Shown: positions 1-64,000 of the stretch, piece after piece | Layout: every line of letters begins with the position of its first letter | Numbering within the stretch: the stretch's first letter is position 1 | Sequence record: PX915676.1 | DNA from: a phage | Length of the DNA stretch: 64,000 bases | Reading direction: 5' to 3' (one strand) | Translations under genes and position numbers: made by a program | Notes under the pieces: model-generated | The model's input: the letters and a program-made list of their open reading frames with translations, nothing else | Databases searched by the model: none | Told to the model about the DNA's origin: nothing

Positions 1-740
1 TCATCTCCTTCACCTTTCATAAATTTATCTACCAGTTCAGTTAAACCGTTCTCTGGTGTAGCTGTAATTGTAACTAGACCTTTAGTTGTGAGTGTACGTG
101 TGACGCACTGTGCGAATATAGCCATAGACTCGTATGGATCTTCTTCGTCTAACCAAATATAGTCAACTGTTGCACCCATCAATGTGTGTTCACCCTGTTG
201 GGTTGAACGGAATTCTAATGTACTTAAACCGTCAAACTCTCCTCTTTCATTTTGATGTTTGATTTGTACGATTTGAAGTTTGTTACCATCTCGTTCTATC
301 GTGTCAATGACGATAGCATCACGAGGAATGACACCTGTCCCCAATAAGTTTGTATCCTTTCCGATAGGTGTACCAAACAATTCCTTTTGCAATACTTTCC
401 TTGTGGAATCCCCTGTAATACCAACTGCCCATGCTAAGATAGGTCTTTTAAATTTATATCCTGTCCACCAAGTTGGGTAGCGACCTGTGACATGACAAGC
501 AAACTCGTATGCCTCGCTGTAAGATTTACCAACACGGTTCGCTGCACACAAGAATCTAAAGCGATGCTTCAATCCTGCTGCATAAAATTTCTTTTGGAAG
601 TCATACGCCTTGAAAGACAAAATCCTATTATACTTCCTCCATTGGTCACGCTCTTTCAACATATTCAATAGTGCTTTCTTTTCGTCTACACTAAGGTTGT
701 TACCAGTTAGAGCTTCATAAATTTGTTTATCTAATGACAT
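1..740 (-). CDS. terminase large subunit, N-terminal ATPase part (3' end of gene lies beyond window start)
   Basis: Reverse-strand ORF with ATG at 740-738 and GGAGGAAG SD; translation MSLDKQIYEALTGNN... has Walker A-like CAANRVGKS and Walker B-like VDYIWLDEED as in phage TerL; absent from ORF track because truncated by window edge. Confidence 0.7.
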   Translation of the reverse strand, partial: MSLDKQIYEALTGNNLSVDEKKALLNMLKERDQWRKYNRILSFKAYDFQKKFYAAGLKHRFRFLCAANRVGKSYSEAYEFACHVTGRYPTWWTGYKFKRPILAWAVGITGDSTRKVLQKELFGTPIGKDTNLLGTGVIPRDAIVIDTIERDGNKLQIVQIKHQNERGEFDGLSTLEFRSTQQGEHTLMGATVDYIWLDEEDPYESMAIFAQCVTRTLTTKGLVTITATPENGLTELVDKFMKGEGD

Positions 741-901
741 ACTTCCTCCAGTTTAAAAATAGAAAAGGGAAAGTCCCTTCGTCAAAGAACCTCCCCTCTC
801 CACTACAAGGGTACACTGCAAAAGAACATCGTGGCAATGAAACTATAACAATCCTTAGATTATTAATCAGATGATCTTCGACAGCTCCCTGTTTCCTTTA
901 C

Positions 902-1375
902 TTAACTCTCGTCCGCTTCCTCCCCCTTTTCAGCGTCCTCAGAGTTGTCTTCTTCTGGAGGCATAACGTCGATACCAAGTGCTCCAGTCAAGAAGTCCTT
1001 GATTTGTGCATTCAATGATTCTTCGTTGATTACATTCTCTTCCTCAATCTTAACTTCAACAGAGGCCGCCTTAGGATATACCAGATCTGCAACTTTTGAT
1101 GCAGCCTTGAATCTAAGATCAGGTGGAATATTAGGATCTTCGTAAATTTGAATTAACACTTCATCAGGAGACAAATGACTTGCAGCAACACGGTCCAACA
1201 TTAATTGTGTCAGTTTACCTCTACTACCTTTGGGTCGTCCGAATTTATTTCCCTTTTGAAACTTCCCATTGCTTGGGTTCATACCACGGCCTTCAAGTTC
1301 TTCCGTTACTCCGGGTAATCTTCCTGTAATCTCAGCTACCTGTGCAGGCGTGAGTTCTCCGTTTTCTCCAAACAT
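902..1375 (-). CDS. hypothetical protein; position directly upstream of TerL suggests terminase small subunit
   Basis: Track ORF 157 aa; AAGGAG SD before ATG; basic GRPKGSRGK segment plus acidic C-terminus; function is positional inference only. Confidence 0.5.
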   Translation of the reverse strand: MFGENGELTPAQVAEITGRLPGVTEELEGRGMNPSNGKFQKGNKFGRPKGSRGKLTQLMLDRVAASHLSPDEVLIQIYEDPNIPPDLRFKAASKVADLVYPKAASVEVKIEEENVINEESLNAQIKDFLTGALGIDVMPPEEDNSEDAEKGEEADES

Positions 1376-1403
1376 TTTATACTCCTTCTACATTATCAAC
1401 AAC

Positions 1404-1426
1404 ACAAAAAGCCTCCCAATGGAGGC
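1404..1426 (-). terminator. intrinsic terminator (minus-strand transcript)
   Basis: GCCTCC-CAAT-GGAGGC hairpin with A-run on plus strand (U-run on minus) between two minus-strand genes. Confidence 0.6.
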
Positions 1427-1431
1427 AAATA

Positions 1432-2064
1432 TTACTTACAATCACCAACGGACAGGTTAAACATCTTACCTAGAGCAATCGTCTCACCTTCCCACGGAAG
1501 TTCTGCACCCTTTTCTTCCTCTAAAAGAATAGAGCCGTCGACCAAAAATTTTTCGTAGTCTCGCAGTGCGTCGTCTACTAACTCACTCTTGTGAATCCAC
1601 GTAATTGTTTCTGTACCATCCTCTTCGATTCTAACATCACGATGCCATTCATCTTTGGAGGTAATATAATCATGGAGCATTTCGTATTCAGCTTCTTCAA
1701 TCATCTCAATCATTGCACGAGCATAGTCAGGGAGGTGATCATGTTTAGTAGATTCGTATTCAACTACTTCCAGAGTAGAAGGCTTAGCCCGTGCAACTTC
1801 TTCAAGTACTTTTGAGCGATCTTTGTAGTAGTTCTCATATTTATCACCAATAGTACCGACTTGAAGTCCACGGTATTGTTCTACTAAACTCATCATATCT
1901 TTCTTCTCCGTAATAGTTGGTTTAAGAATACTTCCACTATATAAATCTTGTACAGCCAATCCTGAAACATTTCCCATAGTTTCTAAATGCTGTAAGCTAC
2001 AACCAGAGCGACATAGCTGTGAATTGTAATCGTTAAGGTCCATCGCTTGGATTAAATTATTCAT
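1432..2064 (-). CDS. hypothetical protein
   Basis: Track ORF trimmed to ATG at 2064-2062 (MNNLIQAMDL...) with AGGGAGA SD; late-operon orientation. Confidence 0.55.
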   Translation of the reverse strand: MNNLIQAMDLNDYNSQLCRSGCSLQHLETMGNVSGLAVQDLYSGSILKPTITEKKDMMSLVEQYRGLQVGTIGDKYENYYKDRSKVLEEVARAKPSTLEVVEYESTKHDHLPDYARAMIEMIEEAEYEMLHDYITSKDEWHRDVRIEEDGTETITWIHKSELVDDALRDYEKFLVDGSILLEEEKGAELPWEGETIALGKMFNLSVGDCK

Positions 2065-2311
2065 TTGTATCTCCCTTGCTGTAATCTTTGTATGTTTCTT
2101 TTCTGTAAGTGCGGAATGCTCTGAAGAAGAGCCAACCAAAACTACTTACATCAATTGTAATATCGAAATCTGTTTCATCATCTAAATCAACAAGACGGCC
2201 TAAGCATGTAGCTTCCATCCCTTCTTCAGAGTCACTGTTGATTACGAAAGCGTATGTCTCAGTTCTGAACCGAGGCACCATCTCTGATAAAAAGTCTAAT
2301 ACTAAATTCAT
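2057..2311 (-). CDS. hypothetical protein
   Basis: Track ORF 84 aa, first gene of the minus-strand block, overlaps next gene start by 8 nt. Confidence 0.45.
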   Translation of the reverse strand: MNLVLDFLSEMVPRFRTETYAFVINSDSEEGMEATCLGRLVDLDDETDFDITIDVSSFGWLFFRAFRTYRKETYKDYSKGDTNE

Positions 2312-2362
2312 AATTCTTCTCCTCTGAATAAGAGTATAAAGGGCACATCATAAGACCTACCC

Positions 2363-2619
2363 GTAAAGGCCACGTCATCTCTGATGACTACCTCACATTA
2401 ACACCCGTGAGAATACCTGTATTCATTTTCGTAGTCTTCTTCAGAGAAGCTACCGTATTCATCTTCTGTCATACATCCCTCTGATAAAGTTAAGACATAA
2501 AGGGGACTTCACGTTAAGGCACCCCCATAAAGGCCATGTCACGTTAAGGTCTGTCCATCCATGTGCTGTGTTTAAGCTTACCACATTTACTACATCTCCA
2601 AGTGGACTTATAAAGGGTG
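2363..2619. repeat. iterated short direct repeats (ATAAAGG boxes; 23-nt unit ATAAAGGnnnnnTCACGTTAAGG at 2497-2519 and 2527-2549)
   Basis: Read directly in the divergent non-coding region between late (minus) and early (plus) blocks. Confidence 0.5.
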
Positions 2620-2861
2620 TGAACTCTTTCATCCCCGTAAGCTTTGCGTATCCGATAGTACTCATGATCACATTTGAATTGCTTAATGATTAACTTAATT
2701 TTCCACATAAGTTCTCTTTCAACCTTATATATAAGAGTTTAAAATTCTGATTTGACCGAATGGGGCTAGCCGCTCGCCGCGCGTTTCCTAAAAGGGGGGA
2801 GTCCTCATTTAAAAAAGGGTTATTGGCAATGCCTTTACCTTCCCTTTCGACGTTCCACCTT

Positions 2862-3279
2862 TCCCCGTGCCTACTCCCCGTTATTCTTTCCCCGTGTATA
2901 CCATCCTATTCATTAGCTACCCGTTTATTTAGTTCCCCTTTAAAGAGTGAGAGAAAGGCTATACTCTGATAATGATTAGATTAAGGCACTATGAATAGGC
3001 TAATAATACCCATAAGCAATAGCCCACATCCCCCATAGTTTGATTGTAAATAGTTTCAATAGTAATGATTATGAGTGCAATAATGATGTATGTATTAATT
3101 AAGTGGAAAGATTATGTTTGATGTTTATTGTTTCTTTTATTACTTTCTTTTTTCAGCGTACATGAGCGTAGCGAATGGTCTTTGATGTTTGAGTTAACTA
3201 ATTATTTAAGTGGTATATTATTACCGCACTATCTTGCTATGTTTCCCCGTGGTCTGTTCTGCGGTTGTGTGTTCCCCGT
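2862..3279. repeat. five copies of TCCCCGT (2862, 2875, 2889, 3244, 3273)
   Basis: Direct inspection; three copies spaced 13-14 nt apart, two more 350 nt downstream. Confidence 0.45.
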
Positions 3280-3445
3280 TTGCCCTGGTCTGTTGGTCTG
3301 CTACCCGTAGCGTCAGCGTAACACCTGTAGGATTAGTGTTATAAAGTAACAATATCCAGTAAGCTGATGCTCTGAGTATGGAAAGTTTAGTAAATTAAAT
3401 TTCTTTAGTTTTCAGTAGGATGCAAGAAAGTTAGAAAATAAATGG

Positions 3446-3474
3446 TTGACAGCCTTTTCCTTTATTATATAGTT
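3446..3474 (+). promoter_or_regulatory. sigma70-type early promoter (TTGACA-N16-TATAGT)
   Basis: Consensus -35 TTGACA at 3446-3451 and TATAGT at 3468-3473, about 45 nt upstream of first plus-strand gene. Confidence 0.55.
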
Positions 3475-3518
3475 GTCAGCGTAGTTTGCAGTTTTCATCA
3501 ACCAAAAGGATTAACAAA

Positions 3519-4391
3519 ATGTCAAAAGTAGCGATTAACCACTTGAACAAAGCAAACGAAAGTCTTTCCTCTTTAGGCTTAACTGTTGGTAGTCCTGATG
3601 CGTGGATGGAAAACGAAAGTGCACGTAAAGGATTCAAAAACTCTGTAATGCTGGCTTGCTTAATCATTAACTCTACTGCGAACGCCTTACAGTGTGAAGA
3701 TGAAAGCACGTTCAAAGAAAACGGTTTTACCGATATGCAGGACGCTATTAATTGCTACATTCAAGCAAATTTAGATAGCTGGAATCAGAAGGATTGGCCT
3801 GAGTCATGCCGTGATGTTAAGGCTGAATTATCCCGCTTGTCTGTCATGGTTGAAGCATGGAACAAGAAAAACAAGAAACAGCCAATCAAGCCTACTGTTG
3901 CAAGTAAGATAATGAAGTCTGTCAATCTGGCAAGTTATGCACTGGTTGCAGCTATTGGTGTTAGTGCACTGGTCACATCTCTTTCTGATAAGGCTATCGC
4001 TAGTCCTACTCCTGCAACTGATGCCGCTAGTGTCTTCTCTAGTTCCATCAATAAGGGTTGGATGATTTGCAACGGTGCAGATAGTGACGGTGCTACCATC
4101 GTGCTAAAGATGAAATTTAGCAACGCTACTAATGATGGCGTTCTCTTTCAATCTAAAACGTTAGATAATCAGCCTAACAGTGATCTAGTTCTCAAGCGTA
4201 CTGATAACGATGCGGATATGGTGACATTTGGCACTGTACAACGTTATGAAGACGTTAAAGCTGTAACCAACCTAGTGAGCTATGGCCCGATCAATGAGTC
4301 GATGATTGCTACAACTGTTTATAATAACGCTAATAACGCTGTTTATACCGTTCACGTTAGTTTAGCCAACTGTATTAAGGCTAGTAAGTAA
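3519..4391 (+). CDS. hypothetical early protein
   Basis: Track ORF trimmed to ATG 3519 (MSKVAINHLNK...) with AAAGGA SD; first gene after promoter. Confidence 0.6.
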   Translation: MSKVAINHLNKANESLSSLGLTVGSPDAWMENESARKGFKNSVMLACLIINSTANALQCEDESTFKENGFTDMQDAINCYIQANLDSWNQKDWPESCRDVKAELSRLSVMVEAWNKKNKKQPIKPTVASKIMKSVNLASYALVAAIGVSALVTSLSDKAIASPTPATDAASVFSSSINKGWMICNGADSDGATIVLKMKFSNATNDGVLFQSKTLDNQPNSDLVLKRTDNDADMVTFGTVQRYEDVKAVTNLVSYGPINESMIATTVYNNANNAVYTVHVSLANCIKASK

Positions 4392-4417
4392 ATAACCTAT
4401 TTTCAGGAGTGTAAAAA

Positions 4418-4669
4418 ATGGCTATCAAAGAAGTTAAGTTATCAAACGGCTTTTCTTGTTTTGTTGGTGGGCAATCTATCGAGTTTAATACACTTGATGG
4501 TCAGATAATCTTGCCTGTTATCACTTTTTGCAGGATGGAATATCAGCCTCTTAAAGATTGGCTAGCCTTTGCTGATTTCGAAATTACCCGCGATGATTTC
4601 AAGTCGATCTATATTGACGGTGATTTGTCACTGGCTAACCTGTTAAGTGAGGGATTGATACATGGTTAA
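4418..4669 (+). CDS. hypothetical protein
   Basis: Track ORF 83 aa; CAGGAG SD. Confidence 0.6.
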   Translation: MAIKEVKLSNGFSCFVGGQSIEFNTLDGQIILPVITFCRMEYQPLKDWLAFADFEITRDDFKSIYIDGDLSLANLLSEGLIHG

Positions 4670-4916
4670 AGAGCATAGCTTTACTATTCCGACTCATAAT
4701 TACGGTGAGATTGATTTCTCGTATACGGATGACTCTGACAAGTGTTTAATCTTGTTTATTGTCGGCGATAATATTAAAACGGTGAGTTTTCCCGCTGTTG
4801 CTTTAATCATGGATACCCTCCTAGCTGGTCAGTATTTGGCGCAACGTCGGATTCTTCTTTCACTGGAAGAGATCGAACTGCTTAGAGTAGCACTTTTTAA
4901 AGGTAAAGGCAACTAA
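4662..4916 (+). CDS. hypothetical protein
   Basis: Track ORF 84 aa; start overlaps upstream stop (ATGGTTAA), translational coupling. Confidence 0.55.
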   Translation: MVKEHSFTIPTHNYGEIDFSYTDDSDKCLILFIVGDNIKTVSFPAVALIMDTLLAGQYLAQRRILLSLEEIELLRVALFKGKGN

Positions 4917-5018
4917 TGATTCATGATTATTTTTGGCGTTGCTTGTTCGTTGCTGCGGTGGCGTTATTCGTCGCTGATATGCTGTATTCTTACATTCTCT
5001 AACTAAAGGTTGATTGTC

Positions 5019-5384
5019 ATGGGTATTATTAAATTCGTAGTGAAAGTATTTGTAGGCTTCTTCCTTGTCGTTCTCCTGTTAGGTGTCCTGCTGTCGGCTA
5101 TGGGTAGCGTTAAGGCTGCAACGTTCTCCCCTGCTACGGTTGACGGTTTACAGTGCACCTATTTGATCGAAAACTATGAAACTGGTAAAAAGTCACCTAA
5201 AGTTATTATTTTGCATGTAAATGATTTCGATCATGTGCAATCATATGATAAAACTATTCAACTGGTAAATGAAACCACTGGTAAGCAAATTACGGTCGAT
5301 CACTTGATGCGCTCATCGTTGACACTCTTTGATGAGTCCATGAATGAAATGGCATCCGGTAACGGTCAATGTGTAAATCCATAG
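5019..5384 (+). CDS. hypothetical membrane/secreted protein
   Basis: Track ORF trimmed to ATG 5019; N-terminal hydrophobic stretch FVVKVFVGFFLVVLLLGVLLSAMG; AAAGG SD. Confidence 0.55.
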   Translation: MGIIKFVVKVFVGFFLVVLLLGVLLSAMGSVKAATFSPATVDGLQCTYLIENYETGKKSPKVIILHVNDFDHVQSYDKTIQLVNETTGKQITVDHLMRSSLTLFDESMNEMASGNGQCVNP

Positions 5385-5460
5385 GCTTAATCTTTCTCCT
5401 GTATTGTGCCGTAGTCATGCCTATGGTCATAATTTATCTGATGCTTTAAATCCTTCCTAT

Positions 5461-5489
5461 AAGCCTCGCTATGAGGCTTTTTTCTTTTA
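5461..5489 (+). terminator. intrinsic terminator
   Basis: AAGCCTC-GCTAT-GAGGCTT hairpin followed by TTTTTTCTTTT. Confidence 0.8.
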
Positions 5490-5767
5490 TAAGGTGATTG
5501 TATACCTTACTCCCTTTTAGCTCGTTGTGATGCGTTACAGGACGTTAAATACTGCTTTACAAGCCGTTTCCTATGATGTATCACTCGCGCCCGTTCTTTT
5601 ATCTATCCCACTATAAAAAGTTTAAAATAATTTGCTTTACCCTATTGCAACCTCATCTGATTAGCGTATACTTCATTTCATCGGGTACGATGTAAAACAT
5701 ACAAGGCAAGAAATTGCCCCGCTCTTTAAAAATCAGGCTAGAAAGTGAAAATATTCTTAAAAAGAGT

Positions 5768-5796
5768 ATTGACACCGAAAACAGCCTGATATATAG
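5768..5796 (+). promoter_or_regulatory. sigma70-type promoter (TTGACA-N17-TATAGT)
   Basis: Perfect -35 at 5768-5773, 17-nt spacer, TATAGT at 5791-5796; A/T-rich upstream. Confidence 0.65.
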
Positions 5797-5900
5797 TGAG
5801 CATAGTCAGCGATGACTTAAAAAATCCCGCTCTTTAAAAACTTATCATCTTGCCCTTTCGCATAGATTCACGCGAGATAAGGGAAAGGAATTAAAAGAAG

Positions 5901-6035
5901 ATGATAAAAAGAGTTGCAAACGTGGTTAAAGTAGTCCATACTAACCACAAGTTAGCAGATACACCGCTAACAAGTTCCCAAATCAACGTATCGCGGGAAA
6001 GGTGGCACATAGTGCAGCGAGTAGTTCAGGGTTAG
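5901..6035 (+). CDS. small ORF (44 aa) in promoter-proximal leader
   Basis: ATG with AAGGA SD 11 nt upstream; MIKRVANVVKVVHTNHKLADTPLTSSQINVSRERWHIVQRVVQG; below track size cut-off; weak support. Confidence 0.25.
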   Translation: MIKRVANVVKVVHTNHKLADTPLTSSQINVSRERWHIVQRVVQG

Positions 6036-6217
6036 GCGTCCTGTTAATGAATCAGTAAGCCTTCAATGTGACAGTGATTAGCAGACACTTTAAAAGGCTA
6101 AACGCTCTTTAACAATATGAATCATTAGTTAAGCCTCACCGCTTAATCTTCAATCAAATAAAGCTGATTGATATATCCTCCCAATAGCGGGAACGACGAA
6201 AAAAGATTAAAAAGCGG

Positions 6218-6246
6218 TTGACAGCGAAAACAACATGATTCATAAT
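6218..6246 (+). promoter_or_regulatory. sigma70-type promoter (TTGACA-N17-CATAAT)
   Basis: -35 TTGACA 6218-6223, 17-nt spacer, CATAAT 6241-6246; shares TTGACAsCGAAAACA with promoter at 5768. Confidence 0.65.
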
Positions 6247-7169
6247 GAGAACTCACTAAGCAAATCATCGCTTCAGTGAAAAGCGTAACAACGGCTAACA
6301 GTTGCATAGTGTGAGAAAGCACACTGATAGATTTACCGCTCTTTAATAATTTAAACATTCTCCTATATCGGTTGAATATGTTAGATGATAATAACCATCG
6401 GATAACATACCAGATAAAACGGCGTAAAACTCCCTAAATTATCAGGGTAAACAGTTTTACACTCCCTTACTGGAAACGTCACCACTGATAAACGGATTCA
6501 TCGAGTACACGCAAAGACTTAAGCTAATCGCCCACGGTTAAGGGTAGCGGCGGTCATCGCTAACATGGTGCTACGGTGAAAGAAGTTAATCAGGGTAGGC
6601 AATCCCGACGAATTAACGCTCAATTGAGAGCGGCGGGGAGTGGTTAAAAAGTGGCAAATTGCTATTTAACAATAAGGTTTAGTGTGAACGTTTACGATGT
6701 GAACGGCTTGAGATTCATCTTATGATGAAAGTACATAGTCGGTTTATGTAGTAAACTTGCCGAAAGATATAAAACGTCGGAACATTAGACGGTCAATGAC
6801 TCTTTCGCAATAGTATCCCGTAGTGGGCGATGACTAGCGATTGAGAGTTGATATAAAAGGATAGGCGAGAGCGAAAGCAAAGTAAACGATATTGCCGACG
6901 GTTACAATAACGTAACTAATTAGAGTCGGACGCACTGCCTTATTGTGATGATTGATCATCGCTATCAGGTCGGCTTCGTTTATAGCGACTAATTAAAGAT
7001 ACCAGATGAAACATCACGGATAAGGAGGCGGCAAGGTTAAGTCCTGATAAGACCGCCTCACTTACCTATAACTACTTAATAGTGAGTGGTTAGAGTTAAG
7101 TTAATAGTGACTTAAACAAGCTCATAGAGAGCGGGGCAATAGCGCCCTTACAATTGAAAGGTGAATATC

Positions 7170-8069
7170 ATGGCTAAAATCTTTACTCTGGTTAACGAAT
7201 CCGGTTTTAATGCTCTGGCTAACAACATTCGTAGTAATAACGCGGCGATCAAACAAGATGTTTCTAACTTCCTGTTAGGGCACTTACAGCACTTCCGCAG
7301 CAATGGTAAGAAGTTAGATGTATTGCAGGCGGCGGTTGACTTCCTGTTAACCGAACGTTTCCGCGATATGGATGTTATTGCCACCGCGATTACTTTCTTA
7401 ACTCCTATCAAGTTTAACACCGACGCGGCTAATGGTCGTAAAAAGTGGATTAATCTGGAAGGTGAAGCGAAAGCTAAAGAAGATGCGAAAGAAGCGCAAA
7501 TTAAAACCAAAATGGAGCAAAACCGTGCCCGCTGGTCAAACGCTTTCGAAAACTTCGCGTTAGGCCGTGAAATTGAAGTCGATAACCCTAACTTTTACAA
7601 GGGTTGTAATGACAACGTGGCGGCACACCTGCAAATACCGGCGAAAAACAAGGAAGATTTTAATCAGGATATTTACGCTTTAGTTGAACGCTTGAATGCA
7701 ATCCGTATTGAAGCCAAATTACTGGCTGATGAGCGCAACGGCGCTACTAGTGATAACACTATCGCCCTGAGTGAAGAAGTAGGGAAGGTTAAAAAATCCT
7801 TTGATTCACTCATCAAGAAAGTCACGGCCTCAACGGTAGCGATCTCAGATGATTATCTGATGAACGCATCAAGCAAAGAACTGGAATCTCTGGACTCTTA
7901 CGCTGATGAAATGGAAAAGACTATTGCATCTATGCAGGAGAAGTTAGAAAGTCTGCGTGGTCGTATCTCTTCAACGGTTGCTACCCGTACCGAACAAGCG
8001 GCGAAAGCAGAAGAGGAAGAAGTATTGCGTAAAGCGGCTGAAATTATGGCGGCACGTCAGGCGGCATAA
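7170..8069 (+). CDS. hypothetical protein (299 aa)
   Basis: Track ORF trimmed to ATG 7170 (MAKIFTLVNESG...) with AAAGGTG SD; followed by strong terminator. Confidence 0.65.
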   Translation: MAKIFTLVNESGFNALANNIRSNNAAIKQDVSNFLLGHLQHFRSNGKKLDVLQAAVDFLLTERFRDMDVIATAITFLTPIKFNTDAANGRKKWINLEGEAKAKEDAKEAQIKTKMEQNRARWSNAFENFALGREIEVDNPNFYKGCNDNVAAHLQIPAKNKEDFNQDIYALVERLNAIRIEAKLLADERNGATSDNTIALSEEVGKVKKSFDSLIKKVTASTVAISDDYLMNASSKELESLDSYADEMEKTIASMQEKLESLRGRISSTVATRTEQAAKAEEEEVLRKAAEIMAARQAA

Positions 8070-8092
8070 GTAAGACAATTTGAATAAACATA

Positions 8093-8126
8093 AGGCGCTA
8101 CCTTAACGGGTAGTGCCTTTTCTTTT
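8093..8126 (+). terminator. intrinsic terminator
   Basis: GGCGCTACC-TTAAC-GGGTAGTGCC hairpin (one G-U pair) plus TTTTCTTTT. Confidence 0.8.
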
Positions 8127-8180
8127 ATCAGTGCATTGATTCAGTGCATTAATCAAAGAATCTAATCAAAGGTGACGATC

Positions 8181-8399
8181 ATGTTAATTACACATACCAC
8201 GATTTATCGGAATCTTGTCAACGGTCAACATTACCGACTATCTAAAAAGTATGGCGTTGAATGTAAATGTGTGCTTACCGGTGAATGGTATCCGTCGCCA
8301 ATGAAGATTGAAACGTTGGAACGTGAAGCGATCAGCTATATCATAACGCAAGAAACAACATTAGGTCGTGTCTTAAGAAAGATGGGATTGAGAAAGTGA
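8181..8399 (+). CDS. hypothetical protein
   Basis: Track ORF trimmed to ATG 8181 with AAAGGTG SD. Confidence 0.5.
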   Translation: MLITHTTIYRNLVNGQHYRLSKKYGVECKCVLTGEWYPSPMKIETLEREAISYIITQETTLGRVLRKMGLRK

Positions 8400-8614
8400 T
8401 ATTCAGTAATAATTTTGGTAAGTGTCCTATTTGTGAGAAACATCGCAGTACGGGAAACCATCGCAAATGTAGTAAGATATTACAGCTCCAACGCGATAAC
8501 AATCATTGGGATACTGTACACACCAATCAACGTAAAGAAGAAGTTAGAAAAATGGCTGTTGAGTCTTCTTATCATCATTCACGTCGAATCAATCACGTTA
8601 AGGTATACGGATAA
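8396..8614 (+). CDS. hypothetical small Cys/His-containing protein
   Basis: Track ORF; GTG start overlapping upstream stop; CPICEKH...C motif. Confidence 0.45.
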   Translation: MIFSNNFGKCPICEKHRSTGNHRKCSKILQLQRDNNHWDTVHTNQRKEEVRKMAVESSYHHSRRINHVKVYG

Positions 8615-8823
8615 TGATCACTAATATCTCAGAGTTTAAGAAAGCTCCCTCTCGTCTGTTAGGCCGTCGTGTTGTATATCTTTATAGCAATAAAGGTAAA
8701 AGTACAACCGGACGAATTACAACGGTGAGTAGTTGCAACAAAAAACTATTGCAATTAAGTGTAGTTATGGATGATGGTACAATCCTGCTACGCAGTTGGA
8801 AGTCATTTAGTTTACTTGATTAA
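8614..8823 (+). CDS. hypothetical protein
   Basis: Track ORF 69 aa; ATG overlaps upstream stop (TAATG). Confidence 0.5.
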   Translation: MITNISEFKKAPSRLLGRRVVYLYSNKGKSTTGRITTVSSCNKKLLQLSVVMDDGTILLRSWKSFSLLD

Positions 8824-8892
8824 GTTATTTGTTCAAGCCTATCGACTTGATGGGCTTGCCCGATATAACTTATCACTGAAAGGAATAAGATT

Positions 8893-9336
8893 GTGGCTAA
8901 ATCAAAAATCAGCATGAAGGGCGGGCGTTGTTTTTCTATCTCTGAACTGGAGAAAGAGAAACCGAAGGCAACTAATCACGTTAGTAAGCGTAGTTTAAAA
9001 CGTCGTGCTGCAAAGGCTGAGGCTGAATCCCACGTTCCTTCCAGTGTGGCAAAACGTGTAGGCCATCGTGTCCATCGTGCTGATGCGTTGTTGTTAGCTG
9101 ATCATAGACGTTCTTTGTTAAAGAGCGGGGGAGCTAAAACCGAAGAAGAGAAGAAGCTAGAAATCTTCTGTAATGGTCGCACTCGTGGTAAACAGAAGTT
9201 TAAGGGTAGCACGAAAGACCCGCAGGCATTCCCTAAGACAAGCCAGTGTGCACCTGATGTTTTCTACGCAGATAGTAAACACAAGTGGGGCGTTGAAAAA
9301 TACATCGACCCCATCAAAGAGGCAAGGGTTAAGTAG
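8893..9336 (+). CDS. hypothetical basic protein
   Basis: Track ORF 147 aa, Lys/Arg-rich; GTG start with AAAGGAA SD. Confidence 0.5.
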   Translation: MAKSKISMKGGRCFSISELEKEKPKATNHVSKRSLKRRAAKAEAESHVPSSVAKRVGHRVHRADALLLADHRRSLLKSGGAKTEEEKKLEIFCNGRTRGKQKFKGSTKDPQAFPKTSQCAPDVFYADSKHKWGVEKYIDPIKEARVK

Positions 9337-9416
9337 TAGGAATATAGCCCCCTCTTTTAGTACTGTGACGCTCTTTCTGTAGCGTCGTGCCCTCTCCCCA
9401 TTTGAAGCTTCCGCAT

Positions 9417-9439
9417 AGCCGCCTTTGAGCGGCTTTTTG
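9417..9439 (+). terminator. intrinsic terminator
   Basis: AGCCGC-CTTTGA-GCGGCT hairpin + TTTTT. Confidence 0.7.
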
Positions 9440-9501
9440 CGTTGCTGTAAGTGCATTTGCGAGTGTATTTATAGCAACGGTTATGTGTTGCTTTCAGGTT
9501 T

Positions 9502-9527
9502 GCCCCGGCTACGGCTGGGGCTTTTTT
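9502..9527 (+). terminator. intrinsic terminator
   Basis: GCCCCGGC-TACG-GCTGGGGC hairpin + TTTTTT. Confidence 0.85.
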
Positions 9528-9577
9528 ATGCCCGTAAAAACAGGAGGTATCAAGTTCTGATAACAACGGCCCAGCTA

Positions 9578-9967
9578 ATGTTGACATTGACTATTTATTA
9601 TGAGGCAGGGAATCAGCCAACCGCATGTAAGGCTTTAGTTGCGGATACCGTAATAAATAGAATGGCACAACGAAAACTGACCGCTGAACAGGTGATAAGA
9701 CAAAAGAACCAGTTTGAGTGGATTCCGGTACTATTAAAACAGGAGAAACCTTATAAACGTTATGTAAAGCTGATTCGTGATAAAAATCCGATGACTAAGC
9801 AAGCCATTGGAGAAAGCGAGCGGCTAGCTAAACGTGCCCTTAAGAAGAATTATGTTCCGCTGTACAGTGGGACTTACTTTCAGAGTAAGAGCGAAGGGGT
9901 GCCAAAATGGTATGCCAATCCTATGTATTGTGGTGATTTAGTGTTCGATAACAGCTCTAGGGAGTAA
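9578..9967 (+). CDS. SleB-like cell wall hydrolase domain protein (putative)
   Basis: Track ORF 9425-9967 trimmed because its 5' part spans two terminators; from ATG 9578: ...TACKALVADTVINRMAQRKL...QKNQFEW...YSGTYFQ...VPKWYANP resembles the SleB/Hydrolase_2 pattern; start codon uncertain (AGGAGG at 9542 has no canonical start at ideal spacing). Confidence 0.45.
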   Translation: MLTLTIYYEAGNQPTACKALVADTVINRMAQRKLTAEQVIRQKNQFEWIPVLLKQEKPYKRYVKLIRDKNPMTKQAIGESERLAKRALKKNYVPLYSGTYFQSKSEGVPKWYANPMYCGDLVFDNSSRE

Positions 9968-10166
9968 TCACTAGTGCCAGATTTGACAAACTAAATTCCT
10001 TTATAAACCAACCACTTAGTAAATTTATTGAAAAAGATGGTAGTATTCTGGGACTATAGGTAATGCTCTGTATATAGACCCTTTGAAAATTTCTTAGAAA
10101 ATAAGTTTACTAAATATAACTTACTTAAATAATATTACTTTTAATCTCTGATAAAGGGTAAATAAT

Positions 10167-10463
10167 ATGACTTTAGAAGTATATAAATTCCTTTTTGTAA
10201 GCTGTTTAACTATCAGCGTTCTAGGATTTATTGTTCTCAGAAACAAAGCAGCAAGCTGGGAGAGAATGTATAAATCCCTAGTCCGAGTGGATGAGATGTA
10301 TAATGAGAAAGTTAAAGTAACACTCAACGATCTTATTATGCAAGTTGAAGACAGAAACAAACGTCTTCAGAACCTCAATCATGAAGTGTTGCGCCTTGCT
10401 CGTGCTAATGAAGACTTGCGAGTGGCTATTGCTAAACAGCAGGAGATTAACAATGAAGCATGA
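10167..10463 (+). CDS. membrane-anchored coiled-coil protein
   Basis: Track ORF 98 aa; N-terminal TM (FLFVSCLTISVLGFIVL) then charged helical region. Confidence 0.55.
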   Translation: MTLEVYKFLFVSCLTISVLGFIVLRNKAASWERMYKSLVRVDEMYNEKVKVTLNDLIMQVEDRNKRLQNLNHEVLRLARANEDLRVAIAKQQEINNEA

Positions 10464-10710
10464 TATTAATACAGCCCCTGTAGTCAAGCAACTGAAAGAC
10501 CTGAAGGTGGGGAGTGTTTTTGAAACTGTTCCACCTAAAAATAAAATATATCTTACAGTAAAGCTAGATTCCTCAACCGTTTATTCAGCTAGTTGGAAGC
10601 CTGACGAAAGAGTAGTAGTAGATCTCACTTCGGATAGAATAACAATGTTGAGAAAAGATACTGTTGTTCAGGTAGTTGATAATGCTCGACTTACCAATAA
10701 GGTGGATTAA
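10453..10710 (+). CDS. small paralog family protein (G[DSE]VF motif family), member 1
   Basis: ATG 10453 with AGGAG SD; LKVGSVF...KIYLTV motif shared with 9 other small ORFs. Confidence 0.6.
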   Translation: MKHDINTAPVVKQLKDLKVGSVFETVPPKNKIYLTVKLDSSTVYSASWKPDERVVVDLTSDRITMLRKDTVVQVVDNARLTNKVD

Positions 10711-10712
10711 AG

Positions 10713-10949
10713 ATGAAAGTTAATATTAAATCCGATCGTACAATGCTTCGCTTAAATAACATGAAGCCGGGGGTTCTGTTTGAGCGTAAAGAATCCCTTT
10801 ACATTAGAACTGACACATTATACGCAGATAACTATGTCAACTGTGTTGATGTGGTAACTGGAAAGCTCATGCCTTTTAAACGGGATGAAGTTTGCCAAGT
10901 TCGCAGTGATCTCCACATAACCAATATAGAGACTAAAGATGAAGATTAA
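10713..10949 (+). CDS. small paralog family protein, member 2
   Basis: Track ORF; MKPGVLF...LYIRTD motif. Confidence 0.6.
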   Translation: MKVNIKSDRTMLRLNNMKPGVLFERKESLYIRTDTLYADNYVNCVDVVTGKLMPFKRDEVCQVRSDLHITNIETKDED

Positions 10950-11196
10950 TCTTGAAGTAAATGAACCGTCTTTGTGTGTTGGTGATCTCAAACTTGGAGA
11001 TGTATTCCAAATCAGGGAAACACGAGCAGATTTCTACATGGTTGTTCAGCTATTTACCCCACAGATTGAAGAGACCAAGCCTTCTGATGGTGGTTGTGTC
11101 GTCCTTAGTCTAACAAATAAGCAAGTCCTTAAGCTTAGCTCGAAAAGCAAGGTTGTTCTTCTTCATGATGTTGTTATTACCAACAAGGGTAAGTGA
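10939..11196 (+). CDS. small paralog family protein, member 3
   Basis: Track ORF; LKLGDVF...FYMVVQ motif. Confidence 0.6.
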   Translation: MKINLEVNEPSLCVGDLKLGDVFQIRETRADFYMVVQLFTPQIEETKPSDGGCVVLSLTNKQVLKLSSKSKVVLLHDVVITNKGK

Positions 11197-11415
11197 ATGG
11201 AAATTAAAGTAGTTGATTATCCTAAATATGCAAATGCAGAAGACGTTAAAAGTGGTGATGTTTTCTCTTACGATAGACGTTTCTGGCTGATGTTGGAAGA
11301 TAAAACTCCTGATGGTTTGTGTAAGGCCGCCGATCTGAACAGTGGTTCTGTTGAAGTCTTCGGTTTATCAACCACTGTTATGCCACGTCCTGATCTGTGT
11401 TTATCCCAAAAGTAA
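11197..11415 (+). CDS. small paralog family protein, member 4
   Basis: Track ORF; VKSGDVF...FWLMLE motif. Confidence 0.6.
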   Translation: MEIKVVDYPKYANAEDVKSGDVFSYDRRFWLMLEDKTPDGLCKAADLNSGSVEVFGLSTTVMPRPDLCLSQK

Positions 11416-11424
11416 CATCGACTT

Positions 11425-11529
11425 ATAGCCCTTGTGTTTATCAGAGGGCTATGTGAGGGTGTTCCTCATTAACTTATTAATTCAGGCATATGCCACACCG
11501 CTAGGGAGAGCTTGCTCGAACATCCGGTG
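11425..11529 (+). promoter_or_regulatory. conserved intergenic element, copy A (hairpin ATAGCCC/GGGCTAT + core CTAGGGAGAG-hairpin-CTCGAACATCCG)
   Basis: Near-identical core and compensatory stem changes relative to copy B at 16791-16904. Confidence 0.5.
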
Positions 11530-11773
11530 CTAGACTAAAACCTGTTAATTTTCGAAAGACTTTCTGATATGTAGGGGTACGTATTAGTTTGGGATTCAGG
11601 AGACTTCCTAGGGGTAGGGAGTCTTCACCAGTTGGAATAAGAGATAGCTCTAGAACCTGAACTCTTAGGCAGAGAAGGTCGGCAATGAGTACGCGGTCAG
11701 GATTAGTCTACTGACTAGGGCTATCCCTTATATCAACTGGCAATAATGCTTCCACTAACAAAGAGAGATAGGT

Positions 11774-11914
11774 ATGAAAGTATCAACCAAACGTATGAAC
11801 CGCCCTGAACGTATGGATGCAGTAGCTAATGGTGCTCTGAAACTGGAAGGCTTTTGGATTCATGCAATGTCAGCCATCCGTAACAAGCAAGGTGGTTGGA
11901 CGTATAACAGTTAA
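11774..11914 (+). CDS. small ORF (46 aa)
   Basis: ATG with GAGAGATAGG SD-like sequence; MKVSTKRMNRPERMDAVANGALKLEGFWIHAMSAIRNKQGGWTYNS; followed by terminator. Confidence 0.35.
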   Translation: MKVSTKRMNRPERMDAVANGALKLEGFWIHAMSAIRNKQGGWTYNS

Positions 11915-11924
11915 TAAATAAAAA

Positions 11925-11953
11925 GGCTGCCTTCGGGTGGCCTTTGTTGTTTT
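11925..11953 (+). terminator. intrinsic terminator
   Basis: GGCTGCC-TTCG-GGTGGCC hairpin + TTTGTTGTTTT. Confidence 0.7.
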
Positions 11954-11996
11954 AATTAAGGGACAACTCTTACTTAAACTAACAAGAGGTGCTTAT

Positions 11997-12350
11997 ATGA
12001 GGCGCATGGTTAAAGATTGGGTAACTAAATCAGGTCTTCGTGCTGTGATTATGCACATGAACGACTCCCATTTTTGTGGATATGTAGAGCTACCAGACAG
12101 CTTAAAACATAAAAACTTCACCGGATATAACGGAAAGGAAGAGGTTTGTTATGTAAATGTTCATGGTGGTGTCACATGGCAAGACACCCTTGAAGAGATG
12201 AGTGGTTTAAATACAATCGGATTTGATTGTGCCCATGCAGGTGATAAGACACGGTTCAACCCTAACGGGGTTACAAGAACAGAAGCGTTCTGCATCAACG
12301 AATGCGAACAAATGGCTGAACAACTGAGAGATCTCGAATCAAATGTCTAA
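11997..12350 (+). CDS. hypothetical protein
   Basis: Track ORF trimmed to ATG 11997 (MRRMVKDW...) with AGAGGTG SD. Confidence 0.6.
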   Translation: MRRMVKDWVTKSGLRAVIMHMNDSHFCGYVELPDSLKHKNFTGYNGKEEVCYVNVHGGVTWQDTLEEMSGLNTIGFDCAHAGDKTRFNPNGVTRTEAFCINECEQMAEQLRDLESNV

Positions 12351-12519
12351 GCAAACAATCAAGAATACACAAGCTGGTTACTCTTATGTTAACTCTCCTT
12401 GCTGCGGTGCTCGTATTAATCTGGTTAAGGAAGAGGTTCGTATCGTTCAGCGTGGCGCTACTGTTGTTCGTTCATGCTGTGTCTGTGGTAATGATATTTT
12501 CATTAAAGGTAAAGTATGA
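12343..12519 (+). CDS. small Cys-rich protein (58 aa)
   Basis: ATG overlapping upstream gene end; SPCCGAR...SCCVCGND pattern; below track cut-off. Confidence 0.4.
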   Translation: MSKQTIKNTQAGYSYVNSPCCGARINLVKEEVRIVQRGATVVRSCCVCGNDIFIKGKV

Positions 12520-12740
12520 TTATCGTTCGCTCTGAGCCTAAAGATAACACTTTTGGTAGTCTCCGTAATGGTGATGTGTTCTCCCTAGAGATAGATGGGG
12601 ATACAAAACCTCCTTTATATATGAAGGTTATGCACAGACATGCTATCTGTATAAACAACCCTGAAACAAGATTTACGTTTGACAGGGGTTGTCCTGTCAA
12701 ATTTTATCAAGCTACCCTAAACGTCAGGAGAGTAGGATGA
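12516..12740 (+). CDS. small paralog family protein, member 5
   Basis: Track ORF; LRNGDVF...LYMKVM motif; ATGA overlap with upstream stop. Confidence 0.6.
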   Translation: MIIVRSEPKDNTFGSLRNGDVFSLEIDGDTKPPLYMKVMHRHAICINNPETRFTFDRGCPVKFYQATLNVRRVG

Positions 12741-12988
12741 AAAACTTCCAAGCTGCACCGATAACTAAAGTGATCGAAGTTGACGATGTAATGATGACTG
12801 TTCCTCTGAACACTCGTTACATTGCAATTGACAAGATGGGTTATGTATGGGCTTGGAAGATTAAGCCTAGCTATAACGCACTGTTTGATGAGTTTGTTTG
12901 TACTGGTACGTATAGTCCTACATTCTTAGGCTTATTTGGAGAGTTTGAAGGTCAGTATAAAATCATAACTCTCCCTGCTTGTGCTTGA
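12737..12988 (+). CDS. hypothetical protein
   Basis: Track ORF trimmed to ATG 12737 with AGGAG SD. Confidence 0.55.
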   Translation: MKNFQAAPITKVIEVDDVMMTVPLNTRYIAIDKMGYVWAWKIKPSYNALFDEFVCTGTYSPTFLGLFGEFEGQYKIITLPACA

Positions 12989-12995
12989 GGTTATT

Positions 12996-13160
12996 ATGTT
13001 CAAGTGGTTTAAATATCTCTTCCATCTCCATGAATGGGAAACTGTAAAAGAGATTCGTTTAAATGTGTATGATGAGTTCGGTAAACTAGAAGACACAGGG
13101 ACTCGTTATATACTTCGATGTAAAACATGTGGTCATATCACCAAACGAGATATGATCTAA
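12996..13160 (+). CDS. small zinc-ribbon-like protein (54 aa)
   Basis: ATG with GAGG SD; ...RCKTCGH... ; below track cut-off. Confidence 0.4.
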   Translation: MFKWFKYLFHLHEWETVKEIRLNVYDEFGKLEDTGTRYILRCKTCGHITKRDMI

Positions 13161-13168
13161 ATAATTCT

Positions 13169-13244
13169 GCGCTCTTAGCTCAATGGATAGAGCAGTAGCC
13201 TTCTAAGCTATTGGTTACAGGTTCGAGTCCTGTAGGGCGCACCA
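13169..13244 (+). tRNA. tRNA-Arg (anticodon TCT)
   Basis: Hand-folded cloverleaf: acceptor GCGCTCT/AGGGCGC, D-stem GCTC/GAGC, anticodon stem GTAGC/GCTAT with loop CTTCTAA, T-arm ACAGG-TTCGAGT-CCTGT, discriminator A and encoded CCA. Confidence 0.85.
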
Positions 13245-13249
13245 CATTT

Positions 13250-13365
13250 AGGGCTAGTATGGGTGCGGCACCAGAGTTAGTGTATCCCTGTTGAGGCAAG
13301 TGCTTTTATAACAGTGGGAATTGCTTTCTTAGTGAGCTTCTGGTTCGATTCCAGATAGTCCACCA
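13250..13365 (+). other. tRNA-like remnant or atypical tRNA (canonical T-arm and acceptor-like helix, body does not fold)
   Basis: TCTGG-TTCGATT-CCAGA T-arm at 13339-13355; 6-bp helix GGGCTA (13251-56)/TAGTCC (13356-61) then CCA; about 80 nt between cannot be folded into D and anticodon arms by eye. Confidence 0.25.
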
Positions 13366-13384
13366 AATCAAATAGGAGGTAGTT

Positions 13385-13666
13385 ATGAGTTGGGGTGGTG
13401 TAATATCCTTAATCTGTATCTTCCTTGTCTGCATAGCCCTTACAGGCTGCGTACAGAGCCGTCCTGATGGATGGTGTGCAGTAGCAGTGGAAGGTGTTTG
13501 TGTTTCTCGCTGGCATAAAGGTGAGAAGGTTCCTTCTGGTGAAATTGATATGCGTTACAGTGGTATCTCATGTCTGAATGGTGCAGCAGTAGATGAGGAG
13601 ACTAAAACCTTATCCGATGCGCAGTGGTGTGGTGGCTCTACAGTTACCACTGGTAAGGAGTGGTAA
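13385..13666 (+). CDS. lipoprotein (signal peptide with lipobox LTGC)
   Basis: Track ORF; AGGAGG SD; MSWGGVISLICIFLVCIALTGC... Confidence 0.65.
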   Translation: MSWGGVISLICIFLVCIALTGCVQSRPDGWCAVAVEGVCVSRWHKGEKVPSGEIDMRYSGISCLNGAAVDEETKTLSDAQWCGGSTVTTGKEW

Positions 13667-13667
13667 T

Positions 13668-13829
13668 GTGACTATTGAAGAACTCATTAGAACTCTTGAA
13701 AACTTATCTGTTACTTGTGGTCCAGATGCTATCGTCTACATCGAAGAACCTTCAGGGAATGAATACCCTGTGAAAGAGGTTCTTGAGTACTCAGTAGGAG
13801 ATCTTTCATCAGTAACCCTAAGACATTGA
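13668..13829 (+). CDS. hypothetical protein
   Basis: Track ORF trimmed to GTG 13668 with AAGGAG SD 8 nt upstream. Confidence 0.45.
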   Translation: MTIEELIRTLENLSVTCGPDAIVYIEEPSGNEYPVKEVLEYSVGDLSSVTLRH

Positions 13830-13836
13830 GGTGTAT

Positions 13837-14085
13837 ATGACAGCTCATTATTGGAATACAAAGAAGCTTCTTGAAGAGATGGCTGGGGGTAGTAGGTTCC
13901 AGTTAAACTCCATGCTTCGAATGGATGCCCGCTCTTTACGTTTCCAAGTAAAGATTGGTAACTTCAGTGATGGCCTTTATTATACCTTGAAAGAAAGGAT
14001 TAAGAAGACTCACTTCATCATATATGGACTCAAACCGAGAACATATGTTAACTACATGTATTGGGATACATGCTACGATAATTGA
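13837..14085 (+). CDS. hypothetical protein
   Basis: Track ORF trimmed to ATG 13837 with GAGGTG SD. Confidence 0.55.
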   Translation: MTAHYWNTKKLLEEMAGGSRFQLNSMLRMDARSLRFQVKIGNFSDGLYYTLKERIKKTHFIIYGLKPRTYVNYMYWDTCYDN

Positions 14086-14092
14086 GGTTATT

Positions 14093-14314
14093 ATGTTATT
14101 TGAAGCTAAGCAAACATTACCAGTAGTTCCTTTGTCTACACTTCTTAGTGGGAGTGCTTTTAGACATGATAATGGTTTTTGGATTAAGGGCGACCAAGAG
14201 GTTGGAGGGTATATTACCTGCATCAACATCTGCAACGGCGTTGTTGACGGATTTCGTCCAGCCGCTGAAGTCACCCCTCAATCCAACGCAAAGGTTGTAG
14301 GTTTAGTTTACTAA
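14093..14314 (+). CDS. small paralog family protein (divergent member, LSGSAF...FWIKGD)
   Basis: Track ORF trimmed to ATG 14093; initiation region TTGAGGTTATTATGTT identical to that of ORF 12996. Confidence 0.5.
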   Translation: MLFEAKQTLPVVPLSTLLSGSAFRHDNGFWIKGDQEVGGYITCINICNGVVDGFRPAAEVTPQSNAKVVGLVY

Positions 14315-14365
14315 GGAGCCTGTATTAGTTGTTTTGGTGGCGGTGAAGTAGATGACGATGATGAC

Positions 14366-14497
14366 ATGGAATCCAACGGTACATGTCCTGATTGTGGATG
14401 TGAGACATGGGATGGGGTGTCTGTATACCCTGCCTGTAGTTACTCACCAGTGATCTGTAAAACATGTGGAGATCAACCTTGTGATCAGTCCTGTTAG
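14366..14497 (+). CDS. small Cys-rich protein (43 aa from ATG; 57 aa if initiated at in-frame ATT 14324)
   Basis: CPDCGCETW...CSYSPVICKTCGDQPCDQSC; AAGGAG at 14313-14318 sits 5 nt before in-frame ATT rather than before the ATG. Confidence 0.3.
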   Translation: MESNGTCPDCGCETWDGVSVYPACSYSPVICKTCGDQPCDQSC

Positions 14498-14714
14498 TAT
14501 CTTGATTGTCTACTTGACAGGTATGGTGATAGTTTCAGCTCTGATAAAATTCCTTGACGTAAAAGGTAGTGTGGAGTTCAGAGGGTGGAACAACGAACCA
14601 AACCTATCAAAGATAGCAATTATAGTTTTTCTATGGCCTATCGTTGCTGTGGTTTTTATATCCCTTGTCTTGTGGGCTGCCCTGTGGGATTTTATACTCC
14701 CTAACAAGAACTAA
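14466..14714 (+). CDS. hypothetical membrane protein (two predicted TM segments)
   Basis: Track ORF; start uncertain (GTG 14466 or ATG 14523). Confidence 0.45.
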   Translation: MEINLVISPVSILIVYLTGMVIVSALIKFLDVKGSVEFRGWNNEPNLSKIAIIVFLWPIVAVVFISLVLWAALWDFILPNKN

Positions 14715-15009
14715 GAACTTATCGTGAAGGATTCTTACGAGAGTCCTTTGAGATAGGACTTCAGATCTCCTATCAAACTAACATTCACGTAACTAGCCCA
14801 TAAGGGCGTTACCCTTTAATAACCCAGCCCACTAAGGGGGCGGGAGTTTAGTGCTGGATTGGCTTTACGCTTATTCCTACAAAGGCAACCGATTGTTAGA
14901 TCTTACATGCAATATTAATTAATAGGATAAGGGAGGATTCGTCCCCTCCCCCTATTTTATTGAATCTTTATCTAAGCAAGTCTTATATAAACGTTTAATT
15001 GGAGGATGT

Positions 15010-15321
15010 ATGAAAGCACGAAGAACTATATGGACTCCGATGCAGATTGAAAATCTTCGGAGACTAATCAAAGAGTACTCAGTTCAAGAAGTTGCTCAGA
15101 TTATGAATGTAACGGAGAATGCTGTTAACACAGCTTGCACTAAATTCGGAATATCAAGAGCTTCAATCCGAGTTAAATGGTCTGAAGAAGAAGACCAGTT
15201 CCTTATCCGTAACGCTGGGTTCATGTCTATTCAGAGAATGGCTGACATGCTCGGTAGAAGTTATGCTGCTGTACAGAACAGGGCATGTATGCACCTTAAT
15301 ATTAGCCTCAAACTTAAATAG
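15010..15321 (+). CDS. putative DNA-binding regulator with two tandem HTH-like repeats (GcrA/Myb-like pattern)
   Basis: Track ORF; GGAGG SD; WTPMQIENLRRL...VQEVAQIMNVTENAV and WSEEEDQFL...MSIQRMADMLGRSYAAVQNR repeats. Confidence 0.55.
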   Translation: MKARRTIWTPMQIENLRRLIKEYSVQEVAQIMNVTENAVNTACTKFGISRASIRVKWSEEEDQFLIRNAGFMSIQRMADMLGRSYAAVQNRACMHLNISLKLK

Positions 15322-15329
15322 GAATCAAT

Positions 15330-15578
15330 ATGAAAATCACATATAAGAAAGAGGAAGTAGAAGCAGTAGAGCTAAGCTCTCTAGCTAATGGTTCTGTGTT
15401 TAAATTCCCACACAATAAAGATCTTTATGTGAAAGGGGTTGTTACCTTAAGTCCTAACATCAAAATCCCAGATAACCGGATACCTACTCTCCGGCTAGGT
15501 GATGGGGTTGTTTCAGCCCCTCTTGGTCGTTGTCAGGTTATCCCTGTGTCAGCTGAACTTTTAGTGAGTGGTTGCTAA
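15330..15578 (+). CDS. small paralog family protein, member 6
   Basis: Track ORF; LANGSVF...LYVKGV motif. Confidence 0.6.
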   Translation: MKITYKKEEVEAVELSSLANGSVFKFPHNKDLYVKGVVTLSPNIKIPDNRIPTLRLGDGVVSAPLGRCQVIPVSAELLVSGC

Positions 15579-15823
15579 TGAAAATCATCCCAAAGAAAAA
15601 GGATAATACGGTACGATTGGAAACAATCATTCCCGGAAACCCCTTCGTGGTTCAGCACGGAAGTGCCTCTCCTCAGTATTATATGAGGGTTGAAAATGCT
15701 TCTTGTAACATCCGTATAGCCAGTGGCTGGGTTCCTGTAGTGAATCTATCCACAGGTGTACTATCTGTTAAAGGTCTTGATGATCAGGTAGAAATGATTC
15801 GTATGTCTGTGGTTCAGGAGTGA
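15578..15823 (+). CDS. small paralog family protein, member 7
   Basis: Track ORF trimmed to ATG 15578; IIPGNPF...YYMRVE motif. Confidence 0.55.
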   Translation: MKIIPKKKDNTVRLETIIPGNPFVVQHGSASPQYYMRVENASCNIRIASGWVPVVNLSTGVLSVKGLDDQVEMIRMSVVQE

Positions 15824-15825
15824 GA

Positions 15826-16071
15826 ATGAGCACGATACATATTAAGGTTCACAACAAAAAAGAAAAGAAACTCTTTGTTAAAGATCTGTCAACCGCTGAC
15901 ATCTTTACTTTAAAAGATGATGACAGTCAGGTCATTTATTTGATGATGCCTCTATCTGGTGGATATCGCAGAGCAGTTAATTTAGGTACAGGCGAACCTC
16001 GTCCTGTTTCTGACACTCTTGAAGTTGGCGAGAAGTTTGCCAAAGCAGAGATCATCTTAACTCCGATGTAA
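15826..16071 (+). CDS. small paralog family protein, member 8
   Basis: Track ORF trimmed to ATG 15826 with AGGAG SD; LSTADIF...IYLMMP motif. Confidence 0.55.
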   Translation: MSTIHIKVHNKKEKKLFVKDLSTADIFTLKDDDSQVIYLMMPLSGGYRRAVNLGTGEPRPVSDTLEVGEKFAKAEIILTPM

Positions 16072-16304
16072 GGGTAAGTAAGTGAAAACAAAAGCATATT
16101 CTTATGATGATATGATTAACCAGAAAGGCTTCGGTCAACGACAGCCTGACGGTTCGATTATCTGGTTTGTAAACGGACAGAAAAAGGTAGCTAAATAAGC
16201 CCTCTTCTCTCCTCCTTTTAGTACTATGACGCCTCTCTGTGGGCGGCCCAATTTGCGTAGGGAATTCCCTCTACGCAGCCATGACTTTTTAAGGAATTTC
16301 CCCT

Positions 16305-16538
16305 ATGTCTAAAGTAAGCGCAATCGATGCAATCCGTCAACCGTTCCAGTTCCAATCCAAATCAACCCAAACCTTCAGCGAACCTAAGCAAATTCGCTTG
16401 GGTGGCACGGAGAAAACTGTGTTTGATCTGGCTAAAAACAAGAGCGTTACCGTAGTTGATGGCGGTACTCTGGTTAACGTTTCACACCGCATTCGCACTG
16501 GCAAAACTGCCAAAGATCGTGCTAAGAAAGGTGAGTAA
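16305..16538 (+). CDS. hypothetical protein
   Basis: Track ORF 77 aa. Confidence 0.55.
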   Translation: MSKVSAIDAIRQPFQFQSKSTQTFSEPKQIRLGGTEKTVFDLAKNKSVTVVDGGTLVNVSHRIRTGKTAKDRAKKGE

Positions 16539-16780
16539 TGAAAATAGGGCAACCAGCTAAGGATGTTCTAGCGAAGATTAGTGATATCTCTATTGGGGAA
16601 GTTTTCTCAGCAGAGCACTTTTCAAGTTACTACATGAAAATCCCTGACACTAAAGTAGAGGGTTGCATCATCCCTGCCAACGCAGTTAACCTGAACACAG
16701 GACATCTATCTGCATTCAAACCTGATTCACAGGTTACTGAGATCAAGGATGCTTATCTCGCATTTGGTGGGAATAAATAG
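16538..16780 (+). CDS. small paralog family protein, member 9
   Basis: Track ORF; ISIGEVF...YYMKIP motif. Confidence 0.6.
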   Translation: MKIGQPAKDVLAKISDISIGEVFSAEHFSSYYMKIPDTKVEGCIIPANAVNLNTGHLSAFKPDSQVTEIKDAYLAFGGNK

Positions 16781-16790
16781 AGTAACATCT

Positions 16791-16904
16791 ATAGCCTTCT
16801 TCGGAGGGCTATATGAGTTATTCTGACTCAACTAACCTAATCTTAATATATTTCCCGTATGGGGCCGATGCTAGGGAGAGGAACATTCCTCGAACATCCG
16901 TCGG
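16791..16904 (+). promoter_or_regulatory. conserved intergenic element, copy B
   Basis: Hairpin ATAGCC/GGCTAT, core CTAGGGAGAG...CTCGAACATCCG, closing stem CCGA/TCGG; matches copy A with compensatory stem changes. Confidence 0.5.
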
Positions 16905-17012
16905 ATAGATATTTTAAGAGCAGGTTATCCACAGATATTGGGTAATATCTTTTTTGGATTTAAAGCTTGGCTCTTTTCGGAGAGTCCTTTTTTAAATTCA
17001 ACGAGAGGAAAT

Positions 17013-17165
17013 ATGTCTAAATTAGATTTAAAACTGCTAGCAGCAGCGGTAGTGATTTGTGCACTAGCACTGGTAACGCAGAGAACATCTGGATTTATTC
17101 AGTGTTTCTTTTCTGGACAATCCACTTATCAGTGGGTTATTGACGAGTGTAAACAACAGGAGTAA
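17013..17165 (+). CDS. small hydrophobic protein (50 aa)
   Basis: Track ORF trimmed to ATG 17013 with GAGAGGAA SD; LLAAAVVICALALV segment. Confidence 0.4.
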   Translation: MSKLDLKLLAAAVVICALALVTQRTSGFIQCFFSGQSTYQWVIDECKQQE

Positions 17166-17167
17166 GT

Positions 17168-17530
17168 ATGAATACACGTCCCATCAAGGGCAACGTTAAT
17201 ATTGAAACTCTGAACAAGGTTGCATCAAACCTCGGTGGAATGTCCAACGATGAGCTTGAGCAAGAACTTGCTTGGATTGCAAATGGTATCAAAGTTGCTA
17301 AAGGTAAGATTGCTCGTGAGCAAAGTAATATGAAAGCTCACAAGTATATCATCCGTCGTGCAAATATGTTACCGGAGCGGGTTGTACATCTTGCCCGTAA
17401 GAACTACGAAAGTGCTAAAGAAGCCCTGCTTGAAGCAGAATTTCAGAAGCATCAATTTATGAACAACTATCGAAACTTCCGAGATATTCTCTATATCCGT
17501 AAATCGATTGAGTTGATTAAAAACCAATAG
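17168..17530 (+). CDS. hypothetical protein
   Basis: Track ORF 120 aa. Confidence 0.6.
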   Translation: MNTRPIKGNVNIETLNKVASNLGGMSNDELEQELAWIANGIKVAKGKIAREQSNMKAHKYIIRRANMLPERVVHLARKNYESAKEALLEAEFQKHQFMNNYRNFRDILYIRKSIELIKNQ

Positions 17531-17541
17531 AGGTTGGTATA

Positions 17542-27115: not shown

Positions 27116-27141
27116 GCTCAAGGATTCCAAGGAGGAAGAGC

Positions 27142-28932
27142 ATGTCAAAGATCATTTTGGGAGACACAGGTTGTAAGGAATGTATCTCTCATGGTCGTGA
27201 TAAAACCCACAACCACATGATTCTCTTCCGTAACGAAGAGACTGGTGAGGAGTGGGGGAGTTGTAACCGTTGTGGGAATTACGAAGTGTTCGAAAAGGGC
27301 ACTACACCTACTCCAAACGAGAAGAAAGAGTTATCCCCTGAAGAGTTGAGAGAAGTCTTAGATGATTGCTTAGAGCTTCCTCAGGGTGAACTTACTCGCC
27401 GTTTAATCCCTAAAGCTGTATCAGAGCGGTTTGAGTGTCGTATTGGCCTCAGTCAAACTGATGGTCAGACACCAGACAGTTACTTCTTTCCTCGTGAACG
27501 TGATGGAAACATTGTCGGATACGAGGTTAAGCTGCTAGATAGTAAGAAGTTCTATTACGTCGGCAGTGTGAAAGAAGCAGATTTGTTCGGTATGGCACAA
27601 GCTCAACGTGGAGATGTGTACAACAAGAAGCTGTTCATTTTTGAAGACCCGCTATCCTGTATGTCAGGTTTCCATGTCCTTACAGCTTTTACAAATGCAA
27701 CAAATATTAAACCAGCATGTGTTTCTTTACCGTTCGGTGCAGGTTCAATCTCTTCTGTGTTGTCTCGTAACCGAGACTTCGTAAATGGTTTTGAGGAGGT
27801 TGTGCTCTGCATGGACAACGATGATGCAGGTGAGATAGCTTTAACAAAAGGTCGTTCTTTATTCCCTCATGTTAAATTTGCTCGTATTCCTAAAGGAACT
27901 TTCCCATACAACGGTGTGGAGAAAGAGATTAAGGATGCGAATGACATGCTTCTGTCTGGTCGTGGTCAAGAGTTATTCAACATTCTCAAGTATTCAGCAA
28001 AGCGGGAATCTCCTGCTGGTGCTGTAACAATCTTTGATTGTCTTGATGATGCTCTGAAGAAAGCGGAGTGGGGTATCCCGTATCCGTGGAAGACTCTGAA
28101 TGAGATGACCTTCGGTATTCGATGGGGAGAGGTGGTAGCAATTGGTGGTGGAGTAGGGAGTGGTAAAACGCTCATTGCTCACGAGCTGGTTGCTCATCTG
28201 TGCTTAGAGCATGGTTTTAATGGAGGTGGCTTCTTCTTGGAAGAGAAGGTAGGCATGTCTGTTAAGAACATTGCTGGTAAGTCAGCATCAATTCCTTTCC
28301 ACCGACCTGATGTTGAATATGACGAGGAAGATTTGCGTAATGAAGCACTTCGTTATGCAGACAAATTCTTCTTGTATGACAACTTCGGACAGAATGAATG
28401 GGAAGACATTAAACAGTGTATCCGTTTCTGGGTAGTTGAAAACCAGTGTAAGTTCATCATCCTTGATAATATTACCGCTCTGGTATCTCATTTAACACCT
28501 TCAGAGATTAACACTGAAATCAGTAAGATTGCTTCCGAGCTTGCTGGTATGTGTAAAGAATTAGACTTTACCGCTTTCGTGCTATCTCACCTTAATGCTC
28601 CGGCAGGTGGTGCTCCTCATGAAGAAGGTGGGCAGGTACGTGAAGTACAGTTCACTGGCTCTCGTTCTCTTATGCGTTGGTGTCAGTGTATCATTGGCTT
28701 TGAGCGTGATAAGCAAGCTGACGGCTTAGCTAAGAACCTCTCAGTCATTCGATTACTGAAAGAACGTAACTACGGTCAGACAGGTGTCTGTTATACTAAG
28801 TATATCAGCGAAACCGGTAGACTTGTAGAAAGGGAAGACTTTGAAGTTGATGAAGATAATCCATTCGTTTTAACTAACGGAGAGGATGCAGCTTCTCTCG
28901 TCAACCAAGCAGATGGAGCTTCACCGTGGTAA
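27142..28932 (+). CDS. DNA primase/helicase (T7 gp4-like)
   Basis: N-terminal zinc-binding CKEC...CNRCG, TOPRIM-like middle, Walker [10 protein letters not shown] and DnaB-like helicase C-terminus. Confidence 0.9.
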
Positions 28933-29483
28933 AGAAAAAGAAGAAAGTGTTTGCATTCGATATCGAGAGTAATGCACTGTACGATGACATAACTAAAGTA
29001 TGGTGTATTTATATCTTTGATGTTGAAACTGGTGAAAGGTGGGGCTATCGGCCTCACCAAATTGAAGATGGGATTCGTAAACTTACAGAAGCAGATGTAC
29101 TAGTGGGTCATAATATTATTGACTTCGACTTACCTGCTCTGAAAAAGATGTATCCCTCTTTGATTAAATATAATTTTAACGTCTTTGACACTTTATGTCT
29201 TAGTCGATATCTTAAACCTGACCGTATTGGTGACAGTCCTGAGTATCCGAAAGGCGACCCTAGACGTGGCCCAAGAGGTCATGGTTTGAAGCAATGGGGT
29301 GAGTTCTTAGAGGAACTTAAAGGTGACTACGGTGAGCAAGAGGAAGCATGGGATGCTTTCACTGAAGATATGTTTACTTATTGTGAACAGGACGTTAACT
29401 TAACTGTTAAGGTTTATCTTTTCTTGTGTGAACTCACGGGATTTGACCCTTACGACCCACCTTCATTATATTGGAAAATGTAA
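28926..29483 (+). CDS. DNA polymerase I family 3'-5' exonuclease subunit (T7 DNAP N-terminal homolog)
   Basis: Exo I FDIESNAL, Exo [15 protein letters not shown], Exo [11 protein letters not shown] collinear with T7 gene 5 residues 1-185; GTG start with GGAG SD overlapping primase stop. Confidence 0.85.
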
Positions 29484-29484
29484 A

Positions 29485-30798
29485 ATGATTGTTATCCCGA
29501 TTAACCAAATTGAAGATAAGGTTGCTCAACAACCTGATATCACTGTTGGTCGTCACTTCATTGAACAGTTGATTAACAACAACTTGATTCCAGATGGTAT
29601 CTGTCCCATCATTACTGGTGGGGCTGTTCGTGATGCTGTCCTTAATAACATAGCTCCACATGACATTGATATCTTTATTGTCAGAGGACAAACACCAAGA
29701 ACTCAAAACACTTTCATCCCAACTGATCGTTGGCAAGAGCTTGGACGGGAGATTGAAAGTAATGTGAAGGAATGGCTAGAGTCACAAGATATTGAATATG
29801 CATCACTTCTTGCTGAAGCTACAAACGAATCCTATGCTGGGGGTTCTCAATTAACATTCACTGATATTATTGAGTTTCAGTGGAATGGGGTTCGTATCCA
29901 ATTCATGTTTAATTATCCTACTTCTATTGAAGAGGTATTGGATAATTTTCCTATGATGTGCCGTGGTGCGATGACTCTTGACAACTTATTCATGACTTCT
30001 CACGGATATTTGGCTATGACTTCCCCTTGTCCAGTGGTTGTCTCTAGTCGTGAAATCAGGTATGTTCACAAGAAGTGGCCTAACTCACAAGTGTTGAGAT
30101 TTTCCTCTCCAGCAGTTGCGCATCAATACATGGCCCAAACTCGATATCTTCCCACACCTCAGCCAGTTAGTCATCTAGTCAATGGATTAGGTCAGGTTTC
30201 TCTTATTGAAGATACAACAAGTGCTCTATATTGTGTTAACCGAGACATGAGTCGATTCTTTGGAATCCCTTATGAAGAGATTCAGATTATGTCTAGTCTT
30301 CACGGTTCTGGTCAGATTCATGCGTATTGGTCTGAGGGGTTGACAAATTTAACGACTAACACGGGTGGTGATCTGCTTGGTCGAGAAGAGGAACCTAACC
30401 GACACAATGCAATTGAAGGGGTGTTTGTAGCCCCTGCAATGCGTCGAGCACAAGAGTCACGAAGAGAAAGCCCTACTCGTAGAACATCTTTTGAAGAAGC
30501 TCTTGGTATTACAAGTGATTCTATGGAGCGATGGATGGCTAGACCCTCTCGTGGTCGACCAAACGGCTTAACTGTTAGCGCACGTCAGTTCTCTGGTCAG
30601 GGTTTCGCTGTTGGTGATATCAACGCCCCTTCTCGTGTTATCTGGACTGATGAAGGTATGGAACAAGATTTGGGAGATAGTCTCGCTGATCGCTTTATTG
30701 CTAACAACCCTGAAGTATTAGAACCTCAAACCCGTACAGTTCGGTTTGCCGATGAAGCGGGTCGTGGAATCTCTTTTGACATGGAAACAAATAACTAA
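29485..30798 (+). CDS. polymerase beta-superfamily nucleotidyltransferase (CCA-adding/poly(A) polymerase-like head domain)
   Basis: ITGGAVRDAVL...HDIDIF matches GGxVRD and DxD motifs of class II tRNA nucleotidyltransferases; remaining 350 aa unrecognised. Confidence 0.55.
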   Translation: MIVIPINQIEDKVAQQPDITVGRHFIEQLINNNLIPDGICPIITGGAVRDAVLNNIAPHDIDIFIVRGQTPRTQNTFIPTDRWQELGREIESNVKEWLESQDIEYASLLAEATNESYAGGSQLTFTDIIEFQWNGVRIQFMFNYPTSIEEVLDNFPMMCRGAMTLDNLFMTSHGYLAMTSPCPVVVSSREIRYVHKKWPNSQVLRFSSPAVAHQYMAQTRYLPTPQPVSHLVNGLGQVSLIEDTTSALYCVNRDMSRFFGIPYEEIQIMSSLHGSGQIHAYWSEGLTNLTTNTGGDLLGREEEPNRHNAIEGVFVAPAMRRAQESRRESPTRRTSFEEALGITSDSMERWMARPSRGRPNGLTVSARQFSGQGFAVGDINAPSRVIWTDEGMEQDLGDSLADRFIANNPEVLEPQTRTVRFADEAGRGISFDMETNN

Positions 30799-30807
30799 GG
30801 AATAAGA

Positions 30808-31341
30808 ATGAGTTTACTAGGAAGTATTGAACTGCATGATGTAATTGACAATGGCTATCTGGATGCGGAGCATAAGTATGTTAACGCTGCTAGTGTGGAT
30901 ATCCGTATTGGTGATACTATCCTTGTTGAAGAACAGGCTGATGGCATCGTTGATATTGATGCGAAAGAGAATCTTCAGTGGAAGGAAGTAAAGATTCCTG
31001 AAGAGGGTTTGGTTATCACTCCGGGTCAGTTCTTCTTGGCTCACTCTATGGAGGAGTTTAACCTTCCAGATAACATCTCAAGTCTGTTTGTTCTGCGTTC
31101 GTCTATGGCTCGTTGTGGTTTGAACCACCTTCACGCCGGTTGGGCAGATGCAGGATTTAATAGCAGTAAGCTGACATTTGAATTCCATAACGTAACCAAG
31201 CACCACAGCTTACGAGTTCGTGCTGGTATGCGTGTTGGTCAGATGGTTATGTTTGAGCACTCTCATGCAGGGGAACACTCCTATGCAGTGAAGGGTCGTT
31301 ATAATAACTCTGAAGGTGTGGTTGCATCTAAAGGTGTGTAA
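30808..31341 (+). CDS. dCTP deaminase family protein
   Basis: ASVDIRIGD and AGWADAGFNSSKLTFEFHN resemble dCTP deaminase/dUTPase motifs. Confidence 0.75.
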   Translation: MSLLGSIELHDVIDNGYLDAEHKYVNAASVDIRIGDTILVEEQADGIVDIDAKENLQWKEVKIPEEGLVITPGQFFLAHSMEEFNLPDNISSLFVLRSSMARCGLNHLHAGWADAGFNSSKLTFEFHNVTKHHSLRVRAGMRVGQMVMFEHSHAGEHSYAVKGRYNNSEGVVASKGV

Positions 31342-31539
31342 ATGAAAAAGTGGATTGTTCGTGTACATGATAACACGACTGGAGAGTTAGTAGCTGTAGA
31401 TTTTGTTAAGACTCGAGAACACGCACGTAGGGTCAAAAATCAATACAAGTCTACTTTTAGACTTAACAAGGTTACAATTGGAAAAGCTATTGTGAATAGC
31501 GAAGGTGCTTTTATTGCCAACAGTAAGGTTTATTATTAA
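31342..31539 (+). CDS. small protein, tandem paralog 1 of 3 (C-terminal KVYY)
   Basis: Track ORF; shares W-rich N-terminus, TRE(H/E)AR motif and SKV.YY end with next two ORFs. Confidence 0.55.
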   Translation: MKKWIVRVHDNTTGELVAVDFVKTREHARRVKNQYKSTFRLNKVTIGKAIVNSEGAFIANSKVYY

Positions 31540-31748
31540 TGAGACCGATCACTATGAGACAATTTTGGTTAGCAAAGATTAAGTGGGTATCAGGTGGCAT
31601 GACTATGACTGCACTACCCACTCGCCAACAAGCTCGAGATTTTAAAAAGACTATGCTTACTGGTGACGTGGTCAATAGTATCAGTATCCATAAGGCCAAG
31701 GAATATTCCTCTGGTCGTGTTTATATCAGCGGAAAGGTACACTACTAA
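31539..31748 (+). CDS. small protein, tandem paralog 2 of 3
   Basis: Track ORF; same pattern (ends KVHY). Confidence 0.55.
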   Translation: MRPITMRQFWLAKIKWVSGGMTMTALPTRQQARDFKKTMLTGDVVNSISIHKAKEYSSGRVYISGKVHY

Positions 31749-31957
31749 TGAAAAAGATGTGGGCTATTAGAATTGTTTGGGAACGTGAGCAACACCTAGG
31801 CAAAGATAATATCAAACTGTTTGAAACTCGTGAAGAGGCTCGTATTGCTAAGAAGGAGTTGAAGACTCTGATCGGAACTATTAAAAGTGTTGACATTCAT
31901 CGCTGGTACGAAGACCCTAGCTCGGGTTCTTTTATGTCTAAAGTAATTTATTACTGA
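31748..31957 (+). CDS. small protein, tandem paralog 3 of 3
   Basis: Track ORF; same pattern (ends KVIYY). Confidence 0.55.
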   Translation: MKKMWAIRIVWEREQHLGKDNIKLFETREEARIAKKELKTLIGTIKSVDIHRWYEDPSSGSFMSKVIYY

Positions 31958-32029
31958 TTGGTAGTAGATATGGTAACTCTCAAATGTATATAGAGTACAA
32001 TAAGAATTTGTATTTTACAGGAGAGAGTT

Positions 32030-32359
32030 ATGTTAGATTTGAGTAAAGTGGCCCCGCCCACTGAAGAGATTACAAAATCCAAGGTGATGCAACAGTTTTA
32101 TCATCGTGATATGCTTGGTCGCTTTATCAAGAATCGTGATGTTGTTGCTTGGTCTATTGGTAATCAGGGATATCTGTTGAAGGTTCTTCAGGTTACAGGT
32201 TCAACTGCTAAGCGAGTTAAGGTGTATGACCCTGAAATGGGGCGTTCTAAGTCAGTAGACCCACAGAACTGCATCGTAATTACCCAGCAGGTAATGGATA
32301 ATATTGCACGTAATGTTGCTAACTCAGTTGAACTTGATGGAGAAAACCCAAATGCATAA
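32030..32359 (+). CDS. hypothetical protein
   Basis: Track ORF 109 aa. Confidence 0.55.
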   Translation: MLDLSKVAPPTEEITKSKVMQQFYHRDMLGRFIKNRDVVAWSIGNQGYLLKVLQVTGSTAKRVKVYDPEMGRSKSVDPQNCIVITQQVMDNIARNVANSVELDGENPNA

Positions 32360-32915
32360 GAATGTCTTTGATTTACCTGAGATTGGTCGTGACAGTTATA
32401 GTATGTTAGACCGGTCCGACCTATCAATCTCTCGCCTTGAAACGATGCAAGGTATGATTAGTGGAAACAGCCTAGAACACATCCTGAGCTGCTTACAAGC
32501 TAACATGGAACTCTTGCATATCAAAGCTAAAAACTACCACTGGAACGTCTCTGGTGCAGGATTTCAGGGTGTTCATGGTATGTTTGATGAGCTGGAAGAT
32601 TACGCACGACAGGTAGGAGATCGTATTGCTGAACGTATGCGTTACCACTGTGTTAAAGTGGATGCTACAGCAGCTAACTACCTCTCTCATTCTTGGTTCT
32701 CAGAGGGTAATGCTGATCTAGACATGGACGGTATGCTCTCTGATATGTGCATGACCTTGATGTGTATTATTGAGAAGATGGATGAGTTTGATGGTGATTT
32801 AGCCACCTACCCTGTCGATCAGAGTATGCTTCAAGAAATTAATGAAGGTCTTGGCAAGTATTGCTACTTCGTCAAGAGCAACATGTCCCATTCAAGTGGT
32901 GACGTGTCTTACTAA
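32352..32915 (+). CDS. Dps-like ferritin-fold protein
   Basis: Track ORF trimmed to ATG 32352 with GGAG SD; LHIKAKNYHWNVSGAGFQGVHGMFDELEDYARQVGDRIAER matches the Dps ferroxidase-site helix pattern. Confidence 0.65.
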   Translation: MHKNVFDLPEIGRDSYSMLDRSDLSISRLETMQGMISGNSLEHILSCLQANMELLHIKAKNYHWNVSGAGFQGVHGMFDELEDYARQVGDRIAERMRYHCVKVDATAANYLSHSWFSEGNADLDMDGMLSDMCMTLMCIIEKMDEFDGDLATYPVDQSMLQEINEGLGKYCYFVKSNMSHSSGDVSY

Positions 32916-32976
32916 AAACCTCCGCCCTGTCTCCTAACCCGAGGTGGGGCGAACTTATTTATAAGGATATAGATAT

Positions 32977-33156
32977 ATGTTATCAGCAATCGTATGGGGT
33001 ATTTGGGCTATCTTTATTGGTGGTGGTATTTATTGGGCTTCTGGTAAGCTTATTGAAGAAACTCCTGATAAGAAAGGTGAGATTCAAACAGCATCAACCA
33101 TCATGGTTATCGTAGCTGTTGTTATCCCATTCCTGCTTCACCTCCTGACTGCATAA
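32977..33156 (+). CDS. small membrane protein (59 aa, two hydrophobic segments)
   Basis: ATG with AAGGA SD; below track cut-off. Confidence 0.4.
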   Translation: MLSAIVWGIWAIFIGGGIYWASGKLIEETPDKKGEIQTASTIMVIVAVVIPFLLHLLTA

Positions 33157-33164
33157 GGATTTAC

Positions 33165-33440
33165 ATGTCTAAAGTAATTAAGTTTTATAGTGATCAGTGT
33201 GCTCCATGTAAAGCAATGGCTCCTACCTTTGAGAAGGTTGTTAAGGAGTTTGATGTAGAAGTGGAAGAGATTAACATCCTTGAAGGTGATGGTCGTGAAC
33301 AAGCTGTTAAGTATGGTATACGAAGCATCCCTGCTTTTGTTGTGCCTGACCGTAACAGTGGTGCACACTACAGCCTCTCCGGTATGCAGACTGAAGCAAA
33401 CCTGAAAGCATTTTTGGACACAGCCCTGAGAAATAAGTAA
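33165..33440 (+). CDS. thioredoxin/glutaredoxin-fold protein (CxxC)
   Basis: Track ORF; active-site-like CAPC near N-terminus, about 90 aa. Confidence 0.7.
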   Translation: MSKVIKFYSDQCAPCKAMAPTFEKVVKEFDVEVEEINILEGDGREQAVKYGIRSIPAFVVPDRNSGAHYSLSGMQTEANLKAFLDTALRNK

Positions 33441-33455
33441 TAAGGATATTCACGG

Positions 33456-34112
33456 ATGAATGAACAACTACAAGCAACATTAATCGAAGCTATGGGAAGT
33501 GATCGTAGCGTAGTAAACGCAGCTCGAGTTTCCTTTGGCGTAACCCGTGAAGGTGATTTAAATGAACGTGATGAACGTCTCATCAACTTCCTCGCACGGG
33601 AAAAACACTGTACCCCATTCCGACACCCGCAAGTCAGCTTCCGATGCAAAGCACCTATTGCAATTGCGAGACAGCTGGGCAAGCATCAGGTTGGATTCTC
33701 GTGGAACGAAATGTCCCGGCGGTATAAAGATGGAGCAGTTGAAGTCTTCATCCCTAAAGAGATTTTTGCGAGACCTTCGGACCTCCATGCAGGTTCAGGG
33801 ATTCAACTCATCGACGGAGAGCGAGCTGAAGCATTAATGCTGATTAACGATGCATATGAAGCTTCTCTAGCAGCATATGACAAGTTGATTGAATTTATTG
33901 CACCAGAGCAAGCTCGATTTGTTCTTCCTCAGGGGATGATCACTGAGTGGGTGTGGACCGGTTCTTTGTATGGCTGGTTTGAGTTGTGTCGTCAGCGACT
34001 CTCCTCTCACGCTCAATATGAAGTTCGAGTGTTTGCTAAATCTGTAGACGAAGAGATGGCTAAGATCTACCCAATCTCGTGGGCAGCCCTGAAGAAAACT
34101 TTGGAGAGTTAA
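33456..34112 (+). CDS. thyX: flavin-dependent thymidylate synthase ThyX (variant motif)
   Basis: AARVSF, TPFRHPQVSFRCKAPIAIARQ, SWNEMSRRY and SHAQYEV match ThyX blocks; canonical RHR triad reads KHQ here. Confidence 0.8.
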   Translation: MNEQLQATLIEAMGSDRSVVNAARVSFGVTREGDLNERDERLINFLAREKHCTPFRHPQVSFRCKAPIAIARQLGKHQVGFSWNEMSRRYKDGAVEVFIPKEIFARPSDLHAGSGIQLIDGERAEALMLINDAYEASLAAYDKLIEFIAPEQARFVLPQGMITEWVWTGSLYGWFELCRQRLSSHAQYEVRVFAKSVDEEMAKIYPISWAALKKTLES

Positions 34113-34261
34113 TATTGGAAGAAGATGATGATGATGTGTTCTGCACCAAGTGCGGAATGACAGTGGATGATGCATATGACCCAAGTGTAGAAATTTGTCC
34201 ATGTTGCGGGGTATGTGAGTATTGCTGTTCTCATAATCCAGAGGATTAGCAGGAATTTCTG

Positions 34262-34495
34262 ATGAAAATCAAACATATTACAGATATTCAGGAGGCATTT
34301 AGGATGCTTCCTCGAAGAGAGAAGGATAAGATTAAAAAGCTTATTCAAGTTTATGGTCATACATCTAAAGATGATGTAGACTATATGCCTTCTACTTTCG
34401 TAGAGTGTGGGATTGCTCGCGGTTTCACATTCGACCATAAAGTGTTTCAGCAATTCGTTGACCACTGGAGAAAAGATGGAAAAGAAAGTCTGTAG
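34262..34495 (+). CDS. hypothetical protein
   Basis: Track ORF 77 aa; ends with TAG. Confidence 0.5.
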   Translation: MKIKHITDIQEAFRMLPRREKDKIKKLIQVYGHTSKDDVDYMPSTFVECGIARGFTFDHKVFQQFVDHWRKDGKESL

Positions 34496-34661
34496 CTTCT
34501 GTAAGAAAGAGAAACCTATCGCCAACTTCAAACCTAACCCTGTAACTGGTCTGACCCATGTCATGTGCCACTCTTGCAGGATATATCTTGAAACAAAGCA
34601 CACTATCAATAGGTTGCACTATTATCACCCAACAACATTCAAATTTAAGGTTGTGAAATGA
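34476..34661 (+). CDS. small zinc-ribbon protein
   Basis: Track ORF trimmed to ATG 34476; CSFC...CHSC. Confidence 0.45.
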   Translation: MEKKVCSFCKKEKPIANFKPNPVTGLTHVMCHSCRIYLETKHTINRLHYYHPTTFKFKVVK

Positions 34662-34981
34662 TTGACAGTAATACATTTAGGACTTCAAATGGAAGTGAAA
34701 TAAGTCCCGCTGAAGTAATCAATCGGCATAGAAGGCAATTGATCATCCATTCCTACTTGTATTACTGGTTGGATGACCCTATCTGGTCTGATGATAAATG
34801 GCAACAAGTTGCTAATGATCTAGCGGAGCTGCAAGCTCTGTATCCAGAACCTACTGGAGTCTTTGACAACGAGTTTAAAGATTGGGATGGTTCTACAGGT
34901 ATGCATCTCCCACATAACGAAGCTGTTGCTTGTATGGCGACAGCTGTTTACAGACTTCATAAAGAGGTTAACGTCGCATGA
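34658..34981 (+). CDS. hypothetical protein
   Basis: Track ORF 107 aa. Confidence 0.55.
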   Translation: MIDSNTFRTSNGSEISPAEVINRHRRQLIIHSYLYYWLDDPIWSDDKWQQVANDLAELQALYPEPTGVFDNEFKDWDGSTGMHLPHNEAVACMATAVYRLHKEVNVA

Positions 34982-35178
34982 GCGTAGTTTATGTTCTAGA
35001 AAGATACGCTGAAGATCACAGCAGTATTGTTGCCATATTTAAATATGCCCCGGATGTTGAGGATATTTTGAATGTGACTCACTTAACTGATGTTGATAAA
35101 ATCAAAGACCTCATCAGGAATGACAATGCCCACATAGGTGACTCTCTGTGGTCTCTTACTGAATGGACATTGTGGTGA
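34978..35178 (+). CDS. hypothetical protein
   Basis: Track ORF 66 aa. Confidence 0.5.
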   Translation: MSVVYVLERYAEDHSSIVAIFKYAPDVEDILNVTHLTDVDKIKDLIRNDNAHIGDSLWSLTEWTLW

Positions 35179-35360
35179 AGTGCTCTAAATGTGAAGGAAC
35201 AAACCTTCATTTAAGTAACAAGGTTATCAGAGAGCTTGCTAAAGGCTCTCCAACCAAAGGGAAGAACAAACGATTTACTAACGTCAGGGTTTATACAGCA
35301 ATCTGTAAAGACTGCTTAACTACTGAGTGTCATTACGAAGAAATTGGAGAGCGTAAATGA
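35163..35360 (+). CDS. small zinc-ribbon protein
   Basis: Track ORF; CSKC...CKDC. Confidence 0.5.
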   Translation: MDIVVKCSKCEGTNLHLSNKVIRELAKGSPTKGKNKRFTNVRVYTAICKDCLTTECHYEEIGERK

Positions 35361-36094
35361 GTCGTCGTCAATCACGGAAAGAATCACGGAAAGACCTTCG
35401 TCGGGAAGCACTTGTTACTCGTAAAGGTAAGCGAGAGTATGAAGAGGTTATTTTAGCAAAGCCTGTAGTCCCTCAGAACCAGTTTCAGTCTGAGCTACTC
35501 AATGCTATTAAGACTAAACAAGTTGTGTTCACAGACGCTCCTGCGGGCTGTGGTAAGACCTTTGTAATCACTTCCACGGTTATCGATGCACTGAAGAGTG
35601 GTAAGATTCAGAAGATCATTCTGAGTCGCCCTTCGGTTGGCATGGGAAACTCTCTTGGGTTACTTCCGGGAGGAATGCGTGAGAAGTTTGAACCTTACCT
35701 GATGCCTATCATTGATGTTATTACTCAGCGATATGGTAAGGGATTCTATGAATGCCAAATCGGAAATGGTAACATTGAATTTGTACCTCTGGAATATCTC
35801 CGTGGTCGTTCTTTCAATGATGCTATTGTTATTGTTGATGAGTTCCAGAACACCACTAAAGATGAAGCCTTCTCGATCATGACTCGATTGGGAGAAACCT
35901 CTCAGCTGTTCTGCATGGGCGATACTAACCAGCATGATATGCGTGGTCGTGAGAGTGGTCTTACTTGGGCTACTAACTTTATTGATGAACATGATCTGTA
36001 TGAGTTTGCTGAGATTGTAGATGGTGAATCAGATGATATTGTTCGTTCTGGTTTCTGTAAGGCGATTGTTAAAGCAATGGAAAAGAAAGCTTAA
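35357..36094 (+). CDS. phoH: PhoH-like ATPase
   Basis: Walker A DAPAGCGKTF and Walker B VIVDEFQN as in PhoH family. Confidence 0.85.
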   Translation: MSRRQSRKESRKDLRREALVTRKGKREYEEVILAKPVVPQNQFQSELLNAIKTKQVVFTDAPAGCGKTFVITSTVIDALKSGKIQKIILSRPSVGMGNSLGLLPGGMREKFEPYLMPIIDVITQRYGKGFYECQIGNGNIEFVPLEYLRGRSFNDAIVIVDEFQNTTKDEAFSIMTRLGETSQLFCMGDTNQHDMRGRESGLTWATNFIDEHDLYEFAEIVDGESDDIVRSGFCKAIVKAMEKKA

Positions 36095-36105
36095 ACAGTA
36101 ACTTA

Positions 36106-36114
36106 TAATGTATA
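36106..36114 (+). promoter_or_regulatory. TAATGTATA motif (candidate phage sigma-dependent promoter element)
   Basis: Exact 9-mer about 37 nt upstream of ATG 36151; same 9-mer at 43133 (+) and 52851-52859 (-), each upstream of a gene start. Confidence 0.45.
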
Positions 36115-36150
36115 CTCCTTAGTGTACACTGATATATTAAGGAGTTTTAA

Positions 36151-36465
36151 ATGGCAGATCATGTAGGAAAGAGAGATTATGCACAAGAAAGACGTACCGC
36201 AATTGCCCGTGGTGAGACAGGCGTTGGGAGCAAGAGCGGAGATGCTCAGCGCCACCGTGCACGTCGCATCGTTGAAAAGCGCGATGGAAAAGCTGCTGTC
36301 AGAGGTAAAGATGTTGGACACAAACGAGCTGTCAAGTCTGGAGGCTCTAATGCGTCAAGCAACTTACGTGTTGAATCAGTCAGCTCAAACCGTTCAAACG
36401 GCGGCAAAAGTGGTGATCGAGCTGGAAAAGCAGCTGGAGCACGCAAAGGAGCTTTAAGCTCATAA
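36151..36465 (+). CDS. highly basic Gly/Ser/Lys/Arg-rich protein
   Basis: Track ORF; AAGGAG SD; G-first/T-third codon periodicity favours this frame over overlapping ORF 36179-36457. Confidence 0.5.
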   Translation: MADHVGKRDYAQERRTAIARGETGVGSKSGDAQRHRARRIVEKRDGKAAVRGKDVGHKRAVKSGGSNASSNLRVESVSSNRSNGGKSGDRAGKAAGARKGALSS

Positions 36466-36475
36466 AGAGGTTATA

Positions 36476-36769
36476 GTGTCAGCAGAAACAAAAAGATGTA
36501 CAATTCACACTTATTGTAAATTCTGTAAAGCAGAGGGTGTAAAAAGAGTTGCAACTTTAATGACCAAGTATTCTCCAAGTAGAGGATATAGGGACCACTA
36601 TAAGCACTACTCTTGTAGTGATCACTCCCATCTATTAGAAGATACAGACCCGAATAGAACAAGGAGAGAGCATAACATCGACCTGAGAGCCACTCTCAAG
36701 GAAATGAAAAACAACTCTCGAAACAATCATTACACTGAAGCTGACTATCAAACTTGGCTTCGTCTATAG
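36476..36769 (+). CDS. hypothetical Cys/His-rich protein
   Basis: Track ORF; GTG start with AGAGG SD. Confidence 0.5.
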   Translation: MSAETKRCTIHTYCKFCKAEGVKRVATLMTKYSPSRGYRDHYKHYSCSDHSHLLEDTDPNRTRREHNIDLRATLKEMKNNSRNNHYTEADYQTWLRL

Positions 36770-36775
36770 AACAAA

Positions 36776-36804
36776 GGCTGCCTAATCGGGTGGCCTTTTC
36801 TTTT
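36776..36804 (+). terminator. intrinsic terminator
   Basis: GGCTGCC-TAATCG-GGTGGCC hairpin + TTTTCTTTT. Confidence 0.7.
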
Positions 36805-36839
36805 ATATAAACCAAATTAAAACTTCTTAGGTAATAAAT

Positions 36840-37094
36840 ATGTCTATTGTAAAAATCGTAAATATTTTTGATGTAACCAGAGATGGCAAGATTGTTAAGT
36901 GGACTTTCACTAACCACCACAACAAATCAAACAAGATCATCGAACGGATGATTGAGATTAACCCAAAAACAGCTCGCACTAATGTAATCCTTCGTGGTGC
37001 TGATGGTAAATTCATTTCTTATAAAAACAAAGACGTAGAAAAATCTTTCCGTGTTGCAGTAGAAAATCTCATCCCATTCCCTAAAGGAGTTTAA
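36840..37094 (+). CDS. hypothetical protein, paralog pair member 1
   Basis: Track ORF; C-terminal KTARTNVILRGADGKFISY...PFPKG shared with next ORF. Confidence 0.55.
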   Translation: MSIVKIVNIFDVTRDGKIVKWTFTNHHNKSNKIIERMIEINPKTARTNVILRGADGKFISYKNKDVEKSFRVAVENLIPFPKGV

Positions 37095-37095
37095 T

Positions 37096-37380
37096 ATGAA
37101 TAAGTTAGCTATGGTTCAAATTCGGGACACATACCCTAACCGCCCGGAGCAGAAACCGCGTACTTGGTCTTATCTGTTGGCTGAAAGTAAGACTATTGAC
37201 AAATACGCTGTAGGGGTTGATGCTATTCCAACTAGTATCACATTGCTCCCTCACAAAACAGCCAGAACCCATGTGATGTTACGTGATAGCAAAGGTAAGT
37301 TTATCTCTTATCGTGATTCACGAATCAATAATGAGATTAAATCTGCTATGGAATTTTTGATGCCATTCCCAAAAGGTTGA
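37096..37380 (+). CDS. hypothetical protein, paralog pair member 2
   Basis: Track ORF; KTARTHVMLRDSKGKFISY...PFPKG. Confidence 0.55.
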   Translation: MNKLAMVQIRDTYPNRPEQKPRTWSYLLAESKTIDKYAVGVDAIPTSITLLPHKTARTHVMLRDSKGKFISYRDSRINNEIKSAMEFLMPFPKG

Positions 37381-37383
37381 GTA

Positions 37384-37542
37384 ATGAAAGAATATATTTA
37401 CGTAGGACAGCGCTGGTTCGGTGATGAATGGGAAGGTGGTTACAGCGTTGTGAAAGCTTTTAAGTCTGAAGAAGATGCCAAGTCATGGGTCTTAAAAGAT
37501 GACGTCGGTGAGAGAACTTACATTGAAGTAGAGGTGGAGTAG
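37384..37542 (+). CDS. small ORF (52 aa)
   Basis: ATG with AAAGG SD; below track cut-off. Confidence 0.4.
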   Translation: MKEYIYVGQRWFGDEWEGGYSVVKAFKSEEDAKSWVLKDDVGERTYIEVEVE

Positions 37543-37543
37543 G

Positions 37544-37966
37544 ATGCCATTACCAGCTAGACACCAAAACCGTTTCTTAGTTCTCAAGTGGGATGATATC
37601 GAAATGAATCTCACTGAACATGAACTAGATTTGTTCCATGAATTATTATCAGAGATTCGCTCTGGTATTCCTGAACGTCAGTATGTGGTTATCAGTGATA
37701 AACACCCTCAAGAGTTTGAAGAAGCTTGGGGTATGAAGCTGGCCTACATTCAGAGAGCTATTAGAGAAAGAGAAGAAGTTGCTAATCAGAGGGTTGTGGC
37801 TCATCTGGTACGAGAACAGCCTCGTGAAGCCAGAGCTACACATACACCACCTCCGCCCCCTCCTTGGACAGTTGTCAACGGGACAGTTAGGGCTTATAGT
37901 GATGAAGCAACCATGCTGAATGTAGTAGAAGATAACCAAGCATTTACAGATTTACTTTACCAATAA
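37544..37966 (+). CDS. hypothetical protein (contains PPPPPPW)
   Basis: Track ORF; GAGGTGGAG SD. Confidence 0.6.
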   Translation: MPLPARHQNRFLVLKWDDIEMNLTEHELDLFHELLSEIRSGIPERQYVVISDKHPQEFEEAWGMKLAYIQRAIREREEVANQRVVAHLVREQPREARATHTPPPPPPWTVVNGTVRAYSDEATMLNVVEDNQAFTDLLYQ

Positions 37967-37982
37967 TTTAAAGGAGTATAAA

Positions 37983-39827
37983 GTGAGCAACCCGGACGCT
38001 CTTCCATTTTTGACAGAGATGACTGTCGCTGATATAATCTCTAAGCAAGCAAAGCACGGAGTGAGTTTCAACCGAAGAAATGCTCGGTGGTATGTTCACC
38101 TCCTTAAAGAGATTATTGTTAATATTGACAGAGAGTTGATTCCTCTCTTACCTAAGATGAGATTAGACGGCTCTACTTATATGAAGCCGTTTAAGAAGTC
38201 TGGAGCTTTGCAGAAATGGCCTCAAGCTTATTGTGATAGGGTTGGGCTGAAGAGAGAAGACATTGGCGGAGCTTTCACCTGTGTCGAATACGTAGACTTT
38301 GACCCATCGAAAGATGCACGAGTTAAAGAAGCTCTTATGGATGAGGGCTTTCTTCCTCCAGAGTTTAACGTATCTAAGAAGCCTTGGAATACTTTCGAAA
38401 TTAAGAAAGATATGAGAAAGTATGGAACATACCAAGCATGGTATACTGCTTGGATGCGAGGCAATGCTAAGCAAAAGCAGACAGCCGAGATGGTTGACGC
38501 TGATATTAAGAAGTTCTTAGAAAAGCATTTCAGGTTTAAGACTAAGAATTACATGAAGGCTTACGTATTTGGTTTGGGGTTGAACCCTAATCGCCGTAAT
38601 CCTGTAACGTTTGATGAGATTAAGAAAGCGCTAGCCACATCAAACAAGTGGCCTACAGCTCCTACAAATCTCGAGGAGACTCTCGAAGAAGGGTTAGGAG
38701 GTGAGCTAGGGAGTGTCGGAAGTTTGCTTAAGAGACGCGTTGTAGCAGCTCACAGGCTAGGTCTTATCAATGGACTCATAGCAAAGGAACGCGAAGATGG
38801 TAAACTTTCGGCAGAAGCTAACAGCTGCGCTACGCCGACTTTTCGATTCAAACATCGTATCGTGGTTAATATTCCCTCCCGTGGTTTGTTTGGTCACGAG
38901 TGTCGCAGTTTGTTTGAGTCTGACTATAACTCAGACAGTGATCATTCTCGTCCTTTCATTATTACTAACGTTGTTCCTGATGGTTGTTATATACGAAAAG
39001 GTACTAACGTAATTTACGAGAAGGGTAAGCCGGGGAAGAAAGACAAACCTGTAGGTGCTTACAAATATTACATACCCGCTGGTAAAGAAGTATTCTTAGG
39101 GTATGATGGTTCTGGGCTTGAACTTCGCATGCTCGCTCACTACCTCATTAAAGAGTGTAGGGACATGCTTGCTGAAGCAATAGAAGAGAATAATCCAGCT
39201 AAGAAAGCTCTGGCAGAACGTGGTTTAGCTTCTGCTATTATGTATCGTGACATCCTCCTTGAAGGGGATATCCACTCCCACAACCAGAAACTTGCTGGTC
39301 TTCCTACTCGTGACAACGCTAAGACCTTTATCTACGCATTCAACTATGGTGCTGGTGATGCTAAGCTCGGTTCAATTGTAGGTGGTGGGGCTGACGAAGG
39401 TTCAGTGATGCGAGCACGTTTCTTAGCAGAGAACCCATGTATTGCAATCCTCATTGATCGTATGACAGAGAAAGCTGCTCAAGGATACTTGATTGGTGTC
39501 GATGGTCGTAAGATTACAATGAGACGGGATGCCACTGGTAAGGTTATGGTTCATAAAGCCCTTAACACACTCCTGCAATGTGCTGGTGCTGTTGTTATGA
39601 AATATGCTATGATGTTCCTTAACAAGTGGATTGAGAAAGATAAGGTTCGTTGTGCTAAGGTAATTGATATGCACGATGAAGGTCAATTCTCAGTAAACCG
39701 TAATGATGTACAGAAACTCAAAGAGCACACTGAGCTTTGTGTTAAGAAAGCTGGCGAGTATCTGAACATGGAATGTCCTCTGGCATCTGATTGTCAGATT
39801 GGACTTAACTGGATGCATACACACTAA
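37983..39827 (+). CDS. DNA polymerase I family polymerase subunit (T7 DNAP C-terminal homolog)
   Basis: GYDGSGLELRMLAHY, PTRDNAKTFIYAFNYGAGDAKLG (motif B), MHDEGQF (motif C), collinear with T7 gene 5 from about residue 190; GTG start with AAAGGAG SD. Confidence 0.9.
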   Translation: MSNPDALPFLTEMTVADIISKQAKHGVSFNRRNARWYVHLLKEIIVNIDRELIPLLPKMRLDGSTYMKPFKKSGALQKWPQAYCDRVGLKREDIGGAFTCVEYVDFDPSKDARVKEALMDEGFLPPEFNVSKKPWNTFEIKKDMRKYGTYQAWYTAWMRGNAKQKQTAEMVDADIKKFLEKHFRFKTKNYMKAYVFGLGLNPNRRNPVTFDEIKKALATSNKWPTAPTNLEETLEEGLGGELGSVGSLLKRRVVAAHRLGLINGLIAKEREDGKLSAEANSCATPTFRFKHRIVVNIPSRGLFGHECRSLFESDYNSDSDHSRPFIITNVVPDGCYIRKGTNVIYEKGKPGKKDKPVGAYKYYIPAGKEVFLGYDGSGLELRMLAHYLIKECRDMLAEAIEENNPAKKALAERGLASAIMYRDILLEGDIHSHNQKLAGLPTRDNAKTFIYAFNYGAGDAKLGSIVGGGADEGSVMRARFLAENPCIAILIDRMTEKAAQGYLIGVDGRKITMRRDATGKVMVHKALNTLLQCAGAVVMKYAMMFLNKWIEKDKVRCAKVIDMHDEGQFSVNRNDVQKLKEHTELCVKKAGEYLNMECPLASDCQIGLNWMHTH

Positions 39828-39835
39828 GGTGAGTG

Positions 39836-40201
39836 ATGAAAGAAACCAATATCATCTACAGAACATTGAGATGTTTAGCTAAAGAGAGGGGGATGGAGGA
39901 TTTCCTCCTCCAATATTATGAAATAGCTAAGACTGGAATTTATCCAAAATGGTTTAGTGAAGATCACGGATTATGCTTCAACTTTCGCTGTTATAAGAGG
40001 TATTACTATTTCACAAAGCATTTAGATATTGACGACATGAAGGATATGTTTAATCAAGAAAAGTTTTTGGACCCAACATACCCATTCGGATGTGATCAAT
40101 ATTTTAGAGATAGGGAAAACGGGGCACATCATAAGAATCCAAAACGACGGGCTTGGATTAAAGATACACTGAAAACTCTATATAGTATTGAGGTTGAGTG
40201 A
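39836..40201 (+). CDS. hypothetical protein
   Basis: Track ORF trimmed to ATG 39836 with AAGGTGAG SD. Confidence 0.6.
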   Translation: MKETNIIYRTLRCLAKERGMEDFLLQYYEIAKTGIYPKWFSEDHGLCFNFRCYKRYYYFTKHLDIDDMKDMFNQEKFLDPTYPFGCDQYFRDRENGAHHKNPKRRAWIKDTLKTLYSIEVE

Positions 40202-40392
40202 TGAGTGTTCGTGGTTATTATGAATCTTGGGCCGTCTTTAGTGGTGGCTCCACTCTCGTAGCATTAAATGGTCAACTGTGTATCTTTGAGACAGAGAACT
40301 TAGCAATAACCAAAGCAGCAGAGCTAGTTCGAAAGTTTCCAAACAAGACATTCACAGTTAAAAGGATAGAAGTACCTGCATTGGTAGAGTGA
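40201..40392 (+). CDS. hypothetical protein
   Basis: Track ORF trimmed to ATG 40201. Confidence 0.5.
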   Translation: MSVRGYYESWAVFSGGSTLVALNGQLCIFETENLAITKAAELVRKFPNKTFTVKRIEVPALVE

Positions 40393-40447
40393 ATAAATAA
40401 GACGAATGAACTATTCTTATTGATTGGTTCGTAACAAGGAGATTGAA

Positions 40448-40576
40448 GTGGAAGAGATGCCATCGGATTGGTGTTATCGTCAGAGCGCCATCTGTAATGA
40501 ACAAGGTCGTCCTGATGAGGCTGAGTTCTATCTAGAGCTAGCCGAACTGTGGAAAGAACGAGAGGAGAAAGAGTGA
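40448..40576 (+). CDS. small ORF (42 aa)
   Basis: GTG with AAGGAG SD; stop overlaps next ATG. Confidence 0.3.
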   Translation: MEEMPSDWCYRQSAICNEQGRPDEAEFYLELAELWKEREEKE

Positions 40577-40743
40577 TGGAAGGTATTTACCGTAAACCGC
40601 CTCCAAAATATAACATCCTTTATACTGATGCAACAGGCGAGTTTAGGAGTGTGTTAGTTTACACGGATGAAGAACGAAACCAAATGGTTGCTGCTATTGA
40701 AGCCAATGGTGGTACAATCATGCGAATTTATAACATAACATAA
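40576..40743 (+). CDS. small ORF (55 aa)
   Basis: Track ORF trimmed to ATG 40576 with GAGAGGAG SD. Confidence 0.4.
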   Translation: MEGIYRKPPPKYNILYTDATGEFRSVLVYTDEERNQMVAAIEANGGTIMRIYNIT

Positions 40744-40752
40744 GGAATATCA

Positions 40753-40929
40753 ATGACTGCTTCTGAATTAAAAGAAACCCTATCCACTGAAGAAGGTAAA
40801 GCTTTCTTCTTATCTCAAGTACACTCTATGGGTAAAGATGCCCTTCGCCAAGCAGTCGTTGAGCTTACTGGTGTAGTGATTGACTTGAGTATTGAAAACG
40901 AAACACTTGAAGCTAAAGTGAACAGTTAA
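40753..40929 (+). CDS. small ORF (58 aa)
   Basis: ATG with AAGGAA SD; followed by terminator. Confidence 0.4.
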   Translation: MTASELKETLSTEEGKAFFLSQVHSMGKDALRQAVVELTGVVIDLSIENETLEAKVNS

Positions 40930-40934
40930 ATAAG

Positions 40935-40958
40935 AAGCTGCCTTCGGGCGGCTTTTCT
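40935..40958 (+). terminator. intrinsic terminator
   Basis: AAGCTGCC-TTCG-GGCGGCTT hairpin + TTTTCTT. Confidence 0.7.
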
Positions 40959-40975
40959 TGTCTAAAGGATTTGAC

Positions 40976-41368
40976 ATGAATATTGGTTTAGATTATGATG
41001 ACACTTACACAGCAGACAGACGACTGTGGAGAGATGTGATAGGCTTGATGAAAGAATACGGACATGATGTAAGATTCGTGACTTTCCGTTTCTCAGAGCC
41101 TAACGGTTATGATAACGTGGATATCCTCTACGATGCAGAGACCTTGCAGATTCCTATCATCTTTTGTAATGGTGTCCAGAAGGATGAGGTGTGTCGACAG
41201 TTAGGTTTCTTCGTAGATATCTGGATTGATGACTTCCCTGTTGGAATCCCCAAAAAGGACCACCTAGACGGTATGCTGAAGGGCGTAAGACTTAATGACC
41301 TTAGGGCAGCACCTCCTGTAGAAATAGCCGCTCCTGTGTACTCTGAAGAGCCTTTGGTGATTCGATGA
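40976..41368 (+). CDS. HAD-superfamily phosphatase-like protein (putative nucleotidase)
   Basis: Track ORF trimmed to ATG 40976; N-terminal LDYDDT (DxDxT-like) and later WIDDFP (DD motif). Confidence 0.4.
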   Translation: MNIGLDYDDTYTADRRLWRDVIGLMKEYGHDVRFVTFRFSEPNGYDNVDILYDAETLQIPIIFCNGVQKDEVCRQLGFFVDIWIDDFPVGIPKKDHLDGMLKGVRLNDLRAAPPVEIAAPVYSEEPLVIR

Positions 41369-41541
41369 AAAAGATAATTCTTTGGGCTTTAGGTATAGCT
41401 CTATTCCTATATCTTATCGATATCGGAGGGGATGCCAGTAGAGAAGACTGTGAAGTGAGGTTGTCTCAAGAGTTTAAGTCAGAGACAAAGTGGGTTAATG
41501 GTCGATGCTATGTAAAAGATTGGGGAAGAACTTCTCGATGA
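41365..41541 (+). CDS. small secreted/membrane protein (58 aa)
   Basis: ATGA overlap with upstream stop; N-terminal KKIILWALGIALFLYLI. Confidence 0.4.
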   Translation: MKKIILWALGIALFLYLIDIGGDASREDCEVRLSQEFKSETKWVNGRCYVKDWGRTSR

Positions 41542-41699
41542 AAAAGTATAGTGTATGGTTTAACGAGGTAGAAGAGGGTTTTGATGAAGTCGGAGGATGG
41601 GTAAATATCCTAAACACTGACGATATAGAAGAGGCCGAGAAGTGCGCCCTAAACTACAACTCTGGGTATTATGAAAGAAATTGGGAATATGAGGAATAA
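41538..41699 (+). CDS. small ORF (53 aa)
   Basis: Track ORF trimmed to ATG 41538 overlapping upstream stop. Confidence 0.45.
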   Translation: MKKYSVWFNEVEEGFDEVGGWVNILNTDDIEEAEKCALNYNSGYYERNWEYEE

Positions 41700-41701
41700 G
41701 A

Positions 41702-41923
41702 ATGATTTGGGTTCACACTTATAGAATTGGGAAGAAAGGGCTTACTACTATTCACACATCTGAAGATAGTGCTAAAGCATCTCAGGCTGTACTGAAAGGA
41801 AAGATCACACCTTATGTAGTTGCTGAAGAAAAGAAGAGTCCTCCAGTTCTGGAATACTTAGGAACAGGTAAAGCTTATACAGCACTGGATGTTATTAACA
41901 ACAAACAAGGAGATATGGCATAA
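41702..41923 (+). CDS. hypothetical protein
   Basis: Track ORF 73 aa. Confidence 0.5.
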   Translation: MIWVHTYRIGKKGLTTIHTSEDSAKASQAVLKGKITPYVVAEEKKSPPVLEYLGTGKAYTALDVINNKQGDMA

Positions 41924-41925
41924 AA

Positions 41926-42141
41926 ATGGAATACATTGATAAATACTCAAGTGAAGATTCAACAGACGCTGAAGTTTTATTTATACTAAAAACAGACTGT
42001 CTTGAACATGGTCAACTTATCAATTTCATTGAGTTGGCAAAACTTAAAGAAGAGATTGATCAACTATATAGTGATGAGCAATCCAGATTACTTTCTCTAT
42101 CCCTTCTAGGTGATTTAACTTGCGATGGGTGCACTATCTAA
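41926..42141 (+). CDS. hypothetical protein
   Basis: Track ORF 71 aa. Confidence 0.5.
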   Translation: MEYIDKYSSEDSTDAEVLFILKTDCLEHGQLINFIELAKLKEEIDQLYSDEQSRLLSLSLLGDLTCDGCTI

Positions 42142-42150
42142 GAGGTCTTT

Positions 42151-42654
42151 ATGGCTGAAGTTTATTTTGCAGGGGATGGTCACTTAGGTCATCGCAACAT
42201 CTGTAGTTTTCGTAAGCAATTTAAAACCATCGAAGAACATGACAAAGCAATTCTAGCTGCATTTGATCATGTAACTAAGCGAGATAAGATCTTCTTTACT
42301 GGTGATTGGGTGTTTGAAAAATATGCCCTTGATATCATCGCTGAAGTAAAAGGAGAGAAACATCTGGTCTTGGGGAATCATGACAAATTAGAACTTCTCC
42401 CTGATATGATGAAAGTCTTCCGTAGAATCTCTGGTGATTATAAATATAAAGAGTTTTGGGTAACTCATATTCCTATTCACGCTGATGAAATGAGAGGGAA
42501 GTTTAATATTTATGCTCATACCCATAATCATGTAATTGATGATTGGAGATATTTCTGTACATCAATGGAGCAAATTAACTATAAAGCTGTTTCTCTGCAA
42601 GAGATTAGGAAGGTCTTTGATGAAAGAAGAAAAGAACAAGATCTCATTATTTAA
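42151..42654 (+). CDS. calcineurin-like metallophosphoesterase
   Basis: AGDGHLGH, TGDWVF, LGNHD and HTH motifs in canonical order. Confidence 0.7.
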   Translation: MAEVYFAGDGHLGHRNICSFRKQFKTIEEHDKAILAAFDHVTKRDKIFFTGDWVFEKYALDIIAEVKGEKHLVLGNHDKLELLPDMMKVFRRISGDYKYKEFWVTHIPIHADEMRGKFNIYAHTHNHVIDDWRYFCTSMEQINYKAVSLQEIRKVFDERRKEQDLII

Positions 42655-43132
42655 AGAACCTGTAGTTTATAAAGACTCTATCAGAGATCAATATAATGAG
42701 ATGTTAAAGAAACAAGCTGATTCTAATCTTCGTTATCAGAGGATAGTAGAAAAATCTAATTTTAAAGGTTTACTTGAATGGTAACTTATATTCTTTACTT
42801 TTTAGCTTTCTTAGGAATAATCTTTTTATCTATTATTCTTGAATTTGGTTTAAGTAAGTTAGTTAATTATTTAGGTAATAAGTAATTAATATTCTTTTAA
42901 ATAGAGAATCAAAGTCCCTAGGAGTCCCTACAACCTAAATCAAGGATTCCTTAATTCTCTATTTTTATCTCGCAGGTGGCTCCTGCCCTTCGGTACTTGC
43001 AAGGGATTCTGTGAATTGCCCAATATACAAGCCTGCAATAACTTTATCAGCTATACAATATATACATTACTAGTGTGTTATATCTACTACCAAAGATACT
43101 TATATTATATAGTACTCTTATCGGTATAAGCG

Positions 43133-43141
43133 TAATGTATA
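43133..43141 (+). promoter_or_regulatory. TAATGTATA motif (candidate phage sigma-dependent promoter element)
   Basis: Exact 9-mer in AT-rich region about 60 nt upstream of ATG 43201. Confidence 0.45.
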
Positions 43142-43200
43142 CTATACATAACCGCTCAAAGAGAGCAACAATCTTTCAAATTAAATAAGGAAATTAAAAT

Positions 43201-43947
43201 ATGTCTATGATTCCAACTATCGCAACTGCTTCTCGTAAATCCAACTACGATGTAATCCCTGATGGTGAATACGAAGCACGTATCGTTCGTGTAGTAGGTT
43301 TAGGTGTTCACAATCGTGACCCTTGGATTGACCCGAAGACCAAAGCAGTAACCCCTAAGAATCCGGCTTTCCGTATGGATTTAGCTTTCGAGCTGATTGG
43401 TGTTGATGCTACTGGTAAAGATTCCGATGGTAAGGCATTAGAACCACGTCCGGCTTGCCAGTTCAAGAGCTATGATGTAAACCCACGAGCTAAGAACTCT
43501 GGTATTCTTGATCTTTGCAAGATGATTGACCCAAGTATTCAAGCACTGAAAGGTGATCTGTCTTGGTTCAAGGATGTTCTGTTAGGTCAGCCTGTTAACA
43601 TTCTAGTTAACTCTTACACTAACAAAGCTGGTGAAATTAAAAACTCCATCAAGACCATTTCTCCAATCCCAACCAAATATCGTGCAGCAGTTGGTGAAGC
43701 TCGTAGTCCTCTGGTATTCTTCGAACCGTATGCTGAAACCGATGAGAACGTAGCATCCTATCAACTGATGTTTCCGTTCCAGCGCAACCTGCTTACTCAA
43801 GCTAATGACGCTAAGAACATGCCTCTGGCTGGTCGTGAAATTACTCGTGCTTCTGAAACAGAGCAGAAAGAAGCTACTCCTTCAATCCCTACGATTGATA
43901 AAGAGCCTGCTTCTACTTACGAAGACGACAACGATAGCCCATTCTAA
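43201..43947 (+). CDS. putative single-stranded DNA-binding protein (acidic C-terminal tail ending DDNDSPF)
   Basis: Track ORF; C-terminus resembles the SSB acidic tip (E. coli SSB ends DDDIPF); strong terminator follows; fold not verified. Confidence 0.5.
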   Translation: MSMIPTIATASRKSNYDVIPDGEYEARIVRVVGLGVHNRDPWIDPKTKAVTPKNPAFRMDLAFELIGVDATGKDSDGKALEPRPACQFKSYDVNPRAKNSGILDLCKMIDPSIQALKGDLSWFKDVLLGQPVNILVNSYTNKAGEIKNSIKTISPIPTKYRAAVGEARSPLVFFEPYAETDENVASYQLMFPFQRNLLTQANDAKNMPLAGREITRASETEQKEATPSIPTIDKEPASTYEDDNDSPF

Positions 43948-43968
43948 TAACTCTCCTTGTTATAGCTT

Positions 43969-43992
43969 AGCCACCTCCGGGTGGCTTTTTTC
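43969..43992 (+). terminator. intrinsic terminator
   Basis: AGCCACC-TCCG-GGTGGCT hairpin + TTTTTT. Confidence 0.85.
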
Positions 43993-44239
43993 GTTGGAGA
44001 CAACATGCAAAACACATTAAGTGATAACTTAGGGTTTATCGTTTTCTCAGCTCTTGTATTCTTTGGTGGTATGAAGTTTAACGAGTACCAAACAGACAGT
44101 AGTAATCTGGATAAAGAGAAACATCAACAAGAGTTAGAGATTGAAAGAAATAGAGCAGCTGATGAAGTTGCTCAGAGGGTTCTTGCCGGTTTATCTAACT
44201 GGAAGAAGAACACGGAAACCGTTTATAAAGAGATGCATT

Positions 44240-45529
<1,290 letters not shown>

Positions 45530-45533
<4 letters not shown>

Positions 45534-46423
45534 GTGAAGAGGTAAAAGCTTTAAAGAAAGCTCTTGCAATTAAAATCAAACATTTAAATTTCGTCAGAGA
45601 TGAGTTGGAGGAGCTATCCAACTTATCAGGGTATGAATTACAGAATGAACTTGTAGAGTTTCAAATCAATGTTGATGGCGGTAGATACGTAGAAACAACT
45701 AGAGCGATTTTACCTAAAGTTACTGGTAACAAAACTTCTCCAGTAGATTACTCACATGACCACACGGAGCAATTAGAAATGGAATCTCAAGGCAATCCAG
45801 CACTGACCAATATGGTGGGAGATTCCCACTATAAGCCTTTAGTAGTAATTCTTAATGGGCCTCCGGGTTGTGGTAAAGATACGATAGCCAATGCTTGGGT
45901 CAATGCCCATTCATACCACCACGGATATTCAACCAAATCCTTCAAGGAGCCAATGTACAGAGTAGCTGCTGCTGCACTAGGAATACCTCTAGAAAATTTT
46001 CTAGCACGCTATGAAGATCGTGAATGGAAAGAAAAACCTAGACCAGAATGGGGAGGGAAGTCTGTAAGAGATTTGATGATTTCTACAAGTGAAGACTTCT
46101 TAAAACCTATGTTTGGCAACAATCATATGGGGAATCTTGCTGTAAAAAGTATCAAACAAGAAGGGCTAGGTCAGGATGATATTGTCGTGTTTACTGACGG
46201 AGGTTTTGATGCAGAGGTACGAGAACTAGAAAAGAATTTCCATGTCCAAGTTGTCCAAGTTCTTAGAGATGGTTGCTCTTTTGATGGAGACTCTCGTTCA
46301 TATATTGAAGGCGAACAGAGAAAAACATATCTACTGTTTAATGACTCAACCATCGAATCAGCAGTCTCAGATCTAGATTGGATTATTGCTCAAGCTCAGG
46401 ATGATATTTATGGAAGAAGTTAA
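45530..46423 (+). CDS. P-loop kinase, deoxynucleoside monophosphate kinase-like
   Basis: Track ORF trimmed to ATG 45530; P-loop LNGPPGCGKDT as in T4 gp1-type dNMP kinases, with N-terminal extension. Confidence 0.5.
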
Positions 46424-47228
46424 GCTCCCTGAAGTTGCTATAGTGGATGCTGACGTTCTTCGATATGAAGTGGGTGCTCTTACTCAGGAGCATCCCTTTC
46501 TTGACACAGGACGTGTTCCAGTTGATTACAATTTCATGATTGAACGACTTCAGTACAAGATTGATACTATCATTGCTCGCTCAGGTTGTAATAAGGTTGT
46601 ATTCTACTTCAGCGAAGGTGGTAACTTCCGTTTCGATGTTGCCAAGCAACAAGGTTACAAAGCAAACAGACCTCCAGGAGAAAGACCTTTTCACTGGCAA
46701 AACGTTGGCGATTACATTAAAGGTAAGTACGAATATATTGATGTATTTGGAAGAGAGGCTGATGACGCTCTAGCTGAGAGACAGCGTAGAGATAAGAACA
46801 CTATCATCTGTACCAGAGACAAAGATTTATTAATAACCCCCGGATGGCACTATCGTTGGGCCTGTGGAGAGAAACAAAGAGAAGTACCTCCTCATTATGT
46901 ATCTGACTTGGTATCATGGCAAAACTTCTTCTATCAAATGTTGATTGGGGATGGGACAGATAACATTCCCGGATGCGGTGAACGTAAAGAAGTTATGTGG
47001 GGCGGTAAGCTCCAGCTACGACGTCAAGGTGTCGGGAAGAAAGCAGCAGCTAGTCTGTTGGCTGGTGTTACAGATAAGTGGACCATGTATCATATAGTAC
47101 GAATGGAGTATTATAAGAAGTTCGATACTGAAGATGAAGAGAAGATGCTCGAGAATGCTCGGCTTCTTTTTGTTGGTCAGACTCCGGAAGACCTGTTCGA
47201 CTGGACATGGTTAGATAAATCTTGGTAA
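46410..47228 (+). CDS. 5'-3' exonuclease / flap endonuclease (FEN family)
   Basis: Acidic clusters DADVLRY, EADD, TRDKDLL and H3TH motif IGDGTDNIPG; start could also be ATG 46401. Confidence 0.8.
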   Translation: MEEVKLPEVAIVDADVLRYEVGALTQEHPFLDTGRVPVDYNFMIERLQYKIDTIIARSGCNKVVFYFSEGGNFRFDVAKQQGYKANRPPGERPFHWQNVGDYIKGKYEYIDVFGREADDALAERQRRDKNTIICTRDKDLLITPGWHYRWACGEKQREVPPHYVSDLVSWQNFFYQMLIGDGTDNIPGCGERKEVMWGGKLQLRRQGVGKKAAASLLAGVTDKWTMYHIVRMEYYKKFDTEDEEKMLENARLLFVGQTPEDLFDWTWLDKSW

Positions 47229-47241
47229 TAAGGATATTATA

Positions 47242-47421
47242 ATGGGTAAATTTGATTATCGTTCATATGATGAAAACTCCTCCAACCGTGAATCTCGTAA
47301 AGACCAAAAGATTAAACATCAGCTGTTTGATCAGAGAACTGGTCGTATTCCTCGTGAGGGTAAGGTGAGTCATCGTGTAAACAAACGAGTTTGGGAAGAA
47401 GCTGATTATGGCGAAGTCTGA
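47242..47421 (+). CDS. small ORF (59 aa)
   Basis: ATG with AAGGA SD; below track cut-off. Confidence 0.4.
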   Translation: MGKFDYRSYDENSSNRESRKDQKIKHQLFDQRTGRIPREGKVSHRVNKRVWEEADYGEV

Positions 47422-47809
47422 GAAGACTCGCTGTAGTGGAATGTGGACTGAAGCTCGTTACAACTCTTTCATCAAGTCAGGGATTCGTTCTCTGACTAGA
47501 AAGTGGAAGCCCATGTTCGATGCACTAGCAGACGCCAAGACAGAGAAGAAGATTAATCCAAAGACAGGAAGACTGGCAATGCACTTTAAGTGTGCCATGT
47601 GTGGTTCTGACCACCCTGTAAAAGATATGGCTATTGACCACATAGAGCCTATAGTTCCCTTAGATCATGAAGCAACTTGGGATGAAATCATCTCTCGTGC
47701 TCTGTGTGAGAAAGAAGGTTTTCAGGTTCTATGTAAAGACCCTTGTCATAAGATTAAAACAAAAGAAGAGAATGATGCAAGAAAACAATTCAAAAAAGGA
47801 AATGAGTGA
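47408..47809 (+). CDS. HNH endonuclease
   Basis: CAMCGSDH...AIDHIEP...LCEKEG...CHKIK matches the HNH zinc-finger nuclease pattern. Confidence 0.75.
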   Translation: MAKSEKTRCSGMWTEARYNSFIKSGIRSLTRKWKPMFDALADAKTEKKINPKTGRLAMHFKCAMCGSDHPVKDMAIDHIEPIVPLDHEATWDEIISRALCEKEGFQVLCKDPCHKIKTKEENDARKQFKKGNE

Positions 47810-48029
47810 TGATCAAAAATCTACGCAACAAGTGCTTCGCTTTCGCTATCGCAATTGGAGAGGCGAGGTTGCTGACCGGTCCGTTATTCCACTCCGAACC
47901 TCCGTTGCTAGCTCCCGTTTTCATAACGGTGGCAAACCTTGTTGGATTATGACAGCGATAGATGTAGAGAAAGATGAGATTCGAGAGTTCAAACTCTCTG
48001 ACATTATTCAGTATTACGATTTAATCTAG
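47802..48029 (+). CDS. hypothetical protein
   Basis: Track ORF trimmed to ATG 47802 overlapping HNH stop. Confidence 0.45.
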   Translation: MSDDQKSTQQVLRFRYRNWRGEVADRSVIPLRTSVASSRFHNGGKPCWIMTAIDVEKDEIREFKLSDIIQYYDLI

Positions 48030-48037
48030 GAACTGAC

Positions 48038-48199
48038 ATGATCACACAAGCAGATAAAAATAAACTCTTCGACTTAATCCACGACCTATTAGAAGCTCAG
48101 AGCTTTATTGACAATGCCCATACTTGGGAGATGGAAGCAGCTGGAAAAGCTTTTGATGAAAGCGAAGAGAAGCTTATTAATTTTATAAACACAATCTAA
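48038..48199 (+). CDS. small ORF (53 aa)
   Basis: ATG with AGGAA SD; below track cut-off. Confidence 0.4.
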   Translation: MITQADKNKLFDLIHDLLEAQSFIDNAHTWEMEAAGKAFDESEEKLINFINTI

Positions 48200-48355
48200 G
48201 GGGGTTATATGAGTGAAGAAGTTGTAATTCTTGGTAGTAAAGCAGATTGGTTCACTGGTGGTATCTCAGGGTGCTTTGAAGATGAACGCCCAGACCCCTG
48301 AAGAAAATTGGGATGTATGACGAATTTGATGGTTTTTAAAACTTAGAAATAATAA

Positions 48356-48389
48356 AGCCCCCTTCCTTTCGGTTGGGGGCTTTTCTTTT
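48356..48389. terminator. bidirectional intrinsic terminator between convergent plus and minus gene blocks
   Basis: AGCCCCC...GGGGGCT hairpin flanked by A-run upstream and T-run downstream. Confidence 0.7.
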
Positions 48390-48390
48390 A

Positions 48391-51300
48391 TCACTCCTTA
48401 GGTCGAACTCTTACACGGAGTCTCGATTGACGCTTACTGCGTTCAAGCTTCTCTGACAATGAGCCACGTTTAATCTTCGGCTTCCCTTCGTCATTAAACT
48501 TCTCCAAGAACTGCAAGTACTCAGTACGATTCGTTGTCTTGTAAGAAGGAATCTTGATATCAGGGTTCTCTTCAATCACACGTCTCATCTTCGCTACATC
48601 ATCCCTACCAAGCAACTTACTCTTAGCCTGTTCAGCTGTAGAACCAAAGATCTTCTCCAGTGCTCTAGATTTGTTACCGCCTGCGGAAGAAGCACCAAGT
48701 TTAGCAATAGCAGAGTAATCATCAGCACTAAACCAAGCTACTGGATTATCACCATACTTCTTCTTGTTTTCAGCAGCGGTCTGCAATGCACGCACAAAGC
48801 GACGGTTGTTACCAGCCTTATCTGCACCATGAACCCTGTCTAAAACTTCAGCCACACTAGCCAACTCATCCAAGCTCTTCCCACTCAAGAAAGCTTTCTC
48901 TACTTTATCAGCAAAGACCTCTTCCTGTTGTTTAATGCTTTCCAAGATATCAGAATTTGCTTGAGATCTTTCATCATCAGGCAGAGCAGAACGAATCTTC
49001 TCCATCTCCAACTCTTCCTCTTGCAGTTTCTTAATATCAGAGTCAACCTTCTGAGCCTCCTCAATAGCCTTCCTAGTATCCGCATCCAAGTTATCAAGCT
49101 TACCTTCAGTATCTCCAGTAACCTTAACAATCTCTTTCTCGATAGGAGTCATTGATTCGTACTTCTTAGCAAACTTCTCAACATCAGCTTCGATACGAGA
49201 ACGAGCATTCTGATGTTCAGTAGGAGTCATAGGTTTCTCAAGAAGTGCATAACGGTTGTCCATATAGGAACCAGCAAACGCTTCAGCATCCTCTCTAGAT
49301 ATGCCCTTATCTTCCATAGTACGCATCAGGCGGCGATGAATGTCATCACGTTGACGTTGTACTGCCATAAGGTCATTCTCACGCTCTTGGGCCGCTTTAA
49401 GTTCTTCACTGCGCTTAACTCTCTTGTCCACATCAAACTTACGGTTCATCTCTTCCGCTTGCTCATACATCTTGTTCCACTTGGCCTGACGAGCATCTTC
49501 CTCTGCATCAGTTAAACGACGCTGACGATCAAGGTAATCTGACTCGGCGTTATGGATACGTTCGATATAACTACGGAACTTCTCTGGAGGAACTGGAGAG
49601 TTCTTGTCATGGTGAGCAGCCAACTGTTTCAATGTACGAGATTCCTGAGCCTCACGAACGGGTTTAGGTAAACCTTCCATCATCTTCTCAATCTCGCTCT
49701 TCTGAGCTGCAATAGCCTCTAGAGTTTTACGTTCATTCTCAACAACAGCCTTAGCATCCGAACGAGCCTGAGCCTTTTTCCTGAGTGTAGCAAGACGTTC
49801 TTCACGAGCCTGTAAATGCTTAGCAGCAGCTTCGTACTGAGAGTTCTTGTTAGCTTTGTTGAAGGCATTCACTTCTCTGTTATAGGTGTTAATAAACCCA
49901 TCCCAAATATCCTTCATCTGACCAACTTCCAAAGCCTCTTCCCTACCAGCCTTCTCTGAAGATTTAAACTTCCCATCTACAAAGTCATTCATCAGCTTAC
50001 GCATAGCATCTTTCTGAGCAGGACGTAAAGGTTCTGAATCAATCAAAGCATCAATCTCAGACTGAAGCTCTTTCTTCTGGTCAACCAGCTTAGGAGCATT
50101 CTTGTTATCGAAAGCTTTATTCTCTTCTAGAGCTTGTTGGTACAGTCTATCAAACTCATCTTCACGCTGCTTCTGATACAACCTTTCAGCACGACGTTTC
50201 AGACTATCCAAGTTAGTTACGTTCCCACCTAAACCTTTCTCTTCAGCACGTAATGCCTTAGTAGCAATGTCTTCTGGCAGACCACGTTCCTTAACCCATT
50301 CAGCAAAATTAGTTCGTACAGTGTTGTTCTTAGCAGTAGCAATACCTTGCTGAGAAGCCAGCTGGTTACGAGCCATTTCTTCATGACGTTCAGTGTTGAT
50401 AGCATTGTCTTCCTGACGAATACGACGCATCAATTCCTTAGGATCACCTTTATAAGCCAAGAAGTTTTCAGCAGTAGCTTTAGCCTTAGCAGCCTTAGAG
50501 TACAGAGAACGAGCAAAACGTTCTGCACGATCTTTAGTAGCCTGACGAGCAGCACTTGACATAGCAGCTAAACGCTCTACACCACTTGCCGGTTTAACGT
50601 CCTGTACAGCTTCCTTAGGAGCTTTAGGAGCACGAGCAGGTAATGGCTCAGCTTTGACTGTTGGTTCCTCTACGGTTGGTTCTGGAGCCTGTGCGGCCTC
50701 TTCTTGAGCACGTTGCTGTTCCATTGCACGACGCTCCTCTAGAGGGTTACGAGCAGGGAGAGGTTCAGCCTGTGGAGCTTGTTCGACTGGAGCTTCTTGA
50801 GCAGCAGCTGCCTCTTCTTCAGCGCGACGCTGTTCAGCCTGACGGATAGCACGTCTTTGCGCAACTAAATCACGAGCTGTAAGAGGGGTTTCTTGAGGAG
50901 CAGAAGAAGGAAGATTTTCTTCCGTCATAGTACTAGAAGAAGGCTCCCGAACCGGTTCGGTTTCCACGTCATTTTGCGTCTTAAATTTAATGTCATCAAC
51001 AACTGGTTCTTCTTCCATTTTAGCACGAGCTTCATCAGCAGTAGATTTAGCACGAGCAACTTCCAAATCACCACGAGCCAGAGAGCGGATAGCTTCACTG
51101 TTAGATTCTTGTTGCTTAACACGTTGAGAACGGGCACGCTGAGAAGAGAAGCGATTCAGAGCATATTTAGCAGCACCGAGAGTGTTCATTACCAGACTGG
51201 GTGAAGAAGCCTCACGGAATCCATCATCAGTCAGGGAAGTCCAACCACGATCTTGGTTGCTCATGAATTTAGCTGTATTGTTCAGAGTATAAGCATCTTG

Positions 51301-52812
51301 AATAGGATTAAAACCTTCAGGCATACCTTTCAGTTTCTTCAACCCACCAATAGCTTTCTTCATCTCTGGAGAAACATTATCAGCCATCTTCTGTAGTTCA
51401 GCAGCTTTCTCTACAAAGTTATTAAAGTCTTCACCATCACGAGCTTTGAATCGATTTGCTTCATTGTAGAAAGTCTTGTAAGCATCAATGAAATCACGGT
51501 CAGCTTGTGTACGGTTCTTAATATCAATCGGACTACCAGTAAAATCACCAGAAGCTCGGAGAGAGGTTAATTCACGGTCTAGATTATCTAGAACATCTGT
51601 AAGAGCTTTCGTGTTGTCTTTGGTGTAGTCAGCCATTGCGTCCTTCATAGCAACAGCCTGCTTCTGGTTGTGCTCGTTATCAGCGAATGCTTTACCACGA
51701 GTCTTAGCAGGAGAAGCTAAAGGGTTGAGGCCCGGAATGTTGGAATGTTCTTTCTGAACGGAAGCAGCTTTCTCAGCACGAGCTTGGTCAGTATTAAGAA
51801 TACGCTGAGCGGCAGGAGAATCTACAGCAACAGCATCTGTAATACGGAATCCATTCTCATCCAGAAGGTTCAGAGCAGAAGCAGCGTTAGCAGTTTCAGC
51901 TTTAGAGTAAGCTTCTTTCAATTCATCAACATTCTTAGCACTACGAATCAGTTCATCATCAGCAGCAATATCGGTCTTCGCATACTCTGGAGTATTCTTG
52001 AAGACAGCAGAATCCGGACGGCTAATCAAACCATGAACCCCACCAACTGCACCACCGAATGCAGCACCCATAGCACCTTCTTCGATAGCACCTTCTAATA
52101 CATTAGCAAAGGTTGTATCATCTCCATGCTTGTTCTGAGCTTCAGCAGCACCTACAAGAGCACCACCTTTAGCACCAGCCACTGCGTTAGTAGCAACGTT
52201 CTGACCAATACGTCCAAGTGTGGATTCAGCTGTACCGACAGCACCCGGAAGGATTCTCTGAGCCGCATAGTTAGCACCACCAACTAAGGCTGCATCTAGA
52301 ATAGACTTATCTTCTCCCTCTTCAGGGGTTTGGTCTGCATATGCACGACCTGTCTCACGACCTGCGATGATAGCAGCAGCAGCCAATGGGTTAGCAACTG
52401 TCAAACCGATATCACCAGCAACACCAGCATACTGACCGACAGTTTTACCAATCCCATCCTCAATCTTATCCATACGTTCTTTCAGAAGGTTCTGAGAGTT
52501 CTCTTGGATACGCTTACCATAACTAGTTTGTGCTCCAGCTAGATTCTCACCAATCTCAACTAAACCACCAATACCTTTAGCAGCACTAGCTGCAATATTT
52601 GCACCACCAGATTGAAGAGCATTTGACACACCTTGAGCAAACTCACCTATAGCACCACGTTCTTCTTGTTGTGGTTGTGCTATTGGTTGTTCCTCAGGAA
52701 TAGAGCCACCTGCTGCCTTATATTGTTCTCTCATTTGAGCTTGTTGCTCCGGAGAGGCATTCAGATACGCAGGAGCTTTGGAAGCTTCTTCCCACGGTTT
52801 AATGTTAGCCAT
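48391..52812 (-). CDS. large virion protein (1473 aa; internal/ejection or tape-measure-like, coiled-coil rich)
   Basis: Track ORF trimmed to ATG at 52812-52810 (MANIKPWEEASK...) with AAAGGAGA SD; Ala/Glu/Lys/Arg/Gln-rich, low-complexity repeats. Confidence 0.7.
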   Translation of the reverse strand: MANIKPWEEASKAPAYLNASPEQQAQMREQYKAAGGSIPEEQPIAQPQQEERGAIGEFAQGVSNALQSGGANIAASAAKGIGGLVEIGENLAGAQTSYGKRIQENSQNLLKERMDKIEDGIGKTVGQYAGVAGDIGLTVANPLAAAAIIAGRETGRAYADQTPEEGEDKSILDAALVGGANYAAQRILPGAVGTAESTLGRIGQNVATNAVAGAKGGALVGAAEAQNKHGDDTTFANVLEGAIEEGAMGAAFGGAVGGVHGLISRPDSAVFKNTPEYAKTDIAADDELIRSAKNVDELKEAYSKAETANAASALNLLDENGFRITDAVAVDSPAAQRILNTDQARAEKAASVQKEHSNIPGLNPLASPAKTRGKAFADNEHNQKQAVAMKDAMADYTKDNTKALTDVLDNLDRELTSLRASGDFTGSPIDIKNRTQADRDFIDAYKTFYNEANRFKARDGEDFNNFVEKAAELQKMADNVSPEMKKAIGGLKKLKGMPEGFNPIQDAYTLNNTAKFMSNQDRGWTSLTDDGFREASSPSLVMNTLGAAKYALNRFSSQRARSQRVKQQESNSEAIRSLARGDLEVARAKSTADEARAKMEEEPVVDDIKFKTQNDVETEPVREPSSSTMTEENLPSSAPQETPLTARDLVAQRRAIRQAEQRRAEEEAAAAQEAPVEQAPQAEPLPARNPLEERRAMEQQRAQEEAAQAPEPTVEEPTVKAEPLPARAPKAPKEAVQDVKPASGVERLAAMSSAARQATKDRAERFARSLYSKAAKAKATAENFLAYKGDPKELMRRIRQEDNAINTERHEEMARNQLASQQGIATAKNNTVRTNFAEWVKERGLPEDIATKALRAEEKGLGGNVTNLDSLKRRAERLYQKQREDEFDRLYQQALEENKAFDNKNAPKLVDQKKELQSEIDALIDSEPLRPAQKDAMRKLMNDFVDGKFKSSEKAGREEALEVGQMKDIWDGFINTYNREVNAFNKANKNSQYEAAAKHLQAREERLATLRKKAQARSDAKAVVENERKTLEAIAAQKSEIEKMMEGLPKPVREAQESRTLKQLAAHHDKNSPVPPEKFRSYIERIHNAESDYLDRQRRLTDAEEDARQAKWNKMYEQAEEMNRKFDVDKRVKRSEELKAAQERENDLMAVQRQRDDIHRRLMRTMEDKGISREDAEAFAGSYMDNRYALLEKPMTPTEHQNARSRIEADVEKFAKKYESMTPIEKEIVKVTGDTEGKLDNLDADTRKAIEEAQKVDSDIKKLQEEELEMEKIRSALPDDERSQANSDILESIKQQEEVFADKVEKAFLSGKSLDELASVAEVLDRVHGADKAGNNRRFVRALQTAAENKKKYGDNPVAWFSADDYSAIAKLGASSAGGNKSRALEKIFGSTAEQAKSKLLGRDDVAKMRRVIEENPDIKIPSYKTTNRTEYLQFLEKFNDEGKPKIKRGSLSEKLERSKRQSRLRVRVRPKE

Positions 52813-52850
52813 AACGTCTCCTTTTATAAATAAAAATGTCCTACCCCCTA

Positions 52851-52859
52851 TATACATTA
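52851..52859 (-). promoter_or_regulatory. TAATGTATA motif (minus strand)
   Basis: Reverse complement of TATACATTA, about 40 nt upstream of the 1473 aa gene start. Confidence 0.45.
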
Positions 52860-52879
52860 TAGAAGGCAGGACTTAGGTC

Positions 52880-54535
52880 TTATTGAGTAAACCAGCTAGT
52901 GTCTTCGACAGCTGATAAAGCACCATTAAGCTTAGGATTGGTTGCTGCACCACCAACTGCTTCTTCTGCTTGTTCAGAGAAAACACCTAGAGGGTCATAG
53001 AAACCACCAGAAGGGATTGCACGGTTAACCAATGCAGTAGCTCTCTTCTTATCCATACCAGAACCGATGTAAGCTTCAATCGTAGCTCTCTTAGCATCAG
53101 CAACACCTTTCATTGCAGAGGTGTGACCAACATTAGCTTGCTTACGAGCATAAGCAAGAGCAGAATCAGTAGGACGCCATCCAGATTTCAGCGCAAACTT
53201 GTTGCCAACACGAACGAAGATTGATGGGTCTTCTGCAAAGTGCCCCAAGTCTTCTTCGGTAAGAGAACGAGTAGCACCGATTTCAGCCCTTGCGGAGTTC
53301 ATGATAGCCTGCATGTAAGCAGAACGAGCTGTCTGATAGTCTTTATCCTTAACAGCCTTATCAGCCAAATCCAAGTCTTTGTTAGACTGGTTAAACAGGC
53401 CACCTTTCTCTGCCCACTGCTTAGCAACCGTACCTTCAGCTGTATTCTGAGCAAGACGAACTTCTTTCGGGTTAAAGTTAAAACTCTGAGCAGCTTGTTC
53501 AGCACGTTCAGCCTTAACTTTATCACGATAACCAATCAACTCTTTCTGACGTTCAAAGTTCATGTTAGCCCTTTCTTCAGCGGCACGACGAGTTTCATCA
53601 GCACGCTCACGCATAGTTTGCTCTTGAATCTGTTGACGTCTATCCCATTCAGCATTTTGTCGTTCTTCACGAGCAGCATACAACGCTTCTTTCTGAGCAG
53701 GGTCTACAGCTCTCATCTTCAGTAGAGACGGGTCTCCGTTAGCAATAGCAGCTGCGATCGAGTCTTGAGAGAAGCCTTGTTCAATCAGAGCATCACGGTT
53801 AGCTTCCAGTTGCTTCTTAGTCTCATCTTGATTAGCCATTCCCTGACCAATCTGGAAAGCTTCGATAGGAGACTTACCTGACATGATTGAAAGACCTACA
53901 CCCATCAAACCTGTGTAGAAACTAGAGTTCTGATAGAATGGTTCTTTCTGTAATTTGTTCCAAGCTTCTGAAGGGTCTTTAGCTTTCGCAACTTGCAAGA
54001 TATCGTTGTTAACACGTTCCTGATCTTTAGCACGAGTAGCAGCAGCCATTCCATCACCAGTGTCTTGTCCTTGAGCAAGAGTGTTAATCACACCCTGTGC
54101 CTGTTCCACCTGAGAAGGAGTAAACTCCATAGGACCAGCTTCTAGTGGTTTAGGAGGAGGTGTTACCGGAAGAGGGTCACTAGGCATAAGCCCAGCATCC
54201 TGTAAACCTTGATCAGTGGATAGGTTAGGATTAGCTGCTACAGGGGCCGGTGCTCCAATATCAATACCCTGAAGACTAGTAGGAGTTCCTTGATTCTGCT
54301 GTTCCATAAGACGTTGCTGGAATCCCGGATTAACCATAGCATTCTGATCTTCTTCTGCCTGAGAGACAAGACCTGCAAGAGATGAAGGTACAGCAGGACG
54401 TTGATACATAGAAATATCTGCTGTCTGAGTAGGTCTAGCCATATAAGGAGAGGCCGAAGCCGCTCCCGGATTAACACCATAGAAAGTATTTCTCGGGTCA
54501 CGACTTCTGACCTGAGCGTAAGTTGTCTGTTGCAT
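52880..54535 (-). CDS. virion structural protein (551 aa)
   Basis: Track ORF in late operon. Confidence 0.65.
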   Translation of the reverse strand: MQQTTYAQVRSRDPRNTFYGVNPGAASASPYMARPTQTADISMYQRPAVPSSLAGLVSQAEEDQNAMVNPGFQQRLMEQQNQGTPTSLQGIDIGAPAPVAANPNLSTDQGLQDAGLMPSDPLPVTPPPKPLEAGPMEFTPSQVEQAQGVINTLAQGQDTGDGMAAATRAKDQERVNNDILQVAKAKDPSEAWNKLQKEPFYQNSSFYTGLMGVGLSIMSGKSPIEAFQIGQGMANQDETKKQLEANRDALIEQGFSQDSIAAAIANGDPSLLKMRAVDPAQKEALYAAREERQNAEWDRRQQIQEQTMRERADETRRAAEERANMNFERQKELIGYRDKVKAERAEQAAQSFNFNPKEVRLAQNTAEGTVAKQWAEKGGLFNQSNKDLDLADKAVKDKDYQTARSAYMQAIMNSARAEIGATRSLTEEDLGHFAEDPSIFVRVGNKFALKSGWRPTDSALAYARKQANVGHTSAMKGVADAKRATIEAYIGSGMDKKRATALVNRAIPSGGFYDPLGVFSEQAEEAVGGAATNPKLNGALSAVEDTSWFTQ

Positions 54536-54548
54536 ATTTATCTCCTAA

Positions 54549-55517
54549 TTAAGTACTAGCCAACCCACCGATTACACCCCCAGCTAATGCACCCCAAGGT
54601 CCAAAGGAAGAGCCAGCTGCTGCACCACTCATAGCTCCACCAAGGAAACCACCTTTGCCACCAGATGTTTTAGTAGTTGTAGTTTGTCCGAGAGCACCAT
54701 TAAGTACACCTGCTGCACCGAGTTGGTTATTGATATCTTGCCATCCCCAATTAGCTGCGTTCTGAGCATTCTGGTAGGCATTATCATATTCATTCTGTTG
54801 TTGCTGTTGTTGCTGCAACCCTGCATTCCATTGATTCATTATTTGCTGTTGAGACAAATTAGCACCCTGCTGACCTAGGTTAGAAAGGTTAGAACCAATA
54901 TTAGAAAGACCAGAGAGAGCAGCTGCCTGATTCTGTCTATTACCAGAGAGGATGCTTTCAGCTTGGCTGATAGCCGAGTTATAGGCACTGTTGGTAATAT
55001 CTGTTGCTTGACCTTGCATCTGATTCAGAGCATCACCTTGGGCAAAAGATTTAGCCATACGAGCACCTGAACCTTGCTGACCCGCATATTGTTGAGCTAA
55101 CTGAGGAAGAGCATTACGTGCTAGATTCTGTTGAACCTGTTCATTGTTAGCTGTAATGGCTGCTTGCACAGCGTCATCATCATACAGTTGACCAGCGAGA
55201 GCACCAATCTGTTCTCCAGTAATCCCACCTTGTCCAGAAAGGCTCTGATAGCCTTTATAGGCATTATCCAGATACCCTAACCCTTGACCTGCTGCATCCA
55301 TGTATTGCTGTGAGAGAGTGCCCAAAGCGCCAGATTGTGCTAGGTTATTAAGTGCCTCTGTCTGATTATTATTAAACCCTACATTGTCACGATAGACATA
55401 ATCCCCTGAACTAGTATTACCAATCTGTTGGTTAAGCTGGTCAATATACTGTTGAATGTATTCAGGGCGAATCATTTGGGAAGTAGTTTTACTACCCCCG
55501 CCTCCGAAAAGTCCCAT
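54549..55517 (-). CDS. Q/N/G-rich virion protein, paralog A
   Basis: Track ORF; MGLFGGGGSKTT..., shares N-terminal and internal motifs with next ORF. Confidence 0.65.
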   Translation of the reverse strand: MGLFGGGGSKTTSQMIRPEYIQQYIDQLNQQIGNTSSGDYVYRDNVGFNNNQTEALNNLAQSGALGTLSQQYMDAAGQGLGYLDNAYKGYQSLSGQGGITGEQIGALAGQLYDDDAVQAAITANNEQVQQNLARNALPQLAQQYAGQQGSGARMAKSFAQGDALNQMQGQATDITNSAYNSAISQAESILSGNRQNQAAALSGLSNIGSNLSNLGQQGANLSQQQIMNQWNAGLQQQQQQQNEYDNAYQNAQNAANWGWQDINNQLGAAGVLNGALGQTTTTKTSGGKGGFLGGAMSGAAAGSSFGPWGALAGGVIGGLAST

Positions 55518-55529
55518 ATCAAATCTCCT

Positions 55530-56582
55530 TTAGTTTGCTCCAAATGCCCCTAAGACACCACCTAAGATATTACTACCTGCTGTGGATAACCAGTTAGACT
55601 GACCTTTCTGTTGAGAAAGATTAGAACCTCCAATCATAGGACCAGCCATTCCAGATTGCCCACCTGAGTTGTTATAGGAACTCCAAGCATTCTGAGTCTG
55701 TTGGTTAGGAGAGAAAGCACCCATACGACCTGCAATACCTAAACCAGTGATACCAGCACCTAGGAGCTGTTGTCCAGTATTAACCCCCGGAGCAGCATTC
55801 TTAATTGTATACCCAGCCATTGGGCTTACACTATTTAATACATTAAGTTGGTTGTTAAGCTGATTCCACCCATACTGCTGAGAGCCAATAGCGTTCTGCC
55901 AATTAATATCAGCTTGAGCTTGAGCTTGTTGCTGTTGCAGATTACCAGCCATCAGCTGATTCTGAATAGCTTGTTGAGTTGCCTGAACGCCTTGAGCACC
56001 AAGATTGAGGTTCTGTCCAGCTAAACCAGACTGAGCACCAAGCAACCCTCTCTGGAAGTTCTGATCTTGTTGCAGAGCACTTACACCCATATTCTTACCA
56101 CTGATAGTACGAGACAGGTTAGTGTTAGCGTCATTCAAAGCAGCCCCTTGAGCCGCAGCCCTACGGAGAGAGCCAGAGTCAGAGCCATTGCCAAGAGAGA
56201 CATTAGAAGCTGCTTTGCTAGTAGCTTGTGCAAGGGCTGAGTTATTCAAACCTTTACTAAAGTTATTAACCCCTTCAGCTGTTACTCCACCACCATTAAC
56301 AATATTCTGATACTGCTGGGCAAGAGCGTTTAATTGGTCCAACCCTTGCTGTGTACGTGGTGTATACATATCAGCTAGTTTCTTCTGAGTAGTAGAAGCT
56401 GCTAAGTTGTTCAGAGCACCTTGTTGGTTGCCATTAAACCCAGCCAGCTGTTGGGAGATGAATCCCGGATCGTTGTTCTGCATATTCTGAGCATTAGCAA
56501 CAATCTGCTTCAGCAGGGCATCAACCTGAGAGGAAGGGGCCACTGTGGTTTTGCTAGAAGCTGATTTTCCAAATAAAGACAT
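55530..56582 (-). CDS. Q/N/G-rich virion protein, paralog B
   Basis: Track ORF; MSLFGKSASSKTT..., G.NGNQQGALNNLA shared. Confidence 0.65.
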   Translation of the reverse strand: MSLFGKSASSKTTVAPSSQVDALLKQIVANAQNMQNNDPGFISQQLAGFNGNQQGALNNLAASTTQKKLADMYTPRTQQGLDQLNALAQQYQNIVNGGGVTAEGVNNFSKGLNNSALAQATSKAASNVSLGNGSDSGSLRRAAAQGAALNDANTNLSRTISGKNMGVSALQQDQNFQRGLLGAQSGLAGQNLNLGAQGVQATQQAIQNQLMAGNLQQQQAQAQADINWQNAIGSQQYGWNQLNNQLNVLNSVSPMAGYTIKNAAPGVNTGQQLLGAGITGLGIAGRMGAFSPNQQTQNAWSSYNNSGGQSGMAGPMIGGSNLSQQKGQSNWLSTAGSNILGGVLGAFGAN

Positions 56583-56601
56583 AAGTCCTCCTTAAAGATT
56601 A

Positions 56602-57384
56602 TTACTTTACACCAATGCTAGCCAAACGTCTGAGCACTGCTTGTGTTTGTGGACTGTACTGAGAACCTGCTGCATGTGGTGCACTTGCCCTCTGAACTGT
56701 TTGAGAAGTCGGAGGTTTACCAGCAAGCATAGCAGCTACACCTAATACTGCATTACCAAAGTTCTGTTGAGGCTTCTGATCTTCCCCTTCTTGTGCTTCA
56801 TCAGAGTAAAACTCTACTGGATTTCCGCCTAAAGCACCTGTCTTAGAAGCAGTAATGTCTGCCTGAGTTGGAGCTTGTGCGGCCTTCTCTCTATCTAACA
56901 AGTCAGGACTAAACTGATTGACTGGTTGAACAGCTTGTAAAGCTCCAACAGGGTTAGCAATCTGAGAAGCTGCATCACCATAGAAAGGAAGAAAGTGTTT
57001 GTTGTTCATTGAGTCAAGGGCTTGAGGTGTAAATCCCTTTTTACCAGCGAACATTTGCTTAGCACCACCAATGCCTTCTGAGTAACCAACCATCGCCTTC
57101 TTAACATCACCATTAAAAGCTTTTAAATTATCTCTAATATAACGAGCACCCATATCAATGTTCTTTGCTGGGTCAAGTCTGTCTTCTAGTTTGTAACCGT
57201 AGTCTTTAGCCAATCCTTTACTGATCTGCATTAAACCTACAGGACCAGTTCCAGAAGCCACTGTAGGACGACCACTAGACTCCCTTTGGATTACAGCATG
57301 AATCAAAGCAGCAGGAATCCCATACTTCTTTGAAGCCTGTTGAACCATTGGGTCTAGTTCTTCAATACCCATTTTAATTGCCAT
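56602..57384 (-). CDS. lytic transglycosylase (SLT domain), virion-associated
   Basis: AVIQRESSGRP...GPVGLMQI matches the SLT catalytic motif. Confidence 0.85.
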   Translation of the reverse strand: MAIKMGIEELDPMVQQASKKYGIPAALIHAVIQRESSGRPTVASGTGPVGLMQISKGLAKDYGYKLEDRLDPAKNIDMGARYIRDNLKAFNGDVKKAMVGYSEGIGGAKQMFAGKKGFTPQALDSMNNKHFLPFYGDAASQIANPVGALQAVQPVNQFSPDLLDREKAAQAPTQADITASKTGALGGNPVEFYSDEAQEGEDQKPQQNFGNAVLGVAAMLAGKPPTSQTVQRASAPHAAGSQYSPQTQAVLRRLASIGVK

Positions 57385-57396
57385 AATATCTCCTTG

Positions 57397-58428
57397 TTAT
57401 AGTCCAGCAAAAACCTTAGCTGCATTTATTACAGGAACTGACAAATTAACTACAGTATCAGCCCCTAGGTCGTAATTTTGATCCCACTGAAATAGATACC
57501 TTCCATAGCCAGTTCCTATGCTAGAGCCACTCATTGTGTGAGATCTCATTTGCTGATATCTCCATCCACTGCCTTGGCCTTTTATCGCACCTATTCCAGA
57601 GGTAAGAGGTATCATAGGGTATGCCATTCCTGTGTTACCACCTCCTGAGCCTATAAAAGTATCAACAGTGAAAGGTGTTCTGTTAGTAGAGAAGACACAT
57701 TGCGTGGTACCCGGAGAATAAATATTCAAACCTCCATTATGTTCCGGAACTCCTGCTCCATTGCAGAATACTGCAACTCTAGCAAACACAGAACCACCCT
57801 CATTAGTGTTGCCGTTTATGTAAGGTCTGTTCTGATAAACACGAATAACCCTGTCATCAGAGGTATAAGATAGTCCTATCCCTCCATCAGACCAATTAGC
57901 AAACACAACAGCATTGGTCATATTGAACCCACCGATATTTGGTATCTGGAGTGCATTGTTTATGGTCCCCTGCCAAGCCCAAATACATTGACCGACGACC
58001 CCACTATCAGATATCGAGAAGTAGTCTGCTGTATTAGAAAAGGTAATTCCGTAATTCCTATCCGCTCTAGGCCATATTTGATATACGTTGAACCCACAGT
58101 CAAATAAGGGGTTACTGCCGGGGTTCTGATTCAGAGTAACTCTAAAAGAGGAACTGTTTTCTACGTAGATGTTATTCACACAATAAACATCAGGAACTAG
58201 GTTAGGAGGGACTTCCCATTGCCAGCATAAAGAACCGGTAGGAACAATAACTATCTGACCGCTGCCATCCCATCCACTAATAGGGAAAGATCTCCCAGCC
58301 CCATTAAAGTTAAAACTCCCTCTTATACTATTCTTGAACTGAGGGAAAGTGCTTCCGCTATCAATAAATAAGGGAGCGGGGGTTGCTGGCCCCGGCCCTA
58401 CTGGTTGTGTCCATATTCCATATGCCAT
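57397..58428 (-). CDS. tail protein (343 aa)
   Basis: Track ORF, Gly/Asn/Ser-rich, between transglycosylase and tail fibre genes. Confidence 0.6.
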   Translation of the reverse strand: MAYGIWTQPVGPGPATPAPLFIDSGSTFPQFKNSIRGSFNFNGAGRSFPISGWDGSGQIVIVPTGSLCWQWEVPPNLVPDVYCVNNIYVENSSSFRVTLNQNPGSNPLFDCGFNVYQIWPRADRNYGITFSNTADYFSISDSGVVGQCIWAWQGTINNALQIPNIGGFNMTNAVVFANWSDGGIGLSYTSDDRVIRVYQNRPYINGNTNEGGSVFARVAVFCNGAGVPEHNGGLNIYSPGTTQCVFSTNRTPFTVDTFIGSGGGNTGMAYPMIPLTSGIGAIKGQGSGWRYQQMRSHTMSGSSIGTGYGRYLFQWDQNYDLGADTVVNLSVPVINAAKVFAGL

Positions 58429-58429
58429 A

Positions 58430-59398
58430 TTACCAACTCCCTATCCTGATTCTCAGAGCACCGCTTCCATCGTAGAAGTCTATTCTGTTACCATTCATCC
58501 ACAATTGTGCCCCACCTGTGCCACCCATAACAAAGTCCCCACCAACAGTAAGTCTCCAGTTAGAACCCCACATAGAGCCAGCAGTAATCTTATCCGCTGA
58601 CAAGTTCTGAATCTGAGCATTGGAGATAGATACGTTATCAATCTGTGCCCATTGGATCCTAGCGTTGGCAATCTGAGCTGTTGTGATGTTGACGTTCTTT
58701 ATGTCAGCGAACTCCATCCTAGCCCTACCACCCTCAAACACAAAAGGTGTGTTACCAGAGCTGCCATCACCAACAATAAACTTGTTAGCTGTTACTTGGA
58801 ATTGACTGTTTGTTCCGTTGTTAGTTAACTTGACCCCAGCATATCTTCCGTTTACTGTAGAGTTAATACCCCACGTAGCTTCATATTCAGAGAGCTTCAT
58901 ATACTGAGATAGGCTTCCATTAATATTTTGAATCTCTGTCTGAACCAAAGCAATCTCTTGACCTTGGTCGTTGACGATACCTTCTACAGTTTGAATCTTG
59001 GTTGTGTTACCTTCAATACTTGTTTTAAAGCCAGATACAGTGCTTTCTAATTTTACAGGAGGTTGAACAGAATTATCCCAAATATCTTCAGTGGAGAGGT
59101 TCCCCATCTGTGTTTGGATATCGGCAATAGCTGTCTCTATCTCTGTAGTAATTCTATTCTCAAGCTCATCGAATTGTAGATTCATTGCATTAAGAGCTTT
59201 AATACGAACATCAATCTCTTCGTGAATTTCATCTATAGCTTGGAACATTTGGTTAGTAGCTGTGCTAACTTTTTGTAATTCATCATACACGGCTACGTTA
59301 TATGTTTCTGTGTCCTGTACATTATTGAGAAACCCAACGTTGTACGGGAGTGTGGTGTTATTGCGACCAGTGTTCTTACGAAAACCACCTGCACCCAT
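58430..59398 (-). CDS. tail fibre protein
   Basis: Track ORF trimmed to ATG at 59398-59396 (MGAGGFRKN...) with GGAGGAA SD downstream of a minus-strand terminator hairpin; N-terminal coiled coil, C-terminal beta-rich repeats. Confidence 0.6.
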   Translation of the reverse strand: MGAGGFRKNTGRNNTTLPYNVGFLNNVQDTETYNVAVYDELQKVSTATNQMFQAIDEIHEEIDVRIKALNAMNLQFDELENRITTEIETAIADIQTQMGNLSTEDIWDNSVQPPVKLESTVSGFKTSIEGNTTKIQTVEGIVNDQGQEIALVQTEIQNINGSLSQYMKLSEYEATWGINSTVNGRYAGVKLTNNGTNSQFQVTANKFIVGDGSSGNTPFVFEGGRARMEFADIKNVNITTAQIANARIQWAQIDNVSISNAQIQNLSADKITAGSMWGSNWRLTVGGDFVMGGTGGAQLWMNGNRIDFYDGSGALRIRIGSW

Positions 59399-59410
59399 AA
59401 GTTCCTCCAA

Positions 59411-59435
59411 AACAATAAAAGGGGCACGAAGCCCC
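59411..59435 (-). terminator. intrinsic terminator (minus-strand transcript)
   Basis: GGGGC-TTCGT-GCCCC hairpin followed by U-run on the minus strand. Confidence 0.7.
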
Positions 59436-59441
59436 TTGTTG

Positions 59442-62400
59442 TTATCTCCGCCCGCCAACAGCAAACTCTATCGTTAAACCATTGATAGCAGCATTACTGT
59501 TAACATCATTATCTATAACATTATAGAAAAGGTATGGATGGTTCAGTCTCACAGAGACATGCCTGTCAACACCGATCGTGTATGTCTTAGATGTGTGTGG
59601 GTGTCCATATTCATTTGAGAATTGACTACCACCAGCTTCAAATATGTAAGTACCTGAACCAGTTGTCTGAGGTCGGAACCTGTTAATATGCTTCTGATTC
59701 CACTCATTTGTCACATTATCAAAATCTATACCAGTCCTCTCTAACCTCATTTCCAGAGGCTTCTCTATAATAACATCGTTTAGCCTGTCATAGAAATAGT
59801 CAAGAGCACCTACATCCACCTGATAGAATCCCCTCAAGAACGAACCTACTATAGTAACCCTCTGTCTGAAGTTTGTTGCATCCTTTCTCCAAACAAGTTC
59901 TTTAATAGATGGGTCATCCCAAGTGATTTCTTGGAAGTCAGACCAGATTGGACCTCTTTCTAAAACAGGAGGATCAACAAGACCAATACACTGAGCATAT
60001 GGTATAGTACGGAAAGACCAAGTATCAAACTCGTAGTTCCATACAGCAGCTTTAGTACAAGCGAAGCTTTCTTTTGGTTCTCCCGGACCTACGTACAGAA
60101 CCCAAACTTCTTTCTTATCCTGATGCAAGTGTACTCGAGTTGCTAGAGGGTTAACCAGACACACCTCGTTAATCAACATGTTCTTGACACGGTTAGATGC
60201 AATTGACTTCTTGGTTGCACCATTGTGTAAGATTACATCGTTCTGAGTAACTACGAAGTGACTACCTTCTACTTCAACCACACACTCAGGAGCAAGGATA
60301 CCAGAGTCATTAAAGAGCTTCTTGAACATTAGAGGTTGGTACGTGTTATTAGTCGGAGAACCAATATACGTTTCAAACTCTGTGTAAACGAACAAGTAAT
60401 CTTTAAGAGGTAGGATATCAATCAAGCTACCATTAGAGTCAGCTAAATCAATGTAACCAGCATATCCATTCTCTAGAGCCTGAGTCTGCCCTACAATGTT
60501 AGAAGCTAAGTCCGAAGACACAACTCGATCATAGGCAAAGTCATCCCACAGCGTAGGAGCCTTGTTCTCATTGGCAAAGTTAGACCAACGAAGACGAAGC
60601 GGATAGTTAGTGGTAACACCAGAAGCATTAGCTTCTCTCATATTCAGAGCAAAAAGACGGTTGTTAAAAGATCTTACTCTTTCACATTTCCAGTTAAACT
60701 TCTTGACTGAAGGGTTTCCATCGTTATCAACAACTGTTTGCTCACCCCACCCCGGAAGGTCTACAAAGTATTCTGATTCGAATTCTTTTACCTGAGGAGT
60801 TTCATAGTGAGTTGTAGCAACTGCACAGTTAGAGATAACAGCGTGATACCAAGGATAGTCATCAAAAGCATCGTAGTCCTTCTGAGTCATCTGACTGACA
60901 GTACATGTTACGTTAATCTCTCCTTTACGAAGAGCAACCAGTTTGATAGATTTACCAGTAACTGAGGTTGTAGAAACATAACCAGTTTTATCAACAGACC
61001 ACTGATAAGAGTACTCACCTTCTGGAGAAGCTGTGGCTGTAATGACAATCTCTTCACCAACATCAAGAGAAGCACTGACAATATCTAAGGTTACAGACGA
61101 CAAAGGGGTTGCCAGTAAAGAAGCTCTTGCAAAACCTTCAATATCATTCACGTTAGAGTAGTCGTAGAAGTTGTTACCTTCATACATCCCTGACGTATCA
61201 ATACCGGATGTAGGCTCAGCAAAATAAATTGTCTCTTCACTTTCAGGAGGAGTTACTACTTCTTCCTCTTGAGTTTCTACTGACGCTGACACAGGAGCGG
61301 CAAATGCCATAGCACTTGTCATCATTGTCCTTCCAGCTAAATCCACACGTACAGTACAGACAGCAACTCTGTTACCTTCTTCAGTGGTAGCTGTAATCTC
61401 AGTAAAACCAGCAAGTAGAGCGTTGATCGTCCCTTGTGTGCTAGTCCCTGATACTGTTGCAATATTTGGATTAGAAGAGGTCCAAGTAATATTTTGATTA
61501 GGGGCGTTAGCAGGAGAAAGGGTAGCAGTTAAGATATACTGAGAACCTCTACTCACAGTAACATCTGACTGGCTTAAAGAGATACTATCAATCTGAGGGA
61601 TAGAAACAATCTCACAAGAAGCAGTCTTAGTCCCGTTATCAGCAGTGATTGTTACATTACCTTCTCCATTCGCTGTAATGACAGCAGTTAAAGAGTTGGC
61701 GTTAGGGGTTACGGATACAATAGAAGCATTATTGCTTGACCAAGTTACAGGGGTCTTGCCAGTAACAGCCGTGAGAGTAGTAGTCCCCCCTTTACGAATT
61801 GTAACAGTGTCTTGACTCAAGAAGATGCCTGAATCACCGTCGATAATATTAACAGCAATCTGAGCCACCACGGATTCATTGGCAGTAGAGATAGTTACTA
61901 CAAGATTACCCTCTTTCTCAAAAGATGTTAGAGTAGCAAGTTTAGAGTCACTAGGGTCTACCGTAATACTTCCATAGGATGAGTTACTAACCTCCCAAAT
62001 AAGATCAGTATTGTTAGCATCAGCAGGGAGAAGAGAAACCTCTAGATTCTTGGTCTGATTGAAGTTCATTGAGATAGTTGATTCTTTAGGAACGATCTGA
62101 GAAACAACTGGATAAATCTTAATTGAGGCAGAAGCCTTCTTAGTGACTGTAGCAACCTTACGGCTAATATCAGTCAAGCTTTCATCTGTCAGTTTGTATA
62201 ACTTCTTATCCGTACCTACAACAAGAAAGCTATTACCTGCGCTATAATAATCGAAAGGCATAGAAACGAAAGACAGAGGGGTTAAATCCTTATCTTCATC
62301 TACATAAGAAAGAGGGGCATTGCCCCCCGTCTTAAATACTCTCTGCTCAACAAATCGAGCATTTATAGCATTAGTGAAAGCATTAGGAGCTAAGTCTGTC

Positions 62401-62459
62401 GGAGCCTGATCAGCGATAACGCCTACAGCACCTAATGACTTTATTGGATACAGCGCCAT
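59442..62459 (-). CDS. large tail protein with bacterial Ig-like (BIG2-type) repeats
   Basis: Track ORF 1005 aa; repeated TVTIRKGGTTTLTAV / NVTITADNGTKTA-type segments typical of Ig-like domains. Confidence 0.65.
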   Translation of the reverse strand: MALYPIKSLGAVGVIADQAPTDLAPNAFTNAINARFVEQRVFKTGGNAPLSYVDEDKDLTPLSFVSMPFDYYSAGNSFLVVGTDKKLYKLTDESLTDISRKVATVTKKASASIKIYPVVSQIVPKESTISMNFNQTKNLEVSLLPADANNTDLIWEVSNSSYGSITVDPSDSKLATLTSFEKEGNLVVTISTANESVVAQIAVNIIDGDSGIFLSQDTVTIRKGGTTTLTAVTGKTPVTWSSNNASIVSVTPNANSLTAVITANGEGNVTITADNGTKTASCEIVSIPQIDSISLSQSDVTVSRGSQYILTATLSPANAPNQNITWTSSNPNIATVSGTSTQGTINALLAGFTEITATTEEGNRVAVCTVRVDLAGRTMMTSAMAFAAPVSASVETQEEEVVTPPESEETIYFAEPTSGIDTSGMYEGNNFYDYSNVNDIEGFARASLLATPLSSVTLDIVSASLDVGEEIVITATASPEGEYSYQWSVDKTGYVSTTSVTGKSIKLVALRKGEINVTCTVSQMTQKDYDAFDDYPWYHAVISNCAVATTHYETPQVKEFESEYFVDLPGWGEQTVVDNDGNPSVKKFNWKCERVRSFNNRLFALNMREANASGVTTNYPLRLRWSNFANENKAPTLWDDFAYDRVVSSDLASNIVGQTQALENGYAGYIDLADSNGSLIDILPLKDYLFVYTEFETYIGSPTNNTYQPLMFKKLFNDSGILAPECVVEVEGSHFVVTQNDVILHNGATKKSIASNRVKNMLINEVCLVNPLATRVHLHQDKKEVWVLYVGPGEPKESFACTKAAVWNYEFDTWSFRTIPYAQCIGLVDPPVLERGPIWSDFQEITWDDPSIKELVWRKDATNFRQRVTIVGSFLRGFYQVDVGALDYFYDRLNDVIIEKPLEMRLERTGIDFDNVTNEWNQKHINRFRPQTTGSGTYIFEAGGSQFSNEYGHPHTSKTYTIGVDRHVSVRLNHPYLFYNVIDNDVNSNAAINGLTIEFAVGGRR

Positions 62460-62468
62460 AATTCCTCC

Positions 62469-63272
62469 TTAGCTAATACGTCTCCAAATGTGAGCTGCTC
62501 TGAATGGTGGCAAAGTGTTAATAGGTTGACGAGAAATATCATCACGACCAAGACTTACACTACCAGAGATTGTATGAGTATGTGTGTCATTATCAGTTCT
62601 CTGGCTGTAACCACCACCCGGACTATACCAGTTTGGCGAGCTGTTATGACCACTAGCATCTCCACGACCAAATACCATGTTGTGACTGTGAGTATTACTG
62701 GATAGAGAGAAGCTGGAGCCATTAACTGTCATCAAAGGTACGTTCTCAGTTCGAATAGTATTGAAGACACGACCACCAGTACCACCTGCTTGGAACTCAA
62801 CTCTTTGAGCGTTAGGAACAGAACCATCAGGGTTTACTACACCAGTACCCATGATAACACCAGTCACTTTAGCCCAAGAGCCAAACCCTAAGGAGATTGA
62901 ATCACCGGGGTTAATATCTTCTTCAGTGATGTAGTAAGAACCAATTCGATAGAGCTTATTCTCCATCCAGTTCTTCATGAACGCTTCCATCTGACCTTTA
63001 GTAACAACATCCTTGTCACCAGTTCCCGGAGTAACGTTCTTGATCATAAGACCACCAACATCCATTGCATCACCAGTAAACTTGAGCTTCTCTGACATAA
63101 TCTTAAAGGTGTCAGAATCTATATCAACTGGCTCTGTAACATTGGGGAATGTGTTCTGTAACGTTTGTTTAATGAGGCGGATTTGAGCCGCCCCTTCGTA
63201 GATATAATCCCTGTCTCTAGGATAGAGTGGGTTTAAGTCGGTAATAACTACCGCATTAGTTTCGATAGCCAA
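62469..63272 (-). CDS. tail fibre-like protein with HxH motifs
   Basis: Track ORF; NTHSHN and THTHTISG His-X-His motifs as in metal-binding tail fibre tips. Confidence 0.5.
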   Translation of the reverse strand: MAIETNAVVITDLNPLYPRDRDYIYEGAAQIRLIKQTLQNTFPNVTEPVDIDSDTFKIMSEKLKFTGDAMDVGGLMIKNVTPGTGDKDVVTKGQMEAFMKNWMENKLYRIGSYYITEEDINPGDSISLGFGSWAKVTGVIMGTGVVNPDGSVPNAQRVEFQAGGTGGRVFNTIRTENVPLMTVNGSSFSLSSNTHSHNMVFGRGDASGHNSSPNWYSPGGGYSQRTDNDTHTHTISGSVSLGRDDISRQPINTLPPFRAAHIWRRIS

Positions 63273-63284
63273 AAGGCACCTCCA

Positions 63285-63776
63285 TTAATATTTACCTTCG
63301 GTGTAAAGATCAGCTTCTGCAACCCTTCTGTTATGAAGACCCTGACTTCTCTGCTTCTCTCCCCTTACCGTTATTTTATCCCAACGAAGAAATTCGGAAT
63401 AAACATCCCCTTTAACCTCTCCATTGATAACCTTCCTTAACTTAGATGTGCTCAAAGCCCCACTGCCAACATTGAAGTTGAAAGAAGTGAGTGCATCAAA
63501 CTCATGAACTAGTAAAGGAACCTTTATATTCTTCTGAGTAGCACGAACAGAGTCTTGTGTGTCTCTATCTAGCAGAGCTAGACAATCCTCTATAGAATAC
63601 GTTAATCCTTGTCTAACCGGATAACCATTCATATCGCGCGTAGCCCCTACACATATCGTCCAGATACCTGCGGAATCTTTATAAGCCTTTGTTCTCATAC
63701 CCTCATGCTTCATGATGAATTCCATTCCAGCTGGGCTTAAGTTTAGTTGTACAGGTGGCAATGCGACGTTATCCAT
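63285..63776 (-). CDS. endolysin, lysozyme (GH24, T4 lysozyme-like)
   Basis: HEGMRTKAYKDSAGIWTICVGAT matches the GH24 catalytic-region signature; AAAGGAGG SD. Confidence 0.85.
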   Translation of the reverse strand: MDNVALPPVQLNLSPAGMEFIMKHEGMRTKAYKDSAGIWTICVGATRDMNGYPVRQGLTYSIEDCLALLDRDTQDSVRATQKNIKVPLLVHEFDALTSFNFNVGSGALSTSKLRKVINGEVKGDVYSEFLRWDKITVRGEKQRSQGLHNRRVAEADLYTEGKY

Positions 63777-63806
63777 TTCTAACCTCCTTTTGTAGTCCCT
63801 TTAAAT

Positions 63807-64000
63807 TAAGGTAGTATCTTTCTCAGAGCGTTAGATTCAGCATCAGGACAAATAACAACTAGGTTATTTTGAATTGTTCTCTGCTTACATTGAGAGCTAA
63901 GTTTCTCTACTGGAGCAGGGACAGTTACTAATGGATGAACTGCGCTTACAGGAACTGCGGTTGATACCACAACGCCCGCACCTAAACAGATTAAACCATA
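63807..64000 (-). CDS. hypothetical membrane protein (C-terminal part; start beyond window end), holin candidate by position
   Basis: Reverse-strand frame open to window edge; YGLICLGAGVVVSTAV hydrophobic segment; immediately upstream of endolysin. Confidence 0.3.

What the first reader, a model, noticed from the sequence alone, without database searches (positions are those of the whole stretch)
10453..16780. Ten-member family of ~75-85 aa paralogs in the early region
ORFs at 10453, 10713, 10939, 11197, 12516, 14093, 15330, 15578, 15826 and 16538 share an architecture: about 15-20 variable residues, then [LIV]xxG[DSEN][VIP]F, then an aromatic-hydrophobic block ([YFW][YWL][MLIV]) 8-12 residues later, otherwise divergent. 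Such an expansion of small, rapidly diverging paralogs is typical of host-takeover or anti-defence repertoires. I do not recognise the fold.
Basis: seen in the sequence. Interest (0 to 1): 0.6.

Follow-up and report, generated by a model that had tools for sequence, protein, structure and literature searches.

The report
Ten small beta-barrel paralogs, Kuravirus early region
A phiEco32/SU10-like E. coli phage carries ten diverged copies of one small gene in its early region; they belong to a large, unnamed phage protein family with an SH3-like barrel fold whose function nobody has tested.

Summary
All ten ORFs exist at the stated coordinates on the + strand, each with an ATG and a Shine-Dalgarno-like motif. 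They are homologous. A profile built only from 94 distant relatives scores them 25-58 bits, against 14.5 bits for the best of 10,000 shuffled decoys.

The window is a Kuravirus. By synteny with phiEco32 genes 95-115, the genes lie in the early operon. The family has no Pfam, NCBIfam or PDB relative and is split over at least 9 PHROGs of unknown function. It is nevertheless large: about 1,100 clusters at 50% identity, including N4 gp21 and four genes of phage 7-11.

Among 13 related phages the copy number is 4-11, in 21 orthogroups with patchy presence. dN/dS is 0.03-0.32, so the genes are maintained, not fast-evolving.

Most likely reading (inferred, not shown): non-enzymatic binding modules, each aimed at a different host macromolecule. 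Host takeover versus anti-defence remains open.

A conserved structured non-coding element at 11416-11773 was found in passing.

The parts
10453..10710 (+). Family member 1, 85 aa (pI 9.3). Its orthogroup is found in 4 of 13 related phages.
   Evidence: ATG with AGGAG upstream. Leave-one-out 26.6 bits. Distant-only profile 38.0 bits. Hits phrog_9955, 16423 and 7832. Orthogroup OG9.
10713..10949 (+). Family member 2, 78 aa. Core orthogroup, 10 of 13 phages. Overlaps the next gene by 11 nt.
   Evidence: Leave-one-out 27.6 bits. Distant-only profile 51.0 bits. phrog_16423 at 1.6e-48, plus 6570, 7832 and 7431. OG2, dN/dS 0.11.
10939..11196 (+). Family member 3, 85 aa. Core orthogroup, 10 of 13 phages. 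Abuts the next gene.
   Evidence: Leave-one-out 28.6 bits. Distant-only profile 43.6 bits. phrog_9955 at 2.4e-37. OG3, dN/dS 0.17.
11197..11415 (+). Family member 4, 72 aa (pI 4.7). Orthogroup in 9 of 13 phages. Last gene of the first block of four.
   Evidence: Leave-one-out 34.9 bits. Distant-only profile 46.3 bits. phrog_6570 at 5e-32. OG6, dN/dS 0.20.
12516..12740 (+). Family member 5, 74 aa. The most divergent member. Orthogroup in 6 of 13 phages.
   Evidence: Leave-one-out only 10.3 bits, with 4 of 10,000 decoys as high. Distant-only profile 25.1 bits with 0 decoys as high. Its phrog_10911 is hit by 15 other family members. AF2 pLDDT 86.8, all-beta with strands in the same order. OG8, dN/dS 0.06.
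14093..14314 (+). Family member 6, 73 aa. Core orthogroup with two subtypes that sit in tandem in some phages.
   Evidence: Leave-one-out 21.1 bits. Distant-only profile 48.4 bits. phrog_6570 at 2e-24. OG1 is duplicated in KBNP1711 and ev_rybdy8, the two copies 56-59% identical.
15330..15578 (+). Family member 7, 82 aa. Orthogroup in 7 of 13 phages, frameshifted in WFI101126. Overlaps the next gene by 1 nt.
   Evidence: Leave-one-out 23.3 bits. Distant-only profile 43.1 bits. phrog_7832 at 1.4e-19. OG7.
15578..15823 (+). Family member 8, 81 aa. Core orthogroup, 10 of 13 phages.
   Evidence: Leave-one-out 27.0 bits. Distant-only profile 53.7 bits. phrog_7431 at 1e-30. OG4, dN/dS 0.20.
15826..16071 (+). 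Family member 9, 81 aa. Has Ala in place of the near-invariant Gly. Core orthogroup, 10 of 13 phages.
   Evidence: Leave-one-out 14.0 bits, with 1 of 10,000 decoys as high. Distant-only profile 31.1 bits. Shares phrog_12612 with member 10 (3.6e-37 and 5.9e-30). OG5, dN/dS 0.19.
16538..16780 (+). Family member 10, 80 aa. The most consensus-like member. A rare orthogroup: 3 of 13 phages sampled, and at 88% identity or more in 18 phage database records.
   Evidence: Leave-one-out 38.0 bits. Distant-only profile 58.1 bits. AF2 pLDDT 86.5, five-stranded barrel. tblastn distribution. OG11.

Best explanation
The ten ORFs are real paralogous genes, maintained by selection, in the early operon of a Kuravirus (a phiEco32/SU10-like E. 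coli podophage). Each encodes a free-standing domain of 72-85 residues, predicted to fold as a five-stranded SH3/Tudor/KOW-like barrel.

Only the scaffold is conserved: the start Met, two Gly turns, and the hydrophobic residues F23, L52 and V66. The N-terminal arm and the two loops between strands 2-3 and 3-4 vary in sequence and length.

My reading is that these proteins are non-enzymatic binding modules. They would be made in the first minutes of infection, and each paralog would use its variable loops to bind a different host macromolecule, most probably a protein, and so block or redirect it. The phage lineage keeps a core set of five and swaps the rest.

**Shown:** homology, gene reality, predicted fold, position in the early block, breadth of the family, copy-number variation and purifying selection.

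**Inferred:** early expression (by synteny with phiEco32), the binding-module mechanism, and host targets.
For: **Homology and significance.**; PHROG cross-hits.

**Identity of the window and early position.**, with PMC4281155, PMC8948821 and PMC9965538. Consensus sigma-70-like promoters lie upstream at 5769-5797 and 6218-6246. The genes are co-oriented and packed tightly, with overlapping or abutting stop and start codons and SD motifs.

**No enzymatic signature.** The six positions conserved at 90% or more are M1, G20, F23, L52, G55 and V66. No polar residue is invariant. Gaps and high entropy are concentrated at positions 24-30 and 36-47.

**Charge.** pI spans 4.7-9.3 within the window, and the median is 5.2 in distant members. 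This argues against a generic nucleic-acid binder.

**Real, selected genes.** dN/dS is 0.03-0.32 in 15 orthogroups.

**Repertoire behaviour.** Thirteen related phages carry 4-11 copies in 21 orthogroups. Five orthogroups are core and the rest are patchy. There is a tandem pair of OG1 subtypes in two phages and one frameshifted copy.

**Breadth.** About 1,125 clusters at 50% identity, nearly all single-domain proteins of 67-90 aa. Members include N4 gp21 at 54.5 bits and four genes of 7-11. Three distant members examined sit as single copies inside one-directional arrays of small unknown ORFs on phage-like contigs.

**Not virion proteins.** None was detected in the SU10 particle preparation proteome.
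Against: - No member has any experimental function, so the mechanism rests on anatomy and analogy.
- Several structural analogs (L2, EF-P/eIF5A, PWWP, KOW) bind nucleic acids.
- One bacterial relative fuses five very basic repeats of the domain to a SprT-like protease. That hints at DNA binding in at least one branch.
- Semi-conserved Y/W32, K/R34, D21 and N51 could form a shared ligand site rather than a pure scaffold. I could not map them onto coordinates.
- Five orthogroups are universal in the genus, which fits a housekeeping takeover role better than strain-specific counter-defence.
- Expression timing was not measured for this phage.
Confidence: 0.5

Rival explanations
1. They are small nucleic-acid-binding proteins, analogous to LSm, KOW, PWWP or cold-shock proteins. 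They would tune phage or host mRNA stability, translation or transcription elongation, and the paralogs would recognise different RNAs or DNA structures.
For: - The top structural analogs include ribosomal L2, eIF5A/EF-P domain I, Spt5 KOW and an ssDNA-binding PWWP domain.
- A semi-conserved aromatic plus basic pair (Y/W32, K/R34) lies on alternate positions of strand 3.
- A bacterial SprT-like protease carries five strongly basic repeats of the domain.
- T4 has an analogous set of early LSm-like barrel proteins, for which an RNA role is proposed (PMC12152347).
- A conserved structured non-coding element lies directly after the first gene block.
Against: - Most family members are acidic: median pI is 5.2, and 67% are below pI 6. 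Four of the ten window proteins (pI 4.7, 5.6, 6.0, 6.6) carry a net negative charge at pH 7.
- No invariant basic residue exists.
- There is no sequence match to the Sm, KOW, CSD or EF-P families. EFP_N matches 2 of 140 members at a best E of 0.014.
- The T4 proteins GoF, MotB.1 and Frd.2 score about 0 bits against the family profile.
Confidence: 0.2
2. They are specifically an anti-defence repertoire. Each paralog would neutralise a different bacterial immune system, and this would explain the broad resistance of Gordonclarkvirinae to restriction and other defences.
For: - The genes are small and in the early block, and half of the orthogroups are patchily distributed between close relatives.
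- A tandem pair of subtypes and a decayed copy show gene turnover.
Against: - No similarity to any described anti-defence family in Pfam, including a non-significant Tad3 match at E 0.075 in 1 of 140 members.
- All matching PHROGs are 'unknown function'.
- Purifying selection, not diversifying selection, acts within orthogroups.
- Five orthogroups are fixed in all ten Kuravirus/Nieuwekanaalvirus phages sampled.
- The BASEL authors themselves favour a DNA modification to explain RM resistance.
Confidence: 0.25
3. The shared motif is a chance or compositional resemblance among unrelated short ORFs, some of which are not genes.
For: - Pairwise identities are only 15-34%.
- Single pairwise phmmer E-values are modest.
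- Two members are weak in the leave-one-out test.
Against: - All ten score 25-58 bits against a profile of distant relatives, with no decoy of 10,000 reaching them.
- The motif sits at a fixed position and is nearly absent elsewhere in the window.
- Every member has conserved orthologs under purifying selection.
- The two members modelled, including the weakest, give confident predicted structures with the same order of strands.
Confidence: 0.01

Closest known systems
Uncharacterised PHROG families 6570, 7832, 7431, 8365, 16423, 12612, 9955, 10911 and 34455, including Escherichia phage N4 gp21 and Salmonella phage 7-11 gp110, gp112, gp131 and gp133
   Same: They are the same protein family by sequence. 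The window proteins match their own PHROG at 1e-13 to 1e-48 and cross-hit the others. N4 gp21 scores 54.5 bits, and four 7-11 genes score 21-49 bits. Foldseek against BFVD also recovers them.
   Different: PHROGs splits the family into at least nine separate groups, all labelled 'unknown function', so the paralogy is not visible in annotation. N4 has one copy within the first 22 kb of its genome (the only part scanned) and 7-11 has four. This window has ten.
T4 early LSm-like fold family GoF / MotB.1 / Frd.2 (Kim et al. 2025, PMC12152347)
   Same: Several small early proteins of a lytic coliphage share a small beta-barrel fold despite very dissimilar sequences, and the function of the wild-type proteins is unknown.
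   Different: There is no sequence relationship: all three score about 0 bits against the family profile. The T4 proteins are longer (119-141 aa). T4 has three of them against ten here. The present models lack a long helix (only one 3-residue helical turn). From my own knowledge, not tested here, canonical Sm/LSm folds begin with an N-terminal helix. No clear member of the present family was found in the 149 kb of T4 scanned; ndd.1 gives a marginal 14.9 bits.
SH3-like small beta-barrels used as interaction modules: eIF5A/EF-P domain I, ribosomal L2, Tudor, FeoA, HspQ, VapX, and the CarD and UvrD C-terminal RNA-polymerase-binding domains
   Different: Sequence identity is 2-19%. There are no Pfam matches. 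The best Foldseek PDB match has E 0.08 and TM 0.46. This is a resemblance of fold class, not evidence of common descent or shared ligand.
phiEco32 gp79, the one characterised small early regulator of this phage group. It inhibits sigma-70 transcription and activates the phage sigma factor.
   Same: An 82-residue product of a gene in the same leftward-transcribed early/middle region of the phiEco32 genome, and it acts by binding host RNA polymerase (PMC8948821).
   Different: It is not a family member. There is no hit with the family profile, and its sequence lacks the family's GDVF and Y-[YW]-M-K motifs.

Membership tests
The unnamed phage small-barrel family itself (PHROGs 6570, 7832, 7431 and others; N4 gp21-like) | A full-length match of a 70-85 aa protein to the family profile, with the G-[DE]-V-F turn, the Y-[YW]-[MIL]-K strand, V-N-L-x-x-G and a late V-x-P | tested here: met
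   All ten score 25-58 bits against a profile of 94 distant members, with 0 of 10,000 decoys as high. Alignments span profile positions 1-74.
SH3-like small beta-barrel fold class | A five-stranded, strongly bent antiparallel sheet closing into a barrel | tested here: met
T4 GoF/MotB.1/Frd.2 LSm-like family | Detectable sequence or profile similarity | tested here: not met
   GoF, MotB.1 and Frd.2 score 0.8, -0.1 and -0.5 bits against the family profile. The models show no long helix; whether that matters for LSm membership rests on my own knowledge of the Sm fold and was not tested.
KOW / EF-P / eIF5A N-terminal domain | A match to the Pfam KOW or EFP_N models | tested here: not met
   There is no Pfam hit for the ten at E up to 1. 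EFP_N matches 2 of 140 family members at a best E of 0.014, below the curated threshold.
Tudor / CarD-RID type RNA-polymerase-binding or methyl-lysine-binding barrels | An aromatic cage or an RNAP beta-lobe contact surface | not testable with these tools
Described anti-defence protein families | Sequence similarity to a characterised inhibitor of a defence system | tested here: not met
   Pfam (which holds the Tad3 and PinA models) gives only non-significant single hits. PHROGs and NCBIfam give no functional label. No dedicated anti-defence library was available, so absence from such lists is not proven.
phiEco32 gp79-type RNA polymerase regulators | Homology to gp79 | tested here: not met
   The family profile does not hit gp79 in a six-frame scan of phiEco32 38.0-77.5 kb.
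Early (host-RNAP-transcribed) gene class of phiEco32-like phages | Position in the rightward block downstream of the sigma-70 early promoters, with early transcript accumulation | tested here: inconclusive
   The position is met. The genes are syntenic with phiEco32 genes 95-115 and SU10 genes 96-114, which lie within the early class. Consensus-like promoters lie at 5769-5797 and 6218-6246. Transcript timing was not measured for this phage.

The most novel reading that the evidence does not exclude
The family would be a phage-wide library of inhibitors built as a fixed scaffold with variable loops. An SH3-like barrel whose two hypervariable loops have been retargeted many times against different host proteins, including immune systems. 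Kuraviruses would stack 8-11 different specificities in their first-expressed operon. This would be a new, very large class of phage counter-host proteins (about 1,100 clusters at 50% identity). It could also explain why Gordonclarkvirinae shrug off most tested defences.
Probability: 0.3. Interest if true: 0.75.

Novelty: new variant of a known kind. Interest (0 to 1): 0.5.

Why it matters
**Size of the blind spot.** The ten genes total about 2.4 kb, roughly 3% of a genome of about 77 kb. None has a name, a Pfam model or a solved relative. Current annotation hides their kinship by scattering them over at least nine PHROGs.

**What recognising one family buys.** It gives a single profile that finds about 1,100 sequence clusters, including a gene of the model phage N4. 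Many 'hypothetical proteins' then become one tractable question.

**A natural experiment.** Kuraviruses are being developed for therapy and are unusually resistant to restriction and other defences. Their mix of a fixed core of five paralogs and a swappable set offers a ready-made test of which host functions are targeted.

**If they are binding modules.** With diversified loops, they would also be a compact natural scaffold for engineering binders.

Tried and rejected
- **Pfam, NCBIfam and PDB sequence searches** of the ten proteins and of 140 family members gave nothing significant.
- **Foldseek against the PDB** gave no hit at E 0.001 or better. The afdb50 library was not available.
- **phiEco32 gp79 as a family member** was rejected.
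- **T4 GoF/MotB.1/Frd.2 as relatives** was rejected by profile scoring. The T4 scan gave only a marginal ndd.1 hit.
- **The search for related loci with the family alignment** failed because no stretch of 7-10 columns is conserved enough.
- **tblastn with the profile consensus** found one phage record and no plasmid. This was probably limited by the low-complexity filter and the short query, so it says little about distribution.
- **The second and third word-indexed homolog searches** returned mostly kuravirus proteins again. Breadth therefore rests on the exhaustive representative search.
- **P0186, a eukaryotic RCC1-repeat protein** among the representatives, is a repeat-summing false positive.
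- **Literature searches** found no description of this paralog family in the SU10, 7-11, Kuravirus-expansion or BASEL papers.
- **'Rapid divergence'** was tested by dN/dS and not found.

Full report
**What the window is.** The region 10000-17000 matches 143 phage records. The best are Escherichia phages TH06, ev_rybdy8, ES17, Paul, SU10 and KBNP1711, at 88-94% identity over 73-85% of the query. These are Gordonclarkvirinae (Kuravirus and relatives), prolate C3 podophages typified by phiEco32.

The finding lies in the block syntenic with SU10 genes 96-114 and phiEco32 genes 95-115. The literature on SU10, phiEco32/7-11 and the Kuravirus group places this block in the early, host-RNA-polymerase-transcribed class. 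It calls the block's products hypothetical proteins likely to act in host takeover (PMC4281155; PMC8948821; PMC9965538). Two consensus-like sigma-70 promoters lie upstream: TTGACA-17-TATAGT at 5769-5797 and TTGACA-17-CATAAT at 6218-6246.

**Checking the observation.** All ten ORFs are present on the + strand, start with ATG and have an SD-like motif upstream. They form blocks: 10453/10713/10939/11197, then 12516, then 14093, then 15330/15578/15826, then 16538. Within the blocks, stop and start codons overlap, abut or are 2 nt apart.

The strict motif occurs only twice in the other 50,980 residues of six-frame ORFs.

Pairwise identities are low, at 15-34%, and single pairwise E-values are modest, so I used profiles.
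- Leave-one-out profiles score eight members at 21-38 bits, against 14.1 bits or less for 10,000 shuffled decoys. The two weak members are p15826 (14.0 bits) and p12516 (10.3 bits).
- A profile built only from 94 distant relatives, each below 35% identity to any window member, scores all ten at 25-58 bits. The best decoy scores 14.5. That set was itself recruited with a profile of the ten, so the test is not fully independent. It does show that the two weak members belong with the rest.
- PHROG profiles, built by others, link the members through cross-hits. p12516's own phrog_10911 is hit by 15 other family members.

No further member exists in the window.

**What the family is.** There is no Pfam, NCBIfam or PDB sequence match for the ten or for 140 relatives. 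PHROGs holds the family as at least nine separate groups, all of unknown function.

An exhaustive profile search of 1.84 billion cluster representatives found 1,125 clusters at E of 0.001 or better.
- Almost all are single-domain proteins of 67-90 aa matched end to end.
- A few are two-domain tandem fusions.
- One is a bacterial SprT-like metalloprotease followed by five very basic repeats of the domain.
- One obvious false positive is an RCC1-repeat protein.

Named members include N4 gp21 at 54.5 bits and four genes of Salmonella phage 7-11. By structure and sequence, there are also uncharacterised proteins of Vibrio, Erwinia, Proteus, Morganella, Dickeya, Serratia, Klebsiella and Pseudomonas phages. 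Three distant members whose contigs could be retrieved sit as single copies in one-directional arrays of small unknown ORFs on phage-like contigs.

**Fold.** AlphaFold2 with the family alignment gives confident all-beta models for the most typical member (p16538, pLDDT 86.5) and the most divergent one (p12516, pLDDT 86.8). Both have the same order of strands.

In the 140-sequence alignment, the positions conserved at 90% or more are M1, G20, F23, L52, G55 and V66. These are the start codon, turns and core, and no polar residue is invariant. Entropy and indels are concentrated at positions 4-13, 24-30 and 36-47, which fall between the predicted strands. Semi-conserved D21, Y/W32, K/R34 and N51 might form a shared surface. 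I could not map them because model coordinates are not exposed.

**Comparative genomics.** I scanned the early regions of 13 Gordonclarkvirinae with the family profile.
- Copy number is 4-11: the window has 10, ev_rybdy8 has 11, and SU7 and 101114UKE3 have 4.
- At 50% identity the 106 genes fall into 21 orthogroups.
- Five orthogroups (the 14093, 10713, 10939, 15578 and 15826 types) are in all ten Kuravirus/Nieuwekanaalvirus phages.
- The others are patchy. The 16538 type is in 3 of 13 phages, and at 88% identity or more in only 18 phage database records.
- The three Suseptimavirus phages carry entirely different orthogroups.
- OG1 has two subtypes, 56-59% identical. They lie in tandem in KBNP1711 and ev_rybdy8, while other phages keep one or the other.
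- WFI101126 has a frameshifted copy.

Nei-Gojobori dN/dS within 15 orthogroups is 0.03-0.32. The repertoire changes by gain, loss and replacement of old, diverged types.

**How it most likely works.** These points are shown:
- a conserved barrel scaffold and variable loops;
- no catalytic signature;
- pI ranging from 4.7 to 9.3 in the window, and mostly acidic elsewhere;
- no signal for membrane insertion in the sequences;
- none detected in the SU10 particle proteome;
- location in the first-transcribed block.

From this I infer that the proteins are non-enzymatic binding modules, each directed at a different host macromolecule, most likely proteins. I put about 0.5 on this general mechanism.

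Whether the targets are housekeeping machinery (takeover) or immune systems (anti-defence) is open. The five fixed orthogroups favour takeover, and the patchy half favours anti-defence. [quoted passage not shown] Its authors favour a DNA modification as the explanation.

The main rival is nucleic-acid binding. It is supported by the nature of several structural analogs and by the basic SprT-fused repeats. It is weakened by the acidic character of most members and the lack of conserved basic residues.

**Comparison with the known.**
- The closest described analog in kind is the T4 early LSm-like family GoF/MotB.1/Frd.2 (PMC12152347). Those proteins score about 0 bits against this family. No clear member was found in the 149 kb of T4 scanned, and ndd.1 gives a marginal 14.9 bits.
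- phiEco32 gp79, the characterised small regulator of this phage group, is not a member.
- I found no paper describing this paralog family. That search covers open-access literature only.

**Verdict.** This is a genuine, statistically solid ten-member paralog family. It belongs to a large, unnamed, phage-wide family of SH3-like barrel proteins of unknown function. The fold is ordinary and the phenomenon, small multigene families in phage early regions, is known. What is new is the size of the family, the recognition that it is one family, and the degree of expansion here. Interest is moderate at 0.5, and it would rise if distinct host targets were demonstrated.

**Seen in passing.** The 358-nt gap at 11416-11773, immediately after the first block of four genes, has no ORF and no Rfam match.
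- It is better conserved across genera than the flanking proteins, at 85% mean column identity in 12 phages.
- It folds with z = -3.6.
- It supports a consensus structure of 85 pairs in which 99.4% of cells pair.
- Thirteen pairs show compensatory changes, against 0-2 in slid controls.

It looks like an undescribed structured RNA or regulatory element of the early operon.

Noticed in passing
window 11416-11773 (+): A 358-nt non-coding gap directly after the first block of four family genes. It has no ORF and no Rfam hit, and its MFE z-score is -3.57. Across 12 Gordonclarkvirinae it is 85% identical per column, better conserved than the neighbouring proteins. The consensus structure has 85 pairs; 99.4% of cells pair, and 13 pairs show compensatory changes against 0-2 in slid controls. 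One helix carries a ~55-nt insertion in some phages. It is a candidate novel structured RNA or regulatory element.
   Followed up: partly
window 13169-13244 (+): A tRNA-Arg (anticodon TCT) sits among the early genes, as in related kuraviruses.
   Followed up: yes
window 5769-5797, 6218-6246, 8092-8119, 9502-9521, 11922-11945 (+): Two near-consensus sigma-70 promoter-like sites (11 of 12 matches) lie upstream of the early block. Three strong terminator-like hairpins lie inside it, including GCCCCGGC...GCTGGGGC plus a T run at 9502-9521. This suggests attenuation or antitermination within the early operon.
   Followed up: no
window 36840-37094 and 37096-37380 (+); 31539-31748 and 31748-31957 (+): Two further tandem pairs of small paralogous ORFs lie elsewhere in the window, with phmmer E-values of 1.2e-11 and 3.9e-4. 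They are unrelated to the family studied here.
   Followed up: no
window 10167-10463 (+): The 98-aa ORF just upstream of the first family member is labelled 'DNA helicase' in several related records (SU10 gp115, phiEco32 gp116). It is far too short to be a helicase, so the label looks like annotation carry-over.
   Followed up: no
window 12343-12519, 12981-13160, 14366-14497 (+): Three small Cys-rich ORFs (58, 59 and 43 aa) with paired CxxC motifs are interspersed with the family genes. They are possible zinc-ribbon proteins.
   Followed up: no
L021 47102-47317 (T4 ndd.1, record 166101-166316): T4 ndd.1 (71 aa) gives a marginal match to the family profile: 14.9 bits, E 6e-4 among 532 ORFs, over profile positions 12-49 only. 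It may be a very distant relative or chance.
   Followed up: no
L014 7239-7485 (phage WFI101126): The ortholog of window gene 15330 is split into two overlapping ORFs of 56 and 37 aa, apparently by a frameshift. This indicates either ongoing decay of one paralog or a sequencing error.
   Followed up: no
P0094 (478 aa, metagenomic): A bacterial-type SprT-like zinc metalloprotease domain is followed by five tandem, strongly basic repeats of the same small barrel domain. It is the only informative domain fusion seen for the family.
   Followed up: partly

What the first reader, a model, noticed from the sequence alone, without database searches (positions are those of the whole stretch)
11425..11529. 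Conserved ~110-nt intergenic element with compensatory stem changes (second copy 16791-16904)
Both copies begin just after a stop codon with a 6-7 bp hairpin (ATAGCC(C)/(G)GGCTAT), followed by a related 50-60 nt stretch and the core CTAGGGAGAG-[small hairpin]-CTCGAACATCCG. The core is closed by a stem that differs in sequence but keeps pairing (CACCG/CGGTG versus CCGA/TCGG), and the inner hairpin also covaries (GAG-CTTG-CTC versus GAGG-AACATT-CCTC). Covariation argues for a functional RNA structure or structured regulatory site rather than chance.
Basis: seen in the sequence. Interest (0 to 1): 0.55.

Follow-up and report, generated by a model that had tools for sequence, protein, structure and literature searches.

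The report
New structured RNA in phiEco32-like phages
Two related ~120-base stretches between early genes of this phiEco32-like coliphage fold into the same multi-helix RNA shape. That shape is kept by compensating mutations across three phage genera, is in no RNA catalogue, and in the second copy leads into a stretch complementary to the host's anaerobic ribonucleotide reductase (nrdD) mRNA leader.

Summary
The window is a Kuravirus (phiEco32-like) genome. Both copies (11412-11535 and 16778-16909, + strand) lie in the early region transcribed by host RNA polymerase, each starting at the stop codon of the last gene in an array of small paralogous genes.

On 27 distinct sequences from Kuravirus, Suseptimavirus and Salmonella Moazamivirus, four helices are 99.2% paired, against 34-46% when partners are slid. 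Eight pairs show two-sided changes. Many G.U pairs make sense only on the + strand.

An invariant 7x7 internal loop (CUAGGGA/GAACAUC) shows non-Watson-Crick covariation: A/G 21, C/A 7, A/A 4, C/G 0. A covariance model finds exactly two copies in the window. The element matches no Rfam family, tRNA, sigma-70 promoter, phage-sigma (gp36) promoter or terminator.

My best reading is an RNA-level module. A bistable hairpin at the stop codon marks the mRNA boundary, and a protein- or fold-recognition core heads a stable non-coding RNA. Function is inferred, not shown.

Copy 2 continues into 24-31 nt antisense to the E. coli nrdD leader, which also holds a perfect DnaA box, and then an intrinsic terminator. 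This makes it a candidate phage sRNA. Rivals are put/nut-like antitermination, a pure processing site, a ribozyme or riboswitch, and a DNA-level DnaA site.

The parts
11412..11535 (+). Copy 1 of the structured RNA domain (full covariance-model match)
   Evidence: Model R1 scores 115.2 bits, E 2e-23. Sequence read.
16778..16909 (+). Copy 2 of the structured RNA domain (full covariance-model match)
   Evidence: Model R1 scores 140 bits, E 1e-28. Sequence read.
11414..11463 (+). Copy 1, P0 plus P1. P0 pairs AACAUC (11414-11419, overlapping the stop codon) with GGUGUU (11458-11463). P1 pairs 11424-11433 with 11444-11453.
   Evidence: RNAalifold on 11 copy-1 sequences. The variable P0 pair is CG:5, UG:4, UA:2. 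P0+P1 folds at -20.8 kcal/mol and P1+P2 at -20.1.
11454..11468 (+). Copy 1, P2 hairpin (UGAGG-GUGUU-CCUCA), mutually exclusive with P0
   Evidence: The 4th pair is G-C in copy 1, U-A or C-G in copy 2, and U-A in Moazamivirus.
11485..11494 (+). Copy 1, P3 hairpin (GGC-AUAU-GCC)
   Evidence: Pairs are CG:14/GC:13 and CG:21/GC:6, all paired.
11495..11530 (+). Copy 1 core. P4 closing stem is 11495-11500/11525-11530. The internal loop is CUAGGGA (11501-11507) opposite GAACAUC (11518-11524). P5 is 11508-11511/11514-11517.
   Evidence: P4 has three pairs with two-sided changes. The loop is invariant apart from the covarying A/C-G/A position.
11564..11626 (+). Downstream of copy 1: two hairpins (11564-11587 and 11599-11626). 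Each is capped by the invariant UAGGGGUA (GGGG loop).
   Evidence: RNAalifold shows stem covariation, for example AU:7/GC:4, GC:7/AU:4 and CG:7/UA:4. See alignment A3.
16783..16830 (+). Copy 2, three helices. P0 pairs UAAC 16783-16786 with GUUA 16817-16820. P1 is 16790-16799/16804-16813 with a UUCG loop. P2 is 16814-16818/16826-16830.
   Evidence: In ECBP2-type copies a compensated change keeps P2 and breaks P0.
16854..16904 (+). Copy 2, P3 and core. P3 is 16854-16856/16861-16863. P4 is 16865-16870/16899-16904. The internal loop is 16871-16877/16892-16898. P5 is 16878-16882/16887-16891.
16833..16927 (+). Copy-2-type long-range helix P6, enclosing P3-P5 as a three-way junction. UAACCU 16833-16838 pairs with AGGUUA 16922-16927. 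UCUUAA 16841-16846 pairs with UUAAGA 16914-16919.
   Evidence: Present in the RNAfold MFE and centroid and in the RNAalifold consensus. The inner part has AU-to-UA and CG-to-UA changes. The outer part is invariant, so it is untested.
16912..16942 (+). Stretch antisense to the E. coli nrdD mRNA leader. It contains a perfect DnaA box, TTATCCACA, at 16925-16933.
   Evidence: blastn finds hits in 399 E. coli genomes just upstream of nrdD, on the opposite strand. DnaA box. GGTTATCCACA is invariant in all copy-2-type sequences.
16933..16950 (+). Small hairpin AGAUAUU-GGGU-AAUAUCU. It is Kuravirus-specific and is absent from two of the three Moazamivirus-type sequences aligned (7-11 and the metagenomic relative L083).
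16969..16995 (+). Intrinsic terminator (7-bp stem plus a U run) that ends the copy-2 unit
   Evidence: Terminator scan. The stem covaries, UG:4/CG:4/GC:2. It is annotated as a terminator in the 7-11 record.
11197..11415 (+). Upstream gene of copy 1 (72 aa, phrog_6570), last of a tandem array of paralogues at 10345-11415
16538..16780 (+). Upstream gene of copy 2 (80 aa, phrog_12612, with a weaker match to phrog_6570), same superfamily as the gene before copy 1

Best explanation
The two copies are paralogues of an uncatalogued, strand-specific structured RNA domain of about 120 nt. It is carried on the early transcripts that host RNA polymerase makes from phiEco32-like phages. I propose that it acts at the RNA level as a boundary-and-scaffold module.

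1. **Boundary.** A long hairpin abuts the stop codon of the preceding gene. It is P1, extendable by P0 to 17-19 bp. It caps the upstream mRNA and marks where the non-coding RNA begins. It may be a double-strand-specific processing site.
2. **Switch.** P0 and P2 exclude each other and are almost equally stable. A ribosome terminating on the stop codon would therefore flip the fold.
3. **Core.** The core is P3 plus P4, the invariant 7x7 non-canonical internal loop, and P5. It is a recognition platform for a protein or a tertiary fold, and it makes the downstream RNA a stable, discrete species.
4. **Copy 2.** This RNA continues into a 24-31 nt stretch antisense to the host nrdD leader and ends at an intrinsic terminator. 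It would then be a phage sRNA acting on host anaerobic ribonucleotide reductase expression.
5. **Copy 1.** Here the effector part is instead two GGGG-loop hairpins.

**Shown:** the structure, its strand, its conservation, its copy number, its context and the complementarity.

**Inferred:** processing, stability, protein binding and any effect on nrdD.
For: **Identity and context**
- The window is a Kuravirus, and both copies lie among early genes.
- Known sigma-70 early promoters lie far upstream (PMC4281155).

**Structure**
- Pairing is 99.2% against 34-46% in slid controls. Eight pairs are compensated. G.U pairs occur only on the + strand.
- RNAalifold gives consistent consensus folds for each copy type.
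- The + strand of copy 2 folds with z = -4.9; the - strand gives -2.15.
- Non-Watson-Crick covariation next to P5 is A/G 21, C/A 7, A/A 4 and C/G 0. From memory of isostericity tables, this pattern fits a sheared pair.

**Distribution**
- Exactly two copies occur in the window.
- The element is conserved into Salmonella Moazamivirus, where the neighbouring protein is only 29% identical.
- It is absent from Cronobacter phage GAP52.

**Boundary and switch**
- P0 involves the stop-codon region and covaries in copy 1.
- P0+P1 and P1+P2 are isoenergetic.

**Copy 2 as a discrete RNA**
- It ends at a conserved, covarying terminator.
- It carries 24 contiguous base pairs to every E. coli nrdD leader variant seen, and 30 of 31 with one variant.
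- No host match exists for the copy-1 region.
- The phage flanks match the E. coli leader better than the 60 other leader sequences compared, mostly from other Enterobacterales species: 21-22 of 32 positions against a median of 14-15.
- By my own hand comparison of the sequences printed, the three departures from perfect complementarity in the right flank are wobble-preserving transitions. No script tested this.
Against: - No transcript ends, processing sites or stable RNA species are known for this region. I found no transcriptome data, and the key phiEco32 papers were not readable.
- The seed is partly buried in helix P6 in the predicted fold.
- The invariant 11-mer is also a perfect DnaA box. 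The host sequence it matches is itself conserved as a DnaA box across Enterobacterales. A DNA-level reading explains the core without any RNA pairing.
- Copy 1 has no host complementarity, so the shared domain's own role rests on anatomy alone.
- Sequence diversity is small: three to five lineages, and many of the 27 sequences are close relatives.
- Genes downstream of the copy-2 terminator have no room for their own promoter. The terminator must therefore leak or be overridden.
Confidence: 0.4

Rival explanations
1. Processive antitermination signal, put-like (RNA alone) or nut-like (RNA plus a phage protein). The nascent element would bind the elongating host RNA polymerase. The polymerase would then read through the intrinsic terminators downstream: 16969-16995 after copy 2, and 11922-11945 after copy 1.
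For: - The early operons are long and served by promoters at one end only (PMC4281155; PMC8948821 for 7-11).
- + strand terminator-like sites are enriched: 33 found against 14 expected.
- Copy 2 lies 60 nt upstream of a conserved terminator. Downstream genes have no room for a promoter.
- Two diverged copies per genome with compensatory changes, plus non-canonical G.A pairs, recall putL and putR (PMC9378689).
- A boxA-like CUCAUUAAC follows P2 in copy 1.
Against: - Strong + strand terminators at 8092, 9417 and 9502 lie upstream of copy 1 with no element before them.
- Phage 7-11 has a single copy about 19 kb from its validated early promoters.
- The size (about 120 nt, five helices) and fold differ from the 70-nt, two-stem put RNA.
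- The boxA-like match is poor in copy 2 and in 7-11, and there is no boxB-type GNRA-like pentaloop.
Confidence: 0.17
2. A pure mRNA processing and stability site, like the RNase III sites between T7 early genes. The P0-P1 hairpin would be cut, leaving a protective 3' hairpin on the upstream mRNA. The rest would be spacer structure that shields long untranslated RNA from Rho and RNases. No trans-acting RNA would be involved.
For: - The site lies at the end of gene arrays on a polycistronic transcript made by host RNA polymerase.
- A 17-19 bp irregular hairpin starts at the stop codon in all three lineages.
- The untranslated regions are G-rich and highly structured.
Against: - Fourteen invariant nucleotides in the P4/P5 internal loop, with isosteric covariation, point to specific recognition rather than generic stability.
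- Conservation across genera far exceeds what a protective hairpin needs.
- This reading does not explain the host complementarity of copy 2.
Confidence: 0.17
3. A self-cleaving ribozyme, or a ligand-binding (riboswitch-like) aptamer that controls the terminator downstream.
For: - The element has an invariant core in an internal loop and junction, with variable helices and loops.
- In copy 2 a three-way junction sits 60 nt upstream of a terminator.
- Ribozymes are often found between phage genes (own knowledge).
Against: - No Rfam ribozyme or riboswitch matches, even at E <= 10.
- The hammerhead-like letters (CUAGGGA..GAAC) miss essential core positions and the third stem.
- The candidate antiterminator pairing (AAGAGC with GCUCUU) is not kept where the terminator varies (the phiEco32 G-to-A change).
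- Copy 1 has no adjacent terminator.
Confidence: 0.08
4. A DNA-level element. It could be a DnaA-binding site (roadblock, titration or origin function) with flanking hairpins extruded or used as single-stranded DNA, or it could be a promoter.
For: - A perfect DnaA box lies at 16925-16933. It is one of only two in 64 kb.
- It is invariant across genera.
- It is identical to the DnaA box conserved in enterobacterial nrdD leaders.
Against: - The box lies outside the shared element, and copy 1 has none.
- There is no cluster of boxes or other origin-like architecture nearby.
- The helices use G.U pairs that are A.C mismatches on the other strand.
- Sigma-70-like hexamers inside copy 2 are not conserved in relatives (alignment A2).
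- The gp36 promoter motif is absent.
Confidence: 0.1

Closest known systems
HK022 putL/putR antiterminator RNAs
   Same: Two diverged copies per phage genome lie on early transcripts made by host RNA polymerase. The structure is kept by compensatory changes, non-canonical purine pairs are present, and terminators lie downstream (PMC9378689).
   Different: put is about 70 nt with two stems and sits just downstream of the early promoters. This element is about 120 nt with five helices and lies kilobases from any known promoter, after earlier terminators. There is no sequence or Rfam similarity.
T7/T3 early-mRNA RNase III processing sites
   Same: Conserved irregular hairpins lie between cistrons of a host-transcribed early polycistronic RNA. 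The P0-P1 hairpin (17-19 bp with small internal loops) starts at the stop codon.
   Different: The T7 sites are single hairpins of about 50-60 nt. Here the hairpin is followed by a separate conserved three-helix core, and cleavage is untested.
3'-UTR-derived, terminator-ended bacterial and prophage sRNAs (for example DicF-type phage-borne regulators)
   Same: The copy-2 unit ends in an intrinsic terminator with a U tail. An A/U-rich stretch precedes the terminator. The unit carries long complementarity to a host mRNA leader next to the Shine-Dalgarno sequence.
   Different: It is encoded by a virulent phage and carries a large structured 5' domain shared with a second RNA. The complementarity (24-31 nt) is far longer than usual seeds and coincides with a DnaA box. 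Expression is unproven.
Phage T4 stable RNAs C and D (rnaC/rnaD; own knowledge)
   Same: They are a pair of related, structured non-coding RNAs of about 120-140 nt with unknown function, in a phage early/tRNA region.
   Different: There is no detectable sequence or structure similarity. The T4 RNAs are processed with the tRNA cluster, whereas here the single tRNA-Arg (13169-13244) is not adjacent.
Loop E / sarcin-ricin type internal loops
   Same: The 3' strand GAAC follows a hairpin, an A.G pair closes the helix, and that pair shows sheared-type A/G-C/A-A/A variation.
   Different: The 5' strand is UAGGGA, not AGUA. The loop is 7x7 with a possible central G-C pair. The resemblance is recalled from memory and is a lead, not a test.

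Membership tests
Any Rfam 15 family | Covariance-model score at or near the family threshold | tested here: not met
   The gathering scan of the whole window finds only tRNA-Arg. Scans at E <= 10 of both intergenic regions give no hit on the element.
tRNA / tmRNA | Cloverleaf detected by ARAGORN or by Rfam RF00005 | tested here: not met
   Only tRNA-Arg at 13169-13244 is found.
phiEco32 gp36 (phage sigma) promoter | Single element tAATGTAtA, 6-8 bp upstream of the start (PMC8948821) | tested here: not met
   No match within either copy. Exact matches lie at 36106, 43061, 43133 and 52851.
Sigma-70 promoter | -35/-10 hexamers with 16-18 bp spacing, conserved among relatives | tested here: not met
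   The only site is a 9-of-12 match inside copy 2 (16823-16852). Its -10 is not kept in 7-11, pSal or ECBP2-type sequences (alignment A2).
Intrinsic terminator (for hairpin P1) | G+C-rich hairpin followed directly by a U tract | tested here: not met
   P1 is followed by (A/G)UGAG with no U run, and the terminator scan does not call it.
HK022 put RNA | About 70 nt, two stem-loops in a V shape | tested here: not met
   The element is about 120 nt with five helices, P1-P5.
HK022 put RNA | Located just downstream of the early promoters and upstream of all early terminators | tested here: not met
   The strong sigma-70 sites lie at 3446, 5769 and 6218. Terminator-like sites at 8092, 9417 and 9502 precede copy 1.
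HK022 put RNA | Binds the RNA polymerase beta' zinc-binding domain and suppresses termination | not testable with these tools
   This needs transcription assays.
Lambda-type nut site | boxA (CGCUCUUA / GCUCUUUAACAA) followed by a boxB hairpin with a GNRA-like pentaloop | tested here: not met
   Copy 1 has CCUCAUUAAC, 8 of 10 to boxA. Copy 2 and 7-11 need an insertion. No hairpin has a GNRA-like pentaloop: loops are RUAU, UUCG or variable. Consensus sequences are from memory.
T7-type RNase III site | Irregular hairpin of about two helical turns between cistrons of an early polycistronic RNA | tested here: inconclusive
   P0+P1 gives 17-19 bp with small internal loops in copy 1, copy 2 and 7-11. 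In ECBP2-type copy 2, P0 is broken. Cleavage is untestable here.
Hammerhead ribozyme | Three-stem junction with the CUGAUGA and GAAA core | tested here: not met
   The core here is a two-strand internal loop, CUAGGGA/GAACAUC. There is no Rfam hammerhead hit at E <= 10.
Terminator-ended trans-acting sRNA (copy-2 unit only) | Intrinsic terminator with a U tail at the 3' end | tested here: met
   Terminator at 16969-16995. It is conserved and covarying.
Terminator-ended trans-acting sRNA (copy-2 unit only) | Conserved stretch complementary to a target mRNA near its ribosome-binding site | tested here: met
   16912-16942 is antisense to the nrdD leader. By my count on the sequence read, the target lies about 17-50 nt upstream of the nrdD AUG. 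It gives 24 contiguous bp, or 30 of 31 with one variant.
Terminator-ended trans-acting sRNA (copy-2 unit only) | Accumulates as a discrete RNA and changes target expression | not testable with these tools
   This needs Northern blots or RNA-seq and reporter assays.
DnaA-dependent origin or DnaA-regulated site | DnaA box consensus TTATCCACA | tested here: met
   An exact box lies at 16925-16933 and is invariant in relatives. It lies 3' of copy 2, outside the shared element.
DnaA-dependent origin or DnaA-regulated site | Cluster of boxes next to an AT-rich unwinding element | tested here: not met
   No second exact box lies within 38 kb. One-mismatch boxes are not clustered here.

The most novel reading that the evidence does not exclude
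A virulent coliphage encodes a modular family of non-coding RNAs built on one shared structured scaffold. One member (the copy-2 unit, about 16780-16995) would be a trans-acting antisense regulator of the host anaerobic ribonucleotide reductase operon nrdDG. It would pair over 24-31 nt with the most conserved part of the nrdD leader, a stretch the host itself keeps fixed as a DnaA box. Phages of this group that carry their own nrdD (GAP52) lack the RNA.
Probability: 0.25. Interest if true: 0.8.

Novelty: new variant of a known kind. Interest (0 to 1): 0.6.

Why it matters
Structured non-coding RNAs of virulent phages are poorly charted. This is a clean, testable example.
- It is a compact fold with covariation across three genera.
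- It has an invariant non-canonical loop that should have a specific partner.
- It has a bistable hairpin tied to a stop codon.

If the copy-2 RNA really targets the nrdD leader, it would show a lytic phage steering host deoxynucleotide supply with an sRNA. That would add a new layer to host takeover. It would also explain why relatives that carry their own nrdD lack the element.

Kuraviruses are used in phage therapy collections, so knowing their regulatory RNAs has practical value for engineering them.

Even if only the structural claim holds, the alignment and model define a new RNA family for databases.

Tried and rejected
1. **Phage-sigma promoter.** Rejected: the gp36 consensus is absent.
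2. **T7-like single-subunit polymerase promoter** (CTAGGGAGA resembles TATAGGGAGA). Dropped: kuraviruses use host RNA polymerase with their own sigma factor (PMC8948821), and the motif lies inside a covarying RNA loop.
3. **Known RNA families, ribozymes and riboswitches.** No Rfam hit.
4. **tRNA-like element.** No ARAGORN or Rfam tRNA hit. A BLAST lead to an annotated tRNA-Ala near window 14866-14962 was not confirmed by Rfam.
5. **More distant relatives.**
   - The IMG/VR core-pattern scan returned only Kuravirus and Moazamivirus genomes plus one apparent chance match, L005.
   - The metagenome scan was too loose. It returned 120 loci, of which only close relatives scored with the model.
   - The P1-pattern scan gave mostly chance hits. 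Two weak P1-P2-like sites (L155, L190; 27-29 bits) were pre-selected by the pattern and are not counted.
6. **GAP52.** No copy in the 36.6 kb scanned.
7. **Antiterminator pairing between P6 and the terminator.** It is not kept where the terminator varies.
8. **G-quadruplex in the G-runs after copy 1.** The loops are too long, and stem covariation argues for hairpins.
9. **Pairing of the conserved UCCACA with upstream sequence.** It is not conserved.
10. **Whole-RNA duplexfold against the nrdD leader.** Uninformative for long RNAs. I counted pairs by hand instead.
11. **Salmonella nrdD leader.** Not obtained:
    - The genome scan's best 80 loci lacked Salmonella.
    - The plasmid collection had none.
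    - The IMG/VR scan gave two unidentified hosts.
12. **Primary phiEco32 papers** (PMC3275717, PMC2587145). Not held.
13. **One literature search was mis-specified and useless**.
Full report
**What the window is**

A megablast of 10900-17600 finds 143 phage records, led by phiEco32-like coliphages (TH06, MN05, SU10, NJ01, KBNP1711) at 90-94% identity. In the phiEco32 record, copy 1 lies between genes 113 and 112. Copy 2 lies between genes 91 and 90. All these genes are on the strand that corresponds to the window's + strand. Published work places this region in the early class.

- In SU10 and phiEco32 the sigma-70 early promoters sit far upstream, before CDS125 and between CDS120 and 121 (PMC4281155).
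- The phage sigma factor gp36 uses the motif tAATGTAtA upstream of genes 6, 13, 26, 40, 58 and 68 (PMC8948821).
- In the window the strongest sigma-70-like sites are at 3446, 5769 and 6218 on the + strand.
- Terminator-like hairpins are enriched: 33 found against 14 expected. + strand sites lie at 5461, 8092, 9417, 9502, 11922 and 16969.

**The observation**

- The exact words GCTAGGGAGAG and CTCGAACATCCG each occur only at the two sites in 64 kb.
- P1 is longer than reported. It has ten pairs in both copies, and copy 2 has a UUCG tetraloop.
- The closing stem P4 has six pairs. The inner hairpin P5 shares GAG/CUC and differs from the fourth pair on.

**Relatives**

- Copy 1 is found in 99 GenBank phage records, all from Escherichia or Shigella phages.
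- Copy 2 is found in 104 records, including six from Salmonella phages of the 7-11 group at 72-74% identity.
- These Salmonella phages belong to a different family-level taxon, Grimontviridae, genus Moazamivirus.
- EK010 is classified in Suseptimavirus.
- Next to the element, the upstream protein is only 29% identical between the window and 7-11. The non-coding stretch is therefore far better kept than its coding neighbour.
- Scans of IMG/VR and of metagenomes added only close relatives.
- Cronobacter phage GAP52, the other member of the 7-11 subgroup, has no copy in 36.6 kb of its early and middle region.

**Structure**

I collected 32 distinct sequences and aligned 27 of them (A2). I tested a four-helix structure: P1 with 9 pairs, P3 with 3, P4 with 6 and P5 with 5.

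- 99.2% of 609 cells are standard pairs. Sliding the partners by 1-3 columns gives 34-46%. No shuffle out of 500 reaches the observed pairing or covariation score.
- Eight pairs change on both sides. Examples:
  - P3: CG:14/GC:13 and CG:21/GC:6.
  - P4: CG/UA/AU/GU, then GC:17/AU:10, then AU:14/CG:10/GC:3.
  - P5: GC:14/AU:4/CG:3.
- 58 cells are G.U or U.G. On the other strand they would be A.C mismatches, so the structure belongs to the + strand, which is the sense of early transcription.
- Hairpin P2 (GAGn..nCUC) is misaligned by MAFFT. Read directly, its fourth pair is G-C in copy 1, U-A or C-G in copy 2 and U-A in Moazamivirus.
- The 14 loop nucleotides CUAGGGA/GAACAUC are invariant except for the position next to P5. 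There the 5' and 3' bases are A/G in 21 sequences, C/A in 7, A/A in 4 and never C/G.
  - The C/A state appears in copy 1, in copy 2 and in 7-11, so it arose more than once.
  - From memory of isostericity tables, this pattern fits a sheared purine pair.
  - Written antiparallel, the loop reads C.C, U.U, A.A, G-C, G.A, G.A, A.G. It could be a continuous non-canonical helix of the loop-E kind. This is a lead only.
- A covariance model built from A2 finds just the two copies in the window, at 140 and 115 bits. The next hit scores 14 bits.

**A switch at the stop codon**

RNAalifold on each copy type adds a helix P0. It pairs the conserved (G)UAAC(A)UC at and after the stop codon with sequence just 3' of P1.

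- In copy 1 the variable P0 pair is CG:5, UG:4, UA:2.
- In copy 2, P0 is compatible in most sequences. In ECBP2-type phages it is broken by the same double change that preserves P2.
- P0 and P2 use overlapping nucleotides, so they exclude each other.
- P0+P1 and P1+P2 are almost equal in energy: -20.8 against -20.1 kcal/mol in copy 1, and -18.9 against -19.7 in copy 2. The extended hairpin of 17-19 bp forms in 7-11 as well.
- Because the stop codon lies in or next to the 5' strand of P0, a terminating ribosome should favour P1+P2. This is inference.

**What follows each copy**

After copy 1:
- A 358-nt untranslated region holds two more hairpins, at 11564-11587 and 11599-11626.
- Each is capped by the invariant UAGGGGUA, and their stems covary.
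- The 46-codon gene 112 homologue follows, and then a terminator at 11922.

After copy 2:
- RNAfold and RNAalifold pair UAACCU (16833-16838) with AGGUUA (16922-16927), and UCUUAA with UUAAGA. This encloses P3-P5 in a three-way junction.
- The inner part shows AU-to-UA and CG-to-UA changes between Kuravirus and Moazamivirus. The outer part is invariant, so it is untested.
- Then come the invariant GGUUAUCCACA, a small hairpin, a conserved A/U-rich stretch and a covarying intrinsic terminator at 16969-16995.
- The next gene starts 17 nt after the terminator, so it depends on read-through.
- The + strand of this region folds with z = -4.9. The - strand gives -2.15.

**An unexpected host match**

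A blastn search of the copy-2 region against 5,426 complete E. coli genomes hits 399 of them at one place. The hit is 14 nt upstream of the nrdD start codon, on the strand opposite to nrdD.

- In the nrdD sense the leader reads ..UUUCCCAAUUUCUGUGGAUAACCUGUUCUUAAAAAUAUGGAGCGAUCAUG.
- The phage + strand RNA 16912-16942 is complementary to it at 30 of 31 positions, with one G.U and one U.U.
- 24 contiguous pairs hold for the other E. coli leader variant as well.
- The copy-1 region has no E. coli match at E <= 1.
- The host core TGTGGATAACC is a consensus DnaA box. It is kept in nrdD leaders of 61 of the 81 enterobacterial nrdD loci examined (the 80 genome loci plus E. coli strain 7/2), from Escherichia to Yersinia, Serratia and Dickeya.
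- The phage flanks fit the E. coli leader best: 21-22 of 32 flank positions against a median of 14-15.
- By my own hand comparison of the sequences printed, the three departures from perfect complementarity in the right flank all keep a wobble pair at the RNA level. They are A-to-G in Kuravirus, and C-to-U and A-to-G in 7-11. The numbers are small, so this is weak support for selection on RNA pairing.
- The window has no NrdD homologue. GAP52, which lacks the element, encodes its own NrdD.
- I could not obtain the Salmonella leader, which would be the sharpest test.

**Interpretation**

That the element is a functional RNA structure is well supported; I put this at about 0.9. What it does is inferred. 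I favour a boundary-and-scaffold module at 0.4.

- P0/P1 caps the upstream mRNA and may be a processing site.
- The invariant loop with P3-P5 is a recognition platform.
- The downstream parts are effectors, of which copy 2 looks like a terminator-ended antisense RNA against nrdDG.

The rivals stand as follows.

- **Antitermination (put- or nut-like).** It is attractive because of the long one-ended early operons and the terminator after copy 2. It fits poorly with the terminators that precede copy 1 and with the single distant copy in 7-11.
- **A pure processing site.** It does not explain the invariant loop.
- **Ribozyme or riboswitch.** It cannot be excluded in silico, but it has no database support.
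- **A DNA-level DnaA site.** It explains the 11-mer after copy 2, but not the shared, strand-specific, G.U-containing helices.

**Novelty**

- There is no Rfam family for this element.
- The phiEco32, 7-11 and SU10 papers I could read do not mention it.
- The two primary phiEco32 papers were not available, so prior description cannot be fully excluded.
- I rate it a new variant of a known kind: a new family of phage-encoded structured RNA.

Noticed in passing
window 16912-16942 (+); E. coli locus L236 1501-1550: The stretch 3' of copy 2 is the reverse complement of the E. coli nrdD 5' leader, next to its Shine-Dalgarno sequence. Pairing is 24 contiguous bp, or 30 of 31 with one strain variant. 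The phage flanks match E. coli better than other enterobacteria.
   Followed up: partly
window 16925-16933 (+) and 55581-55589 (-): These are the only two exact DnaA boxes (TTATCCACA) in 64 kb. The first is invariant across Kuravirus and Moazamivirus. It equals the DnaA box conserved in nrdD leaders of many Enterobacterales. The E. coli leader has two such boxes about 70 nt apart.
   Followed up: partly
window 11564-11587 and 11599-11626 (+): Two hairpins downstream of copy 1 carry the identical apex UAGGGGUA (GGGG loop) on covarying stems. The core of the element also contains UAGGG. Five CTAG sites cluster in 11501-11718, although CTAG is under-represented in the window (148 found against 260 expected).
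   Followed up: partly
window 10345-11415 and 15330-16071 plus 16538-16780 (+): These are tandem arrays of paralogous small early proteins of about 75-85 aa, function unknown (phrog_6570, 12612, 7431, 16423, 7832, 9955, 10911). Each copy of the RNA element follows the last member of an array. In 7-11 and pSal-SNUABM-01 the gene before the element belongs to the same superfamily.
   Followed up: partly
L017 (phage EcoN5) 12616-12735 and 14134-14253: EcoN5 has two identical copy-2 elements, caused by a tandem duplication of the gene 93-89 block. That genome therefore has three copies in all.
   Followed up: no
L011, L014-L016, L018 (ECBP2-type phages), copy 2: In this lineage copy 2 carries a copy-1-type P1 apex (CCCUUGUGAGUAUCAGAGGG instead of CCUUCUUCGGAGG). 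This suggests sequence exchange between the two copies.
   Followed up: no
L155 5463-5590 and L190 2925-3028 (unrelated IMG/VR contigs): P1-P2-like motifs (TATAGCC..GGCTAT-G-yGAG..CTCA) lie just upstream of genes and score 27-29 bits with the model. The loci were pre-selected by a pattern that contains P1, so this may be chance.
   Followed up: partly
L235 (Cronobacter phage GAP52) and the window: GAP52 lacks the element but encodes its own NrdD (58.6% identical to E. coli NrdD). The window has the element and no NrdD homologue.
   Followed up: partly
window 8092-8119, 9417-9434, 9502-9521, 11922-11945 (+): Several strong intrinsic-terminator-like hairpins lie inside the early, same-strand gene block. 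The count is 33 sites in 20 kb against 14 expected. How early transcription passes them is unexplained.
   Followed up: no

What the first reader, a model, noticed from the sequence alone, without database searches (positions are those of the whole stretch)
13250..13365. tRNA-like remnant immediately after tRNA-Arg
Six nt downstream of tRNA-Arg(TCT) lies a perfect T-arm (GGTTCGATTCC), an acceptor-like 6-bp helix and CCA, but the D and anticodon arms cannot be folded and the element is about 40 nt too long. It could be a decayed tRNA gene, a tRNA with an unusual insertion, or a tRNA-like RNA. The adjacent gene at 29485 encodes a CCA-adding-type nucleotidyltransferase.
Basis: seen in the sequence. 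Interest (0 to 1): 0.4.

Follow-up and report, generated by a model that had tools for sequence, protein, structure and literature searches.

The report
Conserved tRNA-like RNA gene beside tRNA-Arg
Right after its arginine tRNA gene, this E. coli phage carries a 115-base unannotated gene for a tRNA-shaped RNA that cannot decode codons; it is kept almost unchanged across three phage genera, and its end resembles that of alanine tRNA and tmRNA.

Summary
At 13251-13365 (+), 6 nt after tRNA-Arg(TCT), there is a 5-bp T arm with a consensus T loop, a 6-bp closing helix, then A + CCA. A descriptor for this layout hits only the tRNA-Arg and this element in the window (0.013 expected).

It is not a tRNA. 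ARAGORN, Rfam (E<=10) and 1505 trial internal deletions give no tRNA. It is not a decaying remnant either. Thirteen copies from three Gordonclarkvirinae genera differ at 4 of 115 positions, while flanks differ by 15-24% (P down to 5e-13). The shared block ends exactly at the RNA's ends.

About 30 of ~98 related phage records carry it, always just 3' of a tRNA-Arg. Others lack a clean 121-nt block bounded by CACCA. ECBP2 has an unrelated folded RNA ending in ACCA at the same site.

Counted from the CCA end, the helix is G1-C72, G2-C71, G3.U70 with A73. That is the E. coli tRNA-Ala acceptor minus one pair.

Best reading: a selected, non-decoding tRNA-like small RNA, co-transcribed with tRNA-Arg, cut out by RNase P, possibly charged with alanine. 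Function is unknown. The closest analogue is T4 RNAC/RNAD, but not by homology. The nucleotidyltransferase is 16 kb away and occurs in all relatives, so it is not linked.

The parts
13169..13244 (+). tRNA-Arg(TCT) with encoded CCA. It is the constant upstream partner of the element.
   Evidence: ARAGORN; Rfam tRNA 72.4 bits. Every element-bearing phage examined has a tRNA-Arg(TCT) 5-11 nt upstream, in several different sequence versions.
13245..13250 (+). Spacer CATTTA between the tRNA-Arg CCA and the element. A13250 is the -1 base, and it is also A in the other upstream context.
   Evidence: In YF01-type phages the spacer is ATTTTTAAACA; homology resumes at A13250.
13251..13365 (+). tRNA-like small RNA gene (115 nt), unannotated in all GenBank relatives.
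   Evidence: Descriptor hit. 111 of 115 columns are invariant in 13 copies from 3 genera. Far less diverged than the flanks. 'none' annotated under the match.
13251..13256 (+). Acceptor 5' strand GGGCUA (G1, G2, G3...).
   Evidence: Pairs with 13356-61. All 6 pairs are invariant in 13 copies.
13260..13273 (+). D-arm-like hairpin: UGG/CCA stem and a loop with GG (13267-68). It is preceded by U13258 and A13259 (like U8 and A9) and followed by G13274 (like position 26).
   Evidence: Hand fold and ARAGORN relaxed drawing. Polymorphisms G13265A and G13274A fall in the loop and at 'position 26'.
13286..13317 (+). Long irregular hairpin (12 pairs, apical loop AAGU). This is the extra arm that has no tRNA counterpart.
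   Evidence: Present in the MFE and in constrained folds. Polymorphism A13298G lies in the apical loop. No covariation is available.
13321..13335 (+). Short hairpin UUGC[UUUCUUA]GUGA in front of the T arm. Its 7-nt loop resembles a tRNA-Arg(UCU) anticodon loop (CUUCUAA in the window's tRNA-Arg, UUUCUAA in phiEco32's).
   Evidence: G13323A changes G.U to A-U in this pairing but breaks the G-C pair of the alternative hairpin. Loop comparison. Weak evidence.
13339..13355 (+). T arm: UCUGG / UUCGAUU / CCAGA.
   Evidence: all 5 pairs invariant.
13356..13365 (+). Acceptor 3' strand UAGUCC (U13359 is 'U70'), discriminator A13362, CCA 13363-65.
   Evidence: E. coli alaX ends ...UAGCUCCACCA and tmRNA ends ...CAGCUCCACCA. 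In EP335, divergence starts at the first base after the CCA.
13366..13666 (+). Spacer AATCAAATAGGAGG (ribosome-binding site) plus a 93-aa putative lipoprotein gene (13385-13666). In phages without the element this spacer follows the tRNA-Arg CCA directly. It is context, not part of the RNA.

Best explanation
13251-13365 is a functional gene for a non-decoding tRNA-like small RNA. It is an accessory gene of E. coli Gordonclarkvirinae (Kuravirus, Nieuwekanaalvirus, Suseptimavirus).

Shown: it has a tRNA-type acceptor helix, a D-like loop with GG, a consensus T arm and an encoded A-CCA end. It lacks a canonical anticodon arm and carries about 45 extra nucleotides. It always lies 5-11 nt 3' of a tRNA-Arg(TCT), on the strand of the surrounding early genes. 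It is under far stronger constraint than its surroundings. The conserved block is exactly the RNA.

Inferred from established tRNA biology: it is transcribed with tRNA-Arg in the early polycistronic transcript. RNase P cuts 5' of G13251, because an acceptor/T-arm stack plus a 3' RCCA is the bacterial RNase P substrate. The 3' end is trimmed back to the encoded CCA. The result is a stable ~115-nt RNA.

More speculative: counted from its CCA end the helix carries G1-C72, G2-C71, G3.U70 and A73. This is the identity set read by alanyl-tRNA synthetase, which ignores the anticodon. The RNA may therefore be alanylated, as tmRNA and Ala minihelices are. It may act as a molecular mimic that engages or titrates a tRNA-binding host factor, such as a tRNA-targeting defence nuclease, AlaRS/EF-Tu or a processing enzyme. 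Its patchy distribution in a variable early region fits an accessory host-interaction or counter-defence role. The confidence given is for 'selected, processed, non-decoding tRNA-like RNA'. For alanylation I put about 0.35, and for any specific downstream role 0.2 or less.
For: Module present and non-random.

Not a tRNA, tmRNA or any Rfam family.

Conservation: 13 copies from 3 genera have 111/115 invariant columns. There are 1-2 differences per 116 nt against 15-24% in the flanks. Between the same phages, a core protein (the nucleotidyltransferase) is only 32-39% identical.

The minimal shared block is 13250-13365. The left edge is set by the YF01-type context and the right edge by EP335 and SR02.

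The four polymorphisms occur in all combinations for 13265 x 13323. The variation is therefore old enough to have recombined or recurred, yet nothing else has changed.

All four polymorphisms are tolerated by the tRNA-like fold: 240/240 cells paired, with one G.U to A-U change. Two of them break pairs of the competing minimum-energy rod.

There is a clean 121-nt presence/absence bounded by CACCA at the tRNA-Arg CCA. A second, unrelated, strongly folded RNA (z = -5.0) ending in ACCA occupies the same slot in ECBP2.

The acceptor equals the E. coli tRNA-Ala acceptor minus pair 4.

Precedent: T4 has tRNA-Arg(UCU) followed by the stable RNAs RNAD and RNAC (PMC3014915, PMC9697503).
Against: There are no expression data; no small-RNA or Northern data exist for any element-bearing phage in the searched literature.

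There is no covariation, because the copies are too similar. Everything inside the acceptor and T arm is therefore a thermodynamic or hand model.

The minimum-energy fold (-37.9 kcal/mol) pairs the D region with the T-arm sequence. It beats the tRNA-like folds (-26 to -32). The overall z-score is only -2.0.

The acceptor/T stack is 11 layers, not 12. An alternative register (A13250 as position 1, an A.A mismatch, discriminator C) would move the G.U to position 4 and remove the encoded CCA.

No homologue was found outside these coliphages.

High identity across genera could partly reflect recent lateral transfer rather than selection.
Confidence: 0.68

Rival explanations
1. Non-functional passenger. 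The sequence is an old tRNA-derived fragment with no RNA-level function. Its near-identity across genera comes from recent DNA-level spread, by gene conversion or co-conversion driven by homing endonucleases that frequent phage tRNA loci.
For: YF01, KM01, Bas91, CHD5UKE1 and TH42 share a distinct upstream context with a different tRNA-Arg. An HNH/homing endonuclease gene is annotated immediately upstream of that tRNA-Arg in YF01 and Bas91. In UKE3, a ~220-bp tract (tRNA-Arg + element) is 98% identical inside flanks that are ~79% identical. Homing endonucleases such as SegB are frequently associated with phage tRNA loci and drive local DNA rearrangement (PMC13096335).
Against: The identical block ends exactly at the RNA's 5' and 3' ends in several independent contexts: at least 2 upstream and 4 downstream. 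Conversion tracts should not do this. The window, EP335, IME267 and UKE3 have no endonuclease gene beside it. The four polymorphisms have been shuffled among backgrounds without any further substitutions. The substitutions avoid or preserve the tRNA-like pairs.
Confidence: 0.12
2. A rod-shaped small RNA or processing element that is not tRNA-like in vivo. The D region pairs with the 'T-arm' sequence, as in the minimum-energy fold. This gives a long terminal helix with a 3' ACCA, like the ECBP2 RNA. It would act as a base-pairing regulator or as an RNase P/RNase E punctuation signal for the downstream mRNA.
For: MFE -37.9 against -26 to -32 kcal/mol for tRNA-like folds. The RNA in the same slot of ECBP2 is a rod with a ~12-bp terminal helix and ACCA. 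The UUAGUG motif is repeated (13277-82, 13329-34).
Against: G13274A (2 phages) and G13323A (6 phages) break pairs of this fold. A perfect T-loop consensus with a 5-bp stem, placed exactly before the 3' acceptor strand, is unexpected in a rod. The downstream gene varies (lipoprotein, or other ORFs in SR02, UKE3, TH42) and is expressed without the element in phiEco32 and MN03.
Confidence: 0.1
3. Decaying tRNA pseudogene: a neutral remnant of a second tRNA gene.
For: The 3' 33 nt are 91% identical to tRNA-Gln genes of Klebsiella T4-like phages. It lies in tandem with a tRNA.
Against: Conservation far exceeds the flanks. Boundaries are sharp. No single deletion restores a tRNA. The tRNA-Gln similarity is limited to the T arm and 3' acceptor strand.
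Confidence: 0.04
4. A real decoding tRNA of aberrant shape, for example a suppressor or an intron-containing tRNA that is spliced.
For: The acceptor, D-like loop, T arm and CCA are intact. An Ala-type acceptor is anticodon-independent, so any anticodon could be used. ARAGORN at 80% threshold draws a tRNA-Asn(GTT) with a 22-nt intron.
Against: No hit with the Rfam tRNA model at E<=10. No default ARAGORN call, with or without introns. The relaxed model needs an A.A first pair, a 4-bp anticodon stem and a 25-nt unpaired 'variable loop'. No splicing system for such an intron is known in E. coli.
Confidence: 0.03

Closest known systems
Phage T4 RNAD (species 2) and RNAC (species 1) stable RNAs
   Same: The genomic logic is the same. 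In T4, tRNA-Arg(UCU) is followed on the same strand by 119- and 139-nt stable RNAs. RNAC carries a GGTTCGAATCC T arm and a closing helix. Their function has stayed unknown for 50 years (PMC3014915, PMC9697503).
   Different: There is no sequence or model-level homology: nhmmer finds nothing and the covariance model gives 12 bits on RNAC against 148 for self. RNAC has no G3.U70 helix and no encoded CCA. T4 is an unrelated phage family (Straboviridae myovirus against Gordonclarkvirinae podovirus).
tmRNA tRNA-like domain (SsrA, RF00023)
   Same: Acceptor with G3.U70, A73 and CCA. Consensus T arm. A D-loop analogue with GG. No decoding anticodon arm. E. coli tmRNA ends ...CAGCUCCACCA and the element ends ...UAGUCCACCA.
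   Different: 115 nt against 363 nt. It has no tag reading frame, no pseudoknots, and no conserved GGAUUCGACG...CGGAC core. ARAGORN tmRNA mode and Rfam find nothing. The acceptor helix is 6 bp, not 7.
tRNA-Ala and Ala minihelices (AlaRS substrates)
   Same: The acceptor GGGCUA/UAGUCC-A-CCA equals E. coli tRNA-Ala GGGGCUA/UAGCUCC-A-CCA with pair 4 removed. From established knowledge, AlaRS recognises G3.U70 with A73 and charges helices that lack an anticodon.
   Different: It is not a cloverleaf tRNA. There is no Ala anticodon in an anticodon loop. Charging is untested.
Canonical tRNA (RF00005)
   Same: Acceptor, U8/A9-like bases, D-like loop, T arm and encoded CCA. It lies in tandem with a real tRNA.
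   Different: It fails every tRNA detector. It has ~45 extra nt between the D arm and the T arm, and the acceptor/T stack is 11 layers rather than 12.
Bacterial Y RNA-like YrlA (RF02553), which has a tRNA-like module
   Same: A non-coding RNA that contains a tRNA mimic.
   Different: The only Rfam alignment scores 14.1 bits against a threshold of 69 and mostly covers the real tRNA-Arg. In Y RNAs the termini form the Ro-binding stem, not an acceptor with CCA.

Membership tests
tRNA (RF00005) | Cloverleaf scoring at or above the Rfam gathering score (29 bits) | tested here: not met
   No tRNA hit on 13250-13365 even at E<=10; the neighbouring tRNA-Arg scores 72.4 bits.
tRNA (RF00005) | Called by ARAGORN, with or without an anticodon-loop intron | tested here: not met
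   No default-threshold call. The only call on the element is a contrived tRNA-Asn at 80% threshold. 0 of 1505 internal deletions give a call.
tRNA (RF00005) | T arm with consensus T loop, acceptor helix, 3' CCA | tested here: met
tRNA (RF00005) | 7-bp acceptor + 5-bp T stem (12-layer stack) and a 5-bp anticodon stem with a 7-nt loop at positions 27-43 | tested here: not met
   The stack is 6 + 5 layers. About 65 nt lie between 'position 26' and the T stem. Only a weak 4-bp hairpin with a 7-nt loop lies before the T arm.
tmRNA (RF00023) | Alanine-type acceptor: G3.U70, A73, CCA | tested here: met
   G13253.U13359, A13362 and CCA 13363-65, invariant in 13 copies. Compared with E. coli ssrA.
tmRNA (RF00023) | mRNA-like domain with resume codon, tag ORF and stop, plus pseudoknots | tested here: not met
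   ARAGORN -m, also at 70% threshold: none. Rfam: none. 115 nt leaves no room.
tmRNA (RF00023) | Conserved tRNA-like-domain core (5' ...GGAUUCGACG..., 3' ...CGGAC before the T arm) | tested here: not met
   Absent from the sequence. Present in E. coli ssrA and in the 66-69-nt phage mini forms.
T4 RNAC/RNAD-type stable RNAs | Encoded directly 3' of tRNA-Arg(UCU) in the tRNA transcription unit, ~120-140 nt | tested here: met
T4 RNAC/RNAD-type stable RNAs | Sequence or structure homology to RNAC or RNAD | tested here: not met
   MAFFT alignment shows no convincing similarity. nhmmer: none. Covariance model R1: 12.1 bits, E about 1, on the 3' part of RNAC.
T4 RNAC/RNAD-type stable RNAs | Accumulates as a stable RNA processed from a tRNA precursor | not testable with these tools
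   Needs Northern blot or small-RNA-seq.
AlaRS substrates (tRNA-Ala, tmRNA, minihelix-Ala) | G3.U70 in an acceptor helix that ends with A73-CCA | tested here: met
   This depends on the 5' end being G13251.
AlaRS substrates (tRNA-Ala, tmRNA, minihelix-Ala) | Actually aminoacylated with alanine | not testable with these tools
   Needs in vitro charging or acid-gel/periodate assays.
Bacterial RNase P substrates | Coaxial acceptor/T-arm stack with T loop and 3' RCCA | tested here: met
   Present by sequence, but the stack has 11 rather than 12 layers. Cleavage itself is not testable here.
YrlA / Y RNA-like (RF02553) | Score at or above the gathering threshold (69 bits) | tested here: not met
   14.1 bits, E = 4.1, spanning 13189-13297, i.e. 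mostly the tRNA-Arg.

The most novel reading that the evidence does not exclude
The element would be a horizontally exchanged 116-nt RNA 'cassette' encoding an anticodon-less tRNA mimic that AlaRS can charge. It would have an Ala/tmRNA-type acceptor on an 11-layer stack, plus a hairpin whose loop (UUUCUUA) copies the tRNA-Arg(UCU) anticodon loop. The phage would use it as a decoy or inhibitor, either against a tRNA-directed host defence nuclease or against the alanine-dependent ribosome-rescue pathway. It would belong to a wider, undescribed class of Ala-type tRNA-like RNAs hidden in phage tRNA arrays. Examples from IMG/VR are L077, L074, L067, L042 and the 66-69-nt forms that look like a tmRNA tRNA-like domain alone.
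Probability: 0.18. Interest if true: 0.78.

Novelty: new variant of a known kind. Interest (0 to 1): 0.55.

Why it matters
Phage tRNA genes are now recognised as counter-defence tools against tRNA-cleaving immune systems (PMC11555353, PMC13096335). The non-tRNA RNAs encoded among them, such as T4 RNAC and RNAD, have had no function for decades.

This element is a compact example that can be handled genetically. It is 115 nt long and is naturally present or absent among otherwise similar, easily grown coliphages: SU10, PGN6866 and the BASEL phages Bas90 and Bas91 carry it, while phiEco32 and MN03 lack it. Its conservation is strong enough to imply a function. It has one concrete biochemical handle, the alanine-type acceptor.

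Every kuravirus genome paper and annotation reports 'one tRNA' and leaves this locus blank. The element therefore also shows what tRNA finders and Rfam miss.

Tried and rejected
1. tRNA with an intron or insertion. ARAGORN intron mode, relaxed thresholds and 1505 single internal deletions gave no credible tRNA.
2. tmRNA, including permuted forms. ARAGORN and Rfam found nothing. Reading frames inside the element run into the T arm.
3. Homology to T4 RNAC/RNAD. None by alignment, nhmmer or covariance model.
4. Derivation from phage tRNA-Gln. The similarity is confined to the T arm and the 3' acceptor strand.
5. Host origin. No match in 5,426 E. coli genomes. One chance coding hit in 185,579 species genomes.
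6. Wider family by pattern scans. IMG/VR has no copy. Two metagenome scans found nothing. The 5'-motif scan gave only L077 plus chance hits. L077 shares the acceptor, the 'UAUGG' that follows it and the T arm, but not the interior. With model R1 it scores 26 bits, in the 15-28-bit range of ordinary tRNAs and other tRNA-like candidates. Homology is therefore unproven.
7. Internal phage-sigma (gp36) promoter. TAGTGTAT at 13278-85 is one mismatch from TAATGTAT, but such matches occur at chance frequency (69 observed, 71.7 expected).
8. Small peptide. The 11-codon ORF from ATG 13259 carries two non-synonymous polymorphisms (hand translation).
9. Functional link to the nucleotidyltransferase. The gene is core to the subfamily irrespective of the element.
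10. Secondary-structure proof by covariation. Impossible with 4 variable sites.

Full report
**Identity of the window.** The region is 98-99% identical to phiEco32-like podophages of E. coli (Gordonclarkvirinae: PGN6866, SU10, Bas90 and others). All genes around the finding are small early ORFs on the + strand.

**Check of the observation.**
- ARAGORN and Rfam find one tRNA in 64 kb: tRNA-Arg(TCT) at 13169-13244, with an encoded CCA.
- After the spacer CATTTA comes GGGCUAG-UA-UGGGUGCGGCACCA-G...UCUGG-UUCGAUU-CCAGA-UAGUCC-A-CCA.
- The T loop and stem, the 6-bp closing helix (one G.U), the discriminator A and the CCA are all there, at the stated coordinates. The RNA is 115 nt.
- GGTTCGANTCC occurs only twice in the window, in the tRNA-Arg and here, against 0.05 expected.
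- A descriptor requiring a 5-bp T stem, a TTCRANN loop, a 6-7-bp closing helix 40-140 nt upstream and N+CCA returns exactly these two loci, against 0.013 per random window.
- Two details of the finding are wrong. A 3-bp D-like stem with a GG loop can be drawn. The nucleotidyltransferase gene is 16 kb away, not adjacent.

**It is not a tRNA, a tmRNA or a known RNA family.**
- Rfam gives nothing on the element, even at E<=10 on a 351-nt query.
- ARAGORN gives nothing at default settings, with or without introns, and nothing in tmRNA mode.
- At 80% threshold ARAGORN draws a contrived tRNA-Asn with a 22-nt intron, an A.A first pair and a 25-nt unpaired variable loop.
- I deleted every internal segment of 25-59 nt (1505 constructs). 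None is called a tRNA. The reading 'a tRNA with one insertion' therefore fails.

**It is not decaying.**
- BLAST finds the element in 30 phage records at 97.6-99.2% identity, never annotated.
- These records belong to three genera: Kuravirus, Nieuwekanaalvirus (EP335) and Suseptimavirus (IME267, UKE3).
- In thirteen copies, 111 of 115 columns are invariant.
- Against EP335, IME267 and UKE3 the element shows 1-2 differences in 116 nt, while the adjoining tRNA-Arg and the 300 nt downstream differ by 15-24% (binomial P 4e-7, 5e-13 and 2e-7).
- The surrounding kilobases are 78-85% identical.
- A core protein, the nucleotidyltransferase, is only 32-39% identical between the window and those phages.
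- The block of near-identity has sharp edges. On the left it starts at A13250 in phages that carry a completely different tRNA-Arg and spacer (YF01, KM01, Bas91, CHD5UKE1, TH42). On the right it stops at the CCA in EP335 and three bases later in SR02.
- The unit that is kept is therefore the RNA itself.
- The four polymorphic sites (G13265A, G13274A, A13298G, G13323A) occur in all combinations for 13265 x 13323. The variation is not brand new, yet nothing else has changed.

**Presence and absence.**
- About 98 records carry the subfamily's nucleotidyltransferase. About 30 carry the element.
- phiEco32 and MN03 lack exactly 121 nt. In the window the sequence reads ...GCGCACCA|CATTTAGGG...TAGTCCACCA|AATCAAATAGGAGG. 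In MN03 it reads ...GCGCACCA|AATCTAATAGGAGG.
- The element plus its spacer thus sits between the tRNA-Arg CCA and the ribosome-binding site of the next gene, and it ends in the same CACCA. This fits gain or loss by recombination at the CCA microhomology. That step is inference.
- The downstream neighbour varies: the lipoprotein gene, or extra ORFs in SR02, UKE3 and TH42.
- The upstream neighbour is always a tRNA-Arg(TCT).
- In ECBP2 the same slot holds a different ~95-nt RNA. It folds into a rod (-44.4 kcal/mol, z = -5.0) and ends in CUACCA.
- The slot evidently accommodates structured RNAs with CCA ends.

**Structure.**
- With G13251 as position 1, the first 26 bases follow tRNA numbering: acceptor 1-6, an extra G7, U8, A9, D-like stem 10-12 with 21-23, a loop containing GG, and G at 'position 26'.
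- Next come 11 unpaired bases and a long irregular hairpin (13286-13317).
- A short hairpin follows (13321-13335, loop UUUCUUA), then three bases, the T arm and the acceptor 3' strand.
- In this model all 240 pair cells are standard pairs. The only variable pair changes G.U to A-U, and the other three polymorphisms lie in loops or at 'position 26'.
- The thermodynamic optimum is different. There the D region (10-26) pairs with the T-arm sequence (88-103), giving -37.9 kcal/mol against -26 to -32 for tRNA-like folds.
- Two polymorphisms, carried by 2 and 6 phages, break pairs of that rod.
- I therefore prefer the tRNA-like fold. With no double changes available the interior is unproven, and a conformational alternative cannot be excluded.

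**The acceptor end.**
- Counted from the CCA, the helix is G1-C72, G2-C71, G3.U70, C4-G69, U5-A68, A6-U67, with A73.
- E. coli tRNA-Ala is GGGGCUA...UAGCUCC-A-CCA (alaX). The element is the same helix without pair 4.
- tmRNA ends ...CAGCUCC-A-CCA.
- From established knowledge, G3.U70 with A73 is the identity set of alanyl-tRNA synthetase. That enzyme does not read the anticodon and charges tmRNA and short helices.
- Alanylation is therefore plausible but untested.
- It depends on the 5' end being G13251. I infer that end from the encoded RCCA motif, from the fact that both tRNA-Arg types and the ECBP2 RNA also encode their CCA, and from conservation stopping at the CCA.
- In the alternative register A13250 is position 1, with an A.A mismatch and discriminator C. 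That restores 7 + 5 geometry but has no CCA and puts the G.U at 4:69.

**Relatives.**
- There is none in E. coli genomes, in IMG/VR by exact 20-mer, or in JGI metagenomes.
- Among species genomes there is one chance coding hit.
- A profile HMM and a covariance model built from the 13 copies find only generic tRNA-level matches of 10-28 bits against 148 for self. Real tRNAs, T4 RNAC (12 bits) and all candidate tRNA-like RNAs fall in that range.
- T4 is the closest precedent in layout. There tRNA-Arg(UCU) is followed by RNAD (119 nt) and RNAC (139 nt, with a T arm). Both are stable RNAs of unknown function (PMC3014915, PMC9697503).
- The element works like that kind of RNA but is not a member by homology.

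**The nucleotidyltransferase.**
- ORF 29485-30798 matches PHROG 12715 'nucleotidyltransferase'.
- It also matches the PolyA_pol/CCA-adding head domain, but below threshold (18.8 against 23 bits). The GGAVRD...DID signature is visible.
- It occurs in all ~98 relatives, including phiEco32, MN03 and ECBP2.
- It may act on tRNA 3' ends in general. There is no evidence tying it to this element.

**Mechanism proposed.**
- Shown: a discrete, strongly constrained, tRNA-shaped RNA gene in tandem with tRNA-Arg.
- Inferred: co-transcription with tRNA-Arg; 5' cleavage by RNase P; 3' trimming to the encoded CCA; accumulation as a stable RNA that enzymes recognising the tRNA elbow and acceptor end will bind.
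- Speculative: alanylation, and a role as a mimic or decoy. The patchy, laterally shuffled distribution in the accessory early region is typical of host-interaction genes.
- The loop UUUCUUA matches a tRNA-Arg(UCU) anticodon loop at 5 of 7 positions for the window's own tRNA-Arg and 6 of 7 for phiEco32's. This is only suggestive; my rough estimate of the chance probability is 0.01-0.08.

**Literature.** Kuravirus genome papers used tRNAscan-SE and ARAGORN, or tRNAscan-SE alone for SU10, and do not mention this RNA. The YF01 comparative paper reports a single tRNA per genome (PMC4281155, PMC9965538). I found no description of this RNA.

**Verdict.** This is a real, previously unannotated, conserved tRNA-like small RNA gene. 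It is a new variant of the old but unexplained theme of stable non-tRNA RNAs in phage tRNA units. It has an alanine-type acceptor that makes the question experimentally approachable. Interest is moderate (0.55): the function is unknown, no expression data exist and no broader family has been demonstrated.

Noticed in passing
L011 2248-2346 (Escherichia phage ECBP2, JX415536): At the same slot, directly after the tRNA-Arg CCA, ECBP2 carries an unrelated ~95-nt RNA. It folds into a long rod (-44.4 kcal/mol, z = -5.0), has a ~12-bp terminal helix and ends in CUACCA. It is followed by an extra small ORF. It is unique to ECBP2 in the phage database.
   Followed up: partly
L003 1583-2098 (YF01); also L115 (Bas91), L016, L116, L117: One subgroup shares a quite different tRNA-Arg(TCT) and spacer upstream of the same element. 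In YF01 and Bas91 an HNH/homing endonuclease gene is annotated immediately upstream of that tRNA-Arg, overlapping its 5' end. The tRNA-Arg locus is mosaic, with several tRNA-Arg sequence versions, as in T4 segB-type tRNA regions.
   Followed up: partly
L040 1508-1576(-), L058 10328-10396(-), L070 5242-5309(-), L035 4082-4147(-); also L044, L079: These are 66-69-nt RNAs in IMG/VR contigs, several inside or beside tRNA gene arrays (L040, L079; a single tRNA near L044 and L058). They look like a tmRNA tRNA-like domain alone. They have a GGGCRY acceptor with G3.U70, the motif GGAnUUCGACG, a short capping hairpin with compensatory changes between contigs, then CGGACGGGGUUCGAUUCCCC, a 6-nt 3' strand and ACCA. 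ARAGORN and Rfam do not call them.
   Followed up: partly
L077 2352-2482(-), L074 6609-6730(+), L067 8746-8850(-), L042 1286-1403(-), L053 7566-7707(+): These are other 105-142-nt tRNA-like RNAs with GGG... acceptors (G.U at the third pair), a T arm and ACCA. L077, L074 and L067 lie in or next to phage tRNA arrays; no tRNA was found near L042 or L053. L077 lies between tRNA-Ala and tRNA-Thr in a 14-tRNA array. It shares the element's acceptor (GGGCUA/UAGUCC) and the following UAUGG, but its interior is unrelated. None is in Rfam. The search pattern forced the UCC-ACCA end, so their frequency is not estimated.
   Followed up: partly
L018, L029, L030, L034, L048-L050 and others (IMG/VR): Many 35-60-kb viral contigs share ...TGGGGTTCGACTCCCCAAGCTCCACCA with no matching 5' strand upstream. 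They are probably tmRNA or tRNA 3'-end fragments at integration (attP) sites of temperate phages.
   Followed up: no
window 29485-30798: The 437-aa ORF carries a class II nucleotidyltransferase signature (GGAVRD...DID). Its PolyA_pol head match is below threshold (18.8 bits). It matches PHROG 12715 and is core to all ~98 Gordonclarkvirinae records. It lies between a 3'-5' exonuclease-like ORF (28926-29483) and a dCTP deaminase-like ORF (30808-31341).
   Followed up: partly
window 13260-13276 with 13338-13353: The D-like region is complementary to the T-arm sequence over 14 pairs, because CCAGA occurs twice (13271-75 and 13351-55). A rod fold therefore competes with the tRNA-like fold. This may be a conformational switch or a trace of an internal duplication.
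   Followed up: partly
window 13277-13282 and 13329-13334: The hexamer UUAGUG occurs twice inside the element. L077 has UUUAGUG and CUAGUG at comparable places. The meaning is unknown.
   Followed up: no
window 11922-11945: A strong intrinsic-terminator-like hairpin (10 pairs, then GTTGTTTT) lies upstream. The next terminator-like sites on the + strand with a comparable T-rich tail lie at about 14631-14690 and 14931-14950; a weaker candidate at 13503-13528 sits inside the lipoprotein ORF. The tRNA-Arg and the element probably lie in one transcription unit of about 2.7-3 kb.
   Followed up: no

Follow-up and report, generated by a model that had tools for sequence, protein, structure and literature searches.

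We analysed a 64,000-nucleotide stretch of phage DNA (sequence record PX915676.1; hereafter, the window), which originates from a Kuravirus (phiEco32-like) podophage of E. coli, its DNA being ~97% identical to several deposited genomes over 24 kb. On the + strand, a gene for a T7 gp4-like primase/helicase of 596 aa (27142–28932; Pfam DnaB_C and a weak Toprim_2 match) is followed by one for a 3'-5' proofreading exonuclease subunit of 185 aa (exo; 28926–29483, + strand), a phi32_74 homologue corresponding approximately to residues 1–196 of T7 gp5. An exonuclease-less family A DNA polymerase subunit of 614 aa (pol; 37983–39827, + strand), which is a phi32_53 homologue and corresponds to T7 gp5 residues 197–704, lies across a gap of 8,499 bases (29484–37982). 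By both orthology and synteny, the two genes are the counterparts of phi32_74 and phi32_53 of phiEco32. The original prediction, made from the sequence alone, had described a T7-type polymerase divided into these two ORFs, and the coordinates it gave are exact.

The exo gene starts with GTG at 28926, with GGAG 8 nt before it, and this start overlaps the primase/helicase stop codon at 28930–28932 (GTGGTAA). Its product is 97.8% identical to the phiEco32 protein and up to 99.5% identical to those of other members, and carries the Pfam domain DNA_pol_A_exo1 (PF01612; E = 2e-08, 34.7 bits against a curated cut-off of 23.6). Residues 12–181 align with gp5 residues 5–196 at 33% identity (BLASTP, E = 7e-18), and the motifs Exo I (DxE), Exo II (Nx2-3(F/Y)D, here N63...D68) and Exo III (Yx3D) are present in order, so that the collinearity with the N-terminus of T7 gene 5 claimed in the original prediction holds. 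In a multiple alignment with fused relatives, the catalytic DEDDy residues D12/E14/D68/Y152/D156 coincide with D5/E7/D65/Y170/D174 of T7. Across an alignment of 44 stand-alone homologues of exo, the most distant at 31% identity, D12, E14, D68 and D156 never vary, and conservation of Y152 is at least 90%; all 65 of the homologues found are stand-alone proteins, 101–247 aa in length.

Being a DEDD nuclease of small size that stands alone and has RNase_H_2 as a weak secondary Pfam match, the protein could in principle be an unrelated DnaQ/epsilon-type (DEDDh) exonuclease residing in the replication module, with the polymerase simply lacking an exonuclease, an alternative raised in the original prediction itself. 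However, T7 gp5 was the sole PDB sequence match at E ≤ 1 in a phmmer search (E = 1e-11; exo 10–160 to gp5 3–178), and no epsilon/DnaQ protein matched within that threshold. When an AlphaFold2 model of exo alone (pLDDT 94.8) was searched against the PDB, the best 27 fold matches were T7 gp5 chains only (E = 9e-11 to 5e-9), with other nucleases (PolB exo, TREX1, DpoZ and ExoI) following at E values of at least 1.6e-5, four orders of magnitude weaker. Exo III has the form Yx3D and not Hx4D. In addition, a tblastn search with exo returned 1,938 phage records, in which the listed T7-like and other podophage matches fall under annotated DNA polymerase genes, and collinearity with gp5 runs on into the inter-domain linker (YFPP vs YDPP). 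A DnaQ-type identity is thus ruled out by sequence, fold and Exo III motif, and we assign it next to no probability.

The pol gene likewise starts with GTG (37983), with AAGGAG 6 nt before it, and its product contains DNA_pol_A (PF00476; E = 2.2e-23, 83.3 bits, cut-off 34.3). Its best PDB sequence match is T7 gp5 (E = 2e-32), residues 192–614 aligning by BLASTP with gp5 residues 318–704 (E = 1e-37). The palm and fingers motifs are all intact: motif A (DxSxxE; D375/E380, corresponding to T7 D475/E480), motif B (Rx3Kx3Y; R443/K447/Y451, T7 R518/K522/Y526) and motif C (HDE; H564-D565-E566, T7 H653-D654-E655). In a Foldseek search with the AlphaFold2 model of pol alone (pLDDT 92.3), T7 gp5 chains occupied ranks 1–27 (E = 1.7e-26 to 9e-20), and Bst, Taq and Klenow enzymes appeared from 4e-16. 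Clade-specific insertions occur at about residues 133–243, 327–370 and 392–420; the first of these is a helical thumb insertion of ~110 residues, larger than and different from that of T7. The protein is 99% identical to the DNA polymerase of Shigella phage SGF2. The exonuclease domain is absent from almost all listed pol homologues, including the LUZ24-type 'DNA polymerase part II' proteins, an N-terminal exonuclease extension being seen in 6 of the 105 homologues aligned. In a neighbour-joining tree of these 105 homologues and the window protein, with either midpoint or T7 rooting, the six fused relatives form one clade nested among exonuclease-less sequences; deep branches in this tree are very short (0.006–0.034) and the T7 branch is long (0.40), so that either one fission or several may underlie the split.

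Placed end to end, exo and pol span the fused relatives, with nothing missing or doubled at the boundary between the two domains. The original prediction had the polymerase ORF resume at about T7 residue 190, which is right, since in the multiple alignment with fused relatives exo M185 falls on T7 I196 and pol M1 on T7 D197. Fused relatives of 597–634 aa are 43–47% identical to the exo-pol concatenation, and the junction is gap-free. Relative to these proteins, exo has a 14-residue C-terminal extension.

A group I intron does interrupt the polymerase genes of close relatives (5354–5617 in the related contig L008, 102 bits; LUZ24 gp34/gp36), and gene 5 of Synechococcus phage S-CBP42 contains a frameshift-type break. 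The division in the window might by analogy be unreal at the protein level, whether through an error of assembly or sequencing, through a frameshift that has left a pseudogene, or through an intron or intein whose splicing restores one chain. Against this, the same two-gene layout is seen in dozens of independently sequenced genomes, and the halves are separated by ~20 conserved, independently annotated genes. Rfam (gathering threshold) gives a tRNA as its sole match in the window, with no intron; the tiling of fused homologues leaves no surplus sequence for an intein; and exo and pol each have their own Shine-Dalgarno sequence and start codon. Intervening genes, Rfam, tiling and independent genomes together rule out intron, intein, frameshift and artefact explanations, as the original prediction had anticipated for a frameshift or an intron-scale split, and the chance that the halves are a single protein is in our estimate negligible.

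The number of intervening genes, put at about 20 in the original prediction, agrees with the 20 annotated between the two halves in phiEco32 (phi32_73 to phi32_54); in the window we count about 22–23 non-overlapping + strand ORFs. This block of ~22 same-strand genes (29485–37966, + strand; defined from the ORF list, Pfam and the phiEco32 annotation) encodes a nucleotidyltransferase, a dCTP deaminase, a Dps/ferritin-like protein, a thioredoxin, ThyX, a stand-alone ligase Ia domain and PhoH, together with many small ORFs. The phage thioredoxin (91 aa; 33165–33440, + strand; Pfam Thioredoxin, E = 2.7e-13) may be the processivity partner of pol, as has been hypothesised in print for the relative Privateer (PMC7881722). 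Proteomics of SU10, in the portion of that report consulted, lists the polymerase and thioredoxin without the exonuclease subunit (PMC4281155), which speaks against a two-subunit replicase, although the sample consisted of purified virions.

A separate gene also encodes the third Pol I-type activity, as gene 6 does in T7: a FEN-like 5'-3' exonuclease of 272 aa is encoded at 46410–47228 (+ strand), the counterpart of phi32_33 by length, position and annotation, in which 5_3_exonuc_N is matched at E = 1.3e-05, short of the Pfam curated cut-off. In phage YF01, the 5'-3' exonuclease is likewise encoded apart (PMC9965538).

The gene order of helicase, exo, cargo genes and pol is kept in phiEco32, LUZ24 and metagenomic contigs, as the original prediction had proposed checking in related phages. 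The gap between exo and pol measures 2.3 kb (8 genes) in LUZ24, and 8.3 kb and >10 kb in metagenomic relatives. The overlap of the exo start with the primase/helicase stop also recurs in phiEco32, in LUZ24 and in the contigs L004 and L005.

The two ORFs are homologous to T7 gp5 and tile its fused relatives exactly, their active sites are intact, their folds are T7-like and their gene order is conserved. The division of a T7-type family A polymerase at the exonuclease/polymerase boundary into two distant genes is well supported. We consider it probable that the two ORFs are halves of one such polymerase, separated by an ancient fission at the domain boundary, and that they most likely form a non-covalent two-subunit replicase. 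The cut in the ancestral gene would have fallen where T7 gp5 passes from residue 196 to residue 197. The exo half would have stayed at its ancestral place right after the primase/helicase gene, with the pol half now 8.5 kb downstream and nucleotide-metabolism and small accessory genes presumably gathered between them. Judged by their residues, both halves appear catalytically intact, and they lie within the middle (replication) cluster, the expression class that holds the replication genes (PMC8948821). The 185-aa exo most likely docks non-covalently on the 614-aa pol, at the surface used by the fused domain in T7 gp5. Such a physical complex would proofread in cis, as a two-subunit replicase in which the primer end shuttles between the polymerase and exonuclease sites.

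The original prediction had named both assembly from two polypeptides and a free proofreading subunit, a fair pair of alternatives. The exo gene is not adjacent to pol, and its translation is coupled to that of the helicase, a position also compatible with an exonuclease travelling with the helicase or acting in trans. A cognate, gp5-derived exonuclease might form no stable complex with pol and serve as a free or helicase-tethered proofreading or repair nuclease, clearing mismatched 3' ends released by the polymerase. This is possible, if unlikely, and several observations are in its favour: the exo start overlaps the stop of the primase/helicase gene, not the polymerase gene, in four lineages; the exo and pol genes are 2.3 to >10 kb apart; and the C-terminal extension of exo, together with the large clade-specific insertions of pol, sets both apart from fused relatives, so that the ancestral interface may have changed. 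However, the break coincides exactly with the domain boundary and has cost no sequence, and the two genes are co-inherited over a wide clade. Family A polymerases are also reported to be unstable unless they have the exonuclease domain, and reassembly is predicted for the other T7-type PolA known to be split (PMC10201439).

In a more elaborate version, the overlap of start and stop codons, shared by all lineages examined, would tie the synthesis of exo to that of the primase/helicase, and exo would act as a replisome-tethered proofreader in trans, with pol 133–243 as a docking module for exo or for the phage thioredoxin. We regard this as rather improbable; if true, the T7-type replicase would comprise three or four proteins, and its editing subunit would be exchangeable.

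The phiEco32-type split of a T7-type polymerase is already known and not new. In RefSeq, phi32_74 bears the label 'DNA polymerase exonuclease subunit', and the entry for phi32_53, a DNA polymerase, says that it 'lacks 5'-3' and 3'-5' exonuclease domains'. One paper describes the separation as 'common to all group members' of the Kuravirus group (PMC9965538), and another also states it, crediting Savalia et al. 2008 (PMC3517423). The split is therefore ordinary, though real, being already annotated and published for phiEco32-like phages, and as a discovery it adds little to the phiEco32 RefSeq annotation and the several genome papers in which it stands. In the literature searched, we found no biochemical study of the separate exo or pol subunits. 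The value of the system lies in the natural experiment that it offers, a family A replicase with proofreading on a separate polypeptide over long evolution, its genes separated by as much as 10 kb. The sole split PolA analysed structurally so far, that of S-SBP1-like phages, arose recently, and its two genes lie side by side. Biochemical work on the pair from Kuravirus or LUZ24 could reveal whether a PolA runs with an exchangeable editing subunit, how subunit stoichiometry tunes fidelity, and whether the phage thioredoxin replaces that of the host as processivity factor.

Among known systems, the closest is the phiEco32/Kuravirus pair itself, with the same genes and the same flanks (primase/helicase upstream; nucleotidyltransferase and dCTP deaminase downstream), from which the window differs solely by a handful of additional small ORFs between exo and pol, e.g. 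at 34262–34661 and 35163–35360. The LUZ24 group (Bruynoghevirus) has gp25, a 'DNA polymerase exonuclease subunit', and gp34/gp36, 'DNA polymerase part II'. As in the window, a stand-alone gp5-type exonuclease gene overlaps the primase/helicase stop, an exonuclease-less polymerase is encoded downstream, and a module of amidoligase, aminotransferase, RimK-like and GGACT genes is found upstream. LUZ24-group polymerases are about 38–42% identical to the window pol; that of LUZ24 (gp34/gp36) is, unlike the window pol, further broken by an intron, and at ~545 aa it is shorter and therefore has no room for all the Kuravirus insertions.

In S-SBP1-like cyanopodoviruses (Czernecki et al. 2023, PMC10201439), the exonuclease and polymerase parts of a T7-like PolA are likewise separate products, and their binary complex, as modelled with AlphaFold2, matches the fused enzyme of Syn5 on superposition. 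The genes of that pair are adjacent and overlapping as the result of a recent +1 frameshift, whereas those of the window are 8.5 kb apart and their split is old and common to several genera; phiEco32, LUZ24 and Kuravirus are not mentioned in that study (PMC10201439). Synechococcus phage S-CBP42, considered as a second example, was rejected: the region of gene 5 lacks annotation there, and the frameshift falls inside the exonuclease domain, after Exo II and before Exo III, not at the domain boundary.

T7 gp5 shares with the window pair the fold, the catalytic residues of both domains and a Tyr at the Y526 position, and T7 also has a gp4-type primase/helicase upstream and a separate 5'-3' exonuclease. 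However, gp5 is a single 704-aa chain that recruits host thioredoxin via its thumb insertion, whereas the window encodes two chains, a thioredoxin of its own, and extra thumb and palm insertions. Proofreading also resides on a separate, assembling polypeptide in the alpha-epsilon pair of E. coli DNA polymerase III, where epsilon is a DEDDh DnaQ protein and not of the gp5-type DEDDy class, and in some archaea and T4-like phages family B polymerases are split into halves, separate polypeptides that assemble; both systems belong to polymerase families other than family A.

The original prediction of a T7-like DNA polymerase split into distant exonuclease and polymerase genes proved correct, in observation and in reading, at the levels of sequence, tiling, fold and gene order. 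Both ORFs were found in the window exactly where they had been placed, on the + strand: a 185-aa exonuclease (exo) at 28926–29483 and a 614-aa polymerase (pol) at 37983–39827. The start codon of exo is a GTG (28926) with GGAG 8 nt upstream, located inside the final codons (…CCG TGG TAA) of a T7 gp4-like primase/helicase gene (27142–28932, +), and pol starts at a GTG (37983) preceded by AAGGAG. The helicase C-terminus (28840–28932) forms an acidic tail with an aromatic last residue, presumably reminiscent of T7 gp4, whose acidic C-terminal tail ends in Phe and contacts gp5. When searched against a phage collection (tblastn), exo was 97.8–99.5% identical to its counterparts in phiEco32, SU10, MN03, FS2B, ShigP1 and many further Escherichia/Shigella podophages; positions 20000–44000 of the window showed ~97% DNA identity to the genomes of these phages across 99% of the segment. 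Because of these protein and DNA identities, we assign the window to Kuravirus (Gordonclarkvirinae). Early and middle genes occupy the + strand up to ~48 kb, with virion genes on the − strand beyond, and a single tRNA, tRNA-Arg (anticodon TCT; 13169–13244, +), was detected by ARAGORN and Rfam (72 bits).

Both products scored above the curated cut-offs of their Pfam families (DNA_pol_A_exo1 for exo, DNA_pol_A for pol residues 361–611). Among all PDB sequences, T7 gp5 was the sole match to exo at E ≤ 1 (E = 1e-11; exo 10–160 to gp5 3–178), and BLASTP aligned exo 12–181 with gp5 5–196 at 33% identity (E = 7e-18), continuing across the inter-domain linker (YDPP versus YFPP). The best PDB sequence matches to pol were likewise T7 gp5 (E = 2e-32), followed by Klenow and Bst at 1e-06 and weaker; pol 192–614 aligned with gp5 318–704 (BLASTP, E = 1e-37). 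AlphaFold2 models, each built from homologue alignments, reached a pLDDT of 94.8 and pTM of 0.90 for exo, and 92.3 and 0.81 for pol. With either model, Foldseek ranks 1–27 in the PDB were T7 gp5 chains, which matched exo at E = 9e-11 to 5e-9 and 27–31% identity; a family B polymerase exonuclease domain, TREX1, DpoZ and ExoI followed only at E ≥ 1.6e-5 and 11–17% identity. The outcome named as refuting, an unrelated DnaQ-type exonuclease, was checked by both sequence and fold, and is excluded by the gp5-only PDB sequence match and the gp5 fold ranks, since other nucleases score far below gp5 in the fold search; exo is a gp5-type domain.

An alignment was made of the exo+pol concatenation, T7 gp5 and six metagenomic relatives in which the two parts are naturally fused (P0174, P0176, P0180, P0181, P0182 and P0185; 597–634 aa). 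At the junction, exo M185 corresponds to T7 I196 and pol M1 to T7 D197, and the fused relatives run seamlessly across it at 43–47% identity, nearer to the Kuravirus halves than T7 gp5 is (31%). Exo D12/E14/D68/Y152/D156 align with T7 D5/E7/D65/Y170/D174, with no catalytic residue missing, and pol retains motifs A (D375/E380 = T7 D475/E480), B (R443/K447/Y451 = T7 R518/K522/Y526) and C (H564-D565-E566 = T7 H653-D654-E655). Compared with the fused homologues and T7 gp5, pol has three extra elements, all confidently modelled by AlphaFold2: a ~110-residue helical module in the thumb (133–243), a beta-rich insertion directly N-terminal to motif A (327–370), and a helical insertion directly C-terminal to it (392–420). 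Overlapping T7 segments matched two stretches of pol in BLASTP (T7 318–373 to pol 192–240; T7 293–373 to pol 72–145), hinting that a thumb-base element has been duplicated within pol.

The interval between the two genes (29484–37982, 8,499 bases), expected to hold about 20 genes, contains ~22–23 non-overlapping + strand ORFs, with 20 genes annotated in phiEco32 (phi32_73 to phi32_54). An Rfam search of the window at gathering thresholds returned nothing besides the tRNA-Arg, and no intron in the pol gene. As had been claimed, the split is not of frameshift or intron scale; it is a true gene fission, because there is no intron, no surplus residues are left for an intein, and ~20 independent genes intervene. 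In two close relatives (L008 and L009), whose polymerase is 89% identical to pol, an ORF-less group I intron (L008 5354–5617; RF00028, 102 bits, E = 2.6e-27) interrupts the gene after ~codon 454, so that gene calling yields two products, one of 454 and one of 139 aa. Pol homologues of 437–460 aa spanning 72–74% of the query, including that of Aeromonas phage BUCT695, suggest that this interruption is widespread.

Genes in the interval include a nucleotidyltransferase, dCTP deaminase, ferritin/Dps-like protein, thioredoxin, ThyX, a stand-alone NAD-ligase Ia domain and PhoH. The phage-encoded thioredoxin (91 aa; 33165–33440, +), kept in the metagenomic contig L005, may substitute for host thioredoxin as processivity factor; an SU10 proteomics study reports detection of both thioredoxin and polymerase (PMC4281155). 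A 107-aa protein (34658–34981, +) covers no more of an NAD-dependent DNA ligase than its NAD+-binding domain Ia (Pfam Nlig-Ia, E = 3.7e-35). The 'DNA ligase' annotation of its phiEco32 counterpart is probably an overstatement, since 107 aa is too short for a ligase; host LigA or NAD may be its target instead. YF01 is likewise reported to have a gene for 'NAD-dependent DNA ligase'. There are also two groups of small tandem paralogues: three adjacent ORFs of 65–69 aa lie at 31342–31957 (+; second versus third 29% identical, E = 2e-06), and two adjacent ORFs of 84 and 94 aa (36840–37380, +; 31% identical, E = 4e-15) have in common a C-terminal motif, KTART..LR...GKFISY......PFPKG. Outside the interval, 6.6 kb downstream of pol, a third separate gene (46410–47228, +) encodes a FEN-like 5'-3' exonuclease with a weak Pfam 5_3_exonuc_N match (E = 1.3e-05, under the curated cut-off); the corresponding phiEco32 gene carries the annotation 'similar to exonuclease domain of DNA polymerase I'.

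In a metagenome-scale protein set, 65 of 65 exo homologues were stand-alone (101–247 aa, down to 34% identity); across an alignment of 44 of them, D12, E14, D68 and D156 did not vary and conservation of Y152 was 90% or higher. Among the matches listed, to ~35% identity, almost all polymerase homologues were without an exonuclease domain, LUZ24-type 'DNA polymerase part II' included, and fused relatives appeared only near the bottom. The arrangement in which the helicase gene is followed by exo, overlapping its stop codon, then by cargo genes and then by pol recurs in phiEco32, LUZ24 and two metagenomic contigs, with exo–pol gaps of 2.3 kb (8 genes) in LUZ24, 8.3 kb in L004 (exo 51% identical; carrying Dcd, ThyX and NrdD/G), and >10 kb in L005 (exo 54% identical). 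The space between the halves acts as a cargo site in which the set of nucleotide-metabolism genes varies, and the conserved gene order places the fission, as judged from these genomes, before the divergence of Kuravirus, LUZ24-type and metagenomic-contig genera. A neighbour-joining tree groups the fused relatives in a single clade that sits within the exo-less polymerases, a pattern compatible with repeated fission or re-fusion; the internal branches are very short, so the tree does not settle one fission versus several.

Exo and pol are two intact, conserved T7-type half-enzymes encoded in the middle (replication) gene cluster. They would associate non-covalently to restore a proofreading replicase like gp5, as argued by a break at the domain boundary with nothing lost, by joint inheritance of the genes, and by the precedent of the S-SBP1 split PolA, whose AlphaFold2 binary complex superposes on a fused relative; the same study reports that PolAs require the exo domain for stability (PMC10201439). 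The main rival, a trans-acting or helicase-associated exonuclease, deserves some weight because exo is translationally coupled to the helicase gene, not the polymerase gene, and this coupling is conserved.

The split polymerase of this phage group is already known. RefSeq describes phi32_74, the phiEco32 counterpart of exo, as 'DNA polymerase exonuclease subunit; contains 3'-5' exonuclease domain', and phi32_53, that of pol, as 'DNA polymerase; lacks 5'-3' and 3'-5' exonuclease domains'. A paper placing separate exo and pol in the LUZ24 group credits the phiEco32 split to Savalia et al. 2008 (PMC3517423). Another describes the separation as shared by every member of the phage group, and also names 7-11, Privateer, Vp_R1 and BUCT695 (PMC9965538). 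The literature searched yielded no biochemistry of separate exo/pol subunits; the remaining interest lies in that biochemistry, the large distance between the genes and the ancient split. In Synechococcus phage S-CBP42 (NC_029031 39863–41676; 2959–4772 in our record L010), the gene 5 region is without CDS annotation and the record has a frameshift between Exo II and Exo III, leaving a second ORF (480 aa) with Exo III and the entire polymerase; unlike the Kuravirus break, this one falls inside the exonuclease domain. The split-PolA paper does not mention phiEco32 or LUZ24 (PMC10201439), and the Kuravirus-type split, older and more extreme, seems to have been overlooked by the polymerase-structure literature.
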